Source: a virus. From it: a stretch of 64,000 bases of DNA. This document shows, one piece after another, positions 1 through 64,000 of the stretch. The translations under genes were made by a program, and so were the position numbers. The stretch lies in the UHGV virus genome UHGV-0066004; one strand, given 5' to 3'. Numbering within the stretch: position 1 is the stretch's first letter; every line of letters starts with the position of its first letter. The notes under the pieces were generated by a model. The model was given only the letters and a program-made list of their open reading frames with translations, had not been told where the DNA came from and did not search any database.

Positions 1-252
1 GTAGTTAGTCTCAACTACATTAAAATGAGACTTACCTTTTTAAAAGGTCTTTAAAGAGGGTCTTTTAATAAGGCGGGGTGCGGCTCGGTCTGGTTGTGTG
101 ATGTTCGGCTTGGTTAGGTAATGTATGGAAGGATGGCAGTAGCCTTATAAAAAATCTGCCAAATAAGCTATAAAATCTGTTGACAAGTCAGGTGTTATAG
201 CTTATTTTTATACTCAATGTAATACAAAATTTAATATAACTTTGAGGTCATT

Positions 253-636
253 ATGAAAAAGGTTTTATTAGCTGCTGCAATGGTTATGGCAATGAATTTA
301 CCAGTTAATGCAACAGAACTTCCAAATGTGGACTTATCAGGTGTTCCAGAAGACACTTGCCAGATTGTTAAAGGTGTTGCTCTAGCTAATGGTGAGCTAC
401 TTAAACCAATCTCTGAAGAGTCTTTGACAGAGATGACTGATAAAGTAACTGACTATCAGTATCGTGTTCTTGCAGAGTATTTCCTGCAATCTGCAAACAT
501 TAAAGAGAAGCACCATGAAGATATTGATGTACAGGCTATGCTAAATCATCGTATCCAGTTTAAAGAAGATTTGATGCAAAAAGCTATGTATGGTGTTGAG
601 TATTTCTTAGAAAACAGAAGCTGCACAGGTATTTGA
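253..636 (+). CDS. hypothetical secreted protein (signal-peptide-like N-terminus)
   Basis: 127-aa ORF; hydrophobic N-terminus MKKVLLAAAMVMAMNLPVNA. Confidence 0.55.
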   Translation: MKKVLLAAAMVMAMNLPVNATELPNVDLSGVPEDTCQIVKGVALANGELLKPISEESLTEMTDKVTDYQYRVLAEYFLQSANIKEKHHEDIDVQAMLNHRIQFKEDLMQKAMYGVEYFLENRSCTGI

Positions 637-637
637 T

Positions 638-850
638 ATGGCTCTTAAAAAGTTACATCCCAGAAGCGGTTATGGTAAGATAGTCGATGATACAGACGGC
701 TTTACAGTATTTACAGTCATCTGTCAAGATGATTCACAGATTGAAAAGGCTCTTGATGATTATCTTAACGATGAACGTGAAAAGGTTAGGGCTACAAACA
801 TAGATTCATTAATTGACACTTCACGTAAACGGAAGAAGAAAGATGAATGA
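638..850 (+). CDS. hypothetical protein
   Basis: 70-aa ORF tightly packed after upstream gene. Confidence 0.45.
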   Translation: MALKKLHPRSGYGKIVDDTDGFTVFTVICQDDSQIEKALDDYLNDEREKVRATNIDSLIDTSRKRKKKDE

Positions 851-1142
851 AGTTTTTGACCCTTATGCTCCACAAGATGATTGGGAGGCTGACAGAGAGG
901 CTGAAATGGAGAGTTATGTTTGTCCAATGGATGTAGACGAAATGAGAGACTTCGTTGCACACCGTTTTAAGAAAGAGATTAAATCCAGAGGTCTTTCTCA
1001 AGAGCAAGTTGCTAAAATTTGTGGTATCTCTCAGGCTCGCGTATCCAACATAATCCACCTCACTGGTAATGTCTCCCTTGAGTATATGTTGGAAGTATGT
1101 GAAAAATTTGGTGTTAATTTCAATTTAAGGCTGGCAGATTAA
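843..1142 (+). CDS. putative helix-turn-helix DNA-binding protein
   Basis: HTH-like segment LSQEQVAKICGISQARVSNI; start taken at ATG 843 overlapping upstream stop (track ORF starts 813). Confidence 0.55.
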   Translation: MNEVFDPYAPQDDWEADREAEMESYVCPMDVDEMRDFVAHRFKKEIKSRGLSQEQVAKICGISQARVSNIIHLTGNVSLEYMLEVCEKFGVNFNLRLAD

Positions 1143-1143
1143 T

Positions 1144-1503
1144 ATGAAACGTGAAAACATTATCCACTCTGAAAACTTCGCATTAGGCTTTTATGGTGTA
1201 CCTACTCACCTTGAAAAGTATTATGGTGTGAAGATTCTCTCCAATCTCATTATGGCTTACAAAGATGGTAAGATTAAGCATACTGAGAAGAAACGTGTCA
1301 TGGGCTATATGGCTGTAGGTTCAGCAATCTCGAACATTAAGCTGGAAACAACTAGCAGTCAGATTGTGAAAGACCACTTCATCAAAGAGCTTTACCAGAA
1401 TCTTGATGGTGTAGATGTTCAGGCTGTTTGGCTGGATGTTGACGGTCATAACTACACGAGTTTTGTTTTCAAAAACGACGACATTAAGTGTCTGTTCCCA
1501 TAA
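1144..1503 (+). CDS. hypothetical protein
   Basis: 119-aa ORF, compact operon spacing. Confidence 0.5.
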   Translation: MKRENIIHSENFALGFYGVPTHLEKYYGVKILSNLIMAYKDGKIKHTEKKRVMGYMAVGSAISNIKLETTSSQIVKDHFIKELYQNLDGVDVQAVWLDVDGHNYTSFVFKNDDIKCLFP

Positions 1504-1516
1504 TAGGTGATTAACT

Positions 1517-2032
1517 ATGATTGATATCTACTTACAAGATGCTCATGCAGATTTCCTTAAAACGATGCTTAAAAAGTTTATGGCTTCACAGGGTGATAAT
1601 GAAGCATCTTTTAAAATAGTCACATGTGGCGACGAAGCTGGTTTTGTTGAGATTGAACATGAAGATACTGGAAAGACTGTTTGTAAGTTACCTGATAGCA
1701 TGTTCTCTAACACGTTCTTAACAAAGACTAGTATAAATGTTAAGCTTGTTCCTCAGATTGAAACATACTCTGGTACAGATTACCCTAAAGGTTTTAAGTC
1801 ATTGATGAAGTACTTCTTAGATGACTTTGTGGGTAATCTTCTGAGGGAGGTAAAAGAAAGTCGTACAGTGTTGACTGTAGAGAACATGGGAGGAACTATC
1901 AAGGTCACTTCTGACTGTTTTGTTATGAGCCTCTTCGACTTCGTTCCTAAGAACTTTGATGGTATTCTGGATGAAGAAGATGACTGTGTAGACTTTATAT
2001 TGGTTCTTGAACCAGTTTTTGAGGTTAAATAG
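1517..2032 (+). CDS. hypothetical protein
   Basis: 171-aa ORF. Confidence 0.5.
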   Translation: MIDIYLQDAHADFLKTMLKKFMASQGDNEASFKIVTCGDEAGFVEIEHEDTGKTVCKLPDSMFSNTFLTKTSINVKLVPQIETYSGTDYPKGFKSLMKYFLDDFVGNLLREVKESRTVLTVENMGGTIKVTSDCFVMSLFDFVPKNFDGILDEEDDCVDFILVLEPVFEVK

Positions 2033-2293
2033 ATGAAAATTGAACACTGCTATGAGTCTGATGGAACACCTCTCCGTTGTCCACATTGTGGGTGTACAGA
2101 CTTACAAGGTGAGGTAAGTGAAATAGTCAACGGTCATATTGCTGAAGAAAGTACCCGATGCACAGGGTGTAATGAAATTATCGCTTTCTGGGCTTATGGT
2201 TCATACCAACCATCTCCACATTTTATCTACCATCGTAGTAAAGTTGTGAAGAGTGTCATCAACTGGTTCATTAAGAAAGGGTTTACAAAATGA
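2033..2293 (+). CDS. hypothetical zinc-ribbon protein
   Basis: 86 aa with CPHCGC ... CTGC cysteine pairs. Confidence 0.5.
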   Translation: MKIEHCYESDGTPLRCPHCGCTDLQGEVSEIVNGHIAEESTRCTGCNEIIAFWAYGSYQPSPHFIYHRSKVVKSVINWFIKKGFTK

Positions 2294-2835
2294 TTAAACT
2301 AATATTTGCAAGTGGTGAAAACGGTGAATTTGGTACACCGACTGGTATGCCGTGGCCTCGACATAAGCAAGATATGCAAGAGTTTAAGAGACTCACTAAA
2401 AACAACTTAGTAGTGATGGGTAACGAGACTTTCAAGACTCTGGGGAGTAAACCTTTACCAGAACGTGCAAATCTCATCTTAACAAATTCTGTACCATACT
2501 TAGGCATAGACTTTGGCAAAGATGAGGTAATGTATGCTAAGGCCAGCAAAGAATCCTTTGGAGCATTTTTGAAGTATCTCGATAACTCTATTGATGAAGA
2601 TGTCTTTGTAATTGGTGGTGCAGGTGTCCTTGTCAATGCTTTACCATATGCTGGTGTAGTTTTCCATACAGTTTTCCATAAAGTTACTGAAGAGGCCACT
2701 GTGCATTTACCTTTTGAAAACTTCTTCGATAAACTGTATGATAACCGTGTATTTACAAAGGTACAGTCAAAACCATCAGAGGATGGTAAAGCAACCTTTG
2801 AAATTTATGTTCCACAAGTAAAAGGACACTTTTGA
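2290..2835 (+). CDS. frd: dihydrofolate reductase
   Basis: 181 aa; DHFR-like N-terminus (IFASGENGEFG, MPWP, VVMGNETF); directly upstream of thymidylate synthase as in T4-type phages. Confidence 0.8.
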   Translation: MIKLIFASGENGEFGTPTGMPWPRHKQDMQEFKRLTKNNLVVMGNETFKTLGSKPLPERANLILTNSVPYLGIDFGKDEVMYAKASKESFGAFLKYLDNSIDEDVFVIGGAGVLVNALPYAGVVFHTVFHKVTEEATVHLPFENFFDKLYDNRVFTKVQSKPSEDGKATFEIYVPQVKGHF

Positions 2836-2836
2836 T

Positions 2837-3736
2837 ATGTCACAAGCAGATACAAGTTACAAAAATATCCTGAACCATGTTTTATCCGTTGGTGAACTGC
2901 GTACTACAAGAACTGGAGATGTTATCTCTGCATTTGCTCCACCACAGTTTCGTTTTGATATGCGTACTGGTTTCCCACTCTTAACATCTAAACAGGTGTT
3001 TACAAGGCAAGTTATTGGGGAAGCTTTATGGTTCCTGAACGGTGAGAATAAGCTTGGTGAACTTCGTTACCGTACTTGGGGTGAAAATGATGGGGAACGC
3101 TGGACTATCTGGTCAGATGATTTTAAACGCTGGTTAAGCTCTAACTATTCTTCTGAACAAGATTGGTTAGAGGATGCAGGTGGGAGAATCTACGGGGTTC
3201 AGTGGAGAAACTTTGAAGGTCATAATGGTTGTGTTGTAGACCAGTTAGAGACCTTAGTAACGAAGATGAAAGGTGATATCACAGACCGTTACATGCTTGT
3301 TAATGCTTGGAATGCAGCAGATATTGCAGCTAACTCAATGGCTTTAGCACCTTGTCATGTTCTGTTTCAGATTTATATCACTAACGAAGGTGAAGTTGAC
3401 TTACAATGGTATCAACGTTCTGTAGACACCTTTTTAGGACTTCCGTTTAACATTGCATCTTATGGTTTTATTCTGGAAGTTCTTTGCAAGATGACTGGAT
3501 ACACTCCACGATACTTGATAGGTGTCTTTGGAGATACTCAGATTTATCATAACCATATGAAGCAGGTCTATGAACTGATGAACAATGAAGAGTTTCATGC
3601 ACCTACTTTTGAGATTGGTGTACAGCTTAACACTTTAAGTGACTTAAAACATCTTACTGCAAGTGACTTTATTGGTGGAATTAACAACTACCAACATGCA
3701 GGGAAGATTGAAGCACCTCTGTCAGTAGGTAAGTAA
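2837..3736 (+). CDS. thyA: thymidylate synthase
   Basis: 299 aa; ThyA motifs ALAPCH (active-site Cys) and LGLPFNIASY. Confidence 0.85.
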   Translation: MSQADTSYKNILNHVLSVGELRTTRTGDVISAFAPPQFRFDMRTGFPLLTSKQVFTRQVIGEALWFLNGENKLGELRYRTWGENDGERWTIWSDDFKRWLSSNYSSEQDWLEDAGGRIYGVQWRNFEGHNGCVVDQLETLVTKMKGDITDRYMLVNAWNAADIAANSMALAPCHVLFQIYITNEGEVDLQWYQRSVDTFLGLPFNIASYGFILEVLCKMTGYTPRYLIGVFGDTQIYHNHMKQVYELMNNEEFHAPTFEIGVQLNTLSDLKHLTASDFIGGINNYQHAGKIEAPLSVGK

Positions 3737-3737
3737 A

Positions 3738-3780
3738 ACAAAAAAGGCTCCCGTAAAAAGGAGCCTTAAACTTTATTTTT
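3738..3780. terminator. bidirectional rho-independent terminator hairpin
   Basis: aaggctcc-N8-ggagcctt stem with A-run on one side and T-run on the other, between convergent genes. Confidence 0.6.
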
Positions 3781-4144
3781 CAGTATTCTTTGTGTTCTTC
3801 TCAGTAATAGCTTGCAAGGCTGATACTGATTGAGCCAGATTGTTCACACTGTCAGAGAATTTATCAAGAGTTTTGGTAAGTTTTGCGTTTTCACCCTTAA
3901 CGTTCTCTAACTGAACTTTCTGGTTCTCCATCCCTAGCTGAATCAGTCTCATGTCAGACTGTAAATCACGAATAGCTGAATAGTTACTTTTGGAATAATT
4001 ATCTAGCTGCTGTAACTTTGTTGTGACAGACACTTCTTGTTTACCACTTGAAACTTGCATCGTGGTATACATCCCAATAACACTAAAAATACCAACTACA
4101 ATTGCACCAATATTATTTTTAAAAGCTTCCTCTAGCCACTTCAT
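3773..4144 (-). CDS. hypothetical membrane-anchored coiled-coil protein
   Basis: 123 aa; N-terminal hydrophobic segment IGAIVVGIFSVIGMYTTM then coiled-coil-like sequence. Confidence 0.5.
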   Translation of the reverse strand: MKWLEEAFKNNIGAIVVGIFSVIGMYTTMQVSSGKQEVSVTTKLQQLDNYSKSNYSAIRDLQSDMRLIQLGMENQKVQLENVKGENAKLTKTLDKFSDSVNNLAQSVSALQAITEKNTKNTEK

Positions 4145-4339
4145 TTATTTCTCCCCCTTAAAAGCTTTTTCTAAGTTATCTACGAACTCATCATCAATAG
4201 GCGTGTCTGTTTTACTCGCAAGGTATCTTGCAAGCTTAAAGAACACTTTCTCAATCATGTATTCACTTAGAAGGGATAAAATGAGTTTCCAGAAGAAGCT
4301 ACCTAGATTTTTTAGAAGAATTGCTAGGATTGTAGGCAT
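4145..4339 (-). CDS. hypothetical small membrane protein
   Basis: 64 aa, hydrophobic N-terminus. Confidence 0.4.
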   Translation of the reverse strand: MPTILAILLKNLGSFFWKLILSLLSEYMIEKVFFKLARYLASKTDTPIDDEFVDNLEKAFKGEK

Positions 4340-4418
4340 TTAATCACCTCATCAGCCAAGATGGTGAGAATACCCATAAAGAATATTAACACCATCTTAA
4401 CAATCAGTCAATAAGGGA

Positions 4419-6812
4419 TTAAGCAGTTCTTACCCAAGCCATTAACTTGTAGAACTGGTTAGTAACACTAAATGCTGAACCAGAACCTGTACCACCAGTG
4501 TTACCACTAACTGTATGGGTGTGAGCACCAATACCTACAGAGTGGGTGTGAGCACCAGTGTTACTTGTAGTACCAGACCATGTGTGTGTATGGTTACCAG
4601 TCGTGTTAGTGTTAGGGAACTTGTTATCAGTTCTGTCAAGCCAGTCAAGAGTTCTCGTCTTGTTATTGCTAACAGTTGTATAACCGTACTGAGCATCACC
4701 ACCATTAACCAATAGCAGACCTAAGTGGTGAGCGTGGTTACCAGCAGCACTTGTTGTACCACTTACAGAGTGAGTATGACCACCAGTGCTATTAGTGCTC
4801 TTCGTACCATAATCAAAAGATGAAGTGGTAGCAGAGAAACTATGGGTGTGTGATGGTAAGTTACCAACAGCTAACGTCACAGAATCTGAACCACCTGTTG
4901 TAGCAACATCTGAACCGTTTGCTGCTGCAATTCTGATAGTTCTACCAACACCATTATTCAGGTACGTCCAAGTTAACCCAGGAAGTGCTGTATTGGGGTC
5001 AACATTACTGTTAAACCACGTTACAATACCTACTGGATAGATTTTATTCAGGTCTGTAGAGTCACTAATTGCTTCTGCAATCTTCTGGTCAGTTTCAGCT
5101 TTAGTGTATGCACCAATTTCTGAAGGGGTTGGTTTATCTTGGTCTGTATAGATTTTAGACCATGCCTTCTCAAAACCATACCCATCTCGTGCAGTCCTGT
5201 AAAAAACACCACCATTCCTGTAGATAAACTTAAACTGTGCAGATGGTGTTGAGCCACCACCAATAAACATCTGATAAACTAGTTGTGATGCACCCCCAGT
5301 TTTCATTGTAACATTATACAGACCAGTTCTAGCATTCCAAGCAATACCATCCCCATCACCAACCTCTGTACCATTGCCAGTAGAGATAGCATACATGTAC
5401 CTATAGTCTGCGGTAGATTGCGTGTAATATCTAGCATCTAAGTTAGAGAAATCAGAAGGTTGAACTTGACCAGTAATGGCTAAATTCTTATTCGCAACAA
5501 TTGCTGATGGTTCAAGGGCAATTTGAGTACCAGAGTAACTATTGTTTAAGGTTACCACATTAGAGTTTGGGCCACCTACACCTAACCACCACCTCGATAC
5601 GTTCGCGGTATCCACACCACGGATATATAGTGGTTGACCTTGTGTTAAGTTTTTTAATACTAAGCCTTCATTATTTGATACAATAGTCTGCACATTCACG
5701 AAAGTGTTAGACACATTAATCTTAGCAAGATTATTCAAAGTAGCTGCTGGAATGTATCTAGAGTCAATGTTAGTCCAATCAGATGGTTGAATTTGACCAG
5801 TGATTTTTACACTCTTGTTAAATGTAGCACCAGACGAGTTTAAGACAATTGAGGTATTGCCCTTGTAATCGTAAAATGTGATATTGTCATTTGCATCACC
5901 TTTACCGATATACCACAGATTATTGTTTTCAACATCTTTTGCTAGGATGAACAAAGACTCATTAACAGCTTTATTTTTTAGCATGATAGCAGCAGCATTA
6001 GAGCTAACACTAACATAGTTGCTGAAGGTGTTTAAACCACTAAAAGTGTTATTCGCAGTTAACTGTGCAAACCTATGATTAGCAACTGTCTGAGTGAAGT
6101 ATCTAGCATCTAAGTTAGAGAAGTCAGAAGGCTGAACTTGACCCATGACTCTTAGTGTCTTGTTAAATGACGCTGTTGCGTTAAGGATTAACATTGAGCC
6201 AGTGGCACGATTGTACAGATAAACATTAGTGTTGTTTGCATTTCTCTGTCCAACATACCACGTTTGCTGGTTATTAGCATCTCTACCCTGAATATATGAA
6301 GCTCCTGCATTAGTTGCTTTCTTAAGAGTTAACTGCTCACCATCAACGACAATTGCTTGCCTAATGTTGAAGTTATTTGTTACAGCCAACCTTGCATATC
6401 TTGCATCATTCTCTTTATTAGTTCTCATCCCAAGTTCATTAGGACTTGGTTTATTCAGAGTATGATAAACAGTTGCTGACCTTGAAGCATCTGCAATAGT
6501 TAGCCTAAGACCATTTGCGTTAATTTTAAAAGTCTTTAAAACATCCCCAATATTAATCTCAGAAGAGCCTGTTGGGTCAAATACTGCCTTACCACCATAA
6601 AGTAACTTAACAATCCCTAAGTCACCCGTCATAGTGCTACCAGCAATCTGAACAAATCTTTCAAGTTTAAAAGATGCTAAGAAGTCTTGATAGGTCATTC
6701 GACGGTCTTCATCACCCAGCATTTCAGGTCTCTTTTTAACTCTGACATGAAGAAGGTCATCTGAACGGATTGTATCGATTGAGTTTAACTCACTCAACTT
6801 GTAATCTGCCAT
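4419..6812 (-). CDS. tail fiber protein (large)
   Basis: 797 aa; three internal repeats of G-Q-[VI]-Q-P-S-D-[FW]-[ST]-N-[LI]-D-[AS]-R-Y; His-x-His-rich C-terminus; distal to baseplate genes. Confidence 0.8.
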
Positions 6813-6827
6813 TATAAATTTTCCTCT

Positions 6828-6850
6828 TAAAAGGGGCTATAAAGCCCCTG
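6828..6850 (-). terminator. stem-loop terminator candidate
   Basis: ggggct-ataa-agcccc hairpin with short U-run on minus strand after fiber gene stop. Confidence 0.45.
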
Positions 6851-6858
6851 TAAAGAAA

Positions 6859-8046
6859 TTAAGCTGTTCTCTGCCATACATACAGTACGAATGATGGCTG
6901 CTCAATGTTGAAAGCTTGTCCACCACCAACACTGTTAGTGTTTCCGCTATGTGTATGCTCAGAAGAAGAAACTGTCACAGTACCGTTGTGTGTATGTGAA
7001 CCAATACCAACTGTATGGCTATGAGCACCAATACCCACTGTGTGATTGTGGTTACCAGTTGTGTTAGTGGTAACGCTAAAAGAGTGGGTGTGCGAACCAG
7101 CGACTTCGCAGACAGCATCTGCTGAGTACCACGATTGGTCATTCCTTGTAGACCAAACCATTGCAGGTCTTTCCGATAAACCACCACCTGATTCATAGGT
7201 CAATCTGTGGTTATGAGCACCAGCAGAACTTGTTGACCCACTACCAACATGGTTATGGTTACCAGTTGTGTTAGTGGTCTTAGTTCCATAGTCAAAAGAG
7301 TTGGTAGTCTTAGTTCCATAGTCAAAAGCTGAAATTGACATAGTTGCATTATGAGCATGACCACCACCACTAAGAGACACAGAGTGTGAGTGTTGTGGCA
7401 TATTATTAACTGACAAAGTGACAGTTGAAGCACCAAATACAGAGCCTGCTGGTCTTGTATCAGAGTCATAACCAACCAATGCTCTACCTTTTGAAACTAA
7501 CTCCCAAGTTCCTCCACAAATTAAATACGTAGAAGGGTTTGCAGAGTTCATGGAAAGATGGATAGTACCTACTGGATAAGAAGCCTGAACAGCCTTGTAC
7601 AAGTTATTTACTGCTCTTGCTGTAGCATATTTATCTGCATCTTCGTTATAAAGGTTCGATGTTGTCCAGTTCTGGACATTGCGCAACCCTACCTGTGCCT
7701 TAGTTGTATTGTGTGGGTTGCTCTTGTCCTGAATATGCTGTTGAACAAGATTATTAACCTCTTCTGAAGACATAATCTGTAGATTTGCTCTTGCCTGAGC
7801 TACATTAGTAACGTCTGATAAGTTATTTGCAGCAACTAACTGAAGAGCATTAATAACATTATCTAAACCAATTTGTGTTTTAGTAACACCATGAGGGTTA
7901 TTTCTTAGGCTTGAGTGTGGAGCAAGTAATTGCTCAAGAGTACACCTCTTATCCTCAATACCCTGCTTAAGATGGAAGATATCACTAAGGTCAATTGGTA
8001 AGGCTGCTTGAGGCAAGGCACTAATTTGAATTTCACCTACTGCCAT
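6859..8046 (-). CDS. tail fiber protein (second)
   Basis: 395 aa; C-terminal HxH motifs similar to the 797-aa fiber; duplicated SFDYGTKTTN segment. Confidence 0.75.
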   Translation of the reverse strand: MAVGEIQISALPQAALPIDLSDIFHLKQGIEDKRCTLEQLLAPHSSLRNNPHGVTKTQIGLDNVINALQLVAANNLSDVTNVAQARANLQIMSSEEVNNLVQQHIQDKSNPHNTTKAQVGLRNVQNWTTSNLYNEDADKYATARAVNNLYKAVQASYPVGTIHLSMNSANPSTYLICGGTWELVSKGRALVGYDSDTRPAGSVFGASTVTLSVNNMPQHSHSVSLSGGGHAHNATMSISAFDYGTKTTNSFDYGTKTTNTTGNHNHVGSGSTSSAGAHNHRLTYESGGGLSERPAMVWSTRNDQSWYSADAVCEVAGSHTHSFSVTTNTTGNHNHTVGIGAHSHTVGIGSHTHNGTVTVSSSEHTHSGNTNSVGGGQAFNIEQPSFVLYVWQRTA

Positions 8047-8048
8047 TA

Positions 8049-16067
<8,019 letters not shown>

Positions 16068-16068
<1 letters not shown>

Positions 16069-16307
16069 TACATTTTTCCTGCTCTTCTAAGTTCGTTGTA
16101 AGCAATTTCCTCTTTATACGACCTCTGAATTTCAAGAAATTGTCTCAATGATAATAAATCAGAGAATGTCATAGCAAAGAGTTGGTCAAGTGTTTCTTTA
16201 CACCCTTCCATACCATAAATAGCAAGCACAAATTTCATCTCGTCTGCTTCTTCATAGGTTGCCTCTACAGCAGCATCAGTTAGTGGTGTCTGTAGAGTGT
16301 TACCCAT
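16068..16307 (-). CDS. tail assembly chaperone, downstream -1 frame segment
   Basis: 79-aa ORF lying in the -1 frame relative to the upstream chaperone ORF. Confidence 0.6.
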
Positions 16308-16309
16308 GT

Positions 16310-16708
16310 TTACTGAGAAGTTAGGCTTTTGAAAATGCTTGCTTCGAAAAAACTTCCGAAGTTTGCCTCCAGCGCAAATGCTAAGTAATCAATAAATTCA
16401 CCATAGTTTGCTTGGAAGTATGTATCAATATTAAGTGGGAAGTCATCAACAGTTGCCCCTTGAAATAATAAGGTAGCCATCTCTTCAAGGTTAATTTCTT
16501 CAATTCTGTCAAAACAAGCTTCAACAAGCTCTTTAAATGGAACCATTGGAGCTTCCTTCTTACCCTTGTCAGTCAGACTTGATAGCATCTGTGCAAAGGT
16601 TGGAACAACAATTTTACCCAACTTCATAGACATCTTAATACCATCTCTTGCCCCAAGCAGAACGATATTTACTTTCTTACCATTAATTACTCTAGATTCT
16701 GTTTTCAT
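16310..16708 (-). CDS. tail assembly chaperone
   Basis: 132 aa between tail tube and tape measure; slippery heptamer near 3' end. Confidence 0.65.
   Translation of the reverse strand: MKTESRVINGKKVNIVLLGARDGIKMSMKLGKIVVPTFAQMLSSLTDKGKKEAPMVPFKELVEACFDRIEEINLEEMATLLFQGATVDDFPLNIDTYFQANYGEFIDYLAFALEANFGSFFEASIFKSLTSQ
16346..16352 (-). promoter_or_regulatory. candidate -1 programmed ribosomal frameshift site (T_TTT_TTC)
   Basis: minus-strand codons AGT TTT TTC give a slippery heptamer in the zero frame; -1 frame is open from here into the 79-aa ORF. Confidence 0.6.
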
Positions 16709-16732
16709 TGTGATTCCTTAATACTTTTAAAA

Positions 16733-16770
16733 GAAACAAAAAAGGGGAAGACCTTTTAAAGTCTCCCCCT
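16733..16770 (-). terminator. rho-independent terminator
   Basis: GC-rich hairpin (ggggaagac / gtctcccc) followed by U-run on minus strand, after tail tube gene. Confidence 0.6.
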
Positions 16771-16781
16771 TATAGGATTTA

Positions 16782-17228
16782 TTAAACACTTGACGCTGGA
16801 ATTGTAGAAGTGTAGTCTAGCTTCTCACAACCAAAAATCCAAGTTTTAGAGTTCTGGTCACGACCAAGTTCAATCTGCGGTAATTCCTGCAACCAAGCAT
16901 TAATACCAGTTGCCAGAACAGAGCCTGATGGGTCGTAGATTACGAAGTTAGAAGAGATATCTTCTTCAAGTTCCATATTGTCTTGTTTAGCTTGAATTGC
17001 AGAAAGCATCTGGTTAGAGAGAGAAGTCTGCATTAACTCAATCTCAATAGTACCTGTCTTGTCTGCATTTCTTGTCAGAGCAACCTGACCACCTGCACCA
17101 ACAACTGGTGTCACAAGTGGTGATGTTCTCTGTAGACGCAAGAATGAGTCTGGAGCAAAGCCTTCAATAGCAATGCCGTTCCAGCTACATACAACGTCTT
17201 TAGGGGAATATTGCTGATACATAGCCAT
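16782..17228 (-). CDS. tail tube protein
   Basis: 148 aa directly downstream of sheath-size gene. Confidence 0.65.
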   Translation of the reverse strand: MAMYQQYSPKDVVCSWNGIAIEGFAPDSFLRLQRTSPLVTPVVGAGGQVALTRNADKTGTIEIELMQTSLSNQMLSAIQAKQDNMELEEDISSNFVIYDPSGSVLATGINAWLQELPQIELGRDQNSKTWIFGCEKLDYTSTIPASSV

Positions 17229-17243
17229 TCCAATTTACCTCTA

Positions 17244-18596
17244 TTATTCGTAAGCCACTGTACCTTTCAAGTCAACATCCAAGATAGCCCCTGCTAAGAT
17301 ACCTGCGAAGGTAACATCTTTCAGGATACGAGCTTTCTTGTCTGCTAAAGCAACTTGAGAGGCTTTAGGAACATTAACTGTGTAAGATGACAGGAAGTTT
17401 CTGTTGACTGCTCTTTGCAGAGAGGTTTCAATGACTTGACGAATACGGGTAATACCAGTATCATCATAAGTAATCTTACCACCCTTCTGGTTAATTAGCA
17501 AGTCTCTCAGAGAAGTTTTCAGGTCTGATTCTAACCAGTCAACACCACGGACGATATCAATCCATTCCCCACCAGAAGTAATCCCTCTACGAACCACTGG
17601 AACACCACCATCAAGGTCAATAAAGTTACAGTGACGTACATCTAAAGCAGACTTCTGAATACTTGTCAGAGGTCTCTGATTAGATGGTTGTAGAGAAGCT
17701 GCTACACCAGTTAGCTGAGCATTACCCCAAGCAATTGAACCTGCATCATATGGAGCACCATAAGCAATGTATGCCATCTCTGGATAGTCTTCTGCTGCTG
17801 CGTGATGCCACAAGCAAACTGTACGAGTGTACATATTCTTAGCAAGCTGTGCTGGAACATCATTTGCACTGGCTAATTCTGTACCTTGCAGGGCTGTTAC
17901 ATCGGAGTTAGCTGTAAAGAAGATTTTCTTGCGAGCCTGAATCTCAGAAGCCATTGCTAAGACAAACTGTTGAGTTCTGTCTTCTGCTGCAATGAAATAC
18001 CAGTCAGTAGAATAAGCTTCGATAGCTGCCAGAGCAGTTGATGCTGTATCGGCAGTTGTACTTGCAATGTATACAGTCTGTGCTGTGGTTGTTACTTTCA
18101 CAAAGTCATTATCACCAGCTTTGGTAATAATCATTGTGGCAGAGCCATTGCTACCAGTTACATTCACAGAAACCTTATCTTTGATTGTTGGGTCAGCTTC
18201 AATCTGTGTTTTAAACTGTTGCAACACTACCTCAGCAGTGTCTGAGTCTTGTGCTGTGTACTGGTATGGTTGAGAAATTCCACCGCCAGCAGCTACAGTA
18301 ATTGAGTAGTCTGTACTTTCGGTAACGGCATCAGGAATTGATACAGTGTACTGCATAGCACGTCTACCAATATAAAGCTGAGTTACTTTAGGAGTCTGAC
18401 TCCAAAGTTGTTTAGCAGCCTTATATGCAGCAGAGTTTTCATCGAAATCTTCAGCAACTTCAGTTAAGGAAGTGTAACCACGGACTCTTTCTTCAAAGTT
18501 ATCTGTTGAAGCTAAGAATAGTGGCAAACCAAAACCTTCTCTTGTAGTTCCTGCGGTGTTCAATGTAATATCTACATTAACAATTGGATTCCACAT
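17244..18596 (-). CDS. tail sheath protein
   Basis: 450 aa upstream of tube and chaperones; size typical of contractile sheath. Confidence 0.7.
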   Translation of the reverse strand: MWNPIVNVDITLNTAGTTREGFGLPLFLASTDNFEERVRGYTSLTEVAEDFDENSAAYKAAKQLWSQTPKVTQLYIGRRAMQYTVSIPDAVTESTDYSITVAAGGGISQPYQYTAQDSDTAEVVLQQFKTQIEADPTIKDKVSVNVTGSNGSATMIITKAGDNDFVKVTTTAQTVYIASTTADTASTALAAIEAYSTDWYFIAAEDRTQQFVLAMASEIQARKKIFFTANSDVTALQGTELASANDVPAQLAKNMYTRTVCLWHHAAAEDYPEMAYIAYGAPYDAGSIAWGNAQLTGVAASLQPSNQRPLTSIQKSALDVRHCNFIDLDGGVPVVRRGITSGGEWIDIVRGVDWLESDLKTSLRDLLINQKGGKITYDDTGITRIRQVIETSLQRAVNRNFLSSYTVNVPKASQVALADKKARILKDVTFAGILAGAILDVDLKGTVAYE

Positions 18597-19196
18597 TTAT
18601 TTTACCCCTTTGGAGTCTACATCTAGATGGATAGTATATTCTGGTGGCTCTTGTCCTTCTTCATAAACTAACTCACCATCAACAATGACACGCTCAATAA
18701 TACTTCCACGTTCATCTTTCAGGACTGAGTTTTTTACAAGAGTTACAACAAGAGGTGCAGAATTTTCGAAATCTGTATTGAGATAAGTGTAATCATTTGG
18801 GATTGCTCCAGTGTCCAGTACTGTAGCTCCTGTTTCTTCAAGGATTAAATCTCTGACTGAACTCATCTCTAATCGTTGTTTAAGCTCAAGCATAATACTG
18901 TGAGCACCTTTACCATTTACCGTAATTAATACAGGAATCTGAAAAGCAATTCTGTAACAAACTACATCATCTTCAACAAACTTATCAAGAACCCAACCAT
19001 AAGGTGTTGCAGCATCTTGACAATATACGGTGATAAATGGCTGGTCAGGTTTTAAACCTTTGTCATTTGAGTTATCAGAAGGGTAAGCTCTAATTACGTT
19101 TGGTCTATTATTTTTATCACGAGCTAATCTGTGACCAATAACATCCACTAAGGTTCTAACTAGACCTTTTTCAAGTTCTGCTGTTTCTAACTGCAT
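18597..19196 (-). CDS. putative tail completion / neck protein
   Basis: 199 aa between head and tail modules. Confidence 0.5.
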   Translation of the reverse strand: MQLETAELEKGLVRTLVDVIGHRLARDKNNRPNVIRAYPSDNSNDKGLKPDQPFITVYCQDAATPYGWVLDKFVEDDVVCYRIAFQIPVLITVNGKGAHSIMLELKQRLEMSSVRDLILEETGATVLDTGAIPNDYTYLNTDFENSAPLVVTLVKNSVLKDERGSIIERVIVDGELVYEEGQEPPEYTIHLDVDSKGVK

Positions 19197-19572
19197 TCAG
19201 TTTATCCCTTCTAATAATGATATATTCATAATGGGACGTATGGGCTAATTGCTGTGACCAATCCATAGTCATAAATACTTCATACTCATGACCATCAATC
19301 ATAACAATATCAGACTCATTCCACTCTACATCATCTGAAGTTCTAAGTTTATATGTGGTATACAGGATTCTTGTATCGGTAAGCCTAATACCTTCCGGTA
19401 AAGCAATCTGTGTACCATTCTTTACAGAACCTTTGATATATGGCTGGATATTACCTTTACAGTTAACCTCTACAACATCTTGTGAAGCTACCCAATCACC
19501 ATCATCATTATAATAACCGTCTTCAGAGACTTTACGCTTTACTACAAAGCTGTGTCTGTTTAAGAGTCTCAT
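19171..19572 (-). CDS. putative head-tail joining protein
   Basis: 133 aa, overlapping starts/stops typical of neck genes. Confidence 0.5.
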   Translation of the reverse strand: MRLLNRHSFVVKRKVSEDGYYNDDGDWVASQDVVEVNCKGNIQPYIKGSVKNGTQIALPEGIRLTDTRILYTTYKLRTSDDVEWNESDIVMIDGHEYEVFMTMDWSQQLAHTSHYEYIIIRRDKLNAVRNSRT

Positions 19573-20051
19573 TTCTTAATACCCTTCTTAGTAGAAATTT
19601 TATAAGCAAGGTTATCCCTTAAGTCACCTGTCTCAACAAGAGGTGCATTAAAGCCTTTTTTCTTGACTGTGGAAGGTGCGTTAGGAGGGAGGATAGCAGA
19701 ATTACCAAAACCTCTTTTAATTACCTTTTGAGCATTCTTTGCAAATGCTTCTAAGGTATTTGAAGGGTCTGTGTTGAGACTGCTAAGTTGCTTATATAGA
19801 TTCTTCTTAGTCTGCTCTAACAAGGTCTGTCTGTTTAGCATCATAGTGATTTCAAACAACCTACGATATACTTTACCAGAAGCTGAAGGGATTCCAATAA
19901 CTTCTTGTAAATACATTAAAGCAGGATAAGAAAAACCAGAGCTATGTTGACCTTGTTCTTGAAAATACCCAACTTGAGCATTAGCCGTTTGCAAGTTCTT
20001 CATAGCCCCGACTAATTTTGCTCTAGCGGGGTGAATAACCCTTTTAACCAT
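19569..20051 (-). CDS. putative head-tail connector protein
   Basis: 160 aa. Confidence 0.5.
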   Translation of the reverse strand: MVKRVIHPARAKLVGAMKNLQTANAQVGYFQEQGQHSSGFSYPALMYLQEVIGIPSASGKVYRRLFEITMMLNRQTLLEQTKKNLYKQLSSLNTDPSNTLEAFAKNAQKVIKRGFGNSAILPPNAPSTVKKKGFNAPLVETGDLRDNLAYKISTKKGIKK

Positions 20052-20500
20052 TATTCATCTCGCTCGATAATAAATACGCCATTAACACGGTTGCAGTAAT
20101 CTCTGCCTTCGTATCTGGCAGCATCACCATATTCTGTGTATTTCTTGACAGAGCAAGGATTCTGACGACGCATGTCAATATCACACTGATTAATACCACC
20201 TGCATAGGGTAGTCCTGAAACAGAGCTTTTAACAAGGTCGTCATAAACAGCTTTCAGAGACTTGAATCTGGAAGAGTTACGTAAATAAACACCACCAACC
20301 TTCTCATCTCCCATCTTGGCTACTTGAAAGAGTAAATATTTAAGAGCTTTGATGGCTGCTTTCTTTTCATCCTTTCCAGATTCTAGGTAGAACCACTCTA
20401 GCACAGACTGTTCAATAAGAATTTCGTCATTATTGGTGTCTGTGCAGAGGATTCTTACTCTATCAAGAGGGTTATTGGCTGGGTCGCCTGTATAACACAT
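20051..20500 (-). CDS. putative head completion protein
   Basis: 149 aa directly after major capsid gene. Confidence 0.5.
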   Translation of the reverse strand: MCYTGDPANNPLDRVRILCTDTNNDEILIEQSVLEWFYLESGKDEKKAAIKALKYLLFQVAKMGDEKVGGVYLRNSSRFKSLKAVYDDLVKSSVSGLPYAGGINQCDIDMRRQNPCSVKKYTEYGDAARYEGRDYCNRVNGVFIIERDE

Positions 20501-20521
20501 TCATAACCCTCCTTAAGAATA

Positions 20522-21631
20522 TTAGTCTTTAGCGTCAGAACGAACATCTACCAGCAACTGAGGACGAGTACAGTATGGCAGCATGTAAGAGTGAGCTTCA
20601 AAGTCGATACCTTCGTCACGGTCTTTTTCGTATTCGAATACGTATAGTTCCTGACCAAGTGTATTCGCATAACCCATCTTAGGACATGGGCCATATGCCA
20701 CTTCGAAGATGTTGTTTGCTTCACCCAGCATAGAAACGTTAGGGAAAGCATGTCCTACACCTACAGTTCCATCCTGAGTAACACCATCAATGCTAACCAG
20801 AGTGTGAACTTTACCACGCTTGTCTTTGAACTTACCGTTGTACTGGACAAACTTAACACCACCGTAGTAGAAGGTGTTCATATGAGCCTGAACGCCGTCA
20901 GTACCACCAGTTCTCAGAGAACCAGTAATCTGTTGCCAAGCCAGTGGAGTCTGCTGTGCAAGATAAGCGTCACGAATCTTAGGATGCTTAACCAGTTTGC
21001 TGAAGAATACACGGTCAACAACTACGTGAATTTCTTCACCGTTGATTACAGTGCCAGTCTTAGCTTCGTCTTCCATGTGCATACGCAGTTCTTCAATAGA
21101 AGCGTCAATGTCAGCATTAGGGTTGTCAAGGTCGAAGTAAACAGTCTTCTTCTCAACGTCGAACTGCTTGTACAGGTCAGCATACAGAGTACCACGAGCA
21201 TCAACAACTTTACCCTTCAGAGCTTGCATAAACAAGAACTCACGAGTAATATCGAACTTGGTACGAATCTTCATCAGCTTCTTAGCACGTACTACAGCTT
21301 CAGTAGTCAGTTCGTTTGCAGTGCCTGGCTGACGTACACCCTGAATCTCATCAGGAGTAATGCTTTCAACTTCTTTGAAGTACATCATTGGGAAGCTGAT
21401 TTGACGAACACGCTCAGGTGCGCTAGTCTCTGCTTTACGGCTATCACGGTCTACCGCATCAAGCAAGCTAACATCCCAATCAGTCAAGTCCATAAGGAAA
21501 GTAGTTTGGGTGATTGGTGCTGAACGGAACAGACCTAAGTTGGAAATATACCCATAAGTATTTGGGATAGACTGGACTTCACCAGTCAGGTCAGCAAGGA
21601 AAAATCTGCTTTTTTCAGAATTAGTCAACAT
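20522..21631 (-). CDS. major capsid protein
   Basis: 369 aa; follows protease-scaffold and decoration genes in lambda-like order. Confidence 0.75.
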   Translation of the reverse strand: MLTNSEKSRFFLADLTGEVQSIPNTYGYISNLGLFRSAPITQTTFLMDLTDWDVSLLDAVDRDSRKAETSAPERVRQISFPMMYFKEVESITPDEIQGVRQPGTANELTTEAVVRAKKLMKIRTKFDITREFLFMQALKGKVVDARGTLYADLYKQFDVEKKTVYFDLDNPNADIDASIEELRMHMEDEAKTGTVINGEEIHVVVDRVFFSKLVKHPKIRDAYLAQQTPLAWQQITGSLRTGGTDGVQAHMNTFYYGGVKFVQYNGKFKDKRGKVHTLVSIDGVTQDGTVGVGHAFPNVSMLGEANNIFEVAYGPCPKMGYANTLGQELYVFEYEKDRDEGIDFEAHSYMLPYCTRPQLLVDVRSDAKD

Positions 21632-21664
21632 TGTAAAATTCTCCAGAATGTCTTATTATTGTTA

Positions 21665-22042
21665 TTACAGGCCAGTTGGTACGAAATCAATACCTTTAGC
21701 AGCCAGAGCTTTCTTGACTTCAGTAGCATCAACGCTTGATTCAAGAGTTAGCAGGTCTTTCAGTTCTGCATCACGGTGGATGCCTACTACTTTCAACTGA
21801 CCATGATAAGACAGTTGCAGGTCTGCGTAGAAATTAACGATACATACAGAGTCTGCTTGGGCTTCTTCTCCAGCTTGTACCTTAGTACCATCTGCTTTCA
21901 GAACTTCACCTACACGATACTCTGTAGATGCCTGTGGGGTGTACTCTTTACGAGAGTGGCCTGTTGGGGTAATCTGTTCCCAAAGAATGATATCATTCAG
22001 AGGTTCTCTGTTACCTAACTTAGTAAAACCTTGATATGCCAT
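21665..22042 (-). CDS. putative head decoration protein
   Basis: 125 aa between protease/scaffold and major capsid (lambda gpD position). Confidence 0.55.
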   Translation of the reverse strand: MAYQGFTKLGNREPLNDIILWEQITPTGHSRKEYTPQASTEYRVGEVLKADGTKVQAGEEAQADSVCIVNFYADLQLSYHGQLKVVGIHRDAELKDLLTLESSVDATEVKKALAAKGIDFVPTGL

Positions 22043-22053
22043 TATTGTGTTCC

Positions 22054-23400
22054 TTATTTGATAAGAGATTTTAGAGCATTCTGGAGAGCCAGTTTGCGTT
22101 GTTCAGCGGTGTCTTCGGAAGCATTCTTAGCTGGTTCTTTTTCTTCTTCAACCAAATCAGCTTCGCCGTCATTACCCATTTCTTCCATAGCATTAGAATG
22201 TTCAAGAACAGCACCAGCAGTTTCTTTCAGCTTGGTAATTTCTGATTCTTTTTCTTCCATTGCAGAAGCATGGGACGCGATAGTTTCATTAAGTTTCTGG
22301 TTAGCACCTTCCATAGCATTCATAAACAGAACGCTCAGAGGGTTATCAAGACCAGCACCTAAAATAGTCGTTGCAGCTTCTTTTGCATCAAACCCAAAAG
22401 CTTCAGCAGAAGTAGAAATCTTATTAGTCAAATCTGACAAAGCAGCTTCCTGTTCTTTAGCTTTCATTTGAGCAACCTGAAGACGCAAAGCTTCTAGTTC
22501 TTGCTTTTCTTGTTCAGTCATTTCTTCACCTGAATTGTTAACGTTTAAACTTACAGGAGCCTCTTCAGAACCTTGTAAGTAATTTAAGAAATCATCTTGA
22601 GACATGATTGAGTTAATTAAACCAAGTTCAAGAGCTTCCTGAGCAGAATAAACATTCGCCTCAGTATTCTTTACAGCTTCTTCAGAGAGATTACGAGATT
22701 CGGCTACAAAACCTGTAAAGGTTGCGTAGGTATCATTAATTCTCTTTTGAAGTCTTTCTTTGCTTTCTTCTGAGAGTGCTTGGAATGGTGAACCCATACC
22801 TTTAAACTCACCAGCTTTGATGACGTTAATTGTTACGCCATTCTTTTCAAATGCCTTAGTTAATTCCTGATGAACCATAATTACACCAATAGAACCAACA
22901 TCTGCATCTGGTGATGCAATAATTTCTTCAGCAGAAGATGCAAGAGCGTATGCAGCGGAACAAGCGAACTCATCTACATAAGCAATAATTTTCTTTTGGC
23001 CTCTTGAAGCCATAATGTGACGTGCTAATTCAAAGCAACCTGAAGCTTCACCACCACCGGAATCAATATGCAGAACGATAGTCTTAATTGACTCATCTGC
23101 TAAAGCTTCGTCAAAGCCTCTACGCAAACCTTCATAAGAGCTTAATCCACCTGTACACATTGCATCAATGAATGTCATACGATGGGTTAAACCACCCATA
23201 ATAGGGATAATAGCAATGTCATCTTTCACTTTTAAAAGACTTCTTGCTTCACCTTTGGGTTTATCAAAGTTTACTGCTGCTTGGACATCACCCAGCAATC
23301 TGTTATTCACATAAGTTGCTGCTGAGTGAGCTAATGATTCAGTGGCTAGTAAAGGTTGGTTGAATAATCTATCAGCAAGTCTGAAGATATTCGAACTCAT
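22054..23400 (-). CDS. head maturation protease with C-terminal scaffold-like domain
   Basis: 448 aa; N-terminal serine peptidase-like region (IVLHIDSGGGEASG, FACSAAYALA); C-terminal acidic helical tail. Confidence 0.75.
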   Translation of the reverse strand: MSSNIFRLADRLFNQPLLATESLAHSAATYVNNRLLGDVQAAVNFDKPKGEARSLLKVKDDIAIIPIMGGLTHRMTFIDAMCTGGLSSYEGLRRGFDEALADESIKTIVLHIDSGGGEASGCFELARHIMASRGQKKIIAYVDEFACSAAYALASSAEEIIASPDADVGSIGVIMVHQELTKAFEKNGVTINVIKAGEFKGMGSPFQALSEESKERLQKRINDTYATFTGFVAESRNLSEEAVKNTEANVYSAQEALELGLINSIMSQDDFLNYLQGSEEAPVSLNVNNSGEEMTEQEKQELEALRLQVAQMKAKEQEAALSDLTNKISTSAEAFGFDAKEAATTILGAGLDNPLSVLFMNAMEGANQKLNETIASHASAMEEKESEITKLKETAGAVLEHSNAMEEMGNDGEADLVEEEKEPAKNASEDTAEQRKLALQNALKSLIK

Positions 23401-23411
23401 TTTTACTCACC

Positions 23412-23744
23412 CTATTTGTTTAAATCTACAGAGACTGAAGAGATAACATAGATACCTTCTTCAGCAAAGAATTGAGGTTTGCTAAGAGCACCAGTTGCCA
23501 CGCATTTATCGTTAGCATCCCACAAGCTATAGTGTGAGACCGTTGCAGAAGCTGGAACAGTAATGCTAACTGTGTCTTCTGAGGCAATCAAGCCATTATC
23601 CGGTTCAGAAAAATAAATAGCCACTGGCTGAGTAACCTTATTTGCTGTAGGGTCTGCCGTTGGGTCTACATTGTGTAAAATAATAGTCGTTGGGGTTAGC
23701 GTGGCGAGGATTTTATTCTTACCATCAATAGTTAATGTTCCCAT
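23412..23744 (-). CDS. hypothetical head-module protein
   Basis: 110 aa. Confidence 0.5.
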   Translation of the reverse strand: MGTLTIDGKNKILATLTPTTIILHNVDPTADPTANKVTQPVAIYFSEPDNGLIASEDTVSITVPASATVSHYSLWDANDKCVATGALSKPQFFAEEGIYVISSVSVDLNK

Positions 23745-24244
23745 TAATTAAACCTTACTTTTTGTTTAAGGACTGTTGAATGGTTACCAGATTCATCTAC
23801 CACATTTACAATCATATCATATACTTTACCTTTGACAAGTACTTTGTAATCATTTTGTGAAAAAATGTATTCAAGTCTGTTTGTTTCTTTATTAACTGTC
23901 ATTGGAGATTGAAATGCAGTATCGAGGGTAATGAAAGCGGCTTCAATGCTATTAACATTGATACGTTTATTCTCGCAGTTATATAACTTTACACCCAAAA
24001 GGCATGAACTGTCAAATGGAATTTTAACAATTTCACTACAATTTCCTGAAATAAACGGTTTTCCACTCATTGGTGCATCAAGTAACCTGCAAATAGTGAA
24101 AACGTCAGAGACTCCACCATCACTAACATAACCTGAAAGGCTGACCCTTGAGCCAGCCTCTACAGATAACTTGTCAGTAATGATAAGGACACCCCTATAC
24201 GAATGCACTCGTGTAGCATTTGAAATAGAGATAACTTCAGCCAT
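23744..24244 (-). CDS. hypothetical head-module protein
   Basis: 166 aa, start/stop-coupled to portal. Confidence 0.5.
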   Translation of the reverse strand: MAEVISISNATRVHSYRGVLIITDKLSVEAGSRVSLSGYVSDGGVSDVFTICRLLDAPMSGKPFISGNCSEIVKIPFDSSCLLGVKLYNCENKRINVNSIEAAFITLDTAFQSPMTVNKETNRLEYIFSQNDYKVLVKGKVYDMIVNVVDESGNHSTVLKQKVRFN

Positions 24245-25719
24245 TATTTATTTGCCTTATTTGCTGTGCTTGGGTCTTTCGCTGAAGGTGTCTTTGCAGT
24301 ACCTTCTCCAGCGGTCTTATAACCATCTCCTGAGCGGCTTTGGCTATTTGGAGAAAGCTTTTCAGATACTGGCTGAGACTCATCAGCAGGAGGGAGACCA
24401 ATATGCTCTCTAAGTTTGTTAGATAGCTCTTTGTCAACTTCCAAAGCACCTACTGCAACAGTCTTCTGAATATAAGAACCAATTGCTTCAAGGTCTGGAG
24501 TTTCGATATCATCATAAGTGATTTGTACATGTTCTTCATCGTCCCACATATTAAGAGCATAAGTCTGTGCAACTAAATCACGGTTAATTACATTCTTAAT
24601 TTGCTTCAGTAGGATATCTACCGACATTGCTAGTAAGCTTGTCTTAGAATCTGCAAGAGAGAATGAACCATATTTTGACTGACCCATAGCAAGAACATCC
24701 GACATAAATGCCATCATGATTTGCTTGGAATATCTGTCAATGATAGAACCTGTATCATATGCTTTAGCACCCTGTCTAGAAACTAATGAGAACTCAAAGA
24801 TATCCTCTTTAGTATCTGGGTCGATATATCTAGGCCAGATTAAACCTGCTCTATCGTTAGCAATCATATCGTTAACAACAGTTTTGCAGTATTGTACGAA
24901 AGCTTTCTTTTCAGGTTCTGCATTTTCATCCAGATAATCTGGTGGTAAACCAATCTTTGGCATACCTACCAAGTCTCTTGAAACGCCAACAGCTTCGTAC
25001 TCTTCAATCTGAACTTTATACTTCCACGGTACATAAGCATTAAGTAATGGTGAACGACCTTCTGGGTTTCCATATTCATCGTCATACTTAAACAGCATGA
25101 ATTTAGCTCGTGGAAGTTTTCTTGTTAGCGGTCTTTCTCCAAGATTAATTGCTCCAGCAATATGTGAAACATTTCTCAGATTCTGTCTAACACCAGTAAC
25201 TTTTCTAAAGTCTTCGTCAAAATACCACTTATCAAGTGTTGATTGGTTTCTGATTGGTAATTTAGCCCATCCAATTAGACCATCATCAAATTTTGACTGG
25301 TACTTTCCTTTTTTACCCTGTCGCTTCTTATAAACTTTCTCGTTAACACAGAACCCATAAGTGCAGAATGACATTACAGAGTTAATAAAATCTGCCCAAT
25401 CATGCTCCATGTCATCCATTAAAGAATTAAAGAAGTCTGCTCTCTCAAGCATTTTAGGGTCTTGCTCTTTTCCCTTTGGAGGTACGAATCTCCAGTTGAC
25501 TTTTCTGACAAACATCTTAATAATATTTACAGATGCTGCTACAGCAGGGTCACGCATCATTAATTGGAAAGTTTTAATACTTTCAGGGAACCTTAGTGCC
25601 TGACGAGGTTCTTCATAGATTCTTCCATTCTTAACCTTCAGACCCAAAGAACCTACTTCACCCATTCTAAATGGTGGTAAGCTTTCTTGTGTTTCTGTAA
25701 TATCTGCCATTCTTCTCAC
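24244..25719 (-). CDS. portal protein
   Basis: 491 aa immediately downstream of large terminase. Confidence 0.75.
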   Translation of the reverse strand: MRRMADITETQESLPPFRMGEVGSLGLKVKNGRIYEEPRQALRFPESIKTFQLMMRDPAVAASVNIIKMFVRKVNWRFVPPKGKEQDPKMLERADFFNSLMDDMEHDWADFINSVMSFCTYGFCVNEKVYKKRQGKKGKYQSKFDDGLIGWAKLPIRNQSTLDKWYFDEDFRKVTGVRQNLRNVSHIAGAINLGERPLTRKLPRAKFMLFKYDDEYGNPEGRSPLLNAYVPWKYKVQIEEYEAVGVSRDLVGMPKIGLPPDYLDENAEPEKKAFVQYCKTVVNDMIANDRAGLIWPRYIDPDTKEDIFEFSLVSRQGAKAYDTGSIIDRYSKQIMMAFMSDVLAMGQSKYGSFSLADSKTSLLAMSVDILLKQIKNVINRDLVAQTYALNMWDDEEHVQITYDDIETPDLEAIGSYIQKTVAVGALEVDKELSNKLREHIGLPPADESQPVSEKLSPNSQSRSGDGYKTAGEGTAKTPSAKDPSTANKANK

Positions 25720-25726
25720 CTAGCTA

Positions 25727-27343
25727 TCAACGTCTAAGCCCCTCATACGGGTTTCCTCTCACTAAATCTGTGTGAGCACCCATTGATGGTGGCTTGAATA
25801 ATTTAACTTCGTTAAGACTGTTGAAAGCATCACTGGTAGCATCCACTTGGTCATCTTTAGTTTTGCCGTCACCACAAAAACCTTCAAGTTCTTGAAAGTA
25901 AGCTTCATTCCAACTACCTCTCAAGACTTTTACAAGTCCAGCTTCAGAAGCAGCAGAAAATCCCGCAAAGCGGGTAACTTTATCTTTATTTGTTGGTTTG
26001 GCTCTTGCTCGATAACCTTTCTCGGCAAGTTTCCTGATGAGGGATGTTGCGTAGGATTTACCAGCAGCGCCTGGGTCTTGAGGGATAAAAATACCAGTTC
26101 GCTTACCGTCACTTTCAGCAGTCAAATTAATTTGTGTTTCGACTCCAGAGGGTCTATCTCTAAATCTTACTACATCAATGATATAATAGCAACCGTCTTT
26201 TTTAGATTTACCCATCTTAACACCTGCTGTCCAGTCTGGATTAGGGTTAATCTCAGATGGTAAAGTTGCTGCTAAGTCCCATGCTCTAACATCAAATACA
26301 TCTTCTGGGAGTGAATCAACAACCTCACACCATTGCCTTTGCCAATAGTTTGAACCTTCTGCACGAGCCTTCCAGTTACCGAAACGAAGTCTTGCAACGT
26401 TTACAGGGGTGTTGTTTTCCAACTTACCACGGTACTTAGGTTCTAAGAAGTCAAGGATTGGGTTATCATCAATCGTACCAGAGATAAAGGTGTATGTTTG
26501 AGGAATCTCAAGAGGGAACATTTCAAGAATCTTGTCTCTCTCCCAATCAGAAACCATCACACCATCGTTCATTACATACCAACGAATACGACCACATTTT
26601 TCAGGGTCTGGATAGCCTTCTTCATCTAAGAATGGCTCTACCCAATCGTAAATAAAGTGGTCTCTGTCTGGGTTCATGGAAATCTTCATGTATGAATCAC
26701 CTTCAGCACCAGAACGTAGACGGGTTTGTAGGTATGAAATCTGTGAAGCAGAGAAGTGTGTACCTTCGTCAAAGTAAATAGCTGAGTATTCAATACCCTG
26801 ATGACCTTCAGCGTGCTTTTCAAGTTCTAGATAGGTAAACTTGATAGTTGCCCCAGAAGGGAATGTGATAGTCATCTTCTGCTCGTGAGGAACCCCACCA
26901 AACTTACCAAATAGTTTCTTTGCAGCAGGCCACAAACCACCTTGTAACTGTGTTGTATTTCGACGGAAATATACAGCGTTATAATTAGGGTCGTCAATAA
27001 ACCTTAAAGAGTCCATTAACAATGCAGCAGTCTTACCAGCACCCGCAGCACCACCATAGAGAACCAAGTCAGCATTAGTATTTAAAAAGACCTCTTGAGA
27101 ACCCGGCTGAGGGGCTACATAGTTCTTATCAGTCATCAATTTGAAGATAAGTCTAACTTGGTCTGGTGTGTATCTTAATAAAGTCAGAATTTGAGTTGGA
27201 AGGAATTTAGAGGGGTCTTTACCGAATGATTTGATAATTTCTTTTACTTCATCAGAAAGCCCCAACTCTCCAGCTAGGACTTTCCTAACATCTTCCACTC
27301 GCTTCTGCTTAACAGCATTTAAGTCCATTAAGCACCTCCGCAA
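25727..27343 (-). CDS. terminase large subunit
   Basis: 538 aa; Walker A-like LYGGAAGAGKT; followed by portal. Confidence 0.85.
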   Translation of the reverse strand: MRRCLMDLNAVKQKRVEDVRKVLAGELGLSDEVKEIIKSFGKDPSKFLPTQILTLLRYTPDQVRLIFKLMTDKNYVAPQPGSQEVFLNTNADLVLYGGAAGAGKTAALLMDSLRFIDDPNYNAVYFRRNTTQLQGGLWPAAKKLFGKFGGVPHEQKMTITFPSGATIKFTYLELEKHAEGHQGIEYSAIYFDEGTHFSASQISYLQTRLRSGAEGDSYMKISMNPDRDHFIYDWVEPFLDEEGYPDPEKCGRIRWYVMNDGVMVSDWERDKILEMFPLEIPQTYTFISGTIDDNPILDFLEPKYRGKLENNTPVNVARLRFGNWKARAEGSNYWQRQWCEVVDSLPEDVFDVRAWDLAATLPSEINPNPDWTAGVKMGKSKKDGCYYIIDVVRFRDRPSGVETQINLTAESDGKRTGIFIPQDPGAAGKSYATSLIRKLAEKGYRARAKPTNKDKVTRFAGFSAASEAGLVKVLRGSWNEAYFQELEGFCGDGKTKDDQVDATSDAFNSLNEVKLFKPPSMGAHTDLVRGNPYEGLRR

Positions 27344-27349
27344 ATAGAA

Positions 27350-27550
27350 TTATTCAGAGTCTGTAGCAGTCTCTTCTTTCTTAACTTCGAACTTTGCATC
27401 AACAGCATCAAGAAGTGCATCCATAGATGCTTCTTTAATATCAATGCCTGTTGCTACAGATAATCTGTCTGCAATTGCCATGATAGTATTCTGCATAAAT
27501 TCTAGCTTCTTGTTAGCTTCATAAAGTTCTTTATAAACGGTCTCGCTCAT
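27350..27550 (-). CDS. hypothetical small protein upstream of terminase
   Basis: 66 aa; too small to call small terminase with confidence. Confidence 0.4.
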   Translation of the reverse strand: MSETVYKELYEANKKLEFMQNTIMAIADRLSVATGIDIKEASMDALLDAVDAKFEVKKEETATDSE

Positions 27551-27775
27551 TATGTTTTCTCCAAATAATTAACCATGTTTCCCCTTAAAAAAGACGGCAC
27601 AGAGACCGTCAAGGAGAAACCACAATGTACGTCAGAGACATACTGTATAAGGCTTCCTATAAAGTATAACTCTGTAAAAAAGCCCTGTCTAAAAATACTC
27701 TTCGGTAGCGAAAGGAAGAATACTTATAGCAGGGCATTATTATTATTATTTTAATTGAGAGAGAGTAAAATAAAT

Positions 27776-27851
27776 TGGAGAATCCGAAGGGACTCGAACC
27801 CTTATAAACCTGTTTTGCAGACAGGCACATAGCCATTTCTGTCACGGATTC
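27776..27851 (-). tRNA. tRNA-Cys (GCA)
   Basis: manual cloverleaf; acceptor GAATCCG/CGGATTC, anticodon loop CTGCAAA, CCA encoded. Confidence 0.75.
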
Positions 27852-27855
27852 AAAT

Positions 27856-27948
27856 TGGAGGAAGATACCAGACTTGAACTGGTACACCGATTTCTCAGCT
27901 ACTGGCAGTTTAGCAAACTGCTCCCTTACCTTTTAGGGTTAATCTTCC
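27856..27948 (-). tRNA. tRNA-Ser (GCT), type II
   Basis: 93 nt with long variable arm; anticodon loop TTGCTAA. Confidence 0.7.
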
Positions 27949-27950
27949 AT

Positions 27951-28685
27951 TTATTTCTGTAATGCGTTCTTCATTTCTGGTGTTGCAATAGTGTCAATTA
28001 CACCAGTTTTACAAGCATCATCAAACCAGTCTGGTAAGATACCTGCTAAGAACCCATTGATATTCGTTTTAAGGTACTCTGCAATAAGGGCAGCTTCTTC
28101 TTCAATCATCTGCACAACTTCATCTGCATAAGCTGTAATCTTTGAGATACCTTCATTAATCTTACTGACAGCTTGGTTAGCTAAATCAGAAACAGTATCA
28201 AGACCCTTGTCAATAGCGTCTTGTAAGTCACTTAATACATCGTTAACACTCTCTAGTGTACTGTTAATCGTATCAATAGCTTTTTGACCATATTCTGTAG
28301 CAACACCCATAATACCACTGAACGGTGTACAACCAACTTGTTCTCCTGCTGCACCCATAACATTGGAATATCCCTTTGCTACCTGCATACGTGATGAAAA
28401 CTCATCAATAGATTTTTGACCGTAGTCTGTCAGGGTCTTAGTAGTTGCTGTAGTGCTTGTAAGGCTTGTTGTAAAGCTGTTTAGAAGGACTGTTGTAAGT
28501 CCAGCAGCAACAAGCTTATCCTTTACTGTAGGGTCTGATACAGAGCTAATAGAGCTTACAAGTGATGTAGAGGCAGCTACGGTTCCACCGAGAACTGCTG
28601 CACCAGTAATAAGGGGGTTAGAAAACCCTTTACCGGTTTTTAAGAGATTGAAAATCTCCTTACCTTGTTCTGTCATCTCTTTCAT
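27951..28685 (-). CDS. hypothetical protein inside tRNA array
   Basis: track ORF 27951..28748 trimmed to internal Met (MKEMTEQ) because its 5' end overlaps a tRNA. Confidence 0.5.
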   Translation of the reverse strand: MKEMTEQGKEIFNLLKTGKGFSNPLITGAAVLGGTVAASTSLVSSISSVSDPTVKDKLVAAGLTTVLLNSFTTSLTSTTATTKTLTDYGQKSIDEFSSRMQVAKGYSNVMGAAGEQVGCTPFSGIMGVATEYGQKAIDTINSTLESVNDVLSDLQDAIDKGLDTVSDLANQAVSKINEGISKITAYADEVVQMIEEEAALIAEYLKTNINGFLAGILPDWFDDACKTGVIDTIATPEMKNALQK

Positions 28686-28703
28686 TAAGCACCTTTGAAA
28701 TTG

Positions 28704-28778
28704 GTAGTCCAGTGGGATTTGAACCCTCTTCTCATGTTTTTCAGACACGCGCTTTAACCATATAAGCTACTTGGACTA
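28704..28778 (-). tRNA. tRNA-Phe (GAA)
   Basis: acceptor TAGTCCA/TGGACTA perfect; anticodon loop CTGAAAA. Confidence 0.7.
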
Positions 28779-28783
28779 TAAAT

Positions 28784-28859
28784 TGGGGTGACCTACGGGA
28801 TTTGAACCCGTATAGACCATGTTCACAGCATGGGTCATTACCGTTTATGATAAGGCCAC
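28784..28859 (-). tRNA. tRNA-His (GTG)
   Basis: anticodon stem CCATG/CATGG, loop CTGTGAA. Confidence 0.7.
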
Positions 28860-28890
28860 ATTTAAGGACTCTCGTAAGAATCCTTAGAAG

Positions 28891-28966
28891 TGGCAGCGGC
28901 ATAAGGATTTGAACCTTAATAAGACAGCTTCAGAGACTGCTGCATTGCCAGTTATGCTATGCCGCT
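28891..28966 (-). tRNA. tRNA-Gln (CTG), tentative
   Basis: acceptor AGCGGCA/TGCCGCT; anticodon loop CTCTGAA with G-U closed stem. Confidence 0.6.
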
Positions 28967-28971
28967 AAATT

Positions 28972-29050
28972 TGGTACTCCATATCGGATTCGAACCGATA
29001 CATAACACAGATTTTAAGTCTGGCCTCTCTGCCAATTGGAGTAATGGAGC
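28972..29050 (-). tRNA. tRNA with Leu anticodon TAA, atypical short variable arm
   Basis: 79 nt; T-arm ATCGG-TTCGAAT-CCGAT; loop CTTAAAA; A73. Confidence 0.55.
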
Positions 29051-29052
29051 AT

Positions 29053-29128
29053 TGGCGGGGGATGTTGGAATTGAACCAACTTCTTCGATTTCAAAGACCG
29101 AGGTTTTAACCTTGTAAACTAATCCCCT
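29053..29128 (-). tRNA. tRNA-Gln (TTG)
   Basis: anticodon stem TCGGT/ATCGA, loop CTTTGAA. Confidence 0.65.
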
Positions 29129-29136
29129 TTAAATCT

Positions 29137-29694
29137 TTACTTTCTCAGTGGATGAATAAAGAATGCCAACATAACTCTTTCCCTTGAGAATGCTCTTTCT
29201 TCTGGGACAACACTTTTTAGTTTCCATCCAATATAAATTCTCCAGTAAAATTGTTTACCAAAGATTTTAATTGATGGGATAAAAGCGAATAATCCCCAAG
29301 CATTACTGTTCCACATTAGGAGATAACCTGTCTGATTATCTTCAGGGTCAGAACTTACGTTGATATTACCTTTCCACTTAGTAACATCTTTTACATCTCT
29401 TCCTAATACATGGTAAGAGAAGTTATAAGCTTTGTTTCTCCAGAGCCATCCGACTCTTTGCATGTAGACACCTAGTTTACCAATCCATCTGATATTAGCC
29501 CATCTTTTAACGTGACCTTCATCACCATCAATTGGGTTGTCATATGTCTCCATCCATCTGAACCCGAAAGGTAAGTGTCCTTTCTTCTCACTGTAGAATG
29601 GAACTACGAAAGGTGCTAAGATAACTGCTAGTATTGCTGCAAGTGGTTCTAGCAAAGCTAAGAAAATCCATGAAGCATATTTTAAGTATCTCAT
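29137..29694 (-). CDS. hypothetical membrane protein
   Basis: 185 aa; hydrophobic N-terminus, Trp-rich. Confidence 0.5.
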   Translation of the reverse strand: MRYLKYASWIFLALLEPLAAILAVILAPFVVPFYSEKKGHLPFGFRWMETYDNPIDGDEGHVKRWANIRWIGKLGVYMQRVGWLWRNKAYNFSYHVLGRDVKDVTKWKGNINVSSDPEDNQTGYLLMWNSNAWGLFAFIPSIKIFGKQFYWRIYIGWKLKSVVPEERAFSRERVMLAFFIHPLRK

Positions 29695-29933
29695 TGTCTA
29701 ACCCTCGTAAGGAGGTAAGCATTATTACTTGTTTCTGAGCTTTCTGGTAACATTGTCTCAAAATTGACACTTTTAAGTTGTCTTCCACCAAAGCAATGAC
29801 CAATAAATCTTTCTACTTTTATTGGGTCGCATTCCCATCCGACTTTTAAGAAAATGTGGGTATCTATAGTGGGAACCCTTACAAACTCAATACTATTGGG
29901 ATTTTCATGTTCAACGACGATTAATGTTTGCAT
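29691..29933 (-). CDS. hypothetical protein
   Basis: 80 aa, start-coupled to downstream ORF. Confidence 0.45.
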   Translation of the reverse strand: MQTLIVVEHENPNSIEFVRVPTIDTHIFLKVGWECDPIKVERFIGHCFGGRQLKSVNFETMLPESSETSNNAYLLTRVRQ

Positions 29934-29941
29934 AAATTCCT

Positions 29942-30017
29942 CTTGCTTATCTGGCGCAGGATAAGGGATTCGAACCCCTATTAACAGTTTCGTAGACTGT
30001 TGCTCTATCCATTTGAA
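29942..30017 (-). tRNA. tRNA-Arg (ACG)
   Basis: acceptor GCAGGAT/ATCCTGC; D-arm GTTC-AAATGGATA-GAGC; loop CTACGAA. Confidence 0.75.
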
Positions 30018-30022
30018 CTAAT

Positions 30023-30100
30023 CCTGCAAAATTGGTGTTCCAAGACGGATTCGAACCGTCACTAATACAAGGTTTGAGCTTGCATCCTCTGCCAATTGGG
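30023..30100 (-). tRNA. tRNA with Leu anticodon CAA, atypical short variable arm
   Basis: 78 nt; anticodon stem GCAAG/CTTGT, loop CTCAAAC; A73. Confidence 0.55.
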
Positions 30101-30101
30101 A

Positions 30102-30176
30102 TACTGGAACATGGTACTCACTAAAGGACTTGAACCTTTTTCTTCATCTTGTAAGGGTGGTGTTTTACCATATAAA
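30102..30176 (-). tRNA. tRNA-like, anticodon tentatively TAC (Val), weak anticodon stem
   Basis: good acceptor, D-arm and T-arm; anticodon stem only 3 of 5 pairs. Confidence 0.45.
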
Positions 30177-30276
30177 CTAAGCGAGTGTGAAAGAGGTCTG
30201 AAGTTGTGCCGCTAACTCAACTCCGTGGAATTTGTTACGGTCTTCAGTTGACACCAGCGGTCTTTCACTTGACCTC
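30176..30276 (-). ncRNA. structured RNA candidate (non-tRNA) within tRNA array
   Basis: terminal complementarity AGAGGTC...GACCTCT and internal CUGAAGACCG motifs related to the Y-RNA-like family. Confidence 0.3.
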
Positions 30277-30348
30277 TGAATTGGTGCTGCTCACAGGACT
30301 CGAACCCGCATTTCCATCCTTACAAGGGATGTGTAATAGCCAATTATA
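30272..30348 (-). tRNA. tRNA-Thr (TGT)
   Basis: anticodon stem CATCC/GGATG, loop CTTGTAA. Confidence 0.7.
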
Positions 30349-30355
30349 CGAAAGC

Positions 30356-30430
30356 AGCATTAATTTGGAGCATCCAGAGGGAATCGAACCCTCAACCTCA
30401 GTTTGGAAGACTGTAATTTTCCCGTTTAAA
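30356..30430 (-). tRNA. tRNA-Gly (TCC)
   Basis: acceptor GCATCCA/TGGATGC; loop CTTCCAA. Confidence 0.7.
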
Positions 30431-30436
30431 CTATGG

Positions 30437-30512
30437 ATGCACTAATTGGTGGAGAAGCAGGGAATTGAACCCTGTACTTAAGTTTGCAAAACTTATGTTT
30501 TAACCATGTAAA
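30437..30512 (-). tRNA. tRNA-Ala (TGC)
   Basis: anticodon stem TAAGT/ACTTA, loop TTTGCAA; T-arm CAGGG-TTCAATT-CCCTG. Confidence 0.7.
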
Positions 30513-30518
30513 CTACAT

Positions 30519-30594
30519 CCCCAATGTATGGTACAGGTGGAGGGAATTGAACCCATCGTCTTACTGATTAAGAGTCAGCCGCATAACCATTTTG
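30519..30594 (-). tRNA. tRNA-Lys (CTT), tentative
   Basis: anticodon stem GCTGA/TCAGT, loop CTCTTAA; weak T-stem. Confidence 0.55.
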
Positions 30595-30601
30595 CTACAC
30601 C

Positions 30602-30679
30602 TGCATTAATTTGGTAGGAGACAAGGGATTCGAACCCTCAAACACCAACTTCTAAGGATGGTAGGTTTACCAATTACCG
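30602..30679 (-). tRNA. tRNA with Leu anticodon TAG, atypical short variable arm
   Basis: 78 nt; T-arm GAGGG-TTCGAAT-CCCTT; loop CTTAGAA; A73. Confidence 0.5.
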
Positions 30680-30756
30680 TCAATCTCCCATTAAATCTTT
30701 TTAGAGAACTTCTAAGAACCTAAGCAACAAGGTTCCACAACAAGCTGTAATAACCT

Positions 30757-30783
30757 TAGAAGCCCTCTAAAAAGACCTAAAAA
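30757..30783 (-). terminator. stem-loop terminator candidate inside tRNA array
   Basis: aaagacc-loop-ggtcttt palindrome with U-run on minus-strand reading. Confidence 0.4.
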
Positions 30784-30937
30784 GGTCTTTGCATAGTCTT
30801 GTTTAATCCGGTGACTAGAACCTTTGGAGAGCTTGATATTATCTCTTCTCCGTGACACATACTAGGTGCTTTACTGTGCTTGTACGACAATACACGAGGG
30901 ATACCAAAGCAACATCCGAATGAAGCTTGGCTTTAAA

Positions 30938-31025
30938 CCTTATTAGGCGGTAAGTAAAGGAGTCGAACCCTCACCGTATCTCTACAGTGGCAACTGTTTT
31001 CAAGACAGTTTGGCTACCATTAGCC
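30938..31025 (-). tRNA. tRNA-Ser (TGA), type II
   Basis: 88 nt, long variable arm; anticodon stem ACTGT/ACAGT, loop CTTGAAA. Confidence 0.7.
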
Positions 31026-31038
31026 GCTACCTACCCCT

Positions 31039-31121
31039 AATAAGACTTTGGCATGGGACGGAGGAGTTGAACCCCTTTGAAACGGTTTTGGAGGCCGTTG
31101 CTCATGCCTTAGAGTCTTAAC
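31039..31121 (-). tRNA. tRNA-like, anticodon tentatively CCA (Trp), extended D region
   Basis: perfect acceptor ATGGGAC/GTCCCAT; loop CTCCAAA; about 7 extra nt in D region. Confidence 0.45.
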
Positions 31122-31263
31122 ATCGTCCCATATTATAATTCGAAGCTTACCGTATTATCTCAACACTGTAAAGCCCCTTCTCAGATTATTTACATGTTCT
31201 GGAAAACATGAGATACAGACCACCTCCCTACAGGAAGACCCGCTTAGGTCGTCTAAGTAATCT

Positions 31264-31340
31264 GCTAACTAATTGGCACACCCTACAGGATTCGAACCTG
31301 TAACTAACGATTTAGAAGACCGTTGCTCTATCCAATTGAA
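31264..31340 (-). tRNA. tRNA-Arg (TCT)
   Basis: D-arm GTTC-AATTGGATA-GAGC; loop CTTCTAA. Confidence 0.75.
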
Positions 31341-31587
31341 CTAAGGGTGCATTAATCTTTAAAGACTCTCTTAGAAAGCCCTTAAAGATGCCCACCTTAT
31401 TAATCATACCGTGGGCTAGTACGCCAAATTCTTTGATGAGGGATTGGAAGACCTCACTGGTGTTTAGCCTATCAAGCTACTGCCAGAAAAACATTGTCGT
31501 TTGCATTTATTTTAAATTTGCAAAATAGACGCTACGCAACGAAAACTAAGGTTACTATAAAGTAGTCACATCTCAATGTCAACAACT

Positions 31588-31663
31588 TTATTGAAATTGG
31601 TACTGGTAGGTGGAATCGAACCACCGATGTTCCCTTATCAGGGGAGTGTTATAACCTTCTTAA
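31588..31663 (-). tRNA. tRNA-Ile (GAT)
   Basis: T-arm GGTGG-TTCGATT-CCACC; loop CTGATAA. Confidence 0.7.
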
Positions 31664-31664
31664 C

Positions 31665-31741
31665 TATACCAGCTTGGAGGTTCAGATGGGAATCGAACCC
31701 ACATTCATAGGGCTTATGAGACCCTTGCATTACCTTATCTG
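31665..31741 (-). tRNA. tRNA-Met (CAT)
   Basis: perfect acceptor GGTTCAG/CTGAACC; loop CTCATAA. Confidence 0.7.
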
Positions 31742-31745
31742 CGAC

Positions 31746-31821
31746 TGAACCATATTGGTAGAAGTGGAGGGATTCGAACCCATCGCCTGTCAGATTAAAA
31801 GTCTGCTGCATCACCATTCTG
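31746..31821 (-). tRNA. tRNA-Lys (TTT)
   Basis: T-arm GGGTTCGAATCCC; loop CTTTTAA. Confidence 0.7.
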
Positions 31822-31825
31822 CTAC

Positions 31826-31969
31826 ACTTCCATTAAATTATCTTTGTAGATAAGCTACCCAGACTTGCTTAAGGTCTGTAGCGATGTGCCTTGTTGGGTT
31901 TAAATCTAGAATTTACCCTTTCACCCTTTGTGGTCGCATACTCACAGGTAAGCTTAATAACTTATCTAC
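31826..31969 (-). ncRNA. structured RNA candidate closed by a 19-bp perfect inverted repeat
   Basis: aattatctttgtagataag at 31826-31844 is the exact reverse complement of 31951-31969; internal CCAGAC/GTCTGG hairpin; no convincing ORF. Confidence 0.4.
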
Positions 31970-31970
31970 A

Positions 31971-32102
31971 AAGATAATTACCAGACCGTTGTTTATCATC
32001 TTAAGTGCTACCATTACACCAACTCGACATCTGCCGAGTGAAGGAATCGAACCTTCGCCTTTTCTTTACCGGAGAAATAGATTGTTTAAGTTTTGCTGTA
32101 AA
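31971..32102 (-). ncRNA. Y RNA-like (YrlA-type) candidate: circularly permuted tRNA-like module closed by a bulged terminal helix
   Basis: minus strand reads 5' CAGAAGACCG ... T-arm GAAGG-TTCGATT-CCTTC, acceptor 3' strand ACTCGGC, AGAT loop, acceptor 5' strand GTCGAGT, TG, D-arm GTGT-AATGGTA-GCAC ... AACGGTCTGG 3'; ends pair with AAG bulge; no anticodon arm. Confidence 0.55.
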
Positions 32103-32115
32103 CGGTCTTCTGTAA

Positions 32116-32188
32116 ATTTGTTGAGCCAGACCAAGTTTAAATTTTCAAAATTAAATTGGCTTGAAATTTCATACGTTCTTGCTGTATT
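32116..32188 (-). ncRNA. Y RNA-like helix element (no tRNA-like module)
   Basis: same closing helix (CAGAAGACCAA ... TTGGTCTGG) around an AT-rich hairpin. Confidence 0.4.
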
Positions 32189-32249
32189 TGGTCTTCTGCT
32201 CCTTTAAAGGATACTCGTAAGGACCCTTTAAGGGAGGGGCTAAATAGCC

Positions 32250-32327
32250 CTCTCAAAATTGGCGGTTACGAAGGGATTTGAACCCTCATCATCTCCCGTG
32301 ACAGGGGAGTATTTTAACCAAATTAAA
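32250..32327 (-). tRNA. tRNA-Asp (GTC)
   Basis: perfect anticodon stem CTCCC/GGGAG, loop CTGTCAC. Confidence 0.75.
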
Positions 32328-32332
32328 CTACA

Positions 32333-32420
32333 TAACCTTTATTGGTGTGCCGTGTAGGAGTCGAACCTACCGAGTCTCAATGACAAGGGATTTACAGTCC
32401 CCACCGCTACCATCTACGGG
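32333..32420 (-). tRNA. tRNA-Tyr (GTA), type II
   Basis: 88 nt with long variable arm; loop CTGTAAA. Confidence 0.7.
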
Positions 32421-32429
32421 ATAACGACA

Positions 32430-32506
32430 CATTTAAATTTGGCGGTTAGTCAGGGATTCGAACCCTGTGCCATTCGCTTAACAGGCGACCGCACATACCT
32501 TATATG
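32430..32506 (-). tRNA. tRNA-Asn (GTT)
   Basis: T-arm CAGGG-TTCGAAT-CCCTG; loop CTGTTAA. Confidence 0.65.
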
Positions 32507-32517
32507 CTTCCTAACCT

Positions 32518-32577
32518 TAATACATTGCCAGACCGTGTTTTTTCTTTTATCCGCAAAAAGTATTTTGTTGCTGAATA
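32518..32577 (-). ncRNA. Y RNA-like helix element
   Basis: closing helix GCAGAAGACCGT ... ACGGTCTGGC with 3-nt bulge. Confidence 0.4.
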
Positions 32578-32583
32578 CGGTCT

Positions 32584-32660
32584 TCTGCAAAATTGGAGGC
32601 GGGTGCAGGAGTCGAACCTGCCGATACCATGCTAATGAGACATGTGAGACGCCCTTTCTC
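32584..32660 (-). tRNA. tRNA (CAT); Met/Ile2 type, 1-72 mismatch
   Basis: loop CTCATTA; acceptor TGCGGGT/ACCCGCC with T1-C72 mismatch. Confidence 0.55.
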
Positions 32661-32671
32661 TATACCCGCAA

Positions 32672-32743
32672 TTCTCAATGACCAGACCAAATATCTTCTT
32701 TGTCCGATTTCGTGTCAGATGAGTAGATTAAGTTTGCTGTAAT
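32672..32743 (-). ncRNA. Y RNA-like helix element
   Basis: closing helix CAGAAGACCAATT ... ATTTGGTCTGG. Confidence 0.4.
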
Positions 32744-32750
32744 TGGTCTT

Positions 32751-32828
32751 CTGTCAAAACTGGCGTTCCAGAAGGGATTTGAACCCTCAGATATCCACTT
32801 TGAAAGAGTGGTGACTTTACCATTTTGT
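32751..32828 (-). tRNA. tRNA-Glu (TTC)
   Basis: perfect acceptor GTTCCAG/CTGGAAC; anticodon stem CCACT/AGTGG, loop CTTTCAA. Confidence 0.75.
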
Positions 32829-32835
32829 CTACTGG

Positions 32836-32912
32836 AACATTAATTTGGTCTCTGTTGGAGGACTTGAACCTCCGGCCTTACCGCCCCAAACGGAACGCTC
32901 TACCAAGCTGAG
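32836..32912 (-). tRNA. tRNA-Pro (TGG)
   Basis: D-arm GCTC-AGCTTGGTA-GAGC; T-arm GGAGG-TTCAAGT-CCTCC; loop TTTGGGG. Confidence 0.7.
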
Positions 32913-33087
32913 CTAAACAGAGATAAACTTTTCAAACTCTATGTAACCACTTTAACATTATTTTTTAGTGGTTGTCAAGAACTTTTTTAAAATATTTTTC
33001 AGTATCTTAGAAAAGCTCTCGTTTCGTTTCTATGTAGAACATATTAAAGGGTATCAAACACATTGTCAATACCCTTTTTAAAACTTT

Positions 33088-34503
33088 TTACCAGATATAA
33101 CGGTCAATCATTACTGCTTTGAGCATTACACTGATTGGGTCAAACTTCTCACCACCAAGCAGAGCTTTTAAAGTAGCTGGAGAAAAACCAGATACCATTG
33201 CTACACCGTTATCCTTAACAGACACTTCGCAAGTACCATTACGGTTTGCTAAGTACCAGAATACCAGTTGAGGCATTTCGTATCCAGCTTTTTTGTACTT
33301 ACTCTGAATTGCTTCAAAGTTTGTACGACCGTTAGCTCCATCAACCTGATTGAACTCCATATCGGAGAAGATGATAAGCTTACTTGGCATATCTTTCTGA
33401 GTCAAGTTGTTTCTTTTACCTGTTTCAAGAATACGGTCAAAAGCTGCTTGTAAGTTAGTTGAGCCATATTCAACGTGTCGCATCACCTGACGATGACGGT
33501 TTCGTAAATCACCACTCAGTTCGATGAAGTGAGGGTTTGTTGAATAAACCATCAACTCATTCTTAAAGCAACCTGTATTACGTTCTGCTACATACAATGC
33601 AAGTGAAACACCAATATCAAGAGCAGTAATTGAACCAAAATTCACCCAAGACATTGAGCTTGAAACATCAGACATACACAAGATGTTTTCACCCTCTGCC
33701 ATCCAGTTTGGTAGTGCTTTCCACTGCTCATTAGCAACATCTGCATTACCATACTTAACAGATTTAATTACATCGTATGGGTAAACAGCACCAGCATTAA
33801 TCTTAGTCTCACCCTTTGATAAGGACTCGATGTAAGCTTTGTAGCGTTCTCCATCTTTGCGGTTAAACAGTTTTTGGTAACGTGCAGCAGCAAGTGAAGG
33901 AATCTTACTGTAGTCAATCTTACCAAACTCATTAGCAGAGATTTTTTGCTCAACTGTATCAGATAGTGCAGACAACAGTGTGCGGTACTCTTTCTCACTC
34001 AAGTTGGCAAACTTGCAGAAACGTTTTACAAACTGCTTATGACGTGGTTTGACTCGTGGTAACCACTTAGCCGCCAAACCTGCTGTTGCAGGGTCTAGTA
34101 ATGCTGCTTCTAGATGTTTGAAGGCATCTGTCTCGAAACAAGTACCTACGAAGATTTTGAAGTCATCAAAACGACCAAGTTCTGCAATCTTATCCATAAT
34201 GCGAAGAACCTGCGTAGGCTCTAAAACTTTGTCTTCAATCGCTTGAAGTAAAACAGTTCTGAAGGCTTTACGCTCACCCATACCTTCTCGTACATCTCGC
34301 ATATGAAGCAAAATACGAACTGCAACATCAACATCCTCACGCAAAGCTTTGTAGAACAGGTCTGGTAAGATTTCTACGTTGCTACGGCTTGAACCAGCAG
34401 CTTTGTAAAAGTCTACAAGAGCAGACATTGATGAAGTATGGTTTACAGCACCATTTTCAGTTCGACCTGCATGAAGGTGCGCATGTTTAAATAATTCGCT
34501 CAT
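33088..34503 (-). CDS. vWA-domain protein, candidate Ro60 (TROVE)-like RNA-binding protein
   Basis: 471 aa; C-terminal vWA with complete MIDAS set (DVSSS, GST, FSD); N-terminal ~270 aa helical domain of TROVE-like size; adjacent to tRNA/Y-RNA-like array. Confidence 0.6.
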   Translation of the reverse strand: MSELFKHAHLHAGRTENGAVNHTSSMSALVDFYKAAGSSRSNVEILPDLFYKALREDVDVAVRILLHMRDVREGMGERKAFRTVLLQAIEDKVLEPTQVLRIMDKIAELGRFDDFKIFVGTCFETDAFKHLEAALLDPATAGLAAKWLPRVKPRHKQFVKRFCKFANLSEKEYRTLLSALSDTVEQKISANEFGKIDYSKIPSLAAARYQKLFNRKDGERYKAYIESLSKGETKINAGAVYPYDVIKSVKYGNADVANEQWKALPNWMAEGENILCMSDVSSSMSWVNFGSITALDIGVSLALYVAERNTGCFKNELMVYSTNPHFIELSGDLRNRHRQVMRHVEYGSTNLQAAFDRILETGKRNNLTQKDMPSKLIIFSDMEFNQVDGANGRTNFEAIQSKYKKAGYEMPQLVFWYLANRNGTCEVSVKDNGVAMVSGFSPATLKALLGGEKFDPISVMLKAVMIDRYIW

Positions 34504-34584
34504 ATTTTACTCTCTTCTCTCATTTGTTTGTTGATGTGACAGACTTTAAAGCAACTTTGTAGAGTCTGTCAACACCTTTTAAAA

Positions 34585-34956
34585 TTATTTTTTGAGAGTC
34601 GCTACAGCAGAGAACGTTGGTTTGTTATCTGTCTGAGACTGACCACCATTATCAGGGGTCTTCTTAGTGTCTGCTGCAATCGCTTTCATCTCACCTGCTG
34701 AGTGAGTCATGATGGTTTTACCAGCCTCCATCATCGACTTCAGGTTTACATCGTCAGTCGTCAAACCGAACTCTGCAAGCTTAGCAGCATCCCTTGTAAC
34801 AACCGCCTCAAACAACTTTGCAGCAAACTCAGCAGAATTATCAATGGTCAGTTGAGCTTTTACAAGTGAGCTTTTGTTACGAGAGCCTTTTGGTCTTCCA
34901 GATGGGTTTCCAGACTGGCCTTTTTTAAACTGGCCTTTGTTTGTTCTGTTTTTCAT
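34585..34956 (-). CDS. hypothetical basic protein with N-terminal GNPSGRPKG motif
   Basis: 123 aa; Lys/Arg-rich N-terminus. Confidence 0.5.
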   Translation of the reverse strand: MKNRTNKGQFKKGQSGNPSGRPKGSRNKSSLVKAQLTIDNSAEFAAKLFEAVVTRDAAKLAEFGLTTDDVNLKSMMEAGKTIMTHSAGEMKAIAADTKKTPDNGGQSQTDNKPTFSAVATLKK

Positions 34957-35184
34957 TGGTATGCCTCTTATAAGACCTCTTAAAAGGCTTTTAAGATAAA
35001 AGATAGATATCCAGAAAGATATCTGTTTAAATAGCCTTTTTAGAGGAACCTTTTAAGTTATCTTCTAAGTATTTATAAGCCTACACCTTGTCAAGTACTT
35101 TGTCAACAACTTTTTTAACTTGCAATAGTTCTTGACTTGTTGTATGGATTACTGTACCATCTTACTTAAAGCTGTAGGTCTGCC

Positions 35185-35367
35185 TTGTTCTACAAAGGAG
35201 ACTTAATGAGAAAATCAAATAAACCGAAGAAAGGTAAGAATACCAATCACTGTAAGGAATCAAAAAGGGTAGAATTAATCTACTATTCATCCTCTGAAAT
35301 TGGTCTGTACCTGTTCTTTCAAAATTACAGAAGACAAGAGGATTATCTATGTGTAGTTCCCAATTAG
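35185..35367 (+). CDS. hypothetical small protein
   Basis: 60-aa ORF at start of plus-strand block. Confidence 0.3.
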   Translation: MFYKGDLMRKSNKPKKGKNTNHCKESKRVELIYYSSSEIGLYLFFQNYRRQEDYLCVVPN

Positions 35368-35582
35368 AAATCGCAGATATTATAGATTTATATCAAACTG
35401 CAAAGAGTCATGGCTATATAACCTCAATTGGAAAGAATAGTCACTATGATGCTTTGACTGGAATGTATTTCAGGGCAATGGCTCAATCTAGTGAACAACA
35501 CTTAGTGGTTTCTTCCAGTGAGTTTACTTCGTTTCTCTATTGCAGCAAAATTATAAATCGCAGGAGAACTGAAAAATGTTAA
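35349..35582 (+). CDS. hypothetical small protein
   Basis: 77-aa ORF. Confidence 0.35.
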   Translation: MCSSQLEIADIIDLYQTAKSHGYITSIGKNSHYDALTGMYFRAMAQSSEQHLVVSSSEFTSFLYCSKIINRRRTEKC

Positions 35583-36166
35583 CAGTAAGTTTTAATTACA
35601 ATAGTGATGGCTCTGTATCAATTAACTCACCATATGCAAATGACCTACTTAAAGAGCTAGTCAATCAGTGTGAGAGGGGTCTTCACTATGTTCAAAATTC
35701 TTTTAAACAGAAGACTATTGCTAATAACTTGATGCGTGTAACAGTGACGGCATCGAATCCAAATTATGACTTTGATAGTGAAAGTCCGTACTCATTAGTT
35801 GCGCTTGGAGAGAGCAGCCAATTCAAACTTGTTTGCCACGACTCAGAAACATTCCTTAAGGTATTTTCCAACCTTGTCCATAATAATAAGTGCAGCTACG
35901 TTGATGGTAGTGTAAACTTCTACCCAGCAAACTATACATGTTTGTTAATTGATAATATGAGAAAAAGTAAGCAAGAACCTACAGAAATTTCATTTGATGT
36001 GAACTCTAGTCCAGACGCAGAAACAAGTAAGAACTTTGATATGAGTTACGCATTGTCACTCAGTAAGAAATCCGAGTTCATTGATTATGTCAATGGATTT
36101 GGTTTTAAGTTTGATGAGAGTATGAATCTTAAAAAACTTAAGAACCTACTTAAGACCAAAGCTTAA
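35576..36166 (+). CDS. hypothetical protein
   Basis: 196-aa ORF. Confidence 0.5.
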   Translation: MLTVSFNYNSDGSVSINSPYANDLLKELVNQCERGLHYVQNSFKQKTIANNLMRVTVTASNPNYDFDSESPYSLVALGESSQFKLVCHDSETFLKVFSNLVHNNKCSYVDGSVNFYPANYTCLLIDNMRKSKQEPTEISFDVNSSPDAETSKNFDMSYALSLSKKSEFIDYVNGFGFKFDESMNLKKLKNLLKTKA

Positions 36167-36213
36167 GTGTGAATAGGGGCTGATGCCCCTTTAACTATTT
36201 ATAAGGATATTTA

Positions 36214-36585
36214 ATGAAGGCTAAGAGTGCAAAAGACTTTTATTGCTTCCTACAATCCTATATCAATTCCGTGAAAAATGGTGAAAGATACAATCTTAAT
36301 GATGTTATCCCAACACCTTTGACATGGAGACTCAGTAAATGGCCTGAAGAAGATATTACACCAACAAGAGAACAACGCACCTACAAACCTGAAATCAACA
36401 TTCCAGATTCTGAGAATCTATTATATCCAATGTTCCATATTGTTGGTCTTGGAAGATTCCTTATGGATATCCAGTATGTAATTGGTAAAGGTTATAAGGT
36501 TAAAGGCATTGTTGTTGGTGATGTATCTCCGCATCACAAAGGTTATTTTAGACTAAACGCACATTTAGAGGCTAAAAAGAAATGA
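36214..36585 (+). CDS. hypothetical protein, paralog of N-terminal domain of the next gene
   Basis: 123 aa; shares KRY...WPE...DI...YKP...LLY...FLMD[IL]QY pattern with residues 1-120 of the downstream ORF. Confidence 0.55.
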   Translation: MKAKSAKDFYCFLQSYINSVKNGERYNLNDVIPTPLTWRLSKWPEEDITPTREQRTYKPEINIPDSENLLYPMFHIVGLGRFLMDIQYVIGKGYKVKGIVVGDVSPHHKGYFRLNAHLEAKKK

Positions 36586-37715
36586 TTAAAGCAAAGACTT
36601 ACCCAGACTTCAAAGAGTTTGTGAAGGGCTTCATTGCAAATGTAAAGGCTGGTAAGAGATATGATTTTAGAACATATCAAGAGGCTATTTTACCACTCAC
36701 CTATAGTTCATATTGGCCTGAAGCTGATATTGCAGAAGTTGAGAAGTTTGACTACAAACCAGACTACAAAGTTCCATTTAGTGATGAGTTGCTTTACAGC
36801 GTTGGTGCTCAAATGAGAACGTCTGACTTCTTCATGGACTTACAATATGCAATTATCAATGGTAAAGACGTTGATACAGTTTATTGTGAATGGCTGGCAA
36901 GAGTTAAACCGTTCTCAATGTTGAATGCTAAGTTGAAGGATGCTATCAAGCCACCATCAATCACTCAGCAACCAACCAATCAAACAGTAAATGAAGGGGG
37001 TACACTTACCCTAATCGTTATTGCAACTAATGCCACTGGATATCAATGGAAAAAGGATGGTGAGGACATCCCTAGTGCCAATTCTGCAACTTACACAAAA
37101 CAGTCAGTAGCACCTTCTGACGCTGGTTCATACACTTGTGTTGTATCTGGAGAGGGTGGAACAAGTGTTACCTCAGATGCAGCAACAGTGACTGTGAACG
37201 CACTACCTGTGATTACACAACAACCTTCTAGCCAGACCATCAATGAGGGTGGAAACATCAGCTTGGAAGTGACTGCAACGGGTGCAACGGGTTACCAGTG
37301 GAAGAAAGATGGCTCTGACATTCCTTCAGCGACAAATGCTACCTATAGCAAGTCTGGTGCTCTGCCAGCAGATGCAGGTTCATACACTTGCGTTGTAACA
37401 GGTGCAGGTGGTTCTGTTACTTCTAGCCCTGCAACAGTTACTGTGAATGCACTTCCGGTAATCACTCAGCAACCAACCAATCAAGAAATCACTGAAGGTG
37501 AGACCTTAACACTGAATGTTGTGGCAACAGGTGCGACAGGTTATCAGTGGAAGAAAGGGGAGGAAGACATCCTCGATGCAACTACTGCAACTTACACCAA
37601 AGAAGGTGCAACCACTGCTGATGCAGGAAGCTACACCTGTGTAGTGACTGGCGCAGGTGGCTCTGTAACATCTAATGCGGCAACAGTTACAGTTAACCCA
37701 GCAGGGGAGGCATAA
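36582..37715 (+). CDS. Ig-like repeat protein (three tandem domains)
   Basis: 377 aa; three ~85-aa repeats each with TGYQWKKDG ... ATY ... DAGSYTCVV ... TVTVN. Confidence 0.7.
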   Translation: MIKAKTYPDFKEFVKGFIANVKAGKRYDFRTYQEAILPLTYSSYWPEADIAEVEKFDYKPDYKVPFSDELLYSVGAQMRTSDFFMDLQYAIINGKDVDTVYCEWLARVKPFSMLNAKLKDAIKPPSITQQPTNQTVNEGGTLTLIVIATNATGYQWKKDGEDIPSANSATYTKQSVAPSDAGSYTCVVSGEGGTSVTSDAATVTVNALPVITQQPSSQTINEGGNISLEVTATGATGYQWKKDGSDIPSATNATYSKSGALPADAGSYTCVVTGAGGSVTSSPATVTVNALPVITQQPTNQEITEGETLTLNVVATGATGYQWKKGEEDILDATTATYTKEGATTADAGSYTCVVTGAGGSVTSNAATVTVNPAGEA

Positions 37716-38179
37716 TGCAACTCTCAAGAAAAGGTTTAGAAGCTATTAAGTTCTTTGAAGGTCTTAAGCTGGAGGCTTACGAAGATTCTGCTGGAATCCC
37801 TACAATTGGGTATGGGACAATCCGTATTGCTGGTAAACCTGTTAAGATGGGTATGAGAATCACGGCTGAACAAGCTGAACAGTATCTTCTCGCAGATGTT
37901 GAAAAGTTCGTTGCAGCAGTGAACAAAGCCATCAAGGTTCCAACTTCTCAGAACGAGTTTGATGCACTTGTAAGTGAAACATACAACATTGGCATCACAG
38001 CTATGCAGGACTCTACATTTATCAAGCGCCACAACGATGGTAATAAGGTCGGTTGTGCAGAAGCTATGCAATGGTGGAACAAGGTTACAGTCAAAGGTAA
38101 GAAGGTCACTTCAAACGGCCTGAAAAACAGACGTAGAATGGAAGCTGACATTTATCTTGACAGTGTATATCCAAAGTAA
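37715..38179 (+). CDS. endolysin (T4-type lysozyme)
   Basis: 154 aa; N-terminal motif EGLKLEAYEDSAGIPTIGYGT. Confidence 0.8.
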   Translation: MQLSRKGLEAIKFFEGLKLEAYEDSAGIPTIGYGTIRIAGKPVKMGMRITAEQAEQYLLADVEKFVAAVNKAIKVPTSQNEFDALVSETYNIGITAMQDSTFIKRHNDGNKVGCAEAMQWWNKVTVKGKKVTSNGLKNRRRMEADIYLDSVYPK

Positions 38180-38188
38180 TATCTTCAT

Positions 38189-38217
38189 AGGCTCCTTCGG
38201 GAGCCTTTTTATTTTCT
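38189..38217 (+). terminator. rho-independent terminator
   Basis: aggctcc-ttcg-ggagcct hairpin followed by T-run, after endolysin stop. Confidence 0.7.
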
Positions 38218-38229
38218 AAGGAGAAAACT

Positions 38230-38628
38230 ATGAAACTTTGGGCTGATGATGTTGGAACTTTTAAGTACACTCGCAATGGCTCAATGGTGAGAATCATTGG
38301 GAGTAACATTGTTACAATTGGTGATAGGGTGAACACAATGTTCACTGTTGAGTTGGCTGAACTCTCACCTATTGAATCCGCTAACAACGGCCTGTTCAAG
38401 TTTGAAACTTACCATGTAAATGAACACGGGCAGTTTAACACTTTAGGTGAAAGTGGCCTTGATATTATTTCAGAACACCCCTTGACAAGAGGGCAGCTTG
38501 CAAGTTACTATAAAACAGTTCTTGAAAGGGCTTTGGCAACACATGAGAATGAGGCCAGATATCACATAGAACGCTGTGAAGTTTTAAGAGAAAAAATCGA
38601 ACAAGCAGAGAGAGGTTTTTATGAATAA
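38230..38628 (+). CDS. hypothetical protein
   Basis: 132-aa ORF. Confidence 0.5.
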   Translation: MKLWADDVGTFKYTRNGSMVRIIGSNIVTIGDRVNTMFTVELAELSPIESANNGLFKFETYHVNEHGQFNTLGESGLDIISEHPLTRGQLASYYKTVLERALATHENEARYHIERCEVLREKIEQAERGFYE

Positions 38629-39010
38629 AGAGATTCAAGTAAAAGTTGACACTTTTGGCCATGATGGTCGAGAAGATGCTGGACTTGCCGACGCAGTGAT
38701 TTTTGAGTGTAATGGTAATATCAGTCTTCGCTTTACAGGCTCAGGTAGCACCCTTCGCAGAATGCGAGATGATGCAGATGGTTGCCCTGTATTTGGTTGG
38801 TATGACATGGAGTTCCCACTTTATGCAATCCATTATCCAGATGGTGGGGAAGATTGGACAACTCAATCAATCCGTGATGAGCTTAACGGTATTCCAGTTG
38901 AGCAAGAAGAGCAAGAACCTGTTGAACTTACCTTCACTTTTATCAAAGAAGAGAAAGTAGGTGACTTATCAGTAACTGAAGCAATTCAAGTCTCACAGGT
39001 CATTCGCTAA
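38621..39010 (+). CDS. hypothetical protein
   Basis: 129-aa ORF overlapping upstream stop. Confidence 0.5.
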   Translation: MNKEIQVKVDTFGHDGREDAGLADAVIFECNGNISLRFTGSGSTLRRMRDDADGCPVFGWYDMEFPLYAIHYPDGGEDWTTQSIRDELNGIPVEQEEQEPVELTFTFIKEEKVGDLSVTEAIQVSQVIR

Positions 39011-39303
39011 TGAGTAAAGTACAGGTCGTTTTCCCCATTTGTGACTTCTCACTAGAGCGTGAACTTGACCTGTACGAAGAAATTACTGACGAAATTATCT
39101 GGTCTGTTGTAGAAGAGGCTATCAAGAAACTATACGGTGGCCTCTTAAACCCATCAAGTAAAAAGCTCAATACTAAACAAGTAGCTGATACATATACTTC
39201 TTATGATGCCTACAACAAACCTTTTGAGAATACCTGCTTTGACCTTATGGTAGGCAATAACAAAGTCAACTATTTCTTCGTCAGAGAGTTTAACGATGAG
39301 TAA
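39010..39303 (+). CDS. hypothetical protein
   Basis: 97-aa ORF. Confidence 0.45.
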   Translation: MSKVQVVFPICDFSLERELDLYEEITDEIIWSVVEEAIKKLYGGLLNPSSKKLNTKQVADTYTSYDAYNKPFENTCFDLMVGNNKVNYFFVREFNDE

Positions 39304-39490
39304 GCTCCATGTCACAGTATACAAAAACTTCTCAGATATCAAAGAGTCTTTAACAAATAAGCTTGACTTACAACGTAAAAGGCTCTTTTTAATGTATGAC
39401 ATAGACAACTACAACCATCCTAAAGAGTTCAACTACAAAGATGGTACAAAGGTTGTCGAATTTGAAGATTCTGTGACGGTGTATGTCTAA
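39296..39490 (+). CDS. hypothetical protein
   Basis: 64-aa ORF. Confidence 0.4.
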   Translation: MSKLHVTVYKNFSDIKESLTNKLDLQRKRLFLMYDIDNYNHPKEFNYKDGTKVVEFEDSVTVYV

Positions 39491-39639
39491 TATGACTTAC
39501 CAGCAAAGTACATAGGTATGTTAGAGTACTACATATTCAAACATACAGGTATGCGTGGTGAATCTGTCAAGATATCTTCTGTAGAAGTTTTTGAGAAACC
39601 TAACACACAACTTAAAAAGTATTTAATGAGGAAACTGTA

Positions 39640-40221
39640 ATGTCCGAAGAGCAACAGGATATCATTCCACAAGTAACACTTGTACAACACTTTGGAAATA
39701 TTGAAGGGTGTGTTGCACTTTTTCAACCAAACATCAATTCTCCTGTAAAAGTTTGCAAGTTGACTATGAACGTTAACAATATCAGTGTTTGCCTTGTTGA
39801 AGAAGTTCAATATTTCAAGTTCAATGACAGAGAGGTTGATGCTGCACTATTGAAGTATCGAGCAAACCTCGAAAAAGATATTGACCACAAAGAACTTGTA
39901 ACACTATTTGGTGACCTTCACAAGCTTCTTGAAAAGGTTATTAAGCGTACATACTATATGAACAATGGTTCAATCATCACCACTTTGATTTCACCATGTA
40001 TTTCAGAGCCAATTTTAACTGATGACGGTGGATACTACGTGGTAGCATCAGCAGATTCTGATTGGTGGATGAAGAACACAGCACTTAAAACAGTGATTGA
40101 GGCTATCCGCGAACATATCCCTTCATTCAGCCCGTGGAAAGGTAAAAGTGATGATTTTATCGCACTATTGAGTGAAGAGAGCAACAAGCGCAGTGCATTA
40201 CTGCCTAAAAAATACTCTTGA
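39640..40221 (+). CDS. hypothetical protein
   Basis: 193-aa ORF. Confidence 0.5.
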   Translation: MSEEQQDIIPQVTLVQHFGNIEGCVALFQPNINSPVKVCKLTMNVNNISVCLVEEVQYFKFNDREVDAALLKYRANLEKDIDHKELVTLFGDLHKLLEKVIKRTYYMNNGSIITTLISPCISEPILTDDGGYYVVASADSDWWMKNTALKTVIEAIREHIPSFSPWKGKSDDFIALLSEESNKRSALLPKKYS

Positions 40222-40293
40222 CCGAGTATACAAAACTGATTATGATGGGAGCTATCGAGAGGTAGTTCCCTTTTTAGTTTCTGGAGAGTAGAT

Positions 40294-40839
40294 ATGGCTA
40301 AAGTGAAAGAGCACGATAAAATTATTTTGTATGTTAAACAGAACCCTTCAAAGAGTGTTGAGGCTGTTGTAACACACATCTCACACAATGGTACAGTTTA
40401 TTTCCGACCACTAAAGAACTTAGACTTTGACATAACACCAAACCACACATTTAGTACTTCTGCAAGACTGTGTGCCGGGACTGTATACTCAACTGCTGAG
40501 ATTGAGTCCTTATCTTTCACAGGTGCTTACAAAAACTTTATAGGTATTGCTCTAAAGGACTCTGAAGAATCTTTTAAATTTTTCATGGAGACTAATAAAG
40601 GTTGCTACGCACATGTTATGCCAATCTATAAGAAAGTTGACACAGAACTTACCAGTAAGTGTGAAGAGATTAGTAGTGACCTGAAGGAGCGTAAAACAGC
40701 TATTCAGAATGCCATTTACATCATTGAGAAGAGCCACTTAGAAGTTCTTTTCAGAGATATGCTAAAAGCAGGGTTTACTCCAAACGAAATTACAAGAGAA
40801 ACACAACGCCAGTTCAGAAATGCTATGGTGAAAGAATGA
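40294..40839 (+). CDS. hypothetical protein
   Basis: 181-aa ORF. Confidence 0.5.
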   Translation: MAKVKEHDKIILYVKQNPSKSVEAVVTHISHNGTVYFRPLKNLDFDITPNHTFSTSARLCAGTVYSTAEIESLSFTGAYKNFIGIALKDSEESFKFFMETNKGCYAHVMPIYKKVDTELTSKCEEISSDLKERKTAIQNAIYIIEKSHLEVLFRDMLKAGFTPNEITRETQRQFRNAMVKE

Positions 40840-41054
40840 AAAAGTTAACTACAGTTGAAGATTACTACAAACTTTCCCTGTTAGAACAGTATCGCAGAAG
40901 CCAGAATATCAGAAAATGCTATGGTAAGCACGCTGAAGGTGACTTTTACCACTGCTATGATGCAGATTTAAAAGGCGTAACGCCTAGAGGGAAAGTTCTG
41001 CAAAGATTTGTTGACCTTGAGTGGAACAAACGATTGAGAGGGGTTGGGAAATGA
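40836..41054 (+). CDS. hypothetical protein
   Basis: 72-aa ORF. Confidence 0.4.
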   Translation: MKKLTTVEDYYKLSLLEQYRRSQNIRKCYGKHAEGDFYHCYDADLKGVTPRGKVLQRFVDLEWNKRLRGVGK

Positions 41055-41554
41055 TTTACGAAGAAAGATACAAAATAGATTACCAGAAGACTGGTCATCA
41101 TACTTCTTTAAAAGTAACCAAACCAAATGGAGATACCGGTATCATAGCACATTTTGGTGGTGATTATTGGTACGGTACAGGTTGCTTTGAGGGCTACAGT
41201 CAAGAATACTTGAAAGCTTTCTACAGAGACTTTACAAACGACTACAACAGGGTTGTTGACGAAAAGAACAAGTGTATTAAGCATGAACACCATGCAAGAG
41301 GCTGCCTAAGTATTGTTATGGTACTGGCGTTCTTCTTAGCAATGTTACTGGCAGTATCAGCAATTAGCTGCATAGCTCAAGATTTGACAATTACACAGAT
41401 TACTACAAAGATACACGATATCTGGTACTTGTATGCTGTTCCTTTAGCTGGTATTATCATCTCACTAGTAAGATTCAGAGTTCATAAGAAACGACTTAAG
41501 GACTCTGAGGTTAAACTTGAAGAGGTAAGTAAAGAATGCAACCTACAATTATAG
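41051..41554 (+). CDS. hypothetical membrane protein
   Basis: track ORF 41021..41554 with start moved to ATG 41051 (ATGA overlap); two C-terminal hydrophobic segments. Confidence 0.5.
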   Translation: MIYEERYKIDYQKTGHHTSLKVTKPNGDTGIIAHFGGDYWYGTGCFEGYSQEYLKAFYRDFTNDYNRVVDEKNKCIKHEHHARGCLSIVMVLAFFLAMLLAVSAISCIAQDLTITQITTKIHDIWYLYAVPLAGIIISLVRFRVHKKRLKDSEVKLEEVSKECNLQL

Positions 41555-41630
41555 CTGTATGCGTTCGTTTTGCAATCGCTGAAATGATTAACAAGGCAAT
41601 CTTAAAAGATGCCTATGGAGAGACTAAGTA

Positions 41631-41867
41631 ATGATTAAGACACCTGTACCAATTTTTGGATTTCCTTCTATAGAAGAATTTAAAGTTTATCTTGACAAAA
41701 ACTTCTACAATGAGCAGCCTGTTACTCTGCTGAAGAGTGACTTATCAGAACTTCTTGATATGGTTATCAAGGCAACTCCTGAAAAGGAACCTGAAAAGGA
41801 ACCTGAACAGAAAGCTGAGAAGAAGACTAGTAAGAAATCCGATAAGAAGACTGAAAAGTCTGAGTAA
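41631..41867 (+). CDS. hypothetical protein with PEKE repeats
   Basis: 78 aa; C-terminus PEKEPEKEPEQKAEKK. Confidence 0.45.
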   Translation: MIKTPVPIFGFPSIEEFKVYLDKNFYNEQPVTLLKSDLSELLDMVIKATPEKEPEKEPEQKAEKKTSKKSDKKTEKSE

Positions 41868-41919
41868 TAGCTTAGGGGTTACTTGATAGCCCCTTTGTAG
41901 AAACTTAGAAGGTAGCGAA

Positions 41920-42384
41920 ATGAAAATTAAAGAAGTCGTTCAAAAAGCAATGCTTGGCAACTCAACTAAAGATGAAATGTACAAAGAGATTTGTGATAAG
42001 TTGAATTGTTCAAGACATGCTGCTAAGGCTCTTGTACATTGTTTTATCTGGGAATGCTCAGAGGCTTATATGCAATATGTAGCTTTTGAAAGTTCTCACT
42101 TGCTAGGTGATGTAGAAGCTGGTGATAAGCTAAAAGAGCCTGAGATGAAAACAGTCCCTAGAGTCGGTAACACATACCCTCTTAAAGATTTCAAGACTGG
42201 AAAGATTGTTGCAAAAGGTGTAGTAGAATCTGTCTATCATGATGGTAAATACTTACTTAAAATATTTGAGTATGACAGCCACTATACGCACTTATGTGGG
42301 ATTACATTCTTAGTAACAGAAGAAGACCTTATTAAGAACAACAGCAACAAGTTTGCAGTACCAGCCTACCAAGTTTTACGATAA
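41920..42384 (+). CDS. hypothetical protein
   Basis: 154-aa ORF. Confidence 0.5.
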   Translation: MKIKEVVQKAMLGNSTKDEMYKEICDKLNCSRHAAKALVHCFIWECSEAYMQYVAFESSHLLGDVEAGDKLKEPEMKTVPRVGNTYPLKDFKTGKIVAKGVVESVYHDGKYLLKIFEYDSHYTHLCGITFLVTEEDLIKNNSNKFAVPAYQVLR

Positions 42385-42946
42385 TGGTGTGATAGCTATG
42401 GAAAAAGATAACTTAAAAGAAGTTGAAGGTAACTACCTAGTGCTTGACTGGAGTGATATCCGAGAAGCACTCTCCGAAGAAAATCTTGACTGGTTCGAAC
42501 AAATTATCTTTGCAGTACGGCATAACAGAGAAGTTGAAAATGGTAAAGAGCCATTAGAAGGAATCTTTGTAGAGAGGTCTTATCCGTTCTATGAAGACAC
42601 TTTACAAAAAGTTAAAATGTACTTTAAACAGAAGAACCGTAAAGTGGTCACTATGGTATCTCTTGGTGGACAGAGTATGTCTGTGATGGAAGATATCAAC
42701 CCTAAGAGACCGAGTAAAGGTGTTTGTATAAAAATCACAGGACATGAAGAGTATATCTCAGTGGCTGACTTTAGTGCATTCTGTAGTGGTTCTTGTGTCT
42801 TTAATGGTTTTCACTATGATATCCGAGTGTACCCAATCAAGGGAGATGATATCATGATGCAGATATTCGATAACAACAATGGATTCACTCATTTTTATCA
42901 GACAACTAAGCCATCCCTAAAAACAGTTCTGGAAACACTGATTTAA
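42353..42946 (+). CDS. hypothetical protein
   Basis: 197-aa ORF; true start may be the internal Met (MEKDNLKEV). Confidence 0.5.
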   Translation: MQYQPTKFYDNGVIAMEKDNLKEVEGNYLVLDWSDIREALSEENLDWFEQIIFAVRHNREVENGKEPLEGIFVERSYPFYEDTLQKVKMYFKQKNRKVVTMVSLGGQSMSVMEDINPKRPSKGVCIKITGHEEYISVADFSAFCSGSCVFNGFHYDIRVYPIKGDDIMMQIFDNNNGFTHFYQTTKPSLKTVLETLI

Positions 42947-42957
42947 AATATCTTAAG

Positions 42958-42990
42958 AGCCTCCTTAATTGGGGGCTTTTTAATTTTTAT
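42958..42990 (+). terminator. rho-independent terminator ending the plus-strand block
   Basis: gcctcc-ttaatt-gggggc hairpin followed by tttttaatttttat. Confidence 0.6.
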
Positions 42991-43080
42991 AAAATTTTAT
43001 CGGTTGTCCCAACCTCTGGGTCACCATCATATGTGAATAAAATATCTACCCTTCTTAACAACCTTCTTAATCTTACTCTC

Positions 43081-43112
43081 TATATAGTTATATAGTACTA
43101 TATAGTATCTTA
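43081..43112. repeat. tandem tatatagt repeats
   Basis: tatatagt x3 in direct tandem. Confidence 0.6.
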
Positions 43113-43539
43113 GTAACTATCTAGTGGTCTTAATAGCCCTCTGTATAGCCCTTCTAAATAGCCATCTAAACACTCTTCTAACAAACCTTCTTAACAATCT
43201 ATACAATCACCTTAACCATCTCTCTACATCCTCTTAGAAGCTCCTATACACCTCTTAATCTCTATGTTAGCTATGTTACTCTCTATAGGTGTTCACTAGG
43301 AAATACTAAGCCTCTATATAGACTGTTTTAACAAACTTAACAGGAATATCTTTACAGGCCTTATCTCACAAGGTCTAACACGGTACTAACAAGGTATCTT
43401 ATAAGCCTGTTTCTACCTGTATTTTTAAAAGACTGTATAGGTAATTATTCAGAATTTTAAAATTTTTATAAAATAGGACTATCAAGTCATTTTTTAGGGT
43501 CTTTGAAGGAACTGAAAAATATCTGTAGAAGATGTATAT

Positions 43540-44090
43540 CTGCTTGGTAGCCCTTAACAGCTCCCTTACAAGTACTTTGCAAAATTTTAAAATATCCTTA
43601 ACAATCTCTTAACAGCTCTCACATCTTCTTAACAACTCTTCAAAGGTCTTAACAGACTCTTAACAGAACTAACAAGGGTGTAACAGTTTCTTAACAGTTG
43701 ATACATAGGCTTAACAGAATCTTAACAGATGACTAACAAGAGCTAACAAGTTAATTTTAAAGAGTTATTTTGTTAAGATAATTAACAAGTTTCTAACAAG
43801 TGTTTAATCTTTTTAACAAGCTATTAACACGGTCACTATCTCTGGTCTTATCGTTCCCTTCTCCTCTTAGTGATTCTTTAAACATACCTCTTAAAAGCTC
43901 TCTATAGCTCTTTATAGGCTCTTTTAAGCATCTTCCTAGTATTTACCCCTCAACTGTATGGATAGCTCTTTATAAGGCTTTACAGGAGCTTTTAAGGCTA
44001 TGCCAAAGATTCTTACAAGGCTTTTACGTGGTCTTAACAGAGATTTAACAAGGGGCTAACAAGTTGCTAACAAGTGCCTTAAAAGCATAA
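43540..44090. repeat. iteron array: about 20 direct copies of CTTAACAG / CTAACAAG-type motif
   Basis: visible by eye; no ORF over 60 aa in 42950-44560. Confidence 0.7.
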
Positions 44091-44101
44091 CTATGTAGGG
44101 T

Positions 44102-44152
44102 TTGTTAAGAAATTGTTAAGAAATTGTTAAGAAAATGTTAAGAAAATGTTAA
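44102..44152. repeat. five tandem copies of TTGTTAAGAAA (inverse of the upstream iteron)
   Basis: ttgttaagaaa x5 head-to-tail, facing the direct array. Confidence 0.75.
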
Positions 44153-44580
44153 GGGGGCTAGCATTTACGTAACTTTATAGCCTCTTTTACGTAACTTTTA
44201 AGCTACTTTTAAGCCCCTATAACATACTTTTAAGACAATAACAAGCCCTTTATAGTAGTTCACAAGAATACTAACGAGATGATAAAGCTTACACCCTTAT
44301 AAGATTCTTTTAAGGCTCTGGGAAGCTCTAGGAAGGGCTTTTTAGAGTGGGTTAATATGATTGCTTAAGTTAGGTTGATAAGGCTGTTATAGAGCTTTAT
44401 AGAGCGTTTTAGTGGTTGCCCTTCCCTTTCGGGTTATGGGCTTACATTTAAGGGAAAGATTAAGTTGATTTGATAAAAGGCTATAGAGTAGACTATAGAG
44501 TTATTGCTTTTTAAGGTCTGGTAAAGTTCTGACTTGTTAGGTGGGTTTTAAGATTCTGGAAAGGAATTTGATAGACGTAA

Positions 44581-44635
44581 AAAAGCCCCATTTAAGGGGC
44601 TGTAAAGGTATCTGGGGCTATTTAGCCCCGTTGCG
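44581..44635 (-). terminator. tandem terminator hairpins ending the minus-strand early block
   Basis: agcccc-attta-aggggct and ctggggc-tattta-gccccg hairpins; minus-strand reading gives U-run after the first. Confidence 0.55.
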
Positions 44636-44639
44636 GCGT

Positions 44640-44888
44640 TTAGTTAGTGCCTTCTTTGTCGTAGTACAGGGAGACGATTTTTTCTCCCCAATAGTGATAA
44701 GTGTGACCATGCGTAAGAACTTCCTGTTTTGTTTCCTCCCAGAATTCATCAGAGGGGTTGTAGTCACTGATGGTCTGACTGATAAGGCCTTTCACCATTT
44801 CAAAGGCGTTATCAGTACCTACAAGGTCAAATTTAACGTCCAGAGAGTAGAAGCCAAATTCGTTAACAGTTGCGCGGATAGTAGCCAT
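44640..44888 (-). CDS. hypothetical early protein
   Basis: 82 aa; preceded by conserved upstream cassette. Confidence 0.55.
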   Translation of the reverse strand: MATIRATVNEFGFYSLDVKFDLVGTDNAFEMVKGLISQTISDYNPSDEFWEETKQEVLTHGHTYHYWGEKIVSLYYDKEGTN

Positions 44889-44975
44889 TTTAGAATCTCC
44901 AGTTTAGGAAGTTGATTAAGGGTTTTATTTAGTGGGGAAGGTCATTCCCTCCCCGTTGATTGACAATTTACAGAC
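44889..44975 (-). repeat. conserved upstream cassette, family 1 (hairpin GGGGAAGG-TCATT-CCCTCCCC + RBS)
   Basis: near-identical ~80-bp sequence recurs before six minus-strand genes. Confidence 0.7.
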
Positions 44976-45498
44976 TTTTGATTGTTTCGTCAATATCTTT
45001 TTCAATATCTTTTAAAGTTTTTTCTAAGTTCTTGATATTGAAAGATAATCCTTCTCCCAGTGTCTTAGAGTAACCGCTAGGACGTGAGTCATATAGTTCA
45101 ATTTCTTCTACTTCGAAGAGGCTAACCAACTCACCGCTTACACTGTAAGCCATTGAAACAGTATTTACAGGGGCTTTATAGAACTTGTTCAAGGACTTGA
45201 TAGAACGTTCATAAGCCATTTTATAACCGTTTAAAAGGTTTTTAACGTGGTTACGAACGTTTTTACACTCATCTAGATAAATCTCTAAGAATAACGGTAA
45301 TAACTCCGCTACAGCTTGCATAAAGTGAGAGACTACAACGGTTGCAACATTACGACGATGTACATAATAAGCCCCGTTTTCTGATTTGGTGATGGTTGCA
45401 AAGTGTACCCCATTACAACGGAACTCATATGTGTCTTTAACAGGCTTAGACATTACAGCATTTGAACGAATGTAGTTGATAGCTTTAAACTTGTTCAT
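44968..45498 (-). CDS. hypothetical early protein
   Basis: 176-aa ORF. Confidence 0.55.
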   Translation of the reverse strand: MNKFKAINYIRSNAVMSKPVKDTYEFRCNGVHFATITKSENGAYYVHRRNVATVVVSHFMQAVAELLPLFLEIYLDECKNVRNHVKNLLNGYKMAYERSIKSLNKFYKAPVNTVSMAYSVSGELVSLFEVEEIELYDSRPSGYSKTLGEGLSFNIKNLEKTLKDIEKDIDETIKSL

Positions 45499-45570
45499 TT
45501 TGACTCTCCTAGTTTAAGGATTTTATTTAGTGGGGAGGGATGACCTCCCGTTGATTAGTAATTTACTTGT
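45499..45570 (-). repeat. conserved upstream cassette, family 1 variant
   Basis: ggggagggatgacctcccg hairpin variant plus shared RBS. Confidence 0.6.
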
Positions 45571-45717
45571 TTTGATAGCTGATTGCAAGCAATTTTTTAA
45601 GCTTATCTATAAAGAATCTTTTAAGTGAATCCCTTTTAGATAAACCCCCTCGAACAAAGTTACCAATGTCAAGGGGTATTGTCAACACTTTTTTAAAAGT
45701 TTTTTATAAGTTATTGA

Positions 45718-46059
45718 TTAACTGATGAATATTTTTTCAGGTTTTACATAGCTGATACGCTGACTTTTTAGCAGGTCATCCCAGATTAGAGCGGCAATAT
45801 GAGGATAACCGGATTCACGTAAGAGCTTCATTGTTTTACTTCTCGTTTCAAAACGGCTTGCGTAGTACTCACTATTCAGAGTTGTTTTCTTCCCTTCGTT
45901 GTCTACATGGATAATCTGCATCACTTGAAAGGGGCTTGTGTCCTCGCCTTTGTTCCACTGTTCAAAGTATTTTAGGCACTGCATAGGCGACATCTTATCA
46001 CTAACCTGAGTTGACCAAGATGCGCCAGCTTTATCGGTAATTACGGTTACATAAGACAT
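45718..46059 (-). CDS. hypothetical early protein
   Basis: 113-aa ORF. Confidence 0.55.
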   Translation of the reverse strand: MSYVTVITDKAGASWSTQVSDKMSPMQCLKYFEQWNKGEDTSPFQVMQIIHVDNEGKKTTLNSEYYASRFETRSKTMKLLRESGYPHIAALIWDDLLKSQRISYVKPEKIFIS

Positions 46060-46140
46060 TTTTGAATCTCCTAGTTTAAGGACTTTACTTAGTGGGGAAG
46101 GTCATTCCCTCCCCGTTGATTGACAATTTACAGACTTTTA
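46060..46140 (-). repeat. conserved upstream cassette, family 1
   Basis: same sequence as copy at 44889. Confidence 0.7.
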
Positions 46141-46150
46141 TCAGGCTTGT

Positions 46151-46384
46151 CTAGTCTTTTTCAATGATAATTTCATATTGACCGTCAACGCTGTCAAAAT
46201 AGATGCCGTCTTCATCTTCTGTCTTAAAGTAGCATTGTATATCATCACTTGCGGGATAGTCTTGCCGTGCTATCTGGCAAGCTTGAATAGCGTTTTCTTT
46301 ACTTCCTGTGAACTCCTCAAGCCCTTTAAAATCACATGAATGGCCATTACAAATTGAGAGGATGAGATAAATGGTTGTAAGCAT
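46151..46384 (-). CDS. hypothetical small secreted protein
   Basis: 77 aa; hydrophobic N-terminus. Confidence 0.5.
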   Translation of the reverse strand: MLTTIYLILSICNGHSCDFKGLEEFTGSKENAIQACQIARQDYPASDDIQCYFKTEDEDGIYFDSVDGQYEIIIEKD

Positions 46385-46447
46385 GATTTAAGCCCTCTAA
46401 ATGGCCCTGTATGGGCCTTAAGTTGGAAATTAGTGTCTTTGTACTGC

Positions 46448-47014
46448 TTAGTCTAAAAAGTCGCTTAGATTGCGCTCTGTGAGATTCTCGGTAATTTTAT
46501 CCAGCAGGTCACAAAACAAAGAAGAAGTATCCCCGCTATTCTGTACAATTTTTGCAATACTCAACAAATCATCGTCAATATAGCCCAAATTGCGGTTAGT
46601 TGTATCAGGTACAAAGAATGGCGCATACATTGCACTAAATTTCGTCGAGTGAATACCGATAATCCAATCTTTATCAAAGTAACCGGTAAAGCTGGCGATT
46701 TCGCTCATGTTGTCACAAGAATAATCGTCCTCAAGTTCTTCCTCTGGGATATCCATCTCAATTACAATCACTTCCTGCGTTTCCATTTGGAAAGCTGCCG
46801 TAATAAGCCCCGACTCTAAAGCGTTTTGAATGCAGCGTTCACGGATGTAAGAGGCTTCTTCATCTTCCAGGCATTCCGTCTTGATAATCTTATCCATCGG
46901 GTAAACGTAAAAACAATCATCCATGTAAGAGCAGTTCCAGATACCTTCCGGCTTGTCGCCACCTTTAAGCAGGTTTACAAAGTTTTTCAGAGTAGTGCCG
47001 TGATAGCATTTCAT
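46448..47014 (-). CDS. hypothetical early protein
   Basis: 188 aa, acidic. Confidence 0.55.
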   Translation of the reverse strand: MKCYHGTTLKNFVNLLKGGDKPEGIWNCSYMDDCFYVYPMDKIIKTECLEDEEASYIRERCIQNALESGLITAAFQMETQEVIVIEMDIPEEELEDDYSCDNMSEIASFTGYFDKDWIIGIHSTKFSAMYAPFFVPDTTNRNLGYIDDDLLSIAKIVQNSGDTSSLFCDLLDKITENLTERNLSDFLD

Positions 47015-47100
47015 TTTTGAATCTCCTAGTTTAAGGATTTAGTGGTAAAGCTCTTTATCTGGGGCTTACTTTATCGAACTATAAGCCCCTTGTAAAGTAC
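47015..47100 (-). repeat. conserved upstream cassette, family 2 (hairpin GGGGCTTA-N13-TAAGCCCC + RBS)
   Basis: near-identical sequence recurs before five minus-strand genes. Confidence 0.7.
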
Positions 47101-47101
47101 T

Positions 47102-47305
47102 TTATTTGTTATTTTTGACAACTTTTAAAACTGCAAGATAACCTAAGCAATAAGAATCACCGAAGAGAGTCCTACCCATGAAAGAATCCTCTGCAATATC
47201 TTTCGCCGTGACGGTTTTTTCTACGCCGTGAAAGAGAACTACATCACCAACTTTAATATCTTTGATGTGTGTAGTTTCAATGGTTAAGCCGTTAATAATA
47301 GCCAT
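47102..47305 (-). CDS. hypothetical small protein
   Basis: 67-aa ORF. Confidence 0.45.
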   Translation of the reverse strand: MAIINGLTIETTHIKDIKVGDVVLFHGVEKTVTAKDIAEDSFMGRTLFGDSYCLGYLAVLKVVKNNK

Positions 47306-47400
47306 TTTGAATCTCCTAGTTTAAGGACTTTACTTAGTGGGGAAGGTCATTCCCTCCCCGTTGATGTGTAATTTAATCTATCTAAAAACCAGTGTCAACA
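47306..47400 (-). repeat. conserved upstream cassette, family 1
   Basis: sequence repeat. Confidence 0.7.
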
Positions 47401-47405
47401 GTTTT

Positions 47406-47810
47406 TTAGAGTTCTGCATAAATTGCGTCACAGATATCACGGAAGTCGTGATTTGATAGGTTACGTTGTAACCAAGTGGCGAAAAAGTCAGCGATTGCAT
47501 AATTGGCATCGTAGTCAACTGATAGCCACACTTTTACGGCGAATCTGAACATTTTTAAATCAAGCTCTTTATTCATTACCTTAGATTTGCCCAACATGTC
47601 GACCATTTCATATTGTGCGCCGTCTAGCGTGATACCTGCTGCAACGTCAGCCAATGAGCTTTTTACGTTTTCAATGTCTAAGATAACACTTTGAATCTTT
47701 CCGATAATGTTGTGCAATGTCTCATCAGGTGCTGATGACGTGATAACATTAATCCGGTTAACGGTCAAACGTGCTTTTAAGATTGATAACTCACGGTTGT
47801 TAATAGCCAT
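47406..47810 (-). CDS. hypothetical early protein
   Basis: 134-aa ORF. Confidence 0.55.
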   Translation of the reverse strand: MAINNRELSILKARLTVNRINVITSSAPDETLHNIIGKIQSVILDIENVKSSLADVAAGITLDGAQYEMVDMLGKSKVMNKELDLKMFRFAVKVWLSVDYDANYAIADFFATWLQRNLSNHDFRDICDAIYAEL

Positions 47811-47895
47811 TTTAGAATCTCCAATTTAGGATTTAGTGGTAAAGCTCTTTATCTGGGGCTTACTTTATCGAACTATAAGCCCCCTGTAAAGTACT
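47811..47895 (-). repeat. conserved upstream cassette, family 2
   Basis: sequence repeat. Confidence 0.7.
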
Positions 47896-47896
47896 T

Positions 47897-48169
47897 TTAC
47901 ACTAAATGCAGCTTTTTACCTTTTACCATGATGTAACTCGATGCGCTATTGCTACAAACATCTTGATAAATTCTGCGCAAACGTCCTTCGTAGTGTACTT
48001 TCCAACTAGTTGGAATCTTTTTACCATATCCGGTAGCAGTTTTTTGGAGTCCTGCTACTTGCCAATCTAAGATATGTTGCTCAGCTTGTAAATCCTCAAA
48101 GCACATTACACCATCTACATAGTGACGTAAAGTTACATTTAAAGTGCGACCGTTGTTAGTAGTATACAT
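47897..48169 (-). CDS. hypothetical early protein
   Basis: 90-aa ORF. Confidence 0.5.
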   Translation of the reverse strand: MYTTNNGRTLNVTLRHYVDGVMCFEDLQAEQHILDWQVAGLQKTATGYGKKIPTSWKVHYEGRLRRIYQDVCSNSASSYIMVKGKKLHLV

Positions 48170-48258
48170 TTTTGAATCACCTAGTTTAAGGACTTTATTT
48201 AGTGGGGAAGGTCATTCCCTCCCCGTTGATGTGTAATTTAATCTATCTAAAAACCAGT
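48170..48258 (-). repeat. conserved upstream cassette, family 1
   Basis: sequence repeat. Confidence 0.7.
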
Positions 48259-48259
48259 G

Positions 48260-48592
48260 TCAAGAATTTTGTTTTCGTTTGCTCAATTCTTGAACAATTA
48301 CAGCGTAGTAGTCTTTTAAGTCAATGATATTTAAAGCATTTATCAGAGAATTATAATCATCAACTAACTGGAAATCATCTTTGAAGATGTCACTTATCTG
48401 ATAGGTTTTCGCTTTATATCTGAAGCTCATCTCTAGCCGCTTTATTTGCTCATCACTGAGACGCCCTAGAAAGCTTTCTACAAGGTTATTGCTAACCTGC
48501 TGTGTGATTGCCTTATTTGCTAGATTATAGGCTTTATATGCCTTATAGAGCGCGAGAATGGCAATGATTGCAGTGATGCCAGTCATTAACAT
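48260..48592 (-). CDS. hypothetical membrane protein
   Basis: 110 aa; N-terminal hydrophobic segment. Confidence 0.5.
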   Translation of the reverse strand: MLMTGITAIIAILALYKAYKAYNLANKAITQQVSNNLVESFLGRLSDEQIKRLEMSFRYKAKTYQISDIFKDDFQLVDDYNSLINALNIIDLKDYYAVIVQELSKRKQNS

Positions 48593-48882
48593 GGTGTTTC
48601 CTCTTTACGTGATACTTTGCCATTTACAGATATCTCATAAGAATCTAGCAAATCACTTTTAGACTTTACTGGACTTTTAAAAGTATCATCATAAATATTT
48701 ACTTGCAATACAGGTTTTTTGTACTCCCTGCAGCTATTCCATAAGCAAATCACTACGCGACGGCCTTTGATTTTTCCGTGTAACCATTCCATAACATCGT
48801 GGCTATTTCTTGATGTCTCGATAAAATCAATTTTGTTGAGTAACTTGCTTAGATTTTCACGGACTTTATTTGACAATTTCAT
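48586..48882 (-). CDS. hypothetical early protein
   Basis: 98-aa ORF. Confidence 0.5.
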   Translation of the reverse strand: MKLSNKVRENLSKLLNKIDFIETSRNSHDVMEWLHGKIKGRRVVICLWNSCREYKKPVLQVNIYDDTFKSPVKSKSDLLDSYEISVNGKVSRKEETPC

Positions 48883-48965
48883 TTTTGAATCTCCAGTTTA
48901 GGATTTAGTGGTAAAGCTCTTTATCTGGGGCTTAAGATATCAACTTTTAAGCCCCCTGTAAAGTA
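48883..48965 (-). repeat. conserved upstream cassette, family 2 (variant loop)
   Basis: sequence repeat. Confidence 0.65.
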
Positions 48966-48970
48966 CTTTA

Positions 48971-49276
48971 TCAGTTAATTTTCAGTTTTGCATAGCCTCT
49001 GATTGTTCGAATGGGGGAGGTTAAGGCCACGCGTTTGATATATGATTTTTTAGTGTATACGTTTGTTTTACCGAGTGTTTCCACACCTTTAAAAAGGTTA
49101 TTTGAACTGCGTTTCAAGGTTAAATGTTTATCAACCTTTACGCCCCATCTTACAGCAGACTGTTTTCCGTTGTCAACCACTTTCCCGCATAACTTTTTAG
49201 CCATGATACGAGCGTCATCACGAGTCTTTGCGGTAATTACAACGTTTTTGATAATAGCCATTTTTAAGTTCTCCAA
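48971..49276 (-). CDS. hypothetical early protein
   Basis: 101-aa basic ORF. Confidence 0.5.
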   Translation of the reverse strand: MENLKMAIIKNVVITAKTRDDARIMAKKLCGKVVDNGKQSAVRWGVKVDKHLTLKRSSNNLFKGVETLGKTNVYTKKSYIKRVALTSPIRTIRGYAKLKIN

Positions 49277-49347
49277 TTTAGGATTTAGTGGTAAAGCTCT
49301 TTATCTGGGGCTTACTTTATCGAACTATAAGCCCCTTGTAAAGTACT
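49262..49347 (-). repeat. conserved upstream cassette, family 2
   Basis: sequence repeat. Confidence 0.7.
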
Positions 49348-49731
49348 TTATTTGTTAATTTTGAAGATAGTTACATAACCATCGCTGCCGATGATTTGTG
49401 ATGCTCCAGCTTTTTCTACTTGATAGCCCATATTTTCAAGATGGTAAACAGCATCATCATAACCATATGCGCCGCCCTGATAACGTCTCTTATCACATCT
49501 TACTAATACCTTTCCACGTCCTGCCAGTGCATTTAGTACGGCTTTTTCACTTGAAAGTGTACCATCTAACATGGTTGCCGTGTAATGGTTGATTCTATTC
49601 CCGTTTACATCATACTTAAAATTGAATGCGTGAACAACGATAATGTTACCTTTAAAATTTTCATCAAGTGACTTCTCCAGTGCGTTGCGAAAGTTGTCTT
49701 TGTTGATGAATTTAGGTGCACGATATGCCAT
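49348..49731 (-). CDS. hypothetical early protein
   Basis: 127-aa ORF. Confidence 0.55.
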   Translation of the reverse strand: MAYRAPKFINKDNFRNALEKSLDENFKGNIIVVHAFNFKYDVNGNRINHYTATMLDGTLSSEKAVLNALAGRGKVLVRCDKRRYQGGAYGYDDAVYHLENMGYQVEKAGASQIIGSDGYVTIFKINK

Positions 49732-49820
49732 TTTTGAATCTCCTAGTTTAAGGGTTAATTTGGTAAAGCTCTTTATCTGGGGCTTACTTTATCGAACTAT
49801 AAGCCCCTTGTAAAGTACTT
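49732..49820 (-). repeat. conserved upstream cassette, family 2
   Basis: sequence repeat. Confidence 0.7.
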
Positions 49821-49821
49821 T

Positions 49822-50043
49822 TTATTTATCGTAGTAGTAAATTGCTGTCTGTCTCGTAAATTTTTTAGTATTTCTTGTAAGGTAGCAATTAGAGTTTATA
49901 GCTGTTTCTACATAGTTGCAATAGTCAGCTTCTGATATTCTGGACCATACGCCACAGATTTGCATGTAAAAACGTTTTGCCTTTGTGTTAACGTTAGTTG
50001 TAACCATCAATTCGCGACTGTAAAGCATTATTTCGCGCTCCAT
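49822..50043 (-). CDS. hypothetical small protein
   Basis: 73-aa ORF. Confidence 0.45.
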   Translation of the reverse strand: MEREIMLYSRELMVTTNVNTKAKRFYMQICGVWSRISEADYCNYVETAINSNCYLTRNTKKFTRQTAIYYYDK

Positions 50044-50216
50044 TTCTCAAAGAGTTCAGCAGGGAAACGTTCGCTATACCCTTTTAAGGAAAAAGTATTA
50101 TCTTTGTGGATAGCTTCCACCTGATAAACCTTATAAGAGCGTATAGTTAGCATTTTGTAAGAGTATTCGTGCTTAATGTTAACCTCATCGCCAACTTTAA
50201 TTTTTCTTGATGCCAT
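50028..50216 (-). CDS. hypothetical small protein
   Basis: 62-aa ORF. Confidence 0.45.
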   Translation of the reverse strand: MASRKIKVGDEVNIKHEYSYKMLTIRSYKVYQVEAIHKDNTFSLKGYSERFPAELFEKWSAK

Positions 50217-50285
50217 TTTTGAATCTCCAGTTTAGGATTTTATTTAGTGGGGAAGGTCATTCCCTCCCCGTTGATGTAAATATTA
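50217..50285 (-). repeat. conserved upstream cassette, family 1
   Basis: sequence repeat. Confidence 0.7.
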
Positions 50286-50469
50286 GATAACCACGTTCAA
50301 AGAGTCAATAAAAATTTTAAAAATATTTTTGGCAAAACTGTAATGAAACGGGTGCGCACGACTACCACAAAACAGAACGCAAATCAAGAATTATTTTTCA
50401 ATCCGCTACAAATTTTTCTCTTGACTTTTGGGGAGAGGAAGAGGGGGAGAGGGGTTGGGCTGGCTGTCT

Positions 50470-50665
50470 ATAAAAACCTACCTGCACAATTCTAAAATGA
50501 TTTTTCTTGCCCGACCTGAGCGGGGTCTGCACGTTTTGAAAATGAAAAAGCTCTTTGGAGATTACCTGCACAGTTTGAAAATGAATTTTCTCTTTGGAGT
50601 TCAAAATTCTCTCTACAGATTTCTCTACAGAACTCTACCTGCACAATTCTAAAATGAAAAAGCCC
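50470..50665. repeat. four direct repeats of CCTGCACA(A/G)TT(C/T)(T/G)AAAATGA in a non-coding gap
   Basis: copies near 50476, 50526, 50562 and 50636; no credible ORF. Confidence 0.6.
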
Positions 50666-50730
50666 TCCTTACCTGAAAAATTTACCAGATAAGAAAGGCT
50701 TAGGCTATTGTGAATATACTACAGAGTTTC

Positions 50731-51516
50731 TTAGTTCTTTGCGTCTAAGAAGGTAACTTCTGGTGAAGAGAAGATTGCCTCGATATCCTCATCAGTTCTT
50801 GCATAGATATAAGCTTCTGCATCACTACCAAATGTTACAGCAATTCTGTGATTGCTCTTTGACAGGTGGGTAACTAGAGCGTTACTTAGAGACATCTTTT
50901 CAACCGGAGGGTTACTTTGATGTATCTTACCTTTTCTTCGTCTGAAGAGGGTAACTGCGTTATCTGTGAACACTGCTACACCTGCAAAGTATTCTGGTTC
51001 ACAGTAGTTCTTCCAACCTGAGCGTAACTTGTGGTACATCTCGCCTTCATAGACATACAGATAAACATCTACACTCTTCATCACCTGATTGATGATAACT
51101 GTGATGGCTTGAGGGTCAAGTCCACCGATACCTGCACCAATCATAGGTAAACCAACTTTCTTCAACTGATTAACTTCACAGTATCTGTTAAGCTGTTTCA
51201 AAGATGACTCTAAAGCACTGTATCGGGCATCTTTACCAGTCTTAAGCTGAGTGTAAAGGTTAGCTATACGACCTTGTTTTAAGCGTGCTACAGAGAAATT
51301 ACCTAGTAAATTCTCACAGGGTTTGTGACCTATACCACCTGCATAGAGATAAACTTCTGTATCGGTCTCATATGCTTTTGGGTAAAGTTTAGAAATCTTG
51401 TCAGCGATACCTGCGCCCATTAGGTTCATGCAGTTACAACCATGACCAATGATGTCAAACTTACCTTTATCAAATGCAGCAAAGATATCACCATTGATGA
51501 TTTTTACAATACCCAT
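50731..51516 (-). CDS. macrodomain protein (TARG1/DarG-like ADP-ribose hydrolase fold) with C-terminal extension
   Basis: 261 aa; GDIF ... GHGCNCMNLMGAGIA and VGLPMIGAGIGG match the TARG1/DarG macrodomain pattern. Confidence 0.7.
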   Translation of the reverse strand: MGIVKIINGDIFAAFDKGKFDIIGHGCNCMNLMGAGIADKISKLYPKAYETDTEVYLYAGGIGHKPCENLLGNFSVARLKQGRIANLYTQLKTGKDARYSALESSLKQLNRYCEVNQLKKVGLPMIGAGIGGLDPQAITVIINQVMKSVDVYLYVYEGEMYHKLRSGWKNYCEPEYFAGVAVFTDNAVTLFRRRKGKIHQSNPPVEKMSLSNALVTHLSKSNHRIAVTFGSDAEAYIYARTDEDIEAIFSSPEVTFLDAKN

Positions 51517-51717
51517 TTAGCATCTCTCCCAAGATTCTTTATCTTCTGAAGGTTTTACACGTTGCCCCTCATGGTCTACCCAGATGCACCCACAACCTTC
51601 ACAGATTACTGGCATTGCATAACCAGCTTTAAAATCATCTTCAGTGATAAGACCTTTTAAGTCACCTGTATCACGTCCGAACATTTCGATAGAACAGTCT
51701 TTACAGAAGTCAGCCAT
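51517..51717 (-). CDS. hypothetical Cys-rich small protein
   Basis: track ORF 51517..51795 trimmed to internal Met (MADFCKDCS) giving ATGA overlap; CxxC ... CEGCGC. Confidence 0.45.
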   Translation of the reverse strand: MADFCKDCSIEMFGRDTGDLKGLITEDDFKAGYAMPVICEGCGCIWVDHEGQRVKPSEDKESWERC

Positions 51718-51937
51718 GAATAATTGCCTCTTGAATGATGATACCTTTACCACAACGACTTTTAAAGTCTTCCAATGGTTCAGAGATGAAGCCACGTAAG
51801 CAGTCAGTGAATACTAAGTTCTTCCTGTAAGCTATCACATCATTTGCTGTAAATGGGATGACCTCATTTCGTCCAATGAATACTGCTGACCTTATAAGTT
51901 TTCGTGTCTTTTTATCTCTGGCTAGTATTACTTTCAT
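51710..51937 (-). CDS. hypothetical protein
   Basis: 75-aa ORF. Confidence 0.45.
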   Translation of the reverse strand: MKVILARDKKTRKLIRSAVFIGRNEVIPFTANDVIAYRKNLVFTDCLRGFISEPLEDFKSRCGKGIIIQEAIIHG

Positions 51938-52238
51938 AGTTTACCTTCTCAGTTAGTTCATATAAATCAACATGCTCAATACTGTCAATGTTGATATCAA
52001 TCTTTTTGAAACGCTCCATCACTTCGTTATCAGTCATCCATATCAGACACCAATGATTCTGGATGGATTCTTCAAGAAGGTCAACACAATCTTTAAAGGT
52101 TTTTGTATCACTTCTTGTTCCTACTACTGCGATTGTTCCATATAGCCACTTACCATTGCCATAAGATACTTGTGCTACGCCAACTTCTTTACCTTTCTCA
52201 TAGTAAACGGCTACAAAGTCTCTTCCATTAATCTGCAT
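51912..52238 (-). CDS. hypothetical protein
   Basis: 108-aa ORF. Confidence 0.5.
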   Translation of the reverse strand: MQINGRDFVAVYYEKGKEVGVAQVSYGNGKWLYGTIAVVGTRSDTKTFKDCVDLLEESIQNHWCLIWMTDNEVMERFKKIDINIDSIEHVDLYELTEKVNYESNTSQR

Positions 52239-52240
52239 AG

Positions 52241-52510
52241 TTACTTCCTCGTTTTAAGAACTGCTAAGATTTCTTTAGAATCTGGTAAGAACCATGTGTA
52301 GTGATTCTCTTTGATTTCTGGATGAGTGTCAACCTTTATTTTGCACTCTTTACCAACATGTTTAAGCTGTGCTGTGACACCTTGCATAAAGATATGGCAC
52401 ATCACATTATCCATAATGGTTGGTGAGAAATCAATTCGCATATAAGTCTCTTTTGGTCGTGGTAACAGTAAGTATCCTTCTACGTAAAAAGTATCTTGAT
52501 TCTCTGTCAT
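52241..52510 (-). CDS. hypothetical protein
   Basis: 89-aa ORF. Confidence 0.5.
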   Translation of the reverse strand: MTENQDTFYVEGYLLLPRPKETYMRIDFSPTIMDNVMCHIFMQGVTAQLKHVGKECKIKVDTHPEIKENHYTWFLPDSKEILAVLKTRK

Positions 52511-52776
52511 TGCTGCTTATTCCCTAATAAAATCATGTCAATAAGGTTGTTAGCTTTGATTGTGCACTGGTAAAAGCCGTCACGATAGAACTCAAGGGCT
52601 GCTGCTACATCGCTGCCTGTGTTGCCTTTGATGATATACCGTGATTCTTCTTGGGTGTACTTATCACCCTCACTTACTTGGGAGTTTTTGAATGTACTGC
52701 TCACTTTGTTCGTTGAACACCCTGACATAGTTATCAGTAACACAAACATTATAAAACTCTGGCTTAGTTTTTTCAT
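52507..52776 (-). CDS. putative lipoprotein (o-spanin-like candidate)
   Basis: 89 aa; signal peptide with lipobox-like MSGC; overlaps 3' end of upstream ORF out of frame. Confidence 0.4.
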   Translation of the reverse strand: MKKLSQSFIMFVLLITMSGCSTNKVSSTFKNSQVSEGDKYTQEESRYIIKGNTGSDVAAALEFYRDGFYQCTIKANNLIDMILLGNKQQ

Positions 52777-53017
52777 ATGTTAGTACCTCTTTTGTATGCT
52801 TATTCTTAGCAAGCACATCTTTCAAATCATTTTTGTAATTGGTGCTGAGTGTGGCTAAACCTTCCTGATAAGCATCTTTAGCAACACTTATTAGTTTCTC
52901 ATTATTTAGCTCAGTTTCAGCAACTTGATAGTCTCTGTAAGAGTATCCTCCCCAGACACCTGCACCAACTAAGAAAACAATTATGAAAGTAGCTTGACAG
53001 AACTCTTTAAATGTCAT
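52670..53017 (-). CDS. putative membrane-anchored coiled-coil protein (i-spanin-like candidate)
   Basis: 115 aa; N-terminal TM segment then helical region; overlapped by lipoprotein ORF. Confidence 0.4.
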   Translation of the reverse strand: MTFKEFCQATFIIVFLVGAGVWGGYSYRDYQVAETELNNEKLISVAKDAYQEGLATLSTNYKNDLKDVLAKNKHTKEVLTYEKTKPEFYNVCVTDNYVRVFNEQSEQYIQKLPSK

Positions 53018-53029
53018 TTAACAATCTCC

Positions 53030-53060
53030 TAAAATGAAAAAGGCTCCCGAAGGAGCCTGT
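53030..53060 (-). terminator. rho-independent terminator
   Basis: aggctcc-cgaa-ggagcct hairpin with U-run on minus strand. Confidence 0.6.
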
Positions 53061-53069
53061 ATCTTAACC

Positions 53070-53534
53070 TTAACCGAGGACTTTAGCAAGGATATTCGCA
53101 GCCATCGAAGAAGCTTTTGCAGCAGCAACTACGCCAGCTTTGACAGTGCTATCCTTAATAGCAGATACCGTTGCAGCATCAGTAAAGAGATAAGTGATTG
53201 TTTTAGAACCACTTGTAAAGGAAAGCATAAGAGTAGTTTCCAGATTGAAAGAGCGATACGGAGCACCTTCTTTAACGATACCTTCAGCACCTAACTCTGA
53301 AGCCTTGCCCATATCATAGATAGTCATCAGGTTTTCTTTGTGTGCTGTGGTTGAGCCAGAACCTTTTACGTGTTTCTTAACATTCAAAAGAGCACGATAC
53401 TCTCGGATGTTACCGTCTGCTTTTACGTTGACAGCACGGAAAATTTTACCCTCAAAGTTGCTCTTGATAATGTTACGAACTACTTCAGATTTGTTTGCCG
53501 TAACGTCCAGTGCTACCGTAATGATATTGTTCAT
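53070..53534 (-). CDS. hypothetical protein
   Basis: 154-aa ORF followed by terminator. Confidence 0.55.
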   Translation of the reverse strand: MNNIITVALDVTANKSEVVRNIIKSNFEGKIFRAVNVKADGNIREYRALLNVKKHVKGSGSTTAHKENLMTIYDMGKASELGAEGIVKEGAPYRSFNLETTLMLSFTSGSKTITYLFTDAATVSAIKDSTVKAGVVAAAKASSMAANILAKVLG

Positions 53535-53544
53535 AAGTTTTCTC

Positions 53545-54240
53545 TCAATGTTTAACTAACATGGTTTTGATGTGTGGAAGTATTCTGTTCACCTTCTGCA
53601 CATTCTTCTCTGTGTCTTCTATAAAACATACTATATTAAAGTAAGGCAGAATACAAGACTGAATCATCCTCACTTTCAAACTTTCTGCACTTATAGAGTT
53701 AGTCCCAAAACCACGCATAAAAAGCATGTAGTCATGCTCTGTGTTATGCCTTAAAAACATCTCAGTAGGTATTCTCTGAGATTCACCTCTCGCTGTCAAG
53801 AGTCCAATGGCAGCATGATTAGCAATTGCATCAATAATACTAAAGACATACGTTGGTTTTGCTCTTACAGAGTCAAGAAGATTAGTGTACTGTGAGAATG
53901 ACCCATCAGTCAATTCCGTTGAGCAATCTTCGTGATTAAAATTTGTAAGAACACCATCAATATCTGCTAAGATGAGGTTACCTTTTTCTACAAGGTCTTT
54001 ATTGACTATGACTAAGCTATCACGACTTACACCTATAGTTTGTCCAGTCTCTTTATCTACAACATTCACAATTGGCTCTGATGTGTGGAACTCTTCGAGT
54101 GAACATACAACTTCTCTTGCAGTGTCTTCAAAATCCCTACACTGTTCTGGAGTCCATACACAGGAATCAAGACCTAACTCATGAGGATGTAAGTCGTAAG
54201 CATGACACAGTACTTCATCAGACTTTTTTAATTTTTTCAT
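53545..54240 (-). CDS. putative HAD-family hydrolase/phosphatase
   Basis: 231 aa; LILADIDGVLTNF matches HAD motif I (DxDG). Confidence 0.5.
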   Translation of the reverse strand: MKKLKKSDEVLCHAYDLHPHELGLDSCVWTPEQCRDFEDTAREVVCSLEEFHTSEPIVNVVDKETGQTIGVSRDSLVIVNKDLVEKGNLILADIDGVLTNFNHEDCSTELTDGSFSQYTNLLDSVRAKPTYVFSIIDAIANHAAIGLLTARGESQRIPTEMFLRHNTEHDYMLFMRGFGTNSISAESLKVRMIQSCILPYFNIVCFIEDTEKNVQKVNRILPHIKTMLVKH

Positions 54241-54766
54241 GGTTTACCTTAGAAATGTTTATTGCAAATTCACATTGAGCAATGACTTTCATGTTGTTAT
54301 AGACATCTTGAGAATATTTCTTAGCTTTAGGGATTTTGTACGAATACCCAGCATTATATGATGCTAAAACTTTTTGTAAAGTCTTCTTTGACTTTGGCTG
54401 ACCATGCACCTTTGTCCAAAACTCAAGCTCTTTGTGAGTTTCCTTCGCAGCATAGTCAAAGTCTTTTAAGAGTTTCTTTTTAGCCACATTAGGACTAATT
54501 TTGTTACGCTTTACAACAGTCTTCAAGTGATTCTGGAAGATACCATAATCATGTGTCTTTTTATTCTCTACCTTCAGACCTAACTCTGACTCTTGTAAGG
54601 CTATAGCAGCTAGAGTGATACCCCAACCTTTACCCATGTTATTCTCACCATACTGGTAAGCTTTTAACATGTTTACTTTTTGGCTAATTGATAGCTCTGG
54701 GCAGTCAACTGCATAAGATAAGTGTGCTGTAAACATTAAGCACAAACCTAGAATCAATTTCTTCAT
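54218..54766 (-). CDS. putative secreted lytic transglycosylase-like protein
   Basis: 182 aa; signal peptide; ALQESELG ... DYGIFQ resembles SLT catalytic motif. Confidence 0.5.
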   Translation of the reverse strand: MKKLILGLCLMFTAHLSYAVDCPELSISQKVNMLKAYQYGENNMGKGWGITLAAIALQESELGLKVENKKTHDYGIFQNHLKTVVKRNKISPNVAKKKLLKDFDYAAKETHKELEFWTKVHGQPKSKKTLQKVLASYNAGYSYKIPKAKKYSQDVYNNMKVIAQCEFAINISKVNHEKIKKV

Positions 54767-54866
54767 TGGTTCTCCTGTTTAGTTTATCGTGACAACAATT
54801 ATACAGCACTCTGCACAAAATACAAATAAAAAAGGCCGCCGAAGCAGCCTTTTAAGAAATTACTTA

Positions 54867-55976
54867 TTAGATTTCACGTTTACGTTGGGAGATTAGTTCA
54901 CCAGCAGTGCCAACGATGACATGCAAAGCTTCAGTCTTGCCATCCCATTCTTTCAGCACTTTACGTTGATTATCAACGATTGCTGCAACTTCATAACGAG
55001 ACGAACGCATCTTCATATCGTTGTAATCAGTTGGAACAGATACAACATCTCGTGGATGGACACGAACCTTCAGGATTGTATCACCTGAGAAGCAACGAAC
55101 ATAATCCCAAGCACCAACGTGAAGACCCTGAGAGCAAGTCACGTTACGGTTATTATCAACCATCCAACGTGGCATTTCTACAATGTTACCCAAATCATTA
55201 GGTACTCTGTAGGTGTGGGAGTCAACCAGCTTGCCTTCATGAGTAGAGACTTTCTTCCAACCAATGATGTAGCCTTCTTCATCAATTTCAACATCAAGGT
55301 GAGATACGAATCCCCAAAGTTGTTCTACAGAGTCTTTAGATGGGTTTTCCATCAGTTTTTCGAAGAACATCACAAGGCGTTCAAAACCCTTATCTCCAGT
55401 CTTCATCATGTGAAGAATACGGTCAACCAGAGTAGAACGCATCTCAACAGCACCGTAGAATAACTTGTCACCTTTGATGGTGATAGCACCCTGAGTGAAG
55501 TTTTCGATAGACTTACGAATGTTCATCAGTTCGAAAGCTTTCTTATACTCACCGGATACAACAGCCATCACGATTTCTTTGTAGTTCGGATGGGTAGATT
55601 CAACGATTTCAGAATCTGCACCGAAAGTCATGATAACAGAGTCGCCAGTAATCATGTACTCAATCTGGTTGCCATTCTGCATAGCTTCATGCAGTTTATT
55701 TACCGGAGCTTTCTGTACAGGCTCTTTAACAACCTTTTCAACTGGTTTGTCAGCTTTCTTTTTAACTGATTTAGCAACTTGCTTCAAAGTCTTCGTAGCT
55801 GGTTTAGAAGCTACCTTTTTCTTACCTTTTAAGGTTGCTTCATGACGCTCTACAGCACGACCAACTGAACGGGTTGAAGTATTGAACTTCTGTGCAATAG
55901 CTGTTTTAGTCAGCTTACCTTCTTTAACCAGTTCGTAAATTTCTGCGTCAATCTGTGCTTTAGTTTTAGTAGTCAT
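54867..55976 (-). CDS. rIIB: rIIB-like protein
   Basis: 369 aa directly downstream of rIIA-like gene, same strand (T4-type synteny). Confidence 0.55.
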   Translation of the reverse strand: MTTKTKAQIDAEIYELVKEGKLTKTAIAQKFNTSTRSVGRAVERHEATLKGKKKVASKPATKTLKQVAKSVKKKADKPVEKVVKEPVQKAPVNKLHEAMQNGNQIEYMITGDSVIMTFGADSEIVESTHPNYKEIVMAVVSGEYKKAFELMNIRKSIENFTQGAITIKGDKLFYGAVEMRSTLVDRILHMMKTGDKGFERLVMFFEKLMENPSKDSVEQLWGFVSHLDVEIDEEGYIIGWKKVSTHEGKLVDSHTYRVPNDLGNIVEMPRWMVDNNRNVTCSQGLHVGAWDYVRCFSGDTILKVRVHPRDVVSVPTDYNDMKMRSSRYEVAAIVDNQRKVLKEWDGKTEALHVIVGTAGELISQRKREI

Positions 55977-56055
55977 CTTATTACTCTCTCTTGTTAGTTA
56001 ATAAATCATTTTGTAAGGCTATTCTAAGGGGCTTCGAAGCCCCTTGTCAAACACT

Positions 56056-58422
56056 TTAATCGTAAATTGTAGTTCCTTCTGGAACACACTTCACATCAAA
56101 ACCTAAGAACTTACTCACTTCGATGGGTGACACTTTATTCCAATCTAAATGAGAAAGCAAGAAGTTTTCTTGTTTTCTTTTTGAAAGATAGTTTGTCAGT
56201 TTGATAACCATGCGGTCACCCGCTTTCTTAATCTTTTTGTACAGTTTTGTATCATTGTCAAGGCATGACTTCAAATCCTGAAGAACACTGATAGTGTAAG
56301 TGTATGCAAACGGTGCAGCCACATACTGAATCTTACCAAACATTGCCTCAACAGCATTCTCATTACCTTCTAAGAAGATGGTTTTGTTTGTATCTCGTGA
56401 ATAGCAATACCCGCGAGAAGTCTTCTTGTTATTAAACGTAAAGTTTCTGGCAATAATCCAACTACTTGTAAGGTCAAGGACACCATTCATATAGATACGT
56501 GTCATATACCTGTTATGATTAATCCAGTGAACATCAGTTAAGCTGTCATTCAATAGCTTCTCATCTACTTCAATCCAGTCTTCTGGTATCTTTTTCCAAT
56601 TTGCTTTTCGGAAAACATAGACTGTTTTTCCTATAACATTAGCAATTGTTTTAGCTACATCTTCTGGGGATGAGCAAAAACATTCACCATCAACTGTGTC
56701 GCCTACTGCCTTGATATAAAGCTGGGGTTCTTCAATTGTATCTAGGTCTTCTGACACCTCTGTGTATGAAGCTTTAGTTTCTGATGGAACAGCTTTCCAG
56801 AGTTTTACAACACCCCTCACAGCTTCTTTACGCTGATAATGGTGTTCCTTATCAGACATCTTCACAATCTTTAACAAACTTTTATCAAGCTTGTGTAGAT
56901 TGATTAAATCATCTAACTCTTTTTCAGTCGAGAATACAAACACAATACCATTGTATCTGTGGAACAGGCTTGACTCGTTAGCGTAGTCTCGACATGCACC
57001 ACGCAGAATCTGATTGCGGCCTACAGTCTTCTCAGTGCCATTTTTATTACGACGGTCATTAATCACGAACAAAAACTGTTCAATTTGGCTTTTACGCATT
57101 GCACCAAAGATATTGAACATACTTGCCTCTTGAGTGTAGGAAAGTGCTGTTGCACGAATCTTACTCTCTAAAGAGTTGAACTTGACATAAGCAACTGGAT
57201 TATAAAGATAATCCAGTTTAGGGATATTGTTCCCGTTCCTATCAACCTTGATATTACCTTTACCGTCACGTTCATAAATGACTGAGCCGTCTTCTGCGTA
57301 GATAATCCCACGACGAATGTTTAGTAATTCTTCTTCCAGAGAATCAAGCTTAATGCCTCCCCACTCTAGCTTTGGACACACAGCATTAAACATCTCTCGT
57401 GAGTTCAAACGTAACTCAGCATAAGCCTGTGCAGCATCCATGAGTGTAGGTTGGTTGTTAACTTTCTTGATAACATCCTTTGTAATGGCTTCAGTTATCT
57501 TTTTAGTAGCCTCAATGATAACATTTTTTGTCGTGTCATTCATCTGCAATGCTTCACGAGAAGCTGCAATAGCCACTGAACCAATAGGCATGTAGATGTT
57601 TACAAGGTCTACGCTCCTACGGAAAAACTCTGGCAAGACTTTGAAGAAATCATCACCAAGTAATGCTTCCATGTTCACTGGGTAGGCAATATTACCCATC
57701 ACCACATTAAACTCTGTCCTGTTGCCACTAGAACGCCAGCTTTGCTTATGAATCATAGCATCATAAACACCCTCTTCACGGGCAATGACATTCATATCTG
57801 CTAATACATCATCATATACAATGTTACTTTCTGGTTTTACAGCAAAGTATGAGTATACGTGACCAGCCTCTTCAAAGAACTTTGAAATACGATGGTCAGC
57901 AACTGCCACACGTACAGCTAAACCATTGGGTTCATTTGTTGGGTTGGTAGTAAGCTTAGTTACTTGAGGGATACCATTCTCAAGGTAAACAGAGTACTTA
58001 TTAACAACACCATCAACATAGCTAGATACTGTGAATGACTGAGCAATTGCAAATGGGGATTTTGAGCCGATACCCATTGCACCAATGTAATCATTGGAGT
58101 CATTCTTCGTAGAAGCCCCATAGTTCAGATACAAACTCATTACTTTGTCATGGGTTAAACCAGTTCCAAAGTCACGGACTTCAAAGTAAGGCTCAAATCG
58201 AGTAGGTAAATGCACATGGAATGGGATGTTCTCTTTTCCAGCTTCTTTTTGAGCATCTACTGCGTTACATGACAGTTCACGAATCACTGCCCTTTCTTTG
58301 AATGTGTATACACCTGAACTCAAAAGGCTGAACATTTCAGGTGTCATTGTAATCTGTGCTTGAGATGTTTCCAAAGAAGTTGAACTCTTAATCACTTCTG
58401 CGTGGTCGTTTACCATGCGCAT
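56056..58422 (-). CDS. rIIA: rIIA-like protein
   Basis: 788 aa; N-terminus matches remembered T4 rIIA ATPase-like region (RAVIRELSCNAVDA, NDYIGAMGIGSKSPF). Confidence 0.75.
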   Translation of the reverse strand: MRMVNDHAEVIKSSTSLETSQAQITMTPEMFSLLSSGVYTFKERAVIRELSCNAVDAQKEAGKENIPFHVHLPTRFEPYFEVRDFGTGLTHDKVMSLYLNYGASTKNDSNDYIGAMGIGSKSPFAIAQSFTVSSYVDGVVNKYSVYLENGIPQVTKLTTNPTNEPNGLAVRVAVADHRISKFFEEAGHVYSYFAVKPESNIVYDDVLADMNVIAREEGVYDAMIHKQSWRSSGNRTEFNVVMGNIAYPVNMEALLGDDFFKVLPEFFRRSVDLVNIYMPIGSVAIAASREALQMNDTTKNVIIEATKKITEAITKDVIKKVNNQPTLMDAAQAYAELRLNSREMFNAVCPKLEWGGIKLDSLEEELLNIRRGIIYAEDGSVIYERDGKGNIKVDRNGNNIPKLDYLYNPVAYVKFNSLESKIRATALSYTQEASMFNIFGAMRKSQIEQFLFVINDRRNKNGTEKTVGRNQILRGACRDYANESSLFHRYNGIVFVFSTEKELDDLINLHKLDKSLLKIVKMSDKEHHYQRKEAVRGVVKLWKAVPSETKASYTEVSEDLDTIEEPQLYIKAVGDTVDGECFCSSPEDVAKTIANVIGKTVYVFRKANWKKIPEDWIEVDEKLLNDSLTDVHWINHNRYMTRIYMNGVLDLTSSWIIARNFTFNNKKTSRGYCYSRDTNKTIFLEGNENAVEAMFGKIQYVAAPFAYTYTISVLQDLKSCLDNDTKLYKKIKKAGDRMVIKLTNYLSKRKQENFLLSHLDWNKVSPIEVSKFLGFDVKCVPEGTTIYD

Positions 58423-58608
58423 AATACTTTCCTCTTAGTTTACTGTTAAATTACTTATTAAACATTTTACCAGAACCACCACAAATAGGGCAACAACCTG
58501 CTCTTGTGTACCCTTCCCCGTTGCAGTAATCACACTTCTTGTGCTCTGCATAGTACTTGCAAAGAAGGTAAACAAATACTGCTACACTACCAAGTGACAG
58601 TAAAATTT

Positions 58609-58944
58609 CTATCCAATATGCTTGCATGACTCACCTCTCATATTCTTGTAAAGGATAAAGCTTCTGTCATGGACGATACTTGTAGACACTGCAAAGTTAC
58701 TTTCAAGCATCTGTTTGTTTGGATTGTAGAAGCTTTCTTTAAACTCGTCAAGTGCAAATTGGTGATGTTGTGGAAGACCTTTTACACAGATTTTTATTGT
58801 GATTGCTGCTGCAACCTTACCCGTCAGTTCTTCTTTAGCTGCTACTAAAATTTTGTTAAGGAATTTATGACCATTTTCAGGTTTCTTAATGTTTTCCCAA
58901 CGTTCTTCCAAGACAACGTTGATGTTCATCTCTTTGATTTTCAT
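58609..58944 (-). CDS. hypothetical protein
   Basis: 111-aa ORF. Confidence 0.5.
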   Translation of the reverse strand: MKIKEMNINVVLEERWENIKKPENGHKFLNKILVAAKEELTGKVAAAITIKICVKGLPQHHQFALDEFKESFYNPNKQMLESNFAVSTSIVHDRSFILYKNMRGESCKHIG

Positions 58945-58957
58945 AGTTTTCTCCAGA

Positions 58958-58985
58958 AATTAAAAAGGCTCCCGTAGGAGCCTCT
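58958..58985 (-). terminator. rho-independent terminator
   Basis: aggctcc-cgta-ggagcct hairpin with U-run on minus strand, after NadV-like gene. Confidence 0.6.
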
Positions 58986-58997
58986 TATCATATACTT

Positions 58998-60779
58998 TTA
59001 AAGCTGCTTGTCAATATTATTTCGAATATCACCAAGAGTTGTGTAACCGAACTGCTCAGAGTCACTAAAGACTAAACGTAAAGCACAGGCTGGGTGGTCA
59101 AGTACATCTGCAAAACTCTGGAATCCATATCCATCTACAGCTTTCAGCTTATCACCGTCCCACATAGGTGCTACACCACCAAAGGCAGACTTCTTAACAC
59201 CACTATCTGTTTTAGGGTCTTTTGCAAGCATAATCTCTTTACCACCAATGCTTGCAAGAGTTGCTTTGACAGCAAATGCAAAGGTGTCACGAGTCATGTA
59301 CTGGTAAGTGTAGGAGCCTACACCAAACACTACGTTAGAGCTTGCAAAACCCATTCCATACAGACGCTTCAGGATTTCGTTTGCACGTTCCAGCGTGATA
59401 GAATCACCATAGATAAGGCCGATATGCTCATCCAGTACCTTAAACCCTTTAGAGTTAATAGTTCCCCCAAAGATGTTGTACAGTGTCTTAATAGCTCCAT
59501 CAATCTCAGCTACAGGACGTGTTACAACGTTTGCAGAACCAACCATATAAGCATCCTTTAACATCACCGTATCAGCAGCTTCAAAGTCTTCTCTGTCAAC
59601 AACCATTTCGTAGCCTTCTGACAGTAGCCATCCAGCAATACCATAGCTGATGTTTTCAAGCTTCATGTTCAGAATAGCATTCAACATTGTGTCACTGGCT
59701 TCCAGCTTGCTTAGGTGCTTATAATAAGCCTTCTTAGCACACTCTAAGTGGATTGCTTTATAACCTGTGACAATATGTACAGGGTCTCCAGAGTCAGGAC
59801 GAATTACCAGTTTGCCATCACGTTCCATAATTTCTTTACGGAGTGCTGGTAAGATTTCTGACACAGTTCTCCAGAAGTTATAAGTATCTGAAACAATACT
59901 TGCAATACCAGTTGGGTAAGTTTCTGTTAAGAAACGACGGAAGGTTTGTAACTCACCTTTAAAGCGTCTTTCTTCTTCAATCAATTCATTACCACCTTCC
60001 CAAGCAATGTTTGCACACATTACAGAGTGCTCAGTGGCTGGTACAGAACTACCAATATCAGAGATTGGGTAAGACTGACCATAGATTCGTTTAGCCGTGT
60101 ATACAGCAGGGAAGCTATCAGTTCCTTTAAAGCTGGTTAAGTGACCTACAGCGTTAAATGCGTCATCAGTAAAGCCGGACATACCACGCATAGCAAAGTC
60201 ATGGCACTGATAAGGCAAATGTAAGTCGTTGTCACAAGTAAGGTCAGACCACTTCTTACAGATACGTTTGTAGTGCAATGCAATAGTCGCAATGGTACAA
60301 GCCTTCCAAATTTCAGCAGAGAAAGCATCTTCCAGATAACCTGCTACCCAATGGAAACCTGAAACAGTGTTCTGGAAGACAATCATTGGGACACGCATAG
60401 GAACAACTGTACCTTCTTCTACAGCGTATACTTCAACTGGTAGATAACCTAAGTCGTGAAGTGATTCCCAATGCTCTCGACCGATAGCATCTTTACCCAG
60501 AACACCATTCATGACTTCTAAGATTTCGTCAACTGCTTCTTTTTTATCACGTTCAAAGAAAGTGGCGTTCCAGTGGTCTATCAGGTAATCTTTAACGAAA
60601 CGTTGAATACCAAAAGCTACTACACCATCAATTGCTAAGGGGCTGTTAAACCATTTGTCACTACGTGGTGTCAGGTTGAACATCAAGTATTCTGTTGCAC
60701 TAGGGTACTGGTAAACATGACCAGATTTGTAAGCATCTGCGTTTAAACCTGCTGGTACTGCGTAAAGCGATTTAGTCAT
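58998..60779 (-). CDS. nadV: nicotinamide phosphoribosyltransferase-like enzyme (NadV/Nampt family)
   Basis: 593 aa; NadV-like N-terminus; adjacent to Prs-like gene. Confidence 0.75.
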   Translation of the reverse strand: MTKSLYAVPAGLNADAYKSGHVYQYPSATEYLMFNLTPRSDKWFNSPLAIDGVVAFGIQRFVKDYLIDHWNATFFERDKKEAVDEILEVMNGVLGKDAIGREHWESLHDLGYLPVEVYAVEEGTVVPMRVPMIVFQNTVSGFHWVAGYLEDAFSAEIWKACTIATIALHYKRICKKWSDLTCDNDLHLPYQCHDFAMRGMSGFTDDAFNAVGHLTSFKGTDSFPAVYTAKRIYGQSYPISDIGSSVPATEHSVMCANIAWEGGNELIEEERRFKGELQTFRRFLTETYPTGIASIVSDTYNFWRTVSEILPALRKEIMERDGKLVIRPDSGDPVHIVTGYKAIHLECAKKAYYKHLSKLEASDTMLNAILNMKLENISYGIAGWLLSEGYEMVVDREDFEAADTVMLKDAYMVGSANVVTRPVAEIDGAIKTLYNIFGGTINSKGFKVLDEHIGLIYGDSITLERANEILKRLYGMGFASSNVVFGVGSYTYQYMTRDTFAFAVKATLASIGGKEIMLAKDPKTDSGVKKSAFGGVAPMWDGDKLKAVDGYGFQSFADVLDHPACALRLVFSDSEQFGYTTLGDIRNNIDKQL

Positions 60780-60824
60780 CTTTTAATCTCTCTCAAAATG
60801 GGGCTTTCAAGCCCCTATAAAGTT

Positions 60825-61721
60825 TCAATCAATGGTTGCTACAGTAACTTGGGCGTAATGTGTTAAGCCACGGTCTTTAGCTTCACCTAAAGTGTTTGTA
60901 GTGTAGATATGGTCAATACCGTTGTCAAGTAAGTTTTCAACACCTTTAGAGAAAATACCATGAGTTACATAGAGTTCCACACGTTTTGCACCTGCTTCAC
61001 GTAGGTGTTTAGCTGCCTCTACGAAGGTTCGACCACCATCACAGATATCATCAAGAATCATGACAGTTTTATCGGTCAAATCAACATCGTCAAGGATTCG
61101 CATACCAGTGATTTCTCCAGTCTTAAGATTGCGCACCTTAGACATTGTGATATACGGTTTATCCACCTCTTTAGCGGTATCTTCAGTCTTCTTAGCTGCA
61201 CCTGCATCTGGGGCTACCAAGAAATCAATGCGTGGGTCACTTGCAAAGTGTACTGCCACATCTTTTTGCTTCATGCTTTGAAAGCACTTAAATAAGTTTT
61301 CTGCAACATTACTGTGAGGGTCAAGAGCACATACTGCATCAAAACCCATTGCATTAACTAGGTTGGCAAAGACTTTCAGTGCTGCTGCATCACCTTTGAA
61401 CATGTGGCGGTCATATCGAGCATTTGGTAAGAACCCGAAAACAACGGTTTTCATCGCTGATTTCTGGGGAACAAGACTGTCAACGGCATCCTTAGCCAAA
61501 GCTAATGCAAACAGTGTATCTTTGTCATATCCCTGCACAGTAAGTATAACATTGTCAATCTTACCAGCATTACGCTCAGTAAACTTAACAAAATCTTCAG
61601 AGAAGTTTCCACCAATTTCTCCAGATGGGAATTGAATGATATTAAATTTTTCTGTGTGGAAGAATTTCTCTTGTGCGGTGACGACGGCTTCAATAACAGT
61701 TTTCATAGTTTTCTCTCTCAA
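60825..61721 (-). CDS. prs: ribose-phosphate pyrophosphokinase-like enzyme (Prs family)
   Basis: 298 aa; PRPP-binding motif VMILDDICDGGRTF. Confidence 0.75.
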   Translation of the reverse strand: MREKTMKTVIEAVVTAQEKFFHTEKFNIIQFPSGEIGGNFSEDFVKFTERNAGKIDNVILTVQGYDKDTLFALALAKDAVDSLVPQKSAMKTVVFGFLPNARYDRHMFKGDAAALKVFANLVNAMGFDAVCALDPHSNVAENLFKCFQSMKQKDVAVHFASDPRIDFLVAPDAGAAKKTEDTAKEVDKPYITMSKVRNLKTGEITGMRILDDVDLTDKTVMILDDICDGGRTFVEAAKHLREAGAKRVELYVTHGIFSKGVENLLDNGIDHIYTTNTLGEAKDRGLTHYAQVTVATID

Positions 61722-61996
61722 TCAAAAGTTACGTTTGTTACTGCCATTGCAGATTTGCATTTTGCAGGGTCTACAACGTGATAAAGTACACTACAGTTAC
61801 CTGTGCTGTCTGGTACAGGCTTTACCCATTGCTGCTTTATAGTTGGCTCTCCTAAGTCTTTGTAAGAACCATCTGTAAAGTTGTTTACCATCTCAAGTGC
61901 AATTGGTTCTGGAACATGACCACGTATCATGTACATTTCACAACCATTACCGCCTTCACTGACTAATGGTAAAATCTCCCACTTCTCTTTAGCCAT
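61718..61996 (-). CDS. hypothetical protein
   Basis: 92-aa ORF start-coupled to Prs-like gene. Confidence 0.5.
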   Translation of the reverse strand: MAKEKWEILPLVSEGGNGCEMYMIRGHVPEPIALEMVNNFTDGSYKDLGEPTIKQQWVKPVPDSTGNCSVLYHVVDPAKCKSAMAVTNVTFD

Positions 61997-62504
61997 TGTA
62001 AGTTGCCCTATAAACTGTCTCGAACTTCAACAGGAGAGATATTGCCAAATCTGTATAGTTGTTGTCAAGCACATCTGGCATATTATTTTTGATATATTTC
62101 TCTTGCTCTTCATAGGTCATCTTAGGTGTGCTTAGAAGATTACCCCCTTGCTTCTGGTTATCAAGTTTAGTTTGGATAAACCAGTTTGCACAGTGATGCT
62201 CACCACCCTTTGTAACAGGCTTGTGGTGGCCTAATGTAAATGTTTGCTTACCTGTATACCTGCAAAGATTGTTCAGTGTTGCAATAGTGTTCTTCACAAC
62301 ACACCATTCATACAGGTTATCTATTGTGTAGTGTGGGTAATAACGGACAAGTGCTCTTTCACGGAAGTTATCACGATTCCAAAGAACCATGTGATTCGAG
62401 TTAGAAGGGTCGTATTGGTGGGAGTCAATGAACTCTTGACGTTCCTCAAAGCTGAGTCTTAGAACTGACATTGCAGCCGAACGTTTCAGGTTTGACAGAT
62501 ACAT
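61989..62504 (-). CDS. HNH endonuclease
   Basis: 171 aa; LGHHKPVTKGGEHHCANW His/Asn-rich nuclease motif. Confidence 0.65.
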   Translation of the reverse strand: MYLSNLKRSAAMSVLRLSFEERQEFIDSHQYDPSNSNHMVLWNRDNFRERALVRYYPHYTIDNLYEWCVVKNTIATLNNLCRYTGKQTFTLGHHKPVTKGGEHHCANWFIQTKLDNQKQGGNLLSTPKMTYEEQEKYIKNNMPDVLDNNYTDLAISLLLKFETVYRATYNG

Positions 62505-62555
62505 TTTATCTCCAAAATAAAAAGGGAACCTTTACAGTCCCCTTATAGTATCTGT

Positions 62556-62876
62556 TTACTGAGCTACTTTCAAGATGCTTGTGAATGAGATTTCACTCTC
62601 ATCCATAAACTCTTTTGCTTCTCCAGTAACTTTCACAAAGTTATCTAGGCAGATAATCTTCTTATCTTTCTTACTGTAGGTTAGCTTAACCTTTTCAATA
62701 TCTTTCTTAGAGCTTTCCTCTTCATTGAAGAGTTTTACAGCCTCTTTGAATGGGAGGTATGAGCCATCATCATCACTAATAAAACCTGTACCACAATAGT
62801 AGAAGTTATATTCTTTAGCCATAAACTGGCACAGTACGAAAATCTGTAATTTGCGAGTGTTATAAACTTTGCTCAT
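62556..62876 (-). CDS. hypothetical protein
   Basis: 106-aa ORF. Confidence 0.5.
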   Translation of the reverse strand: MSKVYNTRKLQIFVLCQFMAKEYNFYYCGTGFISDDDGSYLPFKEAVKLFNEEESSKKDIEKVKLTYSKKDKKIICLDNFVKVTGEAKEFMDESEISFTSILKVAQ

Positions 62877-62878
62877 GA

Positions 62879-63136
62879 TTATTTAGCCTTCTTATTACGT
62901 TTACGGTTACGAGCTTTCTTAGCTGCTCGTTTAATAGCTGCTGCACCAGACGGACGGTGGGCTTGTTTCTTACCACCTTTGCCACGGCCTACATAGATAC
63001 TTTTCATAATCTCATTAGCCAGCTTCTCATCCATCTTGAAGTTCTGCATAAGATGAGTCACATCAACTCCAGTGAGCATACCTAATGAAGTTAGTGCTGC
63101 TTTTACTTTTGATTTAAAACTATTCCAGATTCCCAT
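62879..63136 (-). CDS. hypothetical basic protein
   Basis: 85 aa; C-terminus RAAKKARNRKRNKKAK. Confidence 0.5.
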   Translation of the reverse strand: MGIWNSFKSKVKAALTSLGMLTGVDVTHLMQNFKMDEKLANEIMKSIYVGRGKGGKKQAHRPSGAAAIKRAAKKARNRKRNKKAK

Positions 63137-63260
63137 TTCGTATCTCTCTCAATCTTTTCACAAAATGCTTTAAGTTCTTCTTCAGTGACGCCAACTGTTA
63201 AGTTTGTTCTGTAGAAGATTGTAAAGTGGCCTTTACCGATAACCTACTTTACGACGAGGC

Positions 63261-63746
63261 TTACTCGGCTCTCCACTGGCAATCACCTTGCCACCCATAC
63301 TCTTTTCTCCAGAGGTTTTGGTTATCAGAACCACGATACGGTTTAACTGTTGGTTTAGATGAATCATACTTACCATCAATCACCACGTCAACATATTTCA
63401 TCACATCTAGGTGAATTTTTTCGTGTAGTTGAAAACCTGTCCAGAGCCATATAGACTTCTCTGGATAAACAGTTTTAATACGTTTGCATATGTTGGTAAC
63501 CTCTTGAATATTTCTATCATCCAAAGGTTCTCCACCAAGTATTGACAAACCACTGACAGCATTATCACCCATTAACTTAATGATGCCGTAAAGGTTTGCA
63601 TAAGTAAACTCTTTACCAGCATTAAACTTCCAAGACTCCCTGTTAAAGCAGCCTTCACAGTGATGCTTACAACCAGCTACGAAGAGGCTTACACGAACCC
63701 CTTCACCATTAGCTGTGTCAAATGGTCTAATCTCCATGTAATTCAT
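63261..63746 (-). CDS. nrdG: anaerobic ribonucleotide reductase activating protein
   Basis: 161 aa; radical-SAM cluster motif GCKHHCEGC; strong resemblance to remembered T4 NrdG. Confidence 0.85.
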   Translation of the reverse strand: MNYMEIRPFDTANGEGVRVSLFVAGCKHHCEGCFNRESWKFNAGKEFTYANLYGIIKLMGDNAVSGLSILGGEPLDDRNIQEVTNICKRIKTVYPEKSIWLWTGFQLHEKIHLDVMKYVDVVIDGKYDSSKPTVKPYRGSDNQNLWRKEYGWQGDCQWRAE

Positions 63747-63805
63747 CTAGTTACCTCACCAATAAATATAAATGTTCTTTAAACCTTTTCTTCGAATTGT
63801 TTTAC

Positions 63806-64000
63806 TCATTCAAACACCACCTGACAAGGAACCTGTTTAGTAATAAATTCTTCACAGTGCTCTTTAATGAAGTTTTGTAATGGTACACAATCTTGTGCGC
63901 AAGTCATTAGCATAACGTACTCTGGGTTCATGATGTTTTCAAGGGTGTAGAAGACAACATCATCAGACAGTTCGTGACCATCTTCCTCAGACCAAGTTCC
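63806..64000 (-). CDS. partial CDS (C-terminal end; 5' end beyond window), Cys-rich
   Basis: minus frame open from window edge to TGA at 63806-63808; not in supplied track; lacks glycyl-radical motif so probably not NrdD. Confidence 0.35.
   Translation of the reverse strand, partial: GTWSEEDGHELSDDVVFYTLENIMNPEYVMLMTCAQDCVPLQNFIKEHCEEFITKQVPCQVVFE

What the first reader, a model, noticed from the sequence alone, without database searches (positions are those of the whole stretch)
4419..8046. Two tail fibers with shared His-x-His-rich tips and a triplicated internal domain
The 797-aa fiber has three copies of a ~25-aa segment (GQ[VI]QPSD[FW][ST]N[LI]D[AS]RY) and both fibers end in dense HxH motifs ([25 protein letters not shown]; in the 395-aa fiber GSHTHSFSV, GNHNHTVGIGAHSHTVGIGSHTHNG). 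Such motifs coordinate metal ions in the T4 long-fiber tip. Shared tips on two fibers suggest domain duplication/exchange at the receptor-binding end, a typical host-range hotspot.
Basis: partly seen in the sequence, partly recalled or inferred. Interest (0 to 1): 0.4.

Follow-up and report, generated by a model that had tools for sequence, protein, structure and literature searches.

The report
Felix O1-type phage short and long tail fibres
These are the short and long tail fibres of a Felix O1-like E. coli phage. Both carry a T4-type, histidine-and-metal-stabilised receptor-binding tip whose small end domain is swapped between phages, an arrangement already described in the literature.

Summary
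ORF 4419..6812(-) (797 aa) and ORF 6859..8046(-) (395 aa) are the long (LTF) and short (STF) tail fibres of a Felixounavirus. The LTF has 6 HxH motifs and the STF has 9; none of 20,000 shuffles reached either count. Both C-termini match the solved T4 gp37 tip 2XGF (E 7e-20 and 6e-27), with the HxH motifs in register with T4's iron-binding ones.

The "25-aa triplicated segment" is the conserved joint of three tandem ~110-aa domains. Each passes Pfam PF20744 on its own and resembles the T7 gp17 pyramid domain and T4 gp34 repeats.

One refinement: the chain doubles back, so the receptor-contacting end is the 38-45-aa His-free "head" between the HxH blocks, not the C-terminus. In this phage the two heads are unrelated (16% identity). 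Only the scaffold is shared (35% identity), and it is old.

Exchange is confirmed:
- The LTF cassette (aa 662-768) is 84-87% nt identical to gp37 of some Tequatrovirus phages.
- In phage L27 the same cassette is 91% nt identical to T4 gp37.
- Felix O1 carries one head type on both fibres (94% identity).

All essentials were published in 2010, 2015 and in the Bas63 cryo-EM paper of 2025. Verdict: already known, low interest.

The parts
4419..6812 (-). Long tail fibre (LTF) gene, 797 aa; counterpart of Bas63 gp27 and Felix O1 gp77
   Evidence: ORF. phrog_4277 tail fibre covers it end to end (E=0). 91.7% aa identity to Felixounavirus LF82P1 and 98% to protein cluster P0001.
6438..6812 (-). LTF aa 1-125: conserved N-terminal baseplate-attachment region
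   Evidence: 89-94% mean identity across 13 Ounavirinae LTFs. No Pfam hit. Bas63 paper assigns this part to baseplate binding.
6099..6437 (-). LTF repeat unit 1 (aa 126-238), PF20744 domain ending in [15 protein letters not shown]
   Evidence: PF20744 E 1.6e-19 on its own. Repeat alignment. Variable core aa 151-210. AF2 pLDDT about 67-88 over aa 151-220.
5754..6098 (-). LTF repeat unit 2 (aa 239-353), PF20744 domain ending in [15 protein letters not shown]
   Evidence: PF20744 E 3.4e-16. Matches T7 gp17 4A0T/4A0U over aa 280-342. Variable core aa 271-330.
5427..5753 (-). LTF repeat unit 3 (aa 354-462), PF20744 domain ending in [15 protein letters not shown]
   Evidence: PF20744 E 1.7e-25. Repeat alignment.
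5046..5426 (-). LTF aa 463-589: Mu S-like domain (PF12604 gp37_C)
   Evidence: PF12604 E 6.5e-22. Mu tail fibre S 8JU3 E 2e-25 over aa 473-579. Foldseek top hit is 8JU3. Variable core aa 481-540.
4851..5045 (-). LTF aa 590-654: collar-type domain, conserved within Felixounavirus
   Evidence: Aligns with the STF collar. Gp10_C hit is weak and below the Pfam cut-off. 91-93% mean identity across relatives.
4510..4829 (-). LTF exchange cassette (gene nt 1984-2303, aa 662-768): FDYGTK box, ascending HxH, head, descending Hx[11 protein letters not shown] box
   Evidence: 86.9% nt identity over 320 nt to Tequatrovirus BYEP01 gp37 and 84.2% to SHBML-50-1 gp37. The same start coordinate in phage L27 gives 90.6% nt identity to T4 gp37. 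Flanks are Felixounavirus-specific.
4599..4724 (-). LTF head domain (aa 697-738), predicted receptor-contacting distal end
   Evidence: Lies between HxHH 693-696 and HxH 741. 28-38% mean identity across relatives. The head plus its flanking needle (72-aa query) matches 36 phage records, 6 of them Tequatrovirus-size records from 5 phages.
4422..4508 (-). LTF aa 769-797: lineage-specific conserved C-terminal tail [29 protein letters not shown], predicted to return to the collar
   Evidence: 95% mean identity across relatives. Differs from the T4 gp37 C-terminus.
6859..8046 (-). Short tail fibre (STF) gene, 395 aa; counterpart of Bas63 gp26 and Felix O1 gp76
   Evidence: ORF. 99% aa identity to the phage L27 fibre. 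2XGF E 5.7e-27 over aa 146-367.
7600..8046 (-). STF aa 1-149: conserved N-terminal attachment and helical region
   Evidence: 89-98% mean identity across 14 relatives. AF2 predicts helices at 37-46, 67-106 and 143-156.
7393..7599 (-). STF aa 150-218: collar domain (PF21939 Gp10_C type)
   Evidence: PF21939 E 3e-20, above the cut-off. T4 gp10 chains 2FKK and 5HX2 match aa 144-220. AF2 pLDDT mostly 76-87.
7207..7392 (-). STF ascending needle strand (aa 219-280) with 4 HxH and a tandem FDYGTKTTN duplication
   Evidence: HxH at 219, 230, 264, 278. 30-nt tandem copies at 7270-7299 and 7300-7329, 90% identical (family D10).
7093..7206 (-). STF head domain (aa 281-318), predicted receptor-contacting distal end
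   Evidence: 40-43% mean identity across relatives. The head plus its flanking needle (65-aa query) matches 32 records, all Felixounavirus-type. 16% identical to the LTF head.
6949..7092 (-). STF descending needle strand (aa 319-366) with 5 HxH
   Evidence: HxH at 319, 333, 342, 351, 364. In register with T4 HxH 966/980/989/998.
8049..8351 (-). 100-aa protein upstream of the STF, likely counterpart of the Bas63 LTF-platform gp25 (context)
   Evidence: ORF. phrog_4141 E 2e-62. Same position in all 14 relatives. The role is taken from PMC12609058, and the correspondence is inferred from gene order.

Best explanation
The window comes from a Felix O1-like myophage (Felixounavirus). The two ORFs are its short (395 aa) and long (797 aa) tail fibres. 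Both are homotrimers attached to the baseplate by conserved N-termini.

Both end in a T4-gp37-type receptor-binding module made of three parts:
- a collar domain;
- a needle, in which each chain runs out, reverses and runs back, giving a six-stranded beta-structure;
- a small head domain at the reversal point.

Each HxH motif, contributed by all three chains, is predicted to form one octahedral metal site (iron in T4) on the three-fold axis. That gives 6 predicted sites in the LTF and 9 in the STF. The histidines therefore rivet the needle together and do not touch the receptor. Specificity lies in the His-free head (LTF aa 697-738, STF aa 281-318), probably for LPS-core structures.

The LTF shaft is built from three tandem ~110-aa beta domains of the T7-gp17-pyramid / T4-gp34 type, followed by a Mu-S-like domain. 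These are joined by invariant linkers ([15 protein letters not shown]...).

Evolution works by cassette exchange. Conserved linkers and the FDYGTK / VGIGAHxHTV boxes flank variable cores and heads. These have been swapped independently between Felixounaviruses, with gp37 of T-even phages, and in Felix O1-like Salmonella phages between the STF and LTF of one genome.

Shown here: gene identities, homologies, motif register, mosaic pattern and cassette boundaries. Inferred: trimer topology, metal occupancy, and the receptor-binding role and receptor type of the heads.
For: Identity and synteny: megablast 96.8% to Felixounavirus LF82P1. The gene order (489-aa and 285-aa baseplate proteins, 100-aa protein, STF, LTF, 64-aa ORF, 123-aa ORF, thymidylate synthase) is conserved where the flanks were fetched, and the core STF-LTF-downstream order holds in all 14 relatives.

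T4 tip homology: 2XGF E 7.1e-20 (LTF 650-776) and 5.7e-27 (STF 146-367). The alignment puts LTF HxH 655/679/693/741/755/764 and STF HxH 219/264/278/319/333/342/351 in register with T4 883/915/929/966/980/989/998. T4 H929/H931 bind iron, there are seven irons along the needle, and the tip residues are essential for receptor binding (PMC6957217).

Bas63 cryo-EM describes exactly this architecture for its gp26 and gp27 (PMC12609058).

HxH enrichment: 0 of 20,000 shuffles.

Repeats: each of three units passes PF20744. The repeat profile hits T7 gp17 residues 368-436 at E about 3e-8 to 6e-8. The AF2 repeat domains have pLDDT mostly 77-92 and superpose on 4A0T/4A0U at 1.3-1.5 A over 64-66 residues. 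T4 gp34 is hit at E ~1e-5, and Mu 8JU3 is the top hit.

Mosaicism: windowed identities show hypervariable cores and heads between conserved joints, with a different nearest relative per module.

Cassette exchange: nt identities of 84-91% to Tequatrovirus/T4 gp37, with the same start coordinate (gene nt 1984) in the window and L27 LTFs. Felix O1 STF and LTF heads are 94% identical and JH2 heads 71%. The Felix O1 head type is found in 90 records, 80 of them Salmonella phages, and occurs at 149 places in those 90 records, so most carry it twice, consistent with both fibres. The window's heads are almost confined to E. coli/Shigella phages.
Against: No trimer model, metal analysis or binding data exist for this phage.

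AlphaFold2 monomer models are low-confidence in the tips: LTF 580-797 has pLDDT ~30 and the STF head is below 50. Foldseek with the STF model did not recover 2XGF.

The LTF collar scores below the Pfam cut-off for Gp10_C (18.6-24.3 bits against 27).

No gp38/Tfa-type chaperone was found, although T4-type tips are reported to need one (PMC9659904).

The receptor is not known. LPS is inferred from the genus (PMC8594841; supplement of 10.64898/2026.04.02.716166).
Confidence: 0.9

Rival explanations
1. The two fibre tips are the product of a recent duplication or gene conversion within this genome, so both fibres recognise the same receptor.
For: The tips are homologous (35% identity, E 8e-22). 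In Felix O1 and JH2 the two heads really are near-identical (94% and 71%), with 77-81% nt identity over ~270 nt.
Against: In this window the heads are 16% identical. DNA similarity between the two genes is limited to 54-81-nt stretches at 75-80% in the conserved boxes. Over the aligned tip module the STF is 41% identical both to T4 gp37 and to its own LTF partner.
Confidence: 0.05
2. The 395-aa protein is a baseplate structural protein of the T4 gp10 type, not a fibre, as its only Pfam hit (Gp10_C) would suggest.
For: PF21939 Gp10_C E 2.6e-18. PDB gp10 chains match aa 144-220. Foldseek's top hits with the STF model are gp10 chains.
Against: The gp10 similarity covers only the collar. 2XGF matches collar plus needle over aa 146-367 at E 5.7e-27. 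phrog_2097 tail fibre scores E 1e-136. Bas63 cryo-EM shows the corresponding protein as a 430-A fibre.
Confidence: 0.03
3. The HxH-rich stretches themselves form the receptor-binding surface, for example by metal-mediated binding to LPS phosphates, and the insert between them is only a loop.
For: The motifs are dense and conserved.
Against: In T4 the homologous histidines coordinate buried iron on the trimer axis, and receptor-binding residues map to the tip subdomain (PMC6957217). Here the HxH blocks are conserved across phages with different hosts, while the insert is hypervariable and tracks host genus.
Confidence: 0.03

Closest known systems
Bas63 (Escherichia phage JohannRWettstein) STF gp26 and LTF gp27, Felixounavirus (PMC12609058)
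   Same: Same genus, and the wedge-protein lengths match those the paper reports (285 and 489 aa). Both fibres have a collar/needle/head tip with HxH motifs. The LTF has 6 di-His motifs, one of them with an extra adjacent His. Beta repeat domains are joined by short helical connectors. Tips and repeat cores are variable across the genus.
   Different: This phage's STF has 9 HxH motifs and a duplicated FDYGTK unit, whereas 7 are reported for Bas63. The extra His is HxHH here (693/695/696) and HHxH in Bas63. Only three of the five structural repeat domains are detectable as sequence repeats. The head alleles may differ; Bas63's were not compared directly.
T4 gp37 receptor-binding tip (PDB 2XGF)
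   Same: Collar, needle with HxH iron sites, and chain reversal at a small head. Sequence homology at E 1e-20 to 1e-27 with motifs in register. Some Tequatrovirus gp37 alleles carry the same head cassette as this LTF at 84-87% nt identity.
   Different: The fibre body is unrelated. There are 6 or 9 HxH layers here against 7 in T4. The C-terminal tail is different. No gp38 gene lies downstream.
T7 gp17 pyramid domain (4A0T/4A0U) and T4 gp34 shaft repeats (4UXE/5NXH); Pfam PF20744
   Same: Each of the three LTF repeat units matches PF20744. The profile hit to gp17 residues 368-436 scores E about 3e-8 to 6e-8. Superposition gives rmsd 1.3-1.5 A at 33% identity. The gp34-like serial arrangement is also recovered.
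   Different: There are three tandem copies with invariant linkers here, against a single copy in T7. No sequence-level match to gp34 was found.
Phage Mu tail fibre S (8JU3/5YVQ) and P2 gpH-type fibres; Pfam PF12604
   Same: LTF aa 473-579 matches Mu S residues 324-427 at E 2e-25. The same region matches P2-like and Mu-like fibres by tblastn.
   Different: In this LTF the domain is internal and is followed by the T4-type tip.
Lambda Stf (orf-314) and the 'T4- and lambda-based RBP family' (PMC9659904)
   Same: A ~215-aa distal module shared across more than 200 enteric phages, with divergence centred on the specificity region.
   Different: That family is described as always having a Tfa/gp38 gene immediately downstream. 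None is detectable here.

Membership tests
T4 gp37-type receptor-binding tip (collar-needle-head, PDB 2XGF) | Significant sequence homology to the solved tip | tested here: met
   phmmer against PDB: LTF 650-776 E 7.1e-20; STF 146-367 E 5.7e-27.
T4 gp37-type receptor-binding tip (collar-needle-head, PDB 2XGF) | HxH motifs on both the outgoing and returning strand, in register with T4's seven iron-binding motifs | tested here: met
   The LTF matches 6 of 7. The STF matches 7 of 7 and has 2 extra layers.
T4 gp37-type receptor-binding tip (collar-needle-head, PDB 2XGF) | gp10/gp12-type collar domain preceding the needle | tested here: met
   STF: PF21939 at 67.7-74 bits against a cut-off of 27. 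The LTF collar is below the cut-off (18.6-24.3 bits) but aligns with the STF collar, so it is weaker for the LTF.
T4 gp37-type receptor-binding tip (collar-needle-head, PDB 2XGF) | Chain reversal at a small head domain, giving a six-stranded trimeric needle | tested here: inconclusive
   The sequence layout fits: two HxH blocks around a 38-45-aa insert. AF2 monomer models show strands on both sides (STF 222-272 and 321-369; LTF 679-687 and 741-749) but with low confidence. No multimer tool was available.
T4 gp37-type receptor-binding tip (collar-needle-head, PDB 2XGF) | Octahedral Fe(II) sites formed by 3 x HxH | not testable with these tools
   Needs a trimer structure or metal analysis.
T4 gp37-type receptor-binding tip (collar-needle-head, PDB 2XGF) | gp38/Tfa-type assembly chaperone gene directly downstream (an associated feature, described as constant in PMC9659904) | tested here: not met
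   tblastn of two gp38 proteins and lambda Tfa against the window: best E 0.065, in a non-coding stretch. No Felixounavirus-size record appears in the 30-row sample listed from the 360 gp38 matches, and 'Felixounavirus' is absent from the top ten organism names.
Felixounavirus STF/LTF pair (Bas63 gp26/gp27) | Conserved baseplate-fibre gene order and protein sizes | tested here: met
   489-aa, 285-aa and 100-aa proteins, then STF, LTF, 64-aa ORF and 123-aa ORF, facing thymidylate synthase. This order is seen in the window and in the relatives fetched with wide flanks (L001-L006). STF, LTF and the downstream genes are conserved in all 14 relatives.
Felixounavirus STF/LTF pair (Bas63 gp26/gp27) | High identity of the N-terminal attachment regions to genus members | tested here: met
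   STF aa 1-60 96-98% and LTF aa 1-120 89-94% mean identity.
PF20744 (gp37_trimer) / T7 gp17 pyramid-type domain | Each copy above Pfam's gathering score | tested here: met
   70.1, 59.5 and 89.3 bits against a cut-off of 21.7.
PF20744 (gp37_trimer) / T7 gp17 pyramid-type domain | Fold match to the solved T7 gp17 pyramid domain | tested here: met
   Foldseek against 4A0T/4A0U: rmsd 1.3-1.5 A over 64-66 residues, probability 1.00. Profile hit at E 3.3e-8.
PF12604 (gp37_C) / Mu S-type domain | Above the gathering score, with a match to solved Mu S | tested here: met
   72-77.9 bits against a cut-off of 22.5. 8JU3 E 2e-25. Foldseek rank 1.

The most novel reading that the evidence does not exclude
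Felixounaviruses assemble genuine T4-gp37-type iron-needle tips without any gp38/Tfa-type chaperone gene. This includes head cassettes 84-91% nt identical to those of T-even phages that do have gp38 next door. That would imply one of three things: an unrecognised chaperone (positional candidate: the conserved 64-aa ORF 4145..4339(-) directly downstream of the LTF), self-chaperoning by the lineage-specific C-terminal 29-residue tail, or reliance on host factors.

In addition, the same ~320-nt head cassette appears to circulate among three compartments (LTF, STF and Tequatrovirus gp37) through recombination at the FDYGTK / VGIGAHxHTV boxes. Salmonella-infecting lineages put one head on both fibres, while this E. 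coli lineage carries two different heads.
Probability: 0.2. Interest if true: 0.45.

Novelty: already known. Interest (0 to 1): 0.2.

Why it matters
It matters mainly as annotation and engineering information. The analysis fixes which ~40 residues of each fibre are the likely host-range determinants. It also fixes where natural recombination joints lie: LTF aa 662 and 768, plus the invariant GQVQPSD...ARY linkers. These are the sensible cut points for swapping heads to retarget Felix O1-type therapeutic or diagnostic phages. It adds no new biology beyond the published Felix O1, VpaE1 and Bas63 work. The possible exceptions are the unexplained lack of a gp38/Tfa-type chaperone and the finding that Salmonella lineages carry one head on both fibres.

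Tried and rejected
(1) AlphaFold2 monomer prediction of both fibres, with 77- and 75-sequence alignments. The shaft repeats and the STF collar were confident. The tips were not (LTF 580-797 pLDDT ~30; STF head below 50). This is not evidence of disorder, because the needle is an intertwined trimer. No multimer tool was available.

(2) Foldseek of the STF model against the PDB found only weak gp10 collar hits and not 2XGF.

(3) hhalign of the repeat profile against the LTF N-terminal 125 aa and against the Mu-S-like domain found no relationship beyond a 17-residue linker. The 'five repeat domains' of the Bas63 paper are therefore visible as only three sequence repeats.

(4) A search for a gp38/Tfa chaperone in the window and in the phage collection found none for this genus. 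T4 gp57A was not tested because no sequence was at hand.

(5) I tried to infer the LTF receptor from the Tequatrovirus phages that share its head. None of them is in the receptor-screen supplement.

(6) The chance or low-complexity explanation of the HxH motifs was rejected by shuffling.

(7) Recent intragenomic duplication was rejected for this phage.

(8) The conservation profile from the deep LTF alignment A2 was uninformative, because the 120 best hits are all close relatives of the query. The 14-genome panel was used instead.

(9) The original T4 tip structure paper (PMC2996694) is not held. T4 facts are cited through PMC6957217 and PMC12609058.
Full report
WHAT IS THERE

Megablast of the region finds 245 phage records, nearly all Felix O1-like myophages. 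The best is Felixounavirus LF82P1 at 96.8% identity.

The surrounding gene order is as follows: 489-aa and 285-aa baseplate wedge proteins, a 100-aa protein, the 395-aa fibre, the 797-aa fibre, a 64-aa ORF and a 123-aa ORF that relatives annotate as holin. A terminator-like hairpin follows at 3744-3767, and the operon faces a convergent thymidylate synthase gene. The relatives fetched with wide flanks show this full order, and all 14 Ounavirinae loci share the STF, LTF and downstream genes.

In the Bas63 cryo-EM paper (PMC12609058) the wedge proteins are reported at these same lengths (285 and 489 aa), and a platform protein, a short tail fibre (STF, gp26) and a long tail fibre (LTF, gp27) complete the set. 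By gene order, the window's 100-aa protein corresponds to the platform and its two fibres to gp26 and gp27.

CHECKING THE OBSERVATION

All quoted strings are present, and the 15-residue motif occurs at LTF aa 224, 339 and 448. The LTF has 6 HxH motifs and the STF has 9. In 20,000 shuffles of each protein the means were 0.30 and 1.40 and the maxima were 4 and 7, so the density is not chance.

Two corrections are needed. First, the repeat is three tandem units of about 110 aa (126-238, 239-353, 354-462). Second, the HxH motifs lie in two blocks that bracket a His-poor insert of 45 aa (LTF) or 38 aa (STF).

WHAT THE PARTS ARE

Both C-termini match the crystal structure of the T4 gp37 receptor-binding tip, 2XGF: LTF 650-776 at E 7e-20 and STF 146-367 at E 6e-27. 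In a joint alignment the LTF motifs 655/679/693 and 741/755/764, and the STF motifs 219/264/278 and 319/333/342/351, sit in register with T4's 883/915/929 and 966/980/989/998. The STF has one extra layer on each strand (230 and 364).

In T4, histidines H929 and H931 of the three chains coordinate iron, and seven such irons line the needle. The collar domain D10 is formed by residues 811-881 plus 1010-1026, so the chain returns to its start. Residues of the tip subdomain between the His blocks are essential for receptor binding (PMC6957217).

The STF collar is a clear PF21939 (gp10-type) domain. The LTF collar is weaker, but it aligns with the STF collar.

Each of the three LTF repeat units passes Pfam PF20744 on its own. 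A profile of 42 such units hits the T7 gp17 pyramid domain, residues 368-436, at E about 3e-8 to 6e-8. LTF aa 463-589 is a PF12604 domain that matches Mu tail fibre S at E 2e-25.

AlphaFold2 (monomer, 77-sequence alignment) models the three repeat domains with pLDDT mostly 77-92. Foldseek then returns Mu S, the T4 gp34 shaft (E ~1e-5) and T7 gp17 (rmsd 1.3-1.5 A over 64-66 residues). This agrees with the Bas63 description of gp34-like beta repeat domains joined by short helical connectors.

HOW IT MOST LIKELY WORKS

By homology, both fibres are trimers whose distal module is a collar plus a six-stranded needle. The needle is held together by stacked metal sites, each made of three HxH motifs. 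That predicts 6 sites in the LTF and 9 in the STF.

The chain reverses at a small head domain, which is the actual distal end and the receptor contact. The extreme C-terminus returns to the collar. So the histidines are structural, and specificity sits in LTF aa 697-738 and STF aa 281-318. The receptor is probably an LPS-core structure, as reported for the genus (PMC8594841; the receptor-screen supplement lists Bas63 under LPS, HepIV). It was not determined here.

Homology, motif register and domain order are shown. Trimer topology, metal occupancy and receptor are inferred.

TESTING THE EXCHANGE / HOST-RANGE HOTSPOT IDEA

I aligned the fibres of 14 Ounavirinae with the window's (13 for the LTF, because Si3's is split) and computed identity in 30-residue windows.

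The STF is conserved at aa 1-210 and 331-395. It drops to about 40% mean identity at 271-330, which is the head.

The LTF is conserved at aa 1-150, 571-660 and 751-797. Its variable stretches are 151-210, 271-330, parts of 361-450, 481-540 and 691-750 (the head). Each variable stretch has a different nearest relative:
- L27 for 151-210;
- LF82P1 and ph2-2 for 271-330;
- JH2 and LF82P1 for 391-450;
- LF82P1 for 481-540;
- LF82P1 and KhF1 for the head.

This pattern is module shuffling, not uniform divergence.

The tip cassette has sharp boundaries. LTF gene nt 1984-2303 (aa 662-768; window 4510..4829) is 86.9% nt identical to gp37 of Tequatrovirus BYEP01 and 84.2% to that of Shigella phage SHBML-50-1. 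The collar upstream and the C-terminal tail downstream are Felixounavirus-specific. In phage L27 a cassette starting at the same coordinate (gene nt 1984) is 90.6% nt identical to T4 gp37 itself.

Within genomes, the Felix O1 STF and LTF heads are 94% identical (81% nt over 270 nt) and the JH2 heads are 71% identical. In the window phage the two heads are only 16% identical, and the two genes share only short matches in the conserved boxes.

Head type also tracks host. The Felix O1 head occurs in 90 records, 80 of them Salmonella phages. It occurs at 149 places in those 90 records, so most carry it twice, consistent with both fibres. It also appears in Salmonella T4-like and P2-like phages. 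The window's LTF head occurs in 36 records, mostly E. coli/Shigella phages, and its STF head in 32 Felixounavirus-type records.

One refinement applies: in this phage the shared element is the old scaffold (35% identity), and the two heads are different. The two fibres probably recognise different structures.

COMPARISON WITH WHAT IS KNOWN

None of this is new in kind.
- The Felix O1 genome paper (2010) already noted gp37 homology at the C-termini of both fibres (PMC3185647).
- The VpaE1 paper (2015) reported the same, together with conserved N-termini and a variable middle and C-terminus (PMC4690856).
- A 2022 paper defined a 'T4- and lambda-based RBP family' of more than 200 phages that share this ~215-aa module (PMC9659904).
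- The Bas63 cryo-EM paper (2025) describes the collar/needle/head tips, the di-His counts, the repeat domains and their variability across the genus.

The details added here are minor. This phage's STF has 9 HxH motifs and a duplicated FDYGTK unit, against 7 reported for Bas63. The exact cassette boundaries are mapped. Cross-family nt identities to Tequatrovirus and T4 gp37 are given. Felix O1-type Salmonella phages carry the same head on both fibres.

WHAT REMAINS ODD

T4-type tips are reported to need gp38 and gp57A, and a Tfa/gp38 gene is said to be always directly downstream in this RBP family. No gp38/Tfa homologue is detectable in the 64-kb window (best E 0.065, in a non-coding stretch). 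No Felixounavirus-size record appears in the 30-row sample listed from the 360 phage records that match gp38, and 'Felixounavirus' is absent from the top organism names. I did not resolve this point.

LIMITS

The tips came out at low confidence and Foldseek did not recover 2XGF. That result says nothing about disorder in the trimer. Metal binding and receptor specificity are untested.

VERDICT

Novelty: already known. Interest: 0.2.

Noticed in passing
whole window; fibre operon end 3744-4419: No gp38/Tfa-type tail-fibre assembly chaperone was detectable anywhere in the 64-kb window. Yet the LTF head cassette is ~87% nt identical to Tequatrovirus gp37 alleles that have gp38 immediately downstream. 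gp57A was not tested.
   Followed up: partly
window 4145..4339(-) and 3773..4144(-); terminator-like hairpin 3744-3767: A conserved 64-aa ORF (phrog_402, unknown function, hydrophobic N-terminus) and a 123-aa TM plus coiled-coil ORF (annotated holin in relatives) follow the LTF. They end at a hairpin that scores as terminator-like on both strands, shared with the convergent thymidylate synthase gene. The role of the 64-aa protein is unknown.
   Followed up: partly
window 7270-7329 (STF aa ~240-259): Tandem 30-nt duplication (90% identical) encoding FDYGTKTTN twice. Among relatives the number of FD(Y/H)G units (1 to about 4) and of HxH motifs (7 or 9 in STFs, 4 or 6 in LTFs) varies. This suggests a needle-length polymorphism.
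   Followed up: partly
L011 (Felix O1) 284-1450 and 1501-3849; L009 (JH2): Felix O1 and JH2 carry nearly the same head domain on their own STF and LTF (94% and 71% aa). The Felix O1 head type is found almost only in Salmonella phages, including T4-like and P2-like ones. None of the papers read here mentions this.
   Followed up: partly
L001 (phage L27) LTF gene nt 1984-2270 vs L015 (T4 gene 37) nt 2692-2978: 90.6% nt identity over 287 nt between a Felixounavirus LTF and T4 gp37. This points to a fairly recent cross-family transfer of the T4 head cassette.
   Followed up: yes
L003 (ph2-2), L004 (H12), L014 (KPS64) LTF C-termini: Alternative LTF tips with only 4 HxH motifs. H12 and KPS64 have a long (67-aa) His-free insert containing a motif like GTMEITG...FRSD..SFYTASGAF; ph2-2's insert is 31 aa. 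This is a different tip design on the same collar and C-terminal tail.
   Followed up: no
proteins P0019-P0047 etc. (856-aa LTF variants): Many metagenomic LTF relatives are 856 aa and lack the PF12604 (Mu-S-like) domain, while several of those checked keep the same head type as the window. This indicates an alternative middle module.
   Followed up: no
L006 (Salmonella phage Si3) 4418-5779 and 5826-6761: The LTF is split into two ORFs (453 and 311 aa) in this record. This is probably a frameshift or sequencing error. The Bas63 paper also flags the Si3 LTF as incomplete.
   Followed up: no
GU169904.1 'Staphylococcus phage SA1' (hits H94, H235): A 147-kb record labelled as a Staphylococcus phage encodes a full-length Felixounavirus-type LTF (64% identity) and matches the Felix O1 head type at two places. 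The record looks chimeric or mislabelled.
   Followed up: no
L008 (KhF1) locus 3137-3146, inside the LTF gene: The depositors annotate a 10-nt 'cos' site within the LTF coding sequence of the KhF/XTG phages. It is probably just a pattern match and was not examined.
   Followed up: no
window 2290..2835(+) and 2837..3736(+): The 2837..3736 ORF lies where relatives annotate thymidylate synthase. The adjacent 181-aa ORF looks, from its sequence alone, like a dihydrofolate reductase. Both converge on the end of the fibre operon. No family search was run on either.
   Followed up: no

Follow-up and report, generated by a model that had tools for sequence, protein, structure and literature searches.

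The tail assembly chaperone gene of this phage very probably uses a functional -1 programmed ribosomal frameshift of the G/GT type. [quoted passage not shown] The underlying observation is real and confirmed. All positions refer to the window, which is the whole stretch of 64,000 nucleotides of viral genome UHGV-0066004 that was analysed.

The frameshift site is already known, and the case in the window is a rediscovery of a predicted feature. Three genome announcements, those of phages Moogle, Michonne and Mijalis, attribute a -1 translational frameshift to the tape measure chaperone of Felix O1-like phages (PMC4319497, PMC4591319, PMC5543628). GenBank has a joined frameshift CDS for Salmonella phage Mushroom (AJF40599.1, 'tape measure chaperone') and for Citrobacter phage Mordin (YP_009606600.1). 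Among the records opened, these two CPT-annotated genomes are the only ones with a joined CDS. Most records of the genus, including that of Felix O1, have two separate genes, and a frameshift goes unmentioned in the paper on the Felix O1 genome and proteome. A look through the literature turned up neither experimental detection of GT in a Felix O1-like phage nor proteomic or genetic results on its production and need there.

The phage in the window is a Felixounavirus, a Felix O1-like myophage with a contractile tail. Over the 1.4 kb around the site, more than 200 records of E. coli, Salmonella and Shigella phages match at 98-99% identity, and Felix O1 has exactly the same G protein (100% identity). 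On the minus strand the genes come in the order sheath, tube, chaperone G, T segment and tape measure. The features are listed in Table 1.

Table 1. Features of the chaperone region, in minus-strand order, with positions in the window.
Feature	Position	Strand	Basis or detail
Tail sheath gene	17244-18596	-	DUF3383, E 1.1e-22; PHROG 205 tail sheath, E 8.8e-123
Tail tube-type structural gene, 148 aa, directly upstream of G	16782..17228	-	Pfam PF11681, E 3.2e-7
Intrinsic terminator-like hairpin and T run, between tube gene and G	16742..16771	-	13-pair stem
G, tail assembly chaperone ORF, zero-frame product, 132 aa	16310..16708	-	ATG 16708, TAA 16312-16310
Predicted GT, 213 aa	join(16708..16346, 16346..16068)	-	in-silico fusion, 121 + 92 aa
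Shine-Dalgarno-like GGAGG, 13 nt 5' of the heptamer	16366..16370	-	sequence
Slippery heptamer T_TTT_TTC, proposed -1 shift site	16346..16352	-	P site TTT, A site TTC
T segment, -1 frame extension, 92 codons and stop	16068..16346	-	translation
Dual-coding overlap, C-terminal tail of G and GT linker	16310..16345	-	same bases, two frames
Hairpin 2 nt past the G stop, enclosing the ATG of the 79-aa ORF	16253..16308	-	folding
79-aa ORF, the T part from internal ATG 16307	16068..16307	-	as listed by gene callers
Tape measure protein gene, 742 aa	13840..16068	-	Pfam TMP_3, E 2e-17; PHROG 4036, full-length

Both small ORFs fall in families named for tail assembly chaperones. G belongs to Pfam PF21822, Phage_TAC_15 (residues 9-124, E 1.7e-19, 71 bits against a gathering cut-off of 22), and to PHROG 1613 'tail assembly chaperone' (E 2.9e-48). 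The 79-aa ORF falls in PHROG 4963, also 'tail assembly chaperone' (E 2.8e-55). The tape measure protein is presumed to be the client of G and GT. The names given to G homologues in other records vary, and include 'head closure protein', 'Hc1 head closure protein', 'tape-measure protein' and 'hypothetical protein'.

The region also holds some further features. The terminator-like stem between the tube gene and G has GC in 6 of its 13 pairs and is followed by TTTTGTTTCT; it is annotated as a terminator in Mordin and further relatives. This hairpin is strong, and would reduce transcription of chaperone and tape measure relative to sheath and tube. At the other end, the TAA that closes T and GT (16070-16068) overlaps the tape measure ATG (16068-16066) as TAATG, so that ribosomes completing GT would stop exactly at the translation start of the tape measure. 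Most Ounavirinae examined share this overlap. A 51-aa ORF with a TTG start lies on the plus strand (16566-16721), antisense to the 5' end of G. Its Felix O1 counterpart is annotated as ORF157 'unknown'. As it sits wholly inside a conserved coding gene, the antisense ORF is probably spurious.

The preliminary description of this DNA got the geometry right in all its positions and counts. It had placed a 132-aa chaperone ORF here, and this is found on the minus strand, starting at ATG 16708 and belonging to a Pfam tail assembly chaperone family. The 3' end of G reads AAC TTC GGA AGT TTT TTC GAA GCA AGC ATT TTC AAA AGC CTA ACT TCT CAG TAA. The heptamer is formed by the zero-frame codons AGT (16354-16352), TTT (16351-16349) and TTC (16348-16346), and in the minus-strand sequence it indeed stands in the X_XXY_YYZ phase. 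The claimed distance of about 11 codons before the G stop is exactly eleven sense codons when counted. T_TTT_TTC is also the sole heptamer within the overlap of G and T.

Translation likewise confirms that the -1 frame is open and contains the 79-aa ORF at 16068-16307. This frame stays open between 16388 and the TAA at 16070-16068, sharing 76 nt with G. It reads ...KFFRSKHFQKPNFSVNMGNTLQ... and continues on through the 79-aa ORF. Over 16310-16345 the zero frame encodes EASIFKSLTSQ*, and the same bases give the GT linker RSKHFQKPNFSV. The fusion had been estimated at roughly 210 aa; computed, it is 121 + 92 = 213 aa.

In the proposed mechanism, most ribosomes that start at ATG 16708 would read through the site and end the 132-aa G at 16310. 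A small fraction would slip back one base with TTT in the P site and TTC in the A site. Both Phe-tRNAs would then re-pair with TTT, which is a tandem slippage from TTT TTC to T TTT TT. Decoding would resume with CGA AGC AAG and give the 213-aa GT, consisting of residues 1-121 of G and 92 further residues. If the products work like G/GT in lambda and E/E+E' in P2, the tape measure protein would be coated by G and by the G portion of GT, the T portion would bring in the tube protein, and neither product would remain in the virion. This follows the model drawn from the lambda work (summarised in PMC5009743), in which tape measure binding falls to G and the G portion of GT, and tube recruitment to the T portion. 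For the phage in the window, we infer both the slippage itself and this division of labour between G and T.

Published reporter work in E. coli bears on how often ribosomes would shift. There, U_UU.U_UU.C, a validated shift-prone motif, gave only 0.12% frameshifting without stimulators, a low value that counts against the frameshift reading, 0.89% with IS911 stimulators and 7.6% with the IS3 pseudoknot (PMC4066793 supplement). The values for UUUUUUC equal or exceed those for UUUUUUG, the P2 site, and H_HH.U_UU.Y is among the most efficient shift classes in E. coli (PMC4066793). Because the canonical downstream structure is missing, as described below, efficiency in this phage is probably low, somewhere between a fraction of a percent and a few percent.

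The strongest evidence comes from relatives. A set of 16 genomes was compared, consisting of the window, Felix O1, Mordin, ESh21, phiSUSP1, phiEa21-4, Ep030, Yersinia phage P778, a Hafnia phage, three metagenomic contigs, Alteromonas phage PT11-V22 and the Vequintavirinae phiTE, P7_Pc and FV3. The groups covered include Felixounavirus, Mooglevirus, Suspvirus, Kolesnikvirus and Vequintavirinae. All 16 have NNT_TTT_TTY in phase at the same alignment column of G, and the final codon is TTC everywhere except in the Alteromonas phage, which has TTT. G identity to the window goes down to 26-30% in the Alteromonas phage and the Vequintavirinae. The two phenylalanines of the site, F120 and F121, are among only eight invariant columns in the G alignment.

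The extension is conserved as well. In each of the 16 genomes the -1 frame continues for 92-123 aa beyond the site and closes at or just before the tape measure gene. Six of the extensions have no ATG, GTG or TTG in their first 45 codons. Where start codons are found, they have at best AAGG upstream. At metagenomic locus L015, the -1 frame has a TAG directly in front of the heptamer. Entry into the -1 frame is therefore only possible there at or after the heptamer.

Codon use points the same way. AGT TTT TTC is identical in 10 of 10 Ounavirinae-like genes. Over the nine codons for SFFEASIFK, synonymous codon identity in these ten genes is 0.92, which is the maximum of the gene, versus 0.585 for the gene as a whole (column-shuffle p ~0.035). 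The DNA at 16363-16323 is 92.7% identical to that of Erwinia phages, and it is the sole part of the gene that blastn can align. High nucleotide conservation 3' of the site is in itself no proof of an RNA signal, since dual coding explains it fully.

One homologue does without the frameshift. Buttiauxella noackiae JPRU01000001.1, a chromosomal contig of 1.88 Mb, has a tail cluster in which G is followed by a gene of 201 aa and then by a TMP_3 tape measure gene. This cluster is found at locus L012, 3001-3986 (JPRU01000001.1, 1022942-1029322, reversed), and it has a TAATG stop-start overlap. The Buttiauxella G homologue is 126 aa long and 46% identical to G in the window. In the 201-aa protein, the N-terminal half scores above the cut-off for TAC_15 (29 bits) and is a G domain that has diverged, and the C-terminus resembles T; both are encoded together in a separate single ORF.

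In BLASTP, this 201-aa protein aligns to residues 81-208 of the in-silico GT with E 5e-13, and the alignment is uninterrupted across the junction. At the junction itself, NFGSF--FRSKHFQKPNF of GT stands against NFGVFLSFVVKPFVKPDF in Buttiauxella. The predicted fusion therefore has a collinear homologue that is encoded without a frameshift. In the Buttiauxella G gene, Gly-Ser-Phe-Phe is coded as GGC TCA TTC TTC, and the heptamer is gone. Since the heptamer was lost where the shift is not needed, this comparison of sequences argues that what preserves AGT TTT TTC elsewhere is its slipperiness, not the amino acids it encodes.

The preliminary description had also suggested looking for a pseudoknot or stem-loop within 5-9 nt downstream of the heptamer. 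On folding, such a structure is absent. The first 50 nt 3' of the heptamer have no stable fold (-3.2 kcal/mol, z +0.94 versus shuffles), and no conserved downstream base pairing was found in an alignment of ten lineages. In this the site differs from a canonical stimulated -1 PRF cassette of the dnaX or IS3 type, which has its structure at 5-9 nt. An alifold stem AACUU/AAGUU was considered as a stimulator and rejected, given that it overlaps the heptamer, reaches just -5.7 kcal/mol and shows no covariation.

Upstream of the heptamer, GGAGG is a possible stimulator, going by its sequence and position. Shine-Dalgarno-like elements that stimulate -1 shifts have been searched for 6-17 nt upstream of the shift site (PMC4066793), a range that takes in the 13-nt spacing here. 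GGAGG is present in 6 of 10 aligned relatives, the others having GAAGC or GAAAA, and synonymous conservation is not raised over it. A terminator-like hairpin at 16372-16356 was rejected as being at chance level, with 2 such hairpins found where 1.0 was expected.

The nearest stable structure is the hairpin just past the G stop, at 16308-16253, which begins 37 nt 3' of the heptamer. Its minimum free energy is -22.2 kcal/mol (z -3.47), and 0 of 200 shuffles were as stable. A consensus built from 8 sequences of Felixouna-, Moogle- and Suspvirus keeps 17 pairs, and at 5 of these both bases have changed in a compensatory way; an example is the synonymous change from CCG/GAC to CCA/GAT. Kolesnikvirus, Yersinia P778 and the Hafnia phage lack the hairpin. 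At a distance of 37 nt it is too far away for a classical stimulator. It may keep T from being initiated on its own, or serve some other purpose.

It is rather doubtful that this clade-specific hairpin is part of the recoding device in Felixouna-, Moogle- and Suspvirus. Two options may be considered if it were. The hairpin could block independent initiation of T, so that T would be made only as GT. Alternatively, it could hold up ribosomes on the G stop codon, which lies 12 codons beyond the shift codon, and the queue behind them would dwell on T_TTT_TTC. If true, the queue option would amount to a long-range, collision-type stimulator in place of the missing 5-9 nt stem-loop. As a general model for these phages, ribosome queueing is ruled out, because the distance from heptamer to stop varies between 9 and 33 codons among the relatives.

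The same 213-aa protein could in principle arise during transcription. RNA polymerase would then add a U on the T6 run, and mRNAs with U7 would be translated into a product identical to that of ribosomal slippage. The run is indeed homopolymeric, it is T7 in the Alteromonas relative, and the weak hairpin at 16372-16356 precedes it. Documented bacterial transcriptional slippage sites are however runs of about 9 A or T (PMC5009743). The run here is only T6 in 15 of 16 genomes and has not been lengthened, which falls short of that figure. It also always sits in the exact X_XXY_YYZ phase, which is relevant for re-pairing of tRNAs but not for a polymerase, and the hairpin in front of it is no more than chance would provide. 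Transcriptional slippage is accordingly a very improbable source of the fusion.

Another explanation is that there is no recoding at all. G and a 79-aa T would be separate proteins, with T reinitiated at ATG 16307 (TAA AC ATG) and the heptamer incidental. Most GenBank records do list two separate genes, gene callers give the homologues as stand-alone ORFs of 43-79 aa, and with the ATG only 2 nt past the G stop in the window, some free T could be made by reinitiation. But the 15 nt in front of ATG 16307 contain no Shine-Dalgarno core, and the ATG is inside the stable, covarying hairpin described above. Its Met is not conserved, and 6 of 16 relatives are without any start in the first 45 codons. 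The -1 frame before this ATG encodes a conserved peptide, RSKHFQKPNF, whose KP-x-F is seen again in the unshifted protein of Buttiauxella.

The missing starts, the conserved peptide before the ATG and the buried ATG without a Shine-Dalgarno sequence together mean that reinitiation cannot be the conserved strategy. In addition, wherever T lies in the -1 frame the synonymous codons of the heptamer are invariant, and they have disappeared where a gene of its own encodes the fusion. That G and T are made only as separate proteins is therefore highly unlikely.

This leaves the question of chance, as the genome is AT-rich. In-frame X_XXY_YYZ heptamers were counted in all window ORFs of at least 100 aa. 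There are 64 of these per 16,766 codons, or about 1 per 262 codons, so finding one inside the 25-codon overlap (p ~0.1) is not rare in itself. TTTTTTC occurs in-frame only here among the ORFs tested, and of the 64 heptamers, only this one is followed by a long -1 extension (92 codons, 242 nt beyond the stop). On a single genome the case against chance is only moderate; the comparative data are decisive. A functionless heptamer next to an unrelated ORF can hardly be credited despite the p value, since conservation in 16 of 16 genomes across subfamilies, invariant synonymous codons and collinearity with a single ORF exclude pure chance and effectively refute it.

A programmed ribosomal frameshift thus remains the preferred reading. 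The preliminary description had also called this the G/GT strategy upstream of the tape measure gene, and position, family, geometry and conservation, all read from sequence, agree with that. The sequence features by which Xu, Hendrix and Duda (2004) recognize G/GT are all found: the position, the -1 frame, the in-phase heptamer, and conservation with missing starts. Their G/GT type further has both products, the long one at a low ratio, coming from a single start and required for tail assembly.

The in-silico fusion was searched against a set of 5.8 billion proteins, and only proteins of G length were returned, with no deposited fusion or further single-ORF homologue. The 92-aa T segment, searched against 1.84 billion representatives, matched only 8 stand-alone ORFs of 43-79 aa and no further 'Rosetta stone' fusions, which marks it as a narrow family. 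Searching PDB sequences with the fusion brought no match (best E 0.61), and the AlphaFold model of G (pLDDT 78.6) had no significant fold match in the PDB (best E 0.72).

The searches also brought up some records with odd host labels. The 'Campylobacter phage' records A132, A12a and A141 (MG065664.1, MG065666.1 and MG065672.1) match like enterobacterial phages. A132 is 98.3% identical to Felixounavirus coliphages over a 751-nt segment, and A12a and A141 match G exactly as rV5-like coliphages do. The host labels or the sample purity of these three records look doubtful.

For annotation, the consequence is that a joined CDS with slippage at T_TTT_TTC belongs in most of the roughly 300 Felix O1-like records. 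Biologically, nothing is added to the G/GT paradigm. The invariant heptamer from Ounavirinae to Vequintavirinae, together with an unshifted GT in which the heptamer has been erased, does make for a clean test case of slippery-site selection. The system would also be an easy one in which to measure stimulator-free frameshifting in E. coli.

The slippery heptamer of phage lambda is G_GGA_AAG. As in the window, lambda G/GT consists of two ORFs between the major tail protein and tape measure genes. This arrangement is conserved although the sequences are not (work of Levin, Hendrix and Casjens 1993 and of Xu, Hendrix and Duda 2004, 2013, 2014, as summarised in PMC5009743). The G family of the window (Pfam TAC_15) differs from the lambda G family. 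Lambda is a siphovirus, whereas the phage in the window has a contractile tail, so its T part would have to work with a system of tube plus sheath.

Another parallel is E/E+E' of P2, a myovirus of E. coli with a -1 shift on a heptamer based on T6 (TTTTTTG in P2, TTTTTTC in the window). The P2 site has no downstream RNA structure (PMC3091744, describing Christie et al. 2002), which is also the situation here, and in both phages the gene pair is just upstream of the tape measure gene. P2 makes proteins of 91 and 142 aa, compared with 132 and a predicted 213 aa in the window. No homology of G to P2 gpE was found; a Pfam scan at E <=0.1 returned TAC_15 and one unrelated match below threshold. Judging from these sequences, the resemblance to P2 would be one of mechanism only.

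The nearest annotated case is Mushroom, a phage of the same genus, whose G is 98.5% identical to that of the window. AJF40599.1 agrees with the window in gene, heptamer and joined span, its CDS covering 641 nt from the G start to the T stop, and differs in nothing substantial. The annotations in Ounavirinae (Mushroom, Mordin, Moogle, Michonne and Mijalis) are predictions by homology to the pattern of Xu et al. Buttiauxella has the same parts as the window, with a TAC_15 chaperone, a T-like C-terminal segment and a TMP_3 tape measure immediately downstream. Unlike in the window, its long form is a separate 201-aa gene, for which no frameshift is needed.

Follow-up and report, generated by a model that had tools for sequence, protein, structure and literature searches.

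Dense tRNA gene arrays lying on one strand, with small ORFs and stable RNAs set among the tRNAs, occur in T5, T4, the cluster C mycobacteriophages and jumbo phages, where their proposed roles are codon supply and substitution for host tRNAs lost to degradation or cleavage. The closest described systems to the locus studied here are the clusters of Felix O1 and other Felixounavirus and Mooglevirus phages, which as published hold 22–26 tRNAs for 19 amino acids (Whichard et al. 2010, PMC3185647; wV8, PMC2674420; Sf14, PMC12482277), the Felixounavirus cluster having been in print since 2010. Our window, the whole 64,000-nt stretch of virus genome UHGV-0066004 that was analyzed, carries its tRNA island between a Ro60-like gene on one side and terminase genes on the other, flanked as in these clusters, with which it also shares gene order and anticodons. 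The region is 95–97% identical in DNA to Felixounavirus phages, and at least 80% of it is covered by 231 phage records (top identity 96–97%), of which the named ones are all Felixounavirus or relatives. The annotation of phage KhF1 lists the same 26 tRNAs in identical order, and the layout is common to Felix O1, Mordin, Sf13, and Arno18, except that the Felix O1 array is interrupted by three HNH endonuclease genes that are missing from the window. Taken whole, the locus is therefore very probably the island of tRNA genes carried by a Felix O1-like myovirus (Ounavirinae, Felixounavirus), an explanation for which the published codon/tRNA comparison of Felix O1 (PMC3185647) and the late-gene adaptation described for Sf14 (PMC12482277) were also counted, and the array as such was already known. 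What is new here is an unannotated, odd Trp tRNA that would complete a 20-amino-acid set, together with several small RNAs, apparently partners of the Ro60-like gene. By contrast, the T5, T4, cluster C, and jumbo phage arrays are unrelated in sequence, whereas the window's array is headed by the Ro60-like gene and interleaved with putative partner RNAs.

An automated search confirmed the dense array: ARAGORN placed 26 tRNA genes in the interval 27776–32922, every one of them on the minus strand, so that the island ends 10 nt beyond the 32912 given in the preliminary description. From its head, these genes are Pro (UGG; 32846–32922; Rfam 57.7 bits), Glu (UUC; 32761–32838), Met (CAU; 32594–32670), Asn (GUU; 32440–32516), Tyr (GUA; 32343–32430), Asp (GUC; 32260–32337), Lys (UUU; 31756–31831), a second CAU-anticodon tRNA that is Met according to ARAGORN and tRNA-Ile (CAU) in the KhF1 annotation (31675–31751), Ile (GAU; 31598–31673), Arg (UCU; 31274–31350), Ser (UGA; 30946–31035), Leu (UAG; 30612–30689), Lys (CUU; 30529–30604), Ala (UGC; 30447–30522), Gly (UCC; 30366–30440), Thr (UGU; 30282–30358), Val (UAC; 30112–30186), Leu (CAA; 30033–30110), Arg (ACG; 29952–30027), Gln (UUG; 29053–29128), Leu (UAA; 28972–29050), Gln (CUG; 28891–28966), His (GUG; 28784–28859), Phe (GAA; 28702–28777), Ser (GCU; 27856–27948), and finally Cys (GCA; 27776–27851). 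The anticodon list proposed earlier was thus borne out: Ser, Gln, Arg, Lys, and CAU have two tRNAs apiece, Leu has three, and the remaining amino acids have a single one, with Trp alone lacking any. A CCA end is encoded in 25 of the 26 genes, Ser-UGA ending in CCU instead.

The Rfam tRNA model placed 24 of the 26 genes above its gathering score, and the other two fell just below. One is Met-CAU at 32594–32670 (28.5 bits, cut-off 29), in which the 1–72 mismatch noticed earlier is U1.C72, kept in relatives, and which also has U73, U37, and three nucleotides between the acceptor and D stems. The other is Tyr, a gene with a long variable arm whose Rfam match is limited to the tRNA-Sec model (29.6 bits) and which the Felix O1 paper lists as a pseudo-tRNA (PMC3185647). 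Val-UAC, with the three of five anticodon-stem pairs reported before, is structurally weak, as is Met-CAU. Several positions in the preliminary description, among them those of the Val-UAC, CCA, and Met-CAU candidates, were 10 nt too low and are corrected here.

The CCA candidate lies at 31049–31131 on the minus strand, with its anticodon at 31089–31091. ARAGORN made no call there, even at a relaxed threshold, Rfam gave no match at gathering score (23 bits to tRNA-Sec), and none of 40 sampled records annotates it; the automated count consequently stays at 26 tRNAs for 19 amino acids, rather than the approximately 27 for 20 first claimed. The candidate nevertheless has a conserved cloverleaf, since in alignment A1 its 19 pairs were paired in 100% of 152 cells, with compensatory changes in 8 of the 19 (at least one in each of four helices), while slid controls gave none. 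The CCA anticodon, U33, and A37 are invariant in the same alignment, the CCA end is encoded, and the A1-U72 pair and G73 agree with the identity elements of E. coli tRNA-Trp. The seven extra nucleotides described earlier are UGUUAAG; they follow position 9 and precede the D stem, giving a connector of 9 nt compared with 2 nt in tRNAs. This connector, a C31.A39 mismatch, and the failure in both finders mean that the RNA may not be a working tRNA. Those failures, the C.A mismatch adjoining the anticodon loop, and an irregular acceptor 3′ strand in the Arno18 copy would also suit a decaying pseudogene, leaving the array as the published 26-tRNA, 19-amino-acid set. We find such decay very improbable, because the eight compensatory pair changes spread over all four helices, together with an anticodon-loop core and insertion that are invariant across Felixounavirus, Mooglevirus, and Pectobacterium phage Arno18, point to selection on the fold. 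Our results support a set that is complete for the 20 amino acids if the Trp-like RNA works.

The preliminary description treated the spacers between the tRNA genes as incidental; in fact, they hold a second layer of Y-RNA-like modules beside the Ro60-like gene. This gene, encoding a protein with DUF2828 and DUF7788, occupies 33088–34503 on the minus strand at the head of the island. Its AlphaFold model (pLDDT 86) matched Ro60/TROVE structures over the full length in all 11 best PDB hits (best E 8e-8, TM 0.62), while at the sequence level no match to Ro60 was found and Pfam assigned DUF2828/DUF7788 and not TROVE. The homologue in phage Bas63, gp130, has been described as Ro60-like (PMC11482910). 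Downstream, three short RNAs on the same strand share a common build, which in copy 1 (32682–32750) comprises AAG, a 7-bp stem, UUACAGCAA, a variable part, the closing stem strand, and GG. Copy 1, also recovered as repeat family D13, scored 35.8 bits with model R1 (E 2.9e-4) and 17.5 bits with Rfam RF01414, and copy 3 (32126–32195) scored 30.2 bits with R1 (E 0.005), neither having been in the training set of R1; copy 2 (32528–32584), which was in that set, reached 53.6 bits and matched RF01414 over its full length at 24.0 bits.

RF01414 represents the Class I RNAs of dictyostelids, which have a common anatomy with the phage RNAs: approximately 60 nt, an AAG start, a terminal stem of 6–7 bp whose sequence varies while its pairing is kept, the motif CUUACAGCAA immediately after the 5′ strand, an AU-rich variable middle, and a CUG(U) end (Kjellin et al. 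2021, PMC7919456). The Rfam consensus aligns to the phage RNAs over the full length, although their scores of 17–24 bits lie below the gathering score of 41.5, and they occur in phages of bacteria rather than in amoebae and without a DUSE promoter. Class I RNAs have been reported as absent outside Dictyostelia, and the RRM protein Rnp1A has been published as their partner (PMC7919456).

Small RNAs next to a Ro60-fold gene on the same strand are likewise known from the YrlA RNAs of bacteria (Chen et al. 2014, PMC4201824) and from Thermus phage phiLo, whose Ro60 is accompanied by Yrl1 and Yrl2 (PMC12135203). The YrlA order is found in a fourth window RNA (copy 4; 31981–32109, minus strand), where the same terminal stem and UUACAGCAA frame encloses a variable hairpin, a T arm, a 7-bp acceptor-like stem capped by a loop, and a D arm. 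In alignment A2 its 27 pairs were 98% paired, with compensatory changes at three pairs of the capped stem. It matched the Rfam tRNA model in part (22 bits) and the Rfam YrlA model not at all, while its L084 counterparts gave full-length YrlA matches of 25–39 bits. The 5′ motif, GCAGAAG, agrees at six of seven positions with GNCGAAN0-1G of the Ro60/Y systems, from which the island differs in its family-wide conserved motif (UUACAGCAA and not CGAA), in its DUF2828/DUF7788 protein, and in the dispersal of its RNAs among tRNA genes. Many distant phage contigs have members of the family of these four small RNAs flanking their DUF2828/Ro60-like genes, and the RNAs appear to be partners of the Ro60-like gene.

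Such partnership could extend to some of the tRNA-shaped genes: the Trp-like RNA, copy 4, and possibly also the weak Met and Tyr genes might serve the Ro60-like protein or host enzymes as ligands or decoys, leaving a working set of 19 amino acids. We consider this unlikely overall. In its favor, the closed acceptor-like stem of copy 4 makes that RNA unchargeable as it stands, YrlA RNAs, whose genes adjoin those of Ro60, are established mimics of tRNA (PMC4201824), and a Y RNA identity was suggested for some "tRNA genes" of Bas63 (PMC11482910). For the Trp-like RNA, the invariant 7-nt insertion and the failure in both finders fit the same role, but it retains a free 7-bp acceptor stem, G73, the CCA end, and the invariant anticodon, U33, and A37. 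A pure protein ligand would not need its free acceptor stem, discriminator, CCA end, or anticodon, and the RNA lacks the Y-like terminal stem and UUACAGCAA frame, model R1 giving no match there.

The minus-strand spacer at 31351–31547 holds a tmRNA-like RNA without a recognizable tRNA-like domain. Its frame at 31469–31504 encodes ANDNVFLAVA followed by two stop codons, a tag close to the E. coli tmRNA tag ANDENYALAA. As in tmRNA (SsrA, including its two-piece and permuted forms), the frame, ANDN(V/A/T)(F/Y)LAVA and a stop, lacks a start codon, agrees with the Rfam tmRNA consensus in the stretch ahead of its first codon, and is followed by a hairpin, which covaries. The tag is preserved through synonymous changes in Ounavirinae and Kuttervirus. 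The RNA departs from tmRNA in that all Rfam scores were below gathering, and no adjoining tRNA-like domain (alanine-type acceptor stem and T arm) was detected in either phage family examined. Except for one "tRNA-Thr" call over copy 4, the sampled phage records carry no annotation for the Trp-like gene, any of the four small RNAs, or the tag RNA.

Further structured spacers, also on the minus strand, are a 144-nt element with a closing stem of 22–24 bp (31836–31979; inverted repeat I2, fold z-score −6.6), a long conserved hairpin (30691–30780; inverted repeat I1, z-score −5.5), and a third at 30187–30281 (z-score −3.0). The three protein ORFs noted earlier are present on the same strand and encode 244 aa (27951–28685; DUF7217), 185 aa (29137–29694; DUF7338), and 80 aa (29691–29933; no family match, annotated as a CDS in VpaE1_ev035). 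Matches to host-type sigma-70 promoters lie on the minus strand both at the head of the island (33041–33069, TTGACA-17-TAATAT; 32949–32978, TTGACA-18-TAAAGT with a TG extension) and inside it (31554–31582, TTGACA-17-TATAGT, 11 of 12 matches). Transcription would begin early and yield long precursors, from which host RNase P and 3′ processing enzymes would release the tRNAs.

Among the 27 anticodons, each of seven family boxes is served by one U34 tRNA, and Arg additionally has ACG. If U34 wobbled four ways, 60 of the 61 sense codons would be readable, the sole gap, CGG, making up 0.03% of the window's codons; under strict wobble, 76% of the codons are read. The most used family-box codons of the phage end in U (GGT, 66% of Gly; GTT, 45% of Val), and none of these is Watson–Crick matched by a phage tRNA. 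Because of this, and because Gly-UCC does not normally read GGT or GGC and would need superwobble for GGT, it is doubtful that the phage could dispense with host tRNAs altogether.

The near-complete set seen earlier stands, while the translation autonomy or nuclease resistance drawn from it is a reasonable inference on which published work is mixed. The array might mainly stand in for host tRNAs that anticodon nucleases (PrrC, PARIS, retron, or VapC-type) have cut, its near-completeness then reflecting breadth of attack and not codon usage; we hold this to be possible but not probable. Coverage of every amino acid, beyond the phage-preferred codons, and the unusual U37 in the Met-CAU loop are in its favor, whereas the tRNA-Lys(UUU) loop is CUUUUAA, presumably identical to that of the host, and our literature search found no nuclease assay on this phage group. 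On four laboratory E. coli strains, the sister phage Bas63 could mostly do without its tRNA genes, whose knockouts were largely neutral, as conditional counter-defence predicts, and in this phage the gene heading the island counters the defence system ppl (PMC11482910). Mycobacteriophage tRNAs resistant to anticodon nucleases are reported by van den Berg 2023, as cited in PMC12482277. Yet the same computational study of the Moogle-like phage Sf14, in which about half of the tRNAs differed in the anticodon loop, considered escape from nucleases improbable for the host concerned and favored support of late-gene translation (PMC12482277).

As the Bas63 knockouts were mostly neutral, any benefit of the tRNAs is conditional. 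In the Felix O1-like island, they may supplement or replace the host pool during translation of the AT-rich genome (GC3 0.33), mainly late in infection or once the host's own have been depleted or cleaved. Having a single U34 tRNA per family box, the set would resemble a minimal complete decoding set and not a few codon-bias supplements. The spacers, with their four small RNAs and tmRNA-like tag RNA, are not filler, and the island as a whole is best regarded as a general RNA cassette that the phage carries.

Gene prediction on the window confirmed the dense tRNA array that had been noted from the sequence in the preliminary description. ARAGORN recognised 26 of 26 canonical tRNA genes as cloverleaves. 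All are minus-strand genes within 27776–32922, and the rest of the 64-kb window yielded no further tRNA gene. The set comprises a pair of tRNAs for each of Ser, Gln, Arg, Lys and CAU, three for Leu and a single one for every other amino acid but Trp, and its anticodons agree with the preliminary list. In Rfam searches, 24 of the 26 tRNAs scored 33–65 bits, above the RF00005 gathering score of 29 bits. The Met-CAU tRNA at 32594–32670 fell just under this cut-off of 29 (28.5 bits), and the long-arm tRNA-Tyr was matched by the tRNA-Sec model only (29.6 bits). ARAGORN structures were drawn for the Val, Met and Tyr genes, and the irregularities described earlier were found as stated: tRNA-Val(UAC) forms only three of five anticodon-stem pairs, and the first CAU tRNA is mismatched at 1–72 (U1·C72). 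The elements listed in the preliminary description are real, but several of its coordinates were exactly 10 nt too low, the end of the array being at 32922. The three open reading frames that it placed among the tRNA genes are likewise present on the minus strand, at 27951–28685 (DUF7217), 29137–29694 (DUF7338) and 29691–29933.

The CCA 3′ end is encoded by 25 of the 26 tRNAs. The tRNA-Ser(UGA) gene at 30946–31035 (minus strand) is the sole array tRNA that ends in CCU rather than CCA, and its product would therefore depend on the CCA-adding enzyme of the host for repair. In every relative examined, the minus-strand Met-CAU gene at 32594–32670 retains its 1–72 mismatch, U73 and U37; the mismatch is U·C, but A·C in the Pectobacterium phage Arno18. 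A 1–72 mismatch is a hallmark of initiator tRNAs; the three G–C pairs of initiator anticodon stems are absent from this gene.

The 5.7-kb stretch was matched by 352 phage records, at least 80% of it being covered at one place in 231 of them, and the best matches reached 96–97% identity. All named matching records are Felix O1-like phages of Escherichia, Salmonella, Shigella and Citrobacter. The annotation of the related phage KhF1 lists the same 26 tRNAs in unchanged order with the terminase gene downstream, and the gene order of the window is that of KhF1, FSL SP-012, VpaE1 and Felix O1. By both DNA identity and gene order relative to described phages, the array is a Felixounavirus tRNA island. 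Felix O1 (locus L009 in our comparison) shares this layout, but there it is interrupted by three HNH homing-endonuclease genes that lie between tRNA genes (3012–3497, 3985–4377 and 5295–5708) and are missing from the window. Their presence in Felix O1 and absence from the window and KhF1 mark the array as a hot spot of mobile endonuclease gain and loss. Since the cluster has been published for Felix O1, with 22 tRNAs by tRNAscan-SE of which 2 were called pseudo (PMC3185647), and for wV8, with 23 tRNAs (PMC2674420), the dense phage tRNA array is already known. Taken alone it is a minor discovery: its publication goes back to the Felix O1 genome paper, and many records annotate it.

On the coding strand, the three sites that best match a sigma-70-type promoter are 33069–33041, 32978–32949 and, within the array, 31582–31554 (all minus strand). 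On the standard inference, the host polymerase would transcribe the island, and RNase P and 3′ trimming enzymes of the host would process the transcripts. Sixty-eight long open reading frames of the window have a GC3 of 0.325, and the tRNA set provides one U34 tRNA per family box in seven boxes, plus ACG for Arg. Under strict wobble the set reads 76% of the window's codons; with U34 reading whole boxes, 60 of the 61 sense codons are covered, the exception being CGG (0.03% of codons). The set is thus designed like a minimal complete decoding set, which formally fits the idea of autonomy within the earlier proposal that the array confers translation autonomy or resistance to host tRNA-targeting nucleases. 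Against actual autonomy, the commonest family-box codons are U-ended and lack a Watson–Crick partner in the set, with GGT accounting for 66% of Gly codons. Further, tRNA knockouts in the sister phage Bas63 were mostly neutral in four laboratory strains (PMC11482910), and an analysis of the related phage Sf14 pointed to support of late-gene translation and spoke against an escape from nucleases (PMC12482277). We therefore rate the interpretation as partly supported. The function of the array is most likely a conditional benefit, through codon supply late in infection and/or the replacement of lost host tRNAs; such a functional reading is plausible but unproven.

Apart from the canonical genes, the preliminary description had counted a CCA candidate with about seven extra nucleotides in the D region, and the extra stretch is indeed seven bases long. 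In the window ARAGORN called no tRNA-Trp, not even with its threshold relaxed, and none was called in six relatives; Rfam gave the element, at 31049–31131 on the minus strand, 23 bits to the tRNA-Sec model. Among 40 records sampled across the ranking, the spot was annotated as nothing but "hypothetical protein". The element is nevertheless conserved in Felixounavirus, Mooglevirus and Arno18. Its cloverleaf of 19 pairs is built from an acceptor stem (AUGGGAC/GUCCCAU), a D stem (CUC/GAG), an anticodon stem (AACGG/CCGUU) and a T stem (GGGG/CCUC), and all 152 of 152 sequence-by-pair cells hold standard pairs. Changes on both sides were seen in 8 of the 19 pairs, with at least one in each helix, and in none of the slid controls, in which the structure was shifted by 1–3 columns. 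The anticodon stem, for instance, reads AACGG/CCGUU in the window, GUAAG/CUUAC in the Moogle group and GUAGG/CCUAC in Arno18. On this evidence, the four-helix cloverleaf is maintained by selection.

The anticodon loop of this element, CUCCAAA, has seven nucleotides and is closed by a C·A mismatch at 31–39, and the CCA anticodon, U33 and A37 are invariant in eight phages. The identity elements for E. coli TrpRS are G73, A1–U72 and the CCA anticodon; the phage gene carries A1–U72, the discriminator G73 and an encoded CCA end. An invariant UGUUAAG is inserted between position 9 and the D stem, which sets the gene off the standard geometry (an acceptor–D connector of 9 nt versus 2 nt), and tRNA finders miss it. 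We read the element as a selected, tRNA-shaped RNA derived from tRNA-Trp and as a putative tRNA; as a conserved, non-canonical tRNA-Trp-like gene it is a new find. Were it a true tRNA-Trp, the published "19 amino acids" would become a complete set, and the gene would offer a natural example of a tRNA tolerating a 7-nt insertion ahead of the D stem.

The array is preceded by a gene at 33088–34503 (minus strand) whose 471-aa product matched only DUF2828 and DUF7788 in Pfam. A single-sequence PDB search and NCBIfam returned no match, and a profile search reached Ro60 at E values of 0.5–1, so that no sequence-level match to TROVE/Ro60 was obtained. This route was discarded, and the link came from fold comparison only. 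In an AlphaFold model built from 42 homologues (mean pLDDT 86), the 11 best PDB matches by Foldseek were all Ro60/TROVE structures, matched from end to end (E 8e-8 to 7e-6, TM up to 0.62), including Xenopus and human Ro60, Deinococcus Rsr and the Ro60 of Thermus phage phiLo. The protein is thus predicted to have the full-length Ro60 fold of a HEAT-repeat ring and a vWA domain, in agreement with the study of Bas63 (PMC11482910), in which the Ro60-like gene counters the ppl defence (PMC11482910). Among 80 phage contigs with DUF2828 homologues, about 35 carry same-strand tRNA genes within 6 kb of the homologue, and five carry an ARAGORN-called tmRNA within that distance. In the literature that mentions DUF2828, we found nothing bearing on the island question.

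Here, four unannotated small RNAs were identified between the tRNA genes downstream of this Ro60 homologue. A 28-nt repeat (family D13) occurs four times on the coding strand, each occurrence opening one module, at 32682–32750 (copy 1), 32528–32584 (copy 2), 32126–32195 (copy 3) and 31981–32109 (copy 4), all on the minus strand. The modules of the window follow a common order of AAG, a 7–8 bp stem strand, UU(A/U)CAGCAA, a variable part, the complementary strand and GG. In copy 4, the frame holds a YrlA-like insert that comprises a hairpin, a T arm, a tetraloop-closed 7-bp acceptor-like stem and a D arm, and it thereby has the element order of YrlA Y RNAs, namely terminal stem, V region, T arm, closed acceptor-like stem and D arm (PMC4201824). 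Copy 4 follows the Ro60 homologue at a distance of about 1 kb and is encoded on the strand of that gene. Among the relatives, pairing reaches 98% over its 27 pairs, and the capped stem is wholly changed yet still paired, reading ACUCGGC/GUCGAGU in the window and ACCCUUC/GAAGGGU in the related phage Mordin. The YrlA motif GNCGAAN0-1G, on the other hand, is only approximated by its phage counterpart GCAGAAG or ACAGAAG, which agrees at 6 of 7 positions at best. The Rfam YrlA model (RF02553) gave no match in the window at E ≤ 10, and neither the window nor 11 distant loci produced one at its gathering score of 69 bits. In one compared phage locus, L084, three long modules matched Rfam YrlA over the full length below threshold (25–39 bits, E 4e-6 to 0.04). 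The REP7 record OQ174506 annotates a "tRNA-Thr" at a region matching window 31985–32205, which holds copies 3 and 4. Most likely this call covers the YrlA-like copy 4, because its hairpin and T arm resemble the 3′ two-thirds of a tRNA to gene finders.

The modules extend well beyond the close relatives. Of the 80 viral contigs with DUF2828 homologues that we compared, 75 are at just 38–47% identity, and in 17 of these 75 the 9-mer TACAGCAAA is found downstream of the DUF2828 gene at no more than 1.5 kb. ACAGCAA occurs 160 times on the strand of the DUF2828 gene versus 58 times on the opposite strand. A covariance model built from 15 short modules with unrelated stems was searched against 936 kb on both strands, and all 66 matches at E ≤ 1 fell on the DUF2828-gene strand. 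About 54 of 63 locus matches lie within 600 nt of the ends of the DUF2828 gene, where about 10% would be expected by chance. Well over half of the distant loci yielded one match or more; many of these come from outside the training set, and many belong to loci that carry no tRNAs at all. Copies 1 and 3 of the window, also outside the training set, were recovered at E values of 2.9e-4 and 0.005. Since modules were chosen for having a stem, the covariation count of the short modules is biased, and the unbiased support comes from where, and on which strand, the model matches lie. The family was seen in loci L015–L089 of the compared set, where several distant copies, like one in the window, enclose a YrlA-like tRNA mimic. 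Its anatomy consists of AAG, a covarying terminal stem of 6–9 bp, UUACAGCAA, a variable or YrlA-like tRNA-mimic insert, the 3′ stem strand and CUG. The four Ro60-linked small RNAs are new, and the family is apparently widespread and undescribed; their partnership with the Ro60-like protein is putative.

RF01414, the Dictyostelium Class I RNA, was the only Rfam family to align to the short modules, and with none of the modules was the gathering score of any family attained. The RF01414 consensus reads GaUcuC-CUUACAGCAA-(AU-rich)-GagAuC-UG. Full-length alignments were obtained for copy 2 (32529–32582, 24.0 bits), copy 1 (32683–32748, 17.5 bits), a module of locus L078 (5888–5943, 24.4 bits, E 0.02) and a further one of L084 (7937–7991), all below the gathering score of 41.5. 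Class I RNAs are about 60 nt long, start with AAG, end in CUGU and have a 6-bp covarying terminal stem with an 11-nt motif beside its 5′ strand (PMC7919456). The phage family shares the AAG start, the covarying stem, the CUUACAGCAA motif, the CUG end and the length of about 60 nt; the copies in the window end in CUGG, whereas Class I RNAs end in CUGU. Class I RNAs have been reported absent outside Dictyostelia (PMC7919456). Given the anatomy and motif in common with the phage RNAs, Class I RNAs may be Y-RNA-like ligands of DUF2828-type proteins and not an invention of amoebae only.

A further RNA of the island resembles part of a tmRNA. Behind the internal promoter, a start-codon-less frame at 31469–31504 (minus strand), GCA AAC GAC AAU GUU UUU CUG GCA GUA GCU UGA UAG, codes for ANDNVFLAVA followed by two stop codons, and Rfam tmRNA models align to this tag RNA (31351–31547) below threshold. 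With its promoter, the element spans 31351–31582 (minus strand) in the window, and it has counterparts at 2380–2640 in locus L090 and 6820–7120 in L128. It recurs in Ounavirinae, in Kuttervirus phages of about 157 kb and in a few further contigs that differ in size. Five tags were found (ANDNVFLAVA, ANDNAFLAVA, ANDNTFLAVA, ANDNAYLAVA and ANDQTFLAVA), and the differences among these variants from two phage families are mostly synonymous; the tag frame is under peptide-level selection. A hairpin 3′ of the tag covaries. A small protein, MQTTMFFWQ, could start from an ATG that overlaps the tag, but this ATG and its frame are not kept in Kuttervirus, where the tag frame is, and the small protein was discarded on this ground. 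Neither in the window nor in the Kuttervirus loci was a tRNA-like domain (alanine-type acceptor stem plus T arm) found next to the tag RNA. ARAGORN calls a two-piece tmRNA made of copy 4 and the tag RNA in Mordin. We rejected such a permuted tmRNA: the terminal stem of copy 4 closes this module on itself, a loop caps its acceptor-like stem, which has no G3·U70, and three tRNA genes and a promoter separate copy 4 from the tag RNA. An Rfam permuted-tmRNA match at 31472–31656 was also set aside, since its T arm is borrowed from tRNA-Ile and the acceptor segment is absent, the tag part alone being taken as real. The tag RNA without a tRNA-like domain is a new find.

Several spacers of the array fold far better than shuffled sequence, including 31836–31979 (z −6.6) and 30690–30790 (z −5.5). 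The minus-strand segment 31836–31979 is a conserved 144-nt multi-branch RNA closed by a stem of 22–24 bp, and 30691–30780 (minus strand) is a conserved hairpin spacer of about 90 nt. A family of hairpins of about 25 nt, of the UUUAAGGNNUCU...AAAG type, is present in three copies at tRNA-group boundaries (28861–28885, 31358–31382 and 32204–32228) and may serve as processing or termination signals.

We give about even odds to the full picture of the island as a tRNA array combined with RNA partners of the Ro60 homologue, belonging to an undescribed family and with Class I RNAs perhaps being ligands of DUF2828 proteins, a tRNA-Trp that completes the 20, and a tag RNA without a tRNA-like domain. 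For the Ro60-like gene that counters ppl, the earlier and rather vague idea that Y RNAs may be found among the tRNAs gives way to four specific candidate Y RNAs, which makes the mechanism testable. The likeness to Class I RNAs may in turn provide a lead, namely a testable idea on what an abundant class of eukaryotic RNAs, whose molecular role is unknown, may do.

Follow-up and report, generated by a model that had tools for sequence, protein, structure and literature searches.

The window, a 64,000-nt stretch of the virus genome UHGV-0066004, belongs to Felixounavirus, i.e. it is a Felix O1-like phage. ARAGORN calls a tRNA array in the window between the large terminase gene and a DUF2828/DUF7788 gene, with every one of its 26 tRNAs on the minus strand (Table 1). 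Three of these tRNAs carry leucine anticodons (UAA, CAA and UAG) and lack a long variable arm. A previous sequence-only reading of this DNA had described them as such and had taken them to be the only leucine candidates in the array; both claims are borne out, with no other leucine anticodon found. The same reading had the array cover all 20 amino acids, which proved to be one too many, as no tRNA-Trp is called in the array even with relaxed ARAGORN thresholds. Its interval for the UAA species was exact, and those for the CAA (30023-30100) and UAG (30602-30679) species were each 10 nt too low.

Table 1. The tRNA array of the window, its flanking genes, its type II comparators and the parts of the three leucine tRNAs
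Feature	Position	Strand	Remarks
Large terminase gene, flanking the array	25727-27343		Pfam scan
Whole tRNA array	27776..32922	-	26 tRNAs / 19 amino acids; ARAGORN
tRNA-Ser(GCU), type II comparator	27856-27948	-	93 nt; ARAGORN
tRNA-Leu(UAA)	28972..29050	-	79 nt including encoded CCA; ARAGORN, Rfam 47.5 bits, arm parse
tRNA-Leu(UAA) discriminator A73	28975	-	arm parse
tRNA-Leu(UAA) variable loop GUUAUGU	29000-29006	-	7 nt; arm parse
tRNA-Leu(UAA) anticodon	29014-29016	-	ARAGORN, arm parse
tRNA-Leu(CAA)	30033..30110	-	78 nt including CCA; ARAGORN, Rfam 44.0 bits, arm parse
tRNA-Leu(CAA) discriminator A73	30036	-	arm parse
tRNA-Leu(CAA) variable loop AUUAGU	30061-30066	-	6 nt; arm parse
tRNA-Leu(CAA) anticodon	30074-30076	-	ARAGORN, arm parse
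tRNA-Leu(UAG)	30612..30689	-	78 nt including CCA; ARAGORN, Rfam 40.0 bits, arm parse
tRNA-Leu(UAG) discriminator A73	30615	-	arm parse
tRNA-Leu(UAG) variable loop UGUUU	30640-30644	-	5 nt; arm parse
tRNA-Leu(UAG) anticodon	30652-30654	-	ARAGORN, arm parse
tRNA-Ser(UGA), type II comparator	30946-31035	-	90 nt; ARAGORN
tRNA-Tyr(GUA), type II comparator	32343-32430	-	88 nt; ARAGORN
DUF2828/DUF7788 gene, flanking the array on the other side	33088-34503		Pfam scan

All three leucine tRNAs are recognised as cloverleaves by ARAGORN and by the Rfam tRNA model RF00005, with scores above the gathering score of 29 bits that rank near the bottom of the array. The two programs give the same anticodons and the same short loops, so the mis-folding that the sequence-only reading had allowed for is refuted; automated folding could have assigned other anticodons or revealed a conventional long arm, and did neither. 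The lengths of 78-79 nt given earlier agree with ARAGORN, and the variable loops, given as 6-7 nt, are of that size in the UAA and CAA species and shorter in the UAG species, for a true range of 5-7 nt. None of the three has the variable region of more than 10 nt forming a stem-loop that defines a type II tRNA; as they combine a leucine anticodon with an armless variable loop of about 5 nt, they are type I tRNA-Leu by structure. The two tRNA-Ser and the tRNA-Tyr of the array are type II, as had been noted, with variable regions of approximately 15-22 nt.

The arm parse places a C27/U43 mismatch at the top of the anticodon stem of the UAA species and a U30/U40 mismatch within that of the UAG species. 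For the latter, Rfam uses a register shifted by 1 nt, with a U discriminator followed by ACCA, which we rejected in favour of the ARAGORN register because this yields A73 and CCA like all other tRNAs of the array. Single-sequence minimum free energy folds returned no cloverleaf for the three tRNAs (z-scores -0.3 to -1.8), and were not used as evidence either way because such failure is usual for unmodified tRNA sequences.

We examined the nucleotides on which leucine identity depends. According to a review, neither the long arm nor the anticodon is an identity element for E. coli tRNA-Leu, and an arm-less minimal tRNA-Leu is still charged. A73, a member of the LeuRS identity set, is present in all three phage tRNAs, as had been read from the sequence alone, and in 181/184 short viral Leu tRNAs. 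The U8:A14 pair and the Levitt pair A15:U48 are also present in all three, the last base of the variable loop being U; among the unique short viral Leu tRNAs, A15:U48 is found in 179/184 and U8 in 182/184. The Leu-type D-loop register, with G18G19 and A20a in a D-arm of 17 nt (AAUUGGNANA), is matched exactly by the UAA (CUCCAAUUGGCAGAGAG) and CAA (UCCCAAUUGGCAGAGGA) species and only approximately by the UAG species, whose irregular, weak D-arm of 18 nt (ACGGUAAUUGGUAAACCU) contains the motif with one more U ahead of A14 and is ambiguous in the register of its stem. The elbow contacts G18:U55, G19:C56 and U54:A58 are in place, with the T-loop UUCGAAU in all three.

The strict Leu signature was found in 148 of the 184 unique short viral Leu tRNAs; among 1788 class I tRNAs other than these, it was found in 7. 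In a sample picked without reference to leucine, short Leu tRNAs carry A73 in 28/28 and A15:U48 in 27/28 cases, and the strict signature occurs in 1/753 other class I tRNAs. Published tRNAscan-SE isotype scores for the counterparts in phage Sf14 are highest for Leu in all three cases (67.4, 49.1, 60.2); the anticodons are the same as in the window, and the anticodon loops are identical for the UAG and CAA species and differ at position 32 for the UAA species. The suggestion that these are unusual class I-like Leu tRNAs thus has the support of two independent programs, of the Leu identity nucleotides and of the Sf14 isotype scores.

With the E. coli tRNA-Leu leuZ, leuX, leuW and leuV, the phage tRNAs have in common A73, U8, A14, A15, G18G19, A20a and U48, the register of the 17-nt D-arm, and their anticodons, UAA, CAA and UAG; G1:U72 is also present in leuZ. 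An alignment with leuZ, leuX and leuV shows no variation at A14, G18, G19, A20a (column A21), U48 and A73 and conservation of 90% or more at U8 and A15. Spacing within the D-loop does not differ, and the arm accounts for the whole difference in length (variable regions of 5-7 nt in the phage tRNAs versus 13-15 nt). Overall identity to E. coli tRNA-Leu is only 55-63%, differences in the anticodon loops fall at positions 32, 37 and 38 (position 37 of the UAG species is A, that of E. coli tRNA-Leu(UAG) is G), and the D-stems of the UAA and CAA species have C12-G23 where E. coli has G12-C23. A BLAST search of 5,426 complete E. coli genomes gave no match to any of the three, which together with the low identity led us to reject a recent capture from the host.

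The textbook view is that every bacterial tRNA-Leu has a long extra arm, and these phage tRNAs depart from it. Type I tRNA-Leu is already known from mitochondria and Streptomyces, and the phage tRNAs add to that kind. The tRNA-Leu(CAA) of Streptomyces coelicolor (PMC6614811) and its relatives in other Actinomycetota share with them a leucine anticodon, A73 and a D-arm of the type NCCCAAUUGGCAGAGGN, and have a variable loop of the 5-nt class where those of the window measure 7, 6 and 5 nt; outside this loop, the actinobacterial tRNAs are 75-78% identical to the UAA and CAA species. In contrast to them, the tRNAs of the window are phage-borne in Enterobacteria, where host tRNA-Leu are all type II where examined, and keep U48 and with it A15:U48, the Streptomyces tRNA having C48. 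Animal mitochondrial tRNA-Leu likewise has a short variable loop and A73 and A14 as identity elements; it has a mitochondrial LeuRS of its own, and its D/T-loop interactions are often degenerate, whereas the phage tRNAs have canonical G18G19 and UUCGAAU elbows and would require the bacterial LeuRS of the host. By sequence comparison, the UAA and CAA species fall into a type I tRNA-Leu lineage that Actinomycetota chromosomes carry as well, and do not derive from the tRNAs of the enterobacterial host.

The UAG species, as judged in the same way, is of a lineage common to T5-like phages. It is 83-85% identical to the 77-nt tRNA-Leu(UAG) of these phages, including BF23 tRNAL1, which has a 5-nt loop and the same sequence as FFH1 Leu(UAG). 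Outside Ounavirinae, tRNAL1 is the closest relative of the UAG species (83.8% over the aligned 95% of the query). T4, T5 and BF23 all have phage-borne tRNA-Leu in early tRNA clusters, but those of T4 (87 nt) and T5 (UAG, 85 nt) have long arms, unlike those of the window. At one and the same position in T5-like phages, Leu(UAG) is short in about 260 and long in about 55 records. The long allele of T5 and the short allele of BF23/FFH1 both lie next to tRNA-Ala(UGC) and are unrelated; they differ throughout, so that a simple deletion of the arm from the T5 tRNA was rejected, and the exchange looks like the replacement of a cassette. According to the GenBank record of BF23, tRNAL1 with its anticodon swapped to CUA is an "effective amber suppressor" (the inserted amino acid is unnamed), and such short tRNAs could serve as compact natural leucine scaffolds for suppressor design.

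We found that short Leu tRNAs are common in phage tRNA clusters. With variable-loop lengths taken from a parser anchored on the T-arm, 28 of the 77 Leu tRNAs from viral arrays prove to be short. Since this Leu-independent sample is biased by short Leu tRNAs often carrying the selection motif, we corrected it by removing motif carriers, which leaves 14 of 58 (24-36%). None of 74 tRNA-Ser and none of 40 tRNA-Tyr in viral arrays is short (Fisher p = 3e-13 for the Leu contrast). TyrRS also makes use of the long arm of its tRNA, as the introduction to a structural paper states. Shortness confined to leucine agrees with the rule that the arm is needed by SerRS and not by bacterial LeuRS, and that therefore only Leu tRNAs are free to lose it. 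Arm loss in Leu and never in Ser or Tyr tRNAs makes the identity rules of the synthetases cleanly visible in evolution. In the literature that we searched, which included papers on Felix O1, Sf14, BF23 and the anticodon loops of phage tRNAs and lacked most subscription journals and with them the T5/BF23 tRNA work of the 1980s-2000s, Leu tRNAs without the arm are nowhere described for phages. All three genes stand as tRNA-Leu in GenBank and in the 2010 Felix O1 paper.

Next we considered whether these genes are maintained. Copies of the Leu tRNAs with at least 99% identity occur in hundreds of records (216 phage records for the UAA and 160 for the CAA species). Highly conserved Leu tRNAs without the arm are thus carried by phages of E. 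coli and Salmonella in hundreds of genomes. In Mooglevirus Sf13 the UAA species is 98.7% identical and the CAA and UAG species are both 100% identical, while the tRNA region overall is only 80-90% identical to that of the window, and the three are among the best-conserved array tRNAs between genera. With 98.7-100% identity across genera, the lost pairing, lost invariant bases and neutral drift expected of pseudogenes are absent. The Leu(UAG) allele of Felix O1 differs from that of the window by compensatory changes in the anticodon stem. Among short viral Leu tRNAs, stem positions are paired in 98% of cases versus 58-61% in partner-shuffled controls, figures that are partly inflated for the acceptor and T stems by a parser that retained only tRNAs with these stems mostly paired, and nearly every position shows 3-6 pair types. 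Comparison between the genera thus indicates that the three Leu tRNAs are under strong purifying selection.

Taken together, these results argue with good confidence that the window encodes three functional phage tRNA-Leu isoacceptors of class I architecture, probably charged by the host LeuRS and serving UUA, UUG and CUA. During infection, transcription of the array as a whole followed by processing would yield them, the CCA being already encoded, and they would then be charged with leucine by the host enzyme. The UAA and CAA species would read UUA/UUG and the UAG species CUA/CUN. All nucleotide features that E. coli-type LeuRS is reported to read are retained; the long arm alone is missing, and published work finds it dispensable for E. 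coli LeuRS. Leucine codons in the window are UUA in 29.8%, CUU in 26.5%, CUG in 14.2% and CUA in 11.0% of cases; at a phage GC content of 39%, the use of UUA and CUA is far above that of the host, which would depend on minor single-copy tRNAs for these two codons. The spread of conserved arm-less Leu tRNAs among these phages, with one homologue annotated as an efficient suppressor in E. coli, indicates by a natural example in vivo that the LeuRS, EF-Tu and ribosomes of Enterobacteria handle type I tRNA-Leu.

An explanation that concerns only why the arm is short, and leaves charging by LeuRS in place, is that shortness is adaptive and provides an escape from a host factor recognising long-arm tRNAs, e.g. 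a defence tRNA nuclease, so that leucine decoding is kept while host tRNA-Leu is attacked. Phage tRNAs have been proposed elsewhere to replace host tRNAs cut by defence nucleases, and eukaryotic Schlafen nucleases select type II tRNAs. The co-circulation of short and long Leu(UAG) alleles in T5-like phages would also be consistent with such pressure, as would anticodon loops that differ from those of the host (the UAG species has A37 rather than G37, and the CAA species has C38). However, none of our searches or tool results turned up a bacterial nuclease that acts specifically on type II or Leu tRNAs, type I tRNA-Leu is chromosomal in many Actinomycetota where evasion is unneeded, and synthetase constraints alone account equally well for the Leu-only pattern; we consider evasion rather unlikely. 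Its broadest form, in which type I tRNA-Leu is a "stealth" architecture spread by phages that keeps LeuRS recognition and escapes a host nuclease or factor recognising type II tRNAs, is improbable, and would, if true, account for the quarter to third of viral Leu tRNAs that are short and for the alternating alleles of T5-like phages.

It is very unlikely that the identity of the three tRNAs is altered, with another synthetase or ambiguous charging leading to UUA/UUG/CUA being partly decoded as another amino acid. Under the identity rules of E. coli, no synthetase that reads the anticodon is known to match UAA, CAA or UAG. A class I shape does drop one of the features separating Leu from other tRNAs, and the UAG species of Sf14 scores 65.7 for Ile2 and 63.4 for Lys, near its 67.4 for Leu. 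Nevertheless, the Leu model tops all three Sf14 counterparts, the LeuRS identity set is intact and conserved, its full signature is nearly absent from other class I tRNAs, and the arm parse shows that the G3:U70 pair is absent. Recoding of about 54% of leucine codons would moreover have a proteome-wide effect. A further point in favour of altered identity is experimental: Fan et al. 2019 (PMC6614811) describe E. coli LeuRS as charging type II tRNAs only and found it unable to charge the Streptomyces type I tRNA-Leu(CAA). That substrate has C48 and not U48. The same result counts against charging by the host LeuRS, as do a 2025 structural paper that treats the arm as a recognition element, contacting K809/R811 in the C-terminal domain of LeuRS, and the weak D-arm and stem mismatches described above. 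Nothing in the sequences themselves appears to support an altered identity.

That the three are decaying relics, or tRNA-like RNAs with another role, is highly improbable: the low Rfam scores, the anticodon-stem mismatches, the odd D-arm of the UAG species and the tRNAscan-SE labels "Pseudo" or "OTHER" on the Akh-2 CAA, phiR2-01 and Si3 homologues point that way, but the genes rank among the best conserved of the array between genera, their stems are maintained by compensatory changes, their invariant tertiary nucleotides are intact and the record for the BF23 homologue describes effective suppression. Low model scores are expected because short tRNAs here meet models trained on long-arm Leu, and annotation pipelines sometimes mislabel such genes as pseudo or OTHER.

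We found with ARAGORN that the tRNA array of the window consists of 26 genes, all on the minus strand, lying between the large terminase gene and a gene for a DUF2828/DUF7788 protein. Three of them are tRNA-Leu genes with short variable loops (class I or type I), named here the UAA, CAA and UAG species after their anticodons. The sequence-only reading had placed the first exactly and the second and third each 10 nt too low; the Leu anticodons and A73 that it assigned were recovered by ARAGORN and the arm parse. It was also right that the variable regions are short, but not that they are 6-7 nt, since they measure 7 nt (UAA), 6 nt (CAA) and 5 nt (UAG). All three genes carry A73 and an encoded CCA. 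Ser(GCU), Ser(UGA) and Tyr(GUA) of the same array keep long arms (93, 90 and 88 nt), and are type II as had been read. The array covers 19 amino acids and not all 20 as had been supposed, with no tRNA-Trp called in it at default or relaxed ARAGORN thresholds.

Coordinates of the features discussed. Cloverleaves are written in the order acceptor / 8-9 / D-arm / 26 / anticodon stem / loop / stem / variable loop / T-arm / acceptor / discriminator / CCA.
Feature	Sequence	Coordinates	Strand	Length	Source	Cloverleaf (arm parse)
tRNA array	window	27776-32922	-		ARAGORN	
DUF7217 protein	window	27951-28748	-	265 aa		
tRNA-Leu(UAA)	window	28972-29050	-	79 nt	ARAGORN	GCUCCAU UA CUCCAAUUGGCAGAGAG G CCAGA CUUAAAA UCUGU GUUAUGU AUCGGUUCGAAUCCGAU AUGGAGU A CCA
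DUF7338 protein	window	29137-29694	-	185 aa		
tRNA-Leu(CAA)	window	30033-30110	-	78 nt	ARAGORN	GUUCCAG UA UCCCAAUUGGCAGAGGA U GCAAG CUCAAAC CUUGU AUUAGU GACGGUUCGAAUCCGUC UUGGAAC A CCA
tRNA-Leu(UAG)	window	30612-30689	-	78 nt	ARAGORN	GGGAGAU UG ACGGUAAUUGGUAAACCU A CCAUC CUUAGAA GUUGG UGUUU GAGGGUUCGAAUCCCUU GUCUCCU A CCA
D-arm of tRNA-Leu(UAG)	window	~30663-30680	-	18 nt		
tRNA-like element	window	31048-31131	-			
DUF2828/DUF7788 protein	window	33088-34503	-	471 aa		
Leu(UAG), long-arm allele	T5 (L003)	6625-6709		85 nt		
Leu(UAG), short allele	FFH1 (L001)	6005-6081		77 nt		
Leu(UAG), short allele (tRNAL1)	BF23 (L364)	3997-4073		77 nt		
tRNA-Sup-CTA	Aeromonas phage Akh-2 (L243)	1509-1580			record annotation	

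The Rfam tRNA model matches the three at 47.5 (UAA), 44.0 (CAA) and 40.0 bits (UAG), against a gathering score of 29, and these scores rank among the lowest of the array. Felixounavirus genomes, from Felix O1-like myoviruses of Escherichia and Salmonella, match the region at ~96% identity, and three tRNA-Leu genes are annotated at this place in many of their records. The 2010 paper on the Felix O1 genome gives 78 nt for Leu(TAG) and Leu(CAA) and 79 nt for Leu(TAA), and does not remark on their shape. At an identity of at least 99%, the UAA tRNA is present in 216 phage records and the CAA tRNA in 160, and the UAG tRNA exists as two alleles. Related phages carry the same Leu tRNAs: in Shigella phage Sf13, which belongs to a different genus (Mooglevirus) and whose tRNA region is overall 80-90% identical to the window, Leu(UAG) and Leu(CAA) are 100% and Leu(UAA) is 98.7% identical, placing the three among the best-conserved tRNAs of the array.

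Furthermore, the stems covary. The anticodon stem of Leu(UAG) is UCUCG/CGAGA in the Felix O1 allele and CCAUC/GUUGG in the window, and several two-strand changes between the alleles restore pairing around an unchanged CUUAGAA loop. In Erwinia phage Omen, which is more distant, Leu(UAA), Leu(CAA) and Leu(AAG) are also short, and pairing is fully restored in their acceptor, anticodon and T stems. Across 184 unique short viral Leu tRNAs, standard pairs occupy 98% of stem positions compared to 58-61% in partner-shuffled controls, with a parser that retained only tRNAs with mostly paired acceptor and T stems and left the D and anticodon stems unfiltered; nearly each stem position shows 3-6 pair types. 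The possibility that the three had been mis-folded is refuted.

The UAG species is the least canonical of the three. Its D-arm has an extra U before A14 and a C11:C24 mismatch in the canonical register, an alternative register gives G12-C24, G13-C23 and U-A22 pairs, and only two clear G-C pairs form in whichever register; ARAGORN and Rfam differ by 1 nt on this point. The window and Felix O1 alleles differ at position 11, which is either C or U, and no compensating change accompanies it. In addition, the anticodon stem has a U30:U40 mismatch, and position 37, which is G in the host tRNA (the m1G37 position), is A. In the UAA species, C27 and U43 are mismatched. Homologues are tagged 'pseudo' or 'OTHER' by some annotation pipelines.

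We scanned IMG/VR for Leu-type D-loops with class I spacing and obtained at least 120 matches. For a sample independent of Leu features, we searched viral sequences for two GGTTCGAATCC T-loops spaced 60-90 nt, which yielded 112 new loci. Among their unique tRNAs, variable loops of 5-6 nt are restricted to Leu (Leu 28/77, Ser 0/74, Tyr 0/40; Fisher p = 3e-13), and after removal of the Leu tRNAs carrying the selection motif 14 of 58 (24%) are short. A short Leu tRNA is present in 22 of the 49 loci holding any Leu tRNA. The named phages with short Leu tRNAs infect Escherichia, Salmonella, Shigella, Citrobacter, Erwinia, Yersinia, Cronobacter, Pectobacterium and Aeromonas. The record of Akh-2 annotates a suppressor tRNA-Sup-CTA in an array that also has three short Leu tRNAs.

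Leu-type D-loops with class I spacing were scanned for in bacteria as well, one genome per species. Among the matches listed, most are Actinomycetota chromosomes (Nocardia, Rhodococcus, Mycobacterium, Corynebacterium, Gordonia, Bifidobacterium, Arthrobacter) with mostly single genes of UAA, CAA or UAG anticodon, A73 in 111/111 and A15:U48 in 110/111. Type I tRNA-Leu is thus widespread in Actinomycetota as single chromosomal genes among these matches (L244-L363, e.g. L246 and L247), and reaches beyond the single Streptomyces tRNA-Leu(CAA) that the literature examined describes. A few Planctomycetota and Ahniellaceae MAG contigs have, within 8 kb, two or three type I Leu tRNAs that differ from one another. 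The window's UAA and CAA species are 75-78% identical to actinobacterial type I tRNA-Leu, with which they have a NCCCAAUUGGCAGAGGN-type D-arm in common, but only 55-59% identical to E. coli tRNA-Leu; by this comparison of sequences they belong to the type I tRNA-Leu lineage, and a recent truncation of host genes is rejected for both. E. coli K-12 leuZ, leuX, leuV/P/Q and leuW have variable regions of 13-15 nt, and BLAST of the three phage tRNAs against 5,426 complete E. coli genomes found no match.

Next we consider leucine identity. According to a 2023 identity review, the features read by E. coli LeuRS are A73, the Levitt pair A15:U48, the D-loop nucleotides G18G19 and A20a, and the D/T-loop tertiary pairs G18:U55, G19:C56 and U54:A58; A14 was added to this set by Fan et al. 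When we aligned the phage tRNAs to leuZ, leuX and leuV of E. coli, we found A14, G18, G19, A20a, U48, the T-loop and A73 invariant, U8 and A15 at least 90% conserved and the D-loop spacing AAUUGGNANA common to all, the sole systematic difference being an 8-10-nt gap at the arm position. A strict signature (A73, A15:U48, a 17-nt D-arm, in-register G18G19 and A20a) occurs in 148/184 short and 61/100 long viral Leu tRNAs, and in 7/1788 other class I tRNAs. In the Leu-independent sample, A73 is found in 28/28 and A15:U48 in 27/28 short Leu tRNAs, and the strict signature in 1/753 other class I tRNAs. The G3:U70 pair is absent from the window's three Leu tRNAs, and by E. coli identity rules no anticodon-reading synthetase is known to recognise UAA, CAA or UAG. 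In the published tRNAscan-SE isotype table of the related phage Sf14, the Leu model scores highest for every counterpart (67.4, 49.1 and 60.2). From these sequence features, an altered identity of the three appears unlikely, and the alternative reading, that they are class I-like Leu tRNAs, is supported.

The same 2023 review describes both the long arm and the anticodon as dispensable for E. coli LeuRS, a minimal tRNA-Leu without long arm and anticodon arm being still charged. In Fan et al. (2019), however, the type I tRNA-Leu(CAA) of Streptomyces proved not to be charged by E. coli LeuRS, an enzyme that the authors termed type II-only, and in Cho et al. (2025) the arm is salt-bridged to K809/R811 of the LeuRS C-terminal domain. 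The Streptomyces tRNA has the variable loop ACAGC and, since it carries C48 where the phage tRNAs have U48, we infer that its failure need not extend to them. The phage short Leu tRNAs bear on a live disagreement, whether or not the arm is needed by enterobacterial LeuRS.

In ~260 T5-like phage records there is a 77-nt tRNA-Leu(UAG) with 83-85% identity to the window's Leu(UAG). The GenBank record of the BF23 tRNA region (AJ604530) annotates this tRNA as tRNAL1, with the variable loop GUUUU and identical to that of FFH1, and notes that 'replacement of the anticodon with CUA sequence converts this tRNA into effective amber suppressor'. By this annotation, E. coli processes and charges an arm-less Leu tRNA of this lineage, and its ribosomes use it; the annotation names no inserted amino acid. 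T5 instead has at the same position, adjoining tRNA-Ala(UGC), an unrelated long-arm Leu(UAG), an allele shared by ~55 records; the T4 tRNA-Leu is 87 nt. Because T5-like phages carry either a long or an unrelated short Leu(UAG) at one position, and the HNH homing-endonuclease gene hegC adjoins it in T5, cassette exchange of tRNA alleles is suggested.

No aminoacyl-tRNA synthetase is described in the Felix O1 paper, and the tRNAs must therefore use host enzymes. Host LeuRS would load leucine onto the three, which would decode UUA/UUG and CUA (perhaps CUN). The Leu codons of 42 window ORFs are UUA 29.8%, CUU 26.5%, CUG 14.2%, UUG 12.8%, CUA 11.0% and CUC 5.7%. In E. coli, CUG makes up about half of Leu codons, and UUA and CUA are read by minor single-copy tRNAs. 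That arm loss is confined to Leu agrees with the rules of the synthetases: LeuRS, unlike SerRS, can dispense with the arm, and bacterial TyrRS uses it, as the introduction of a structural paper also states. The Felix O1 authors count Leu[TTA] among the codons likely aided by phage tRNA. The shortness itself may be neutral, a genome economy or adaptive.

Type I tRNA-Leu was already known from animal mitochondria and Streptomyces, the 2023 review placing the long arm on tRNA-Leu everywhere but animal mitochondria, and annotation of the window's genes as tRNA-Leu dates back to the publication of the Felix O1 genome. Within the literature that could be searched, including the Felix O1, Sf14, BF23 and phage-tRNA anticodon-loop papers among others, we found nothing to say that the arm is missing from phage Leu tRNAs, or often missing in phage arrays. 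They are an under-noticed natural case and involve no new mechanism.

The DUF2828/DUF7788 gene lies directly upstream of the array, and Sf13 shows a matching arrangement (gp19). The DUF7338 and DUF7217 proteins are embedded between tRNA sub-clusters, and in Sf13 the counterpart of the DUF7217 protein carries the annotation of a predicted receptor recognition protein. Finally, an unannotated tRNA-like element lies between tRNA-Ser(UGA) and tRNA-Arg(UCU). It has no default ARAGORN call and reaches only 23 bits against Rfam tRNA-Sec, and is conserved in 236 phage records (Felixounavirus 95-100%, Mooglevirus 87% identity). The element is predicted to fold with an acceptor-like stem of 8 bp, a small D-like hairpin, a stem of 5 bp whose 9-nt loop CCUCCAAAA includes CCA (the Trp anticodon), a T-arm containing UUCAACU, and G-CCA at the 3′ end. 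As the array is otherwise without tRNA-Trp, the element may be an aberrant tRNA-Trp, or else a T5-style 'tRNA-like stable RNA'.
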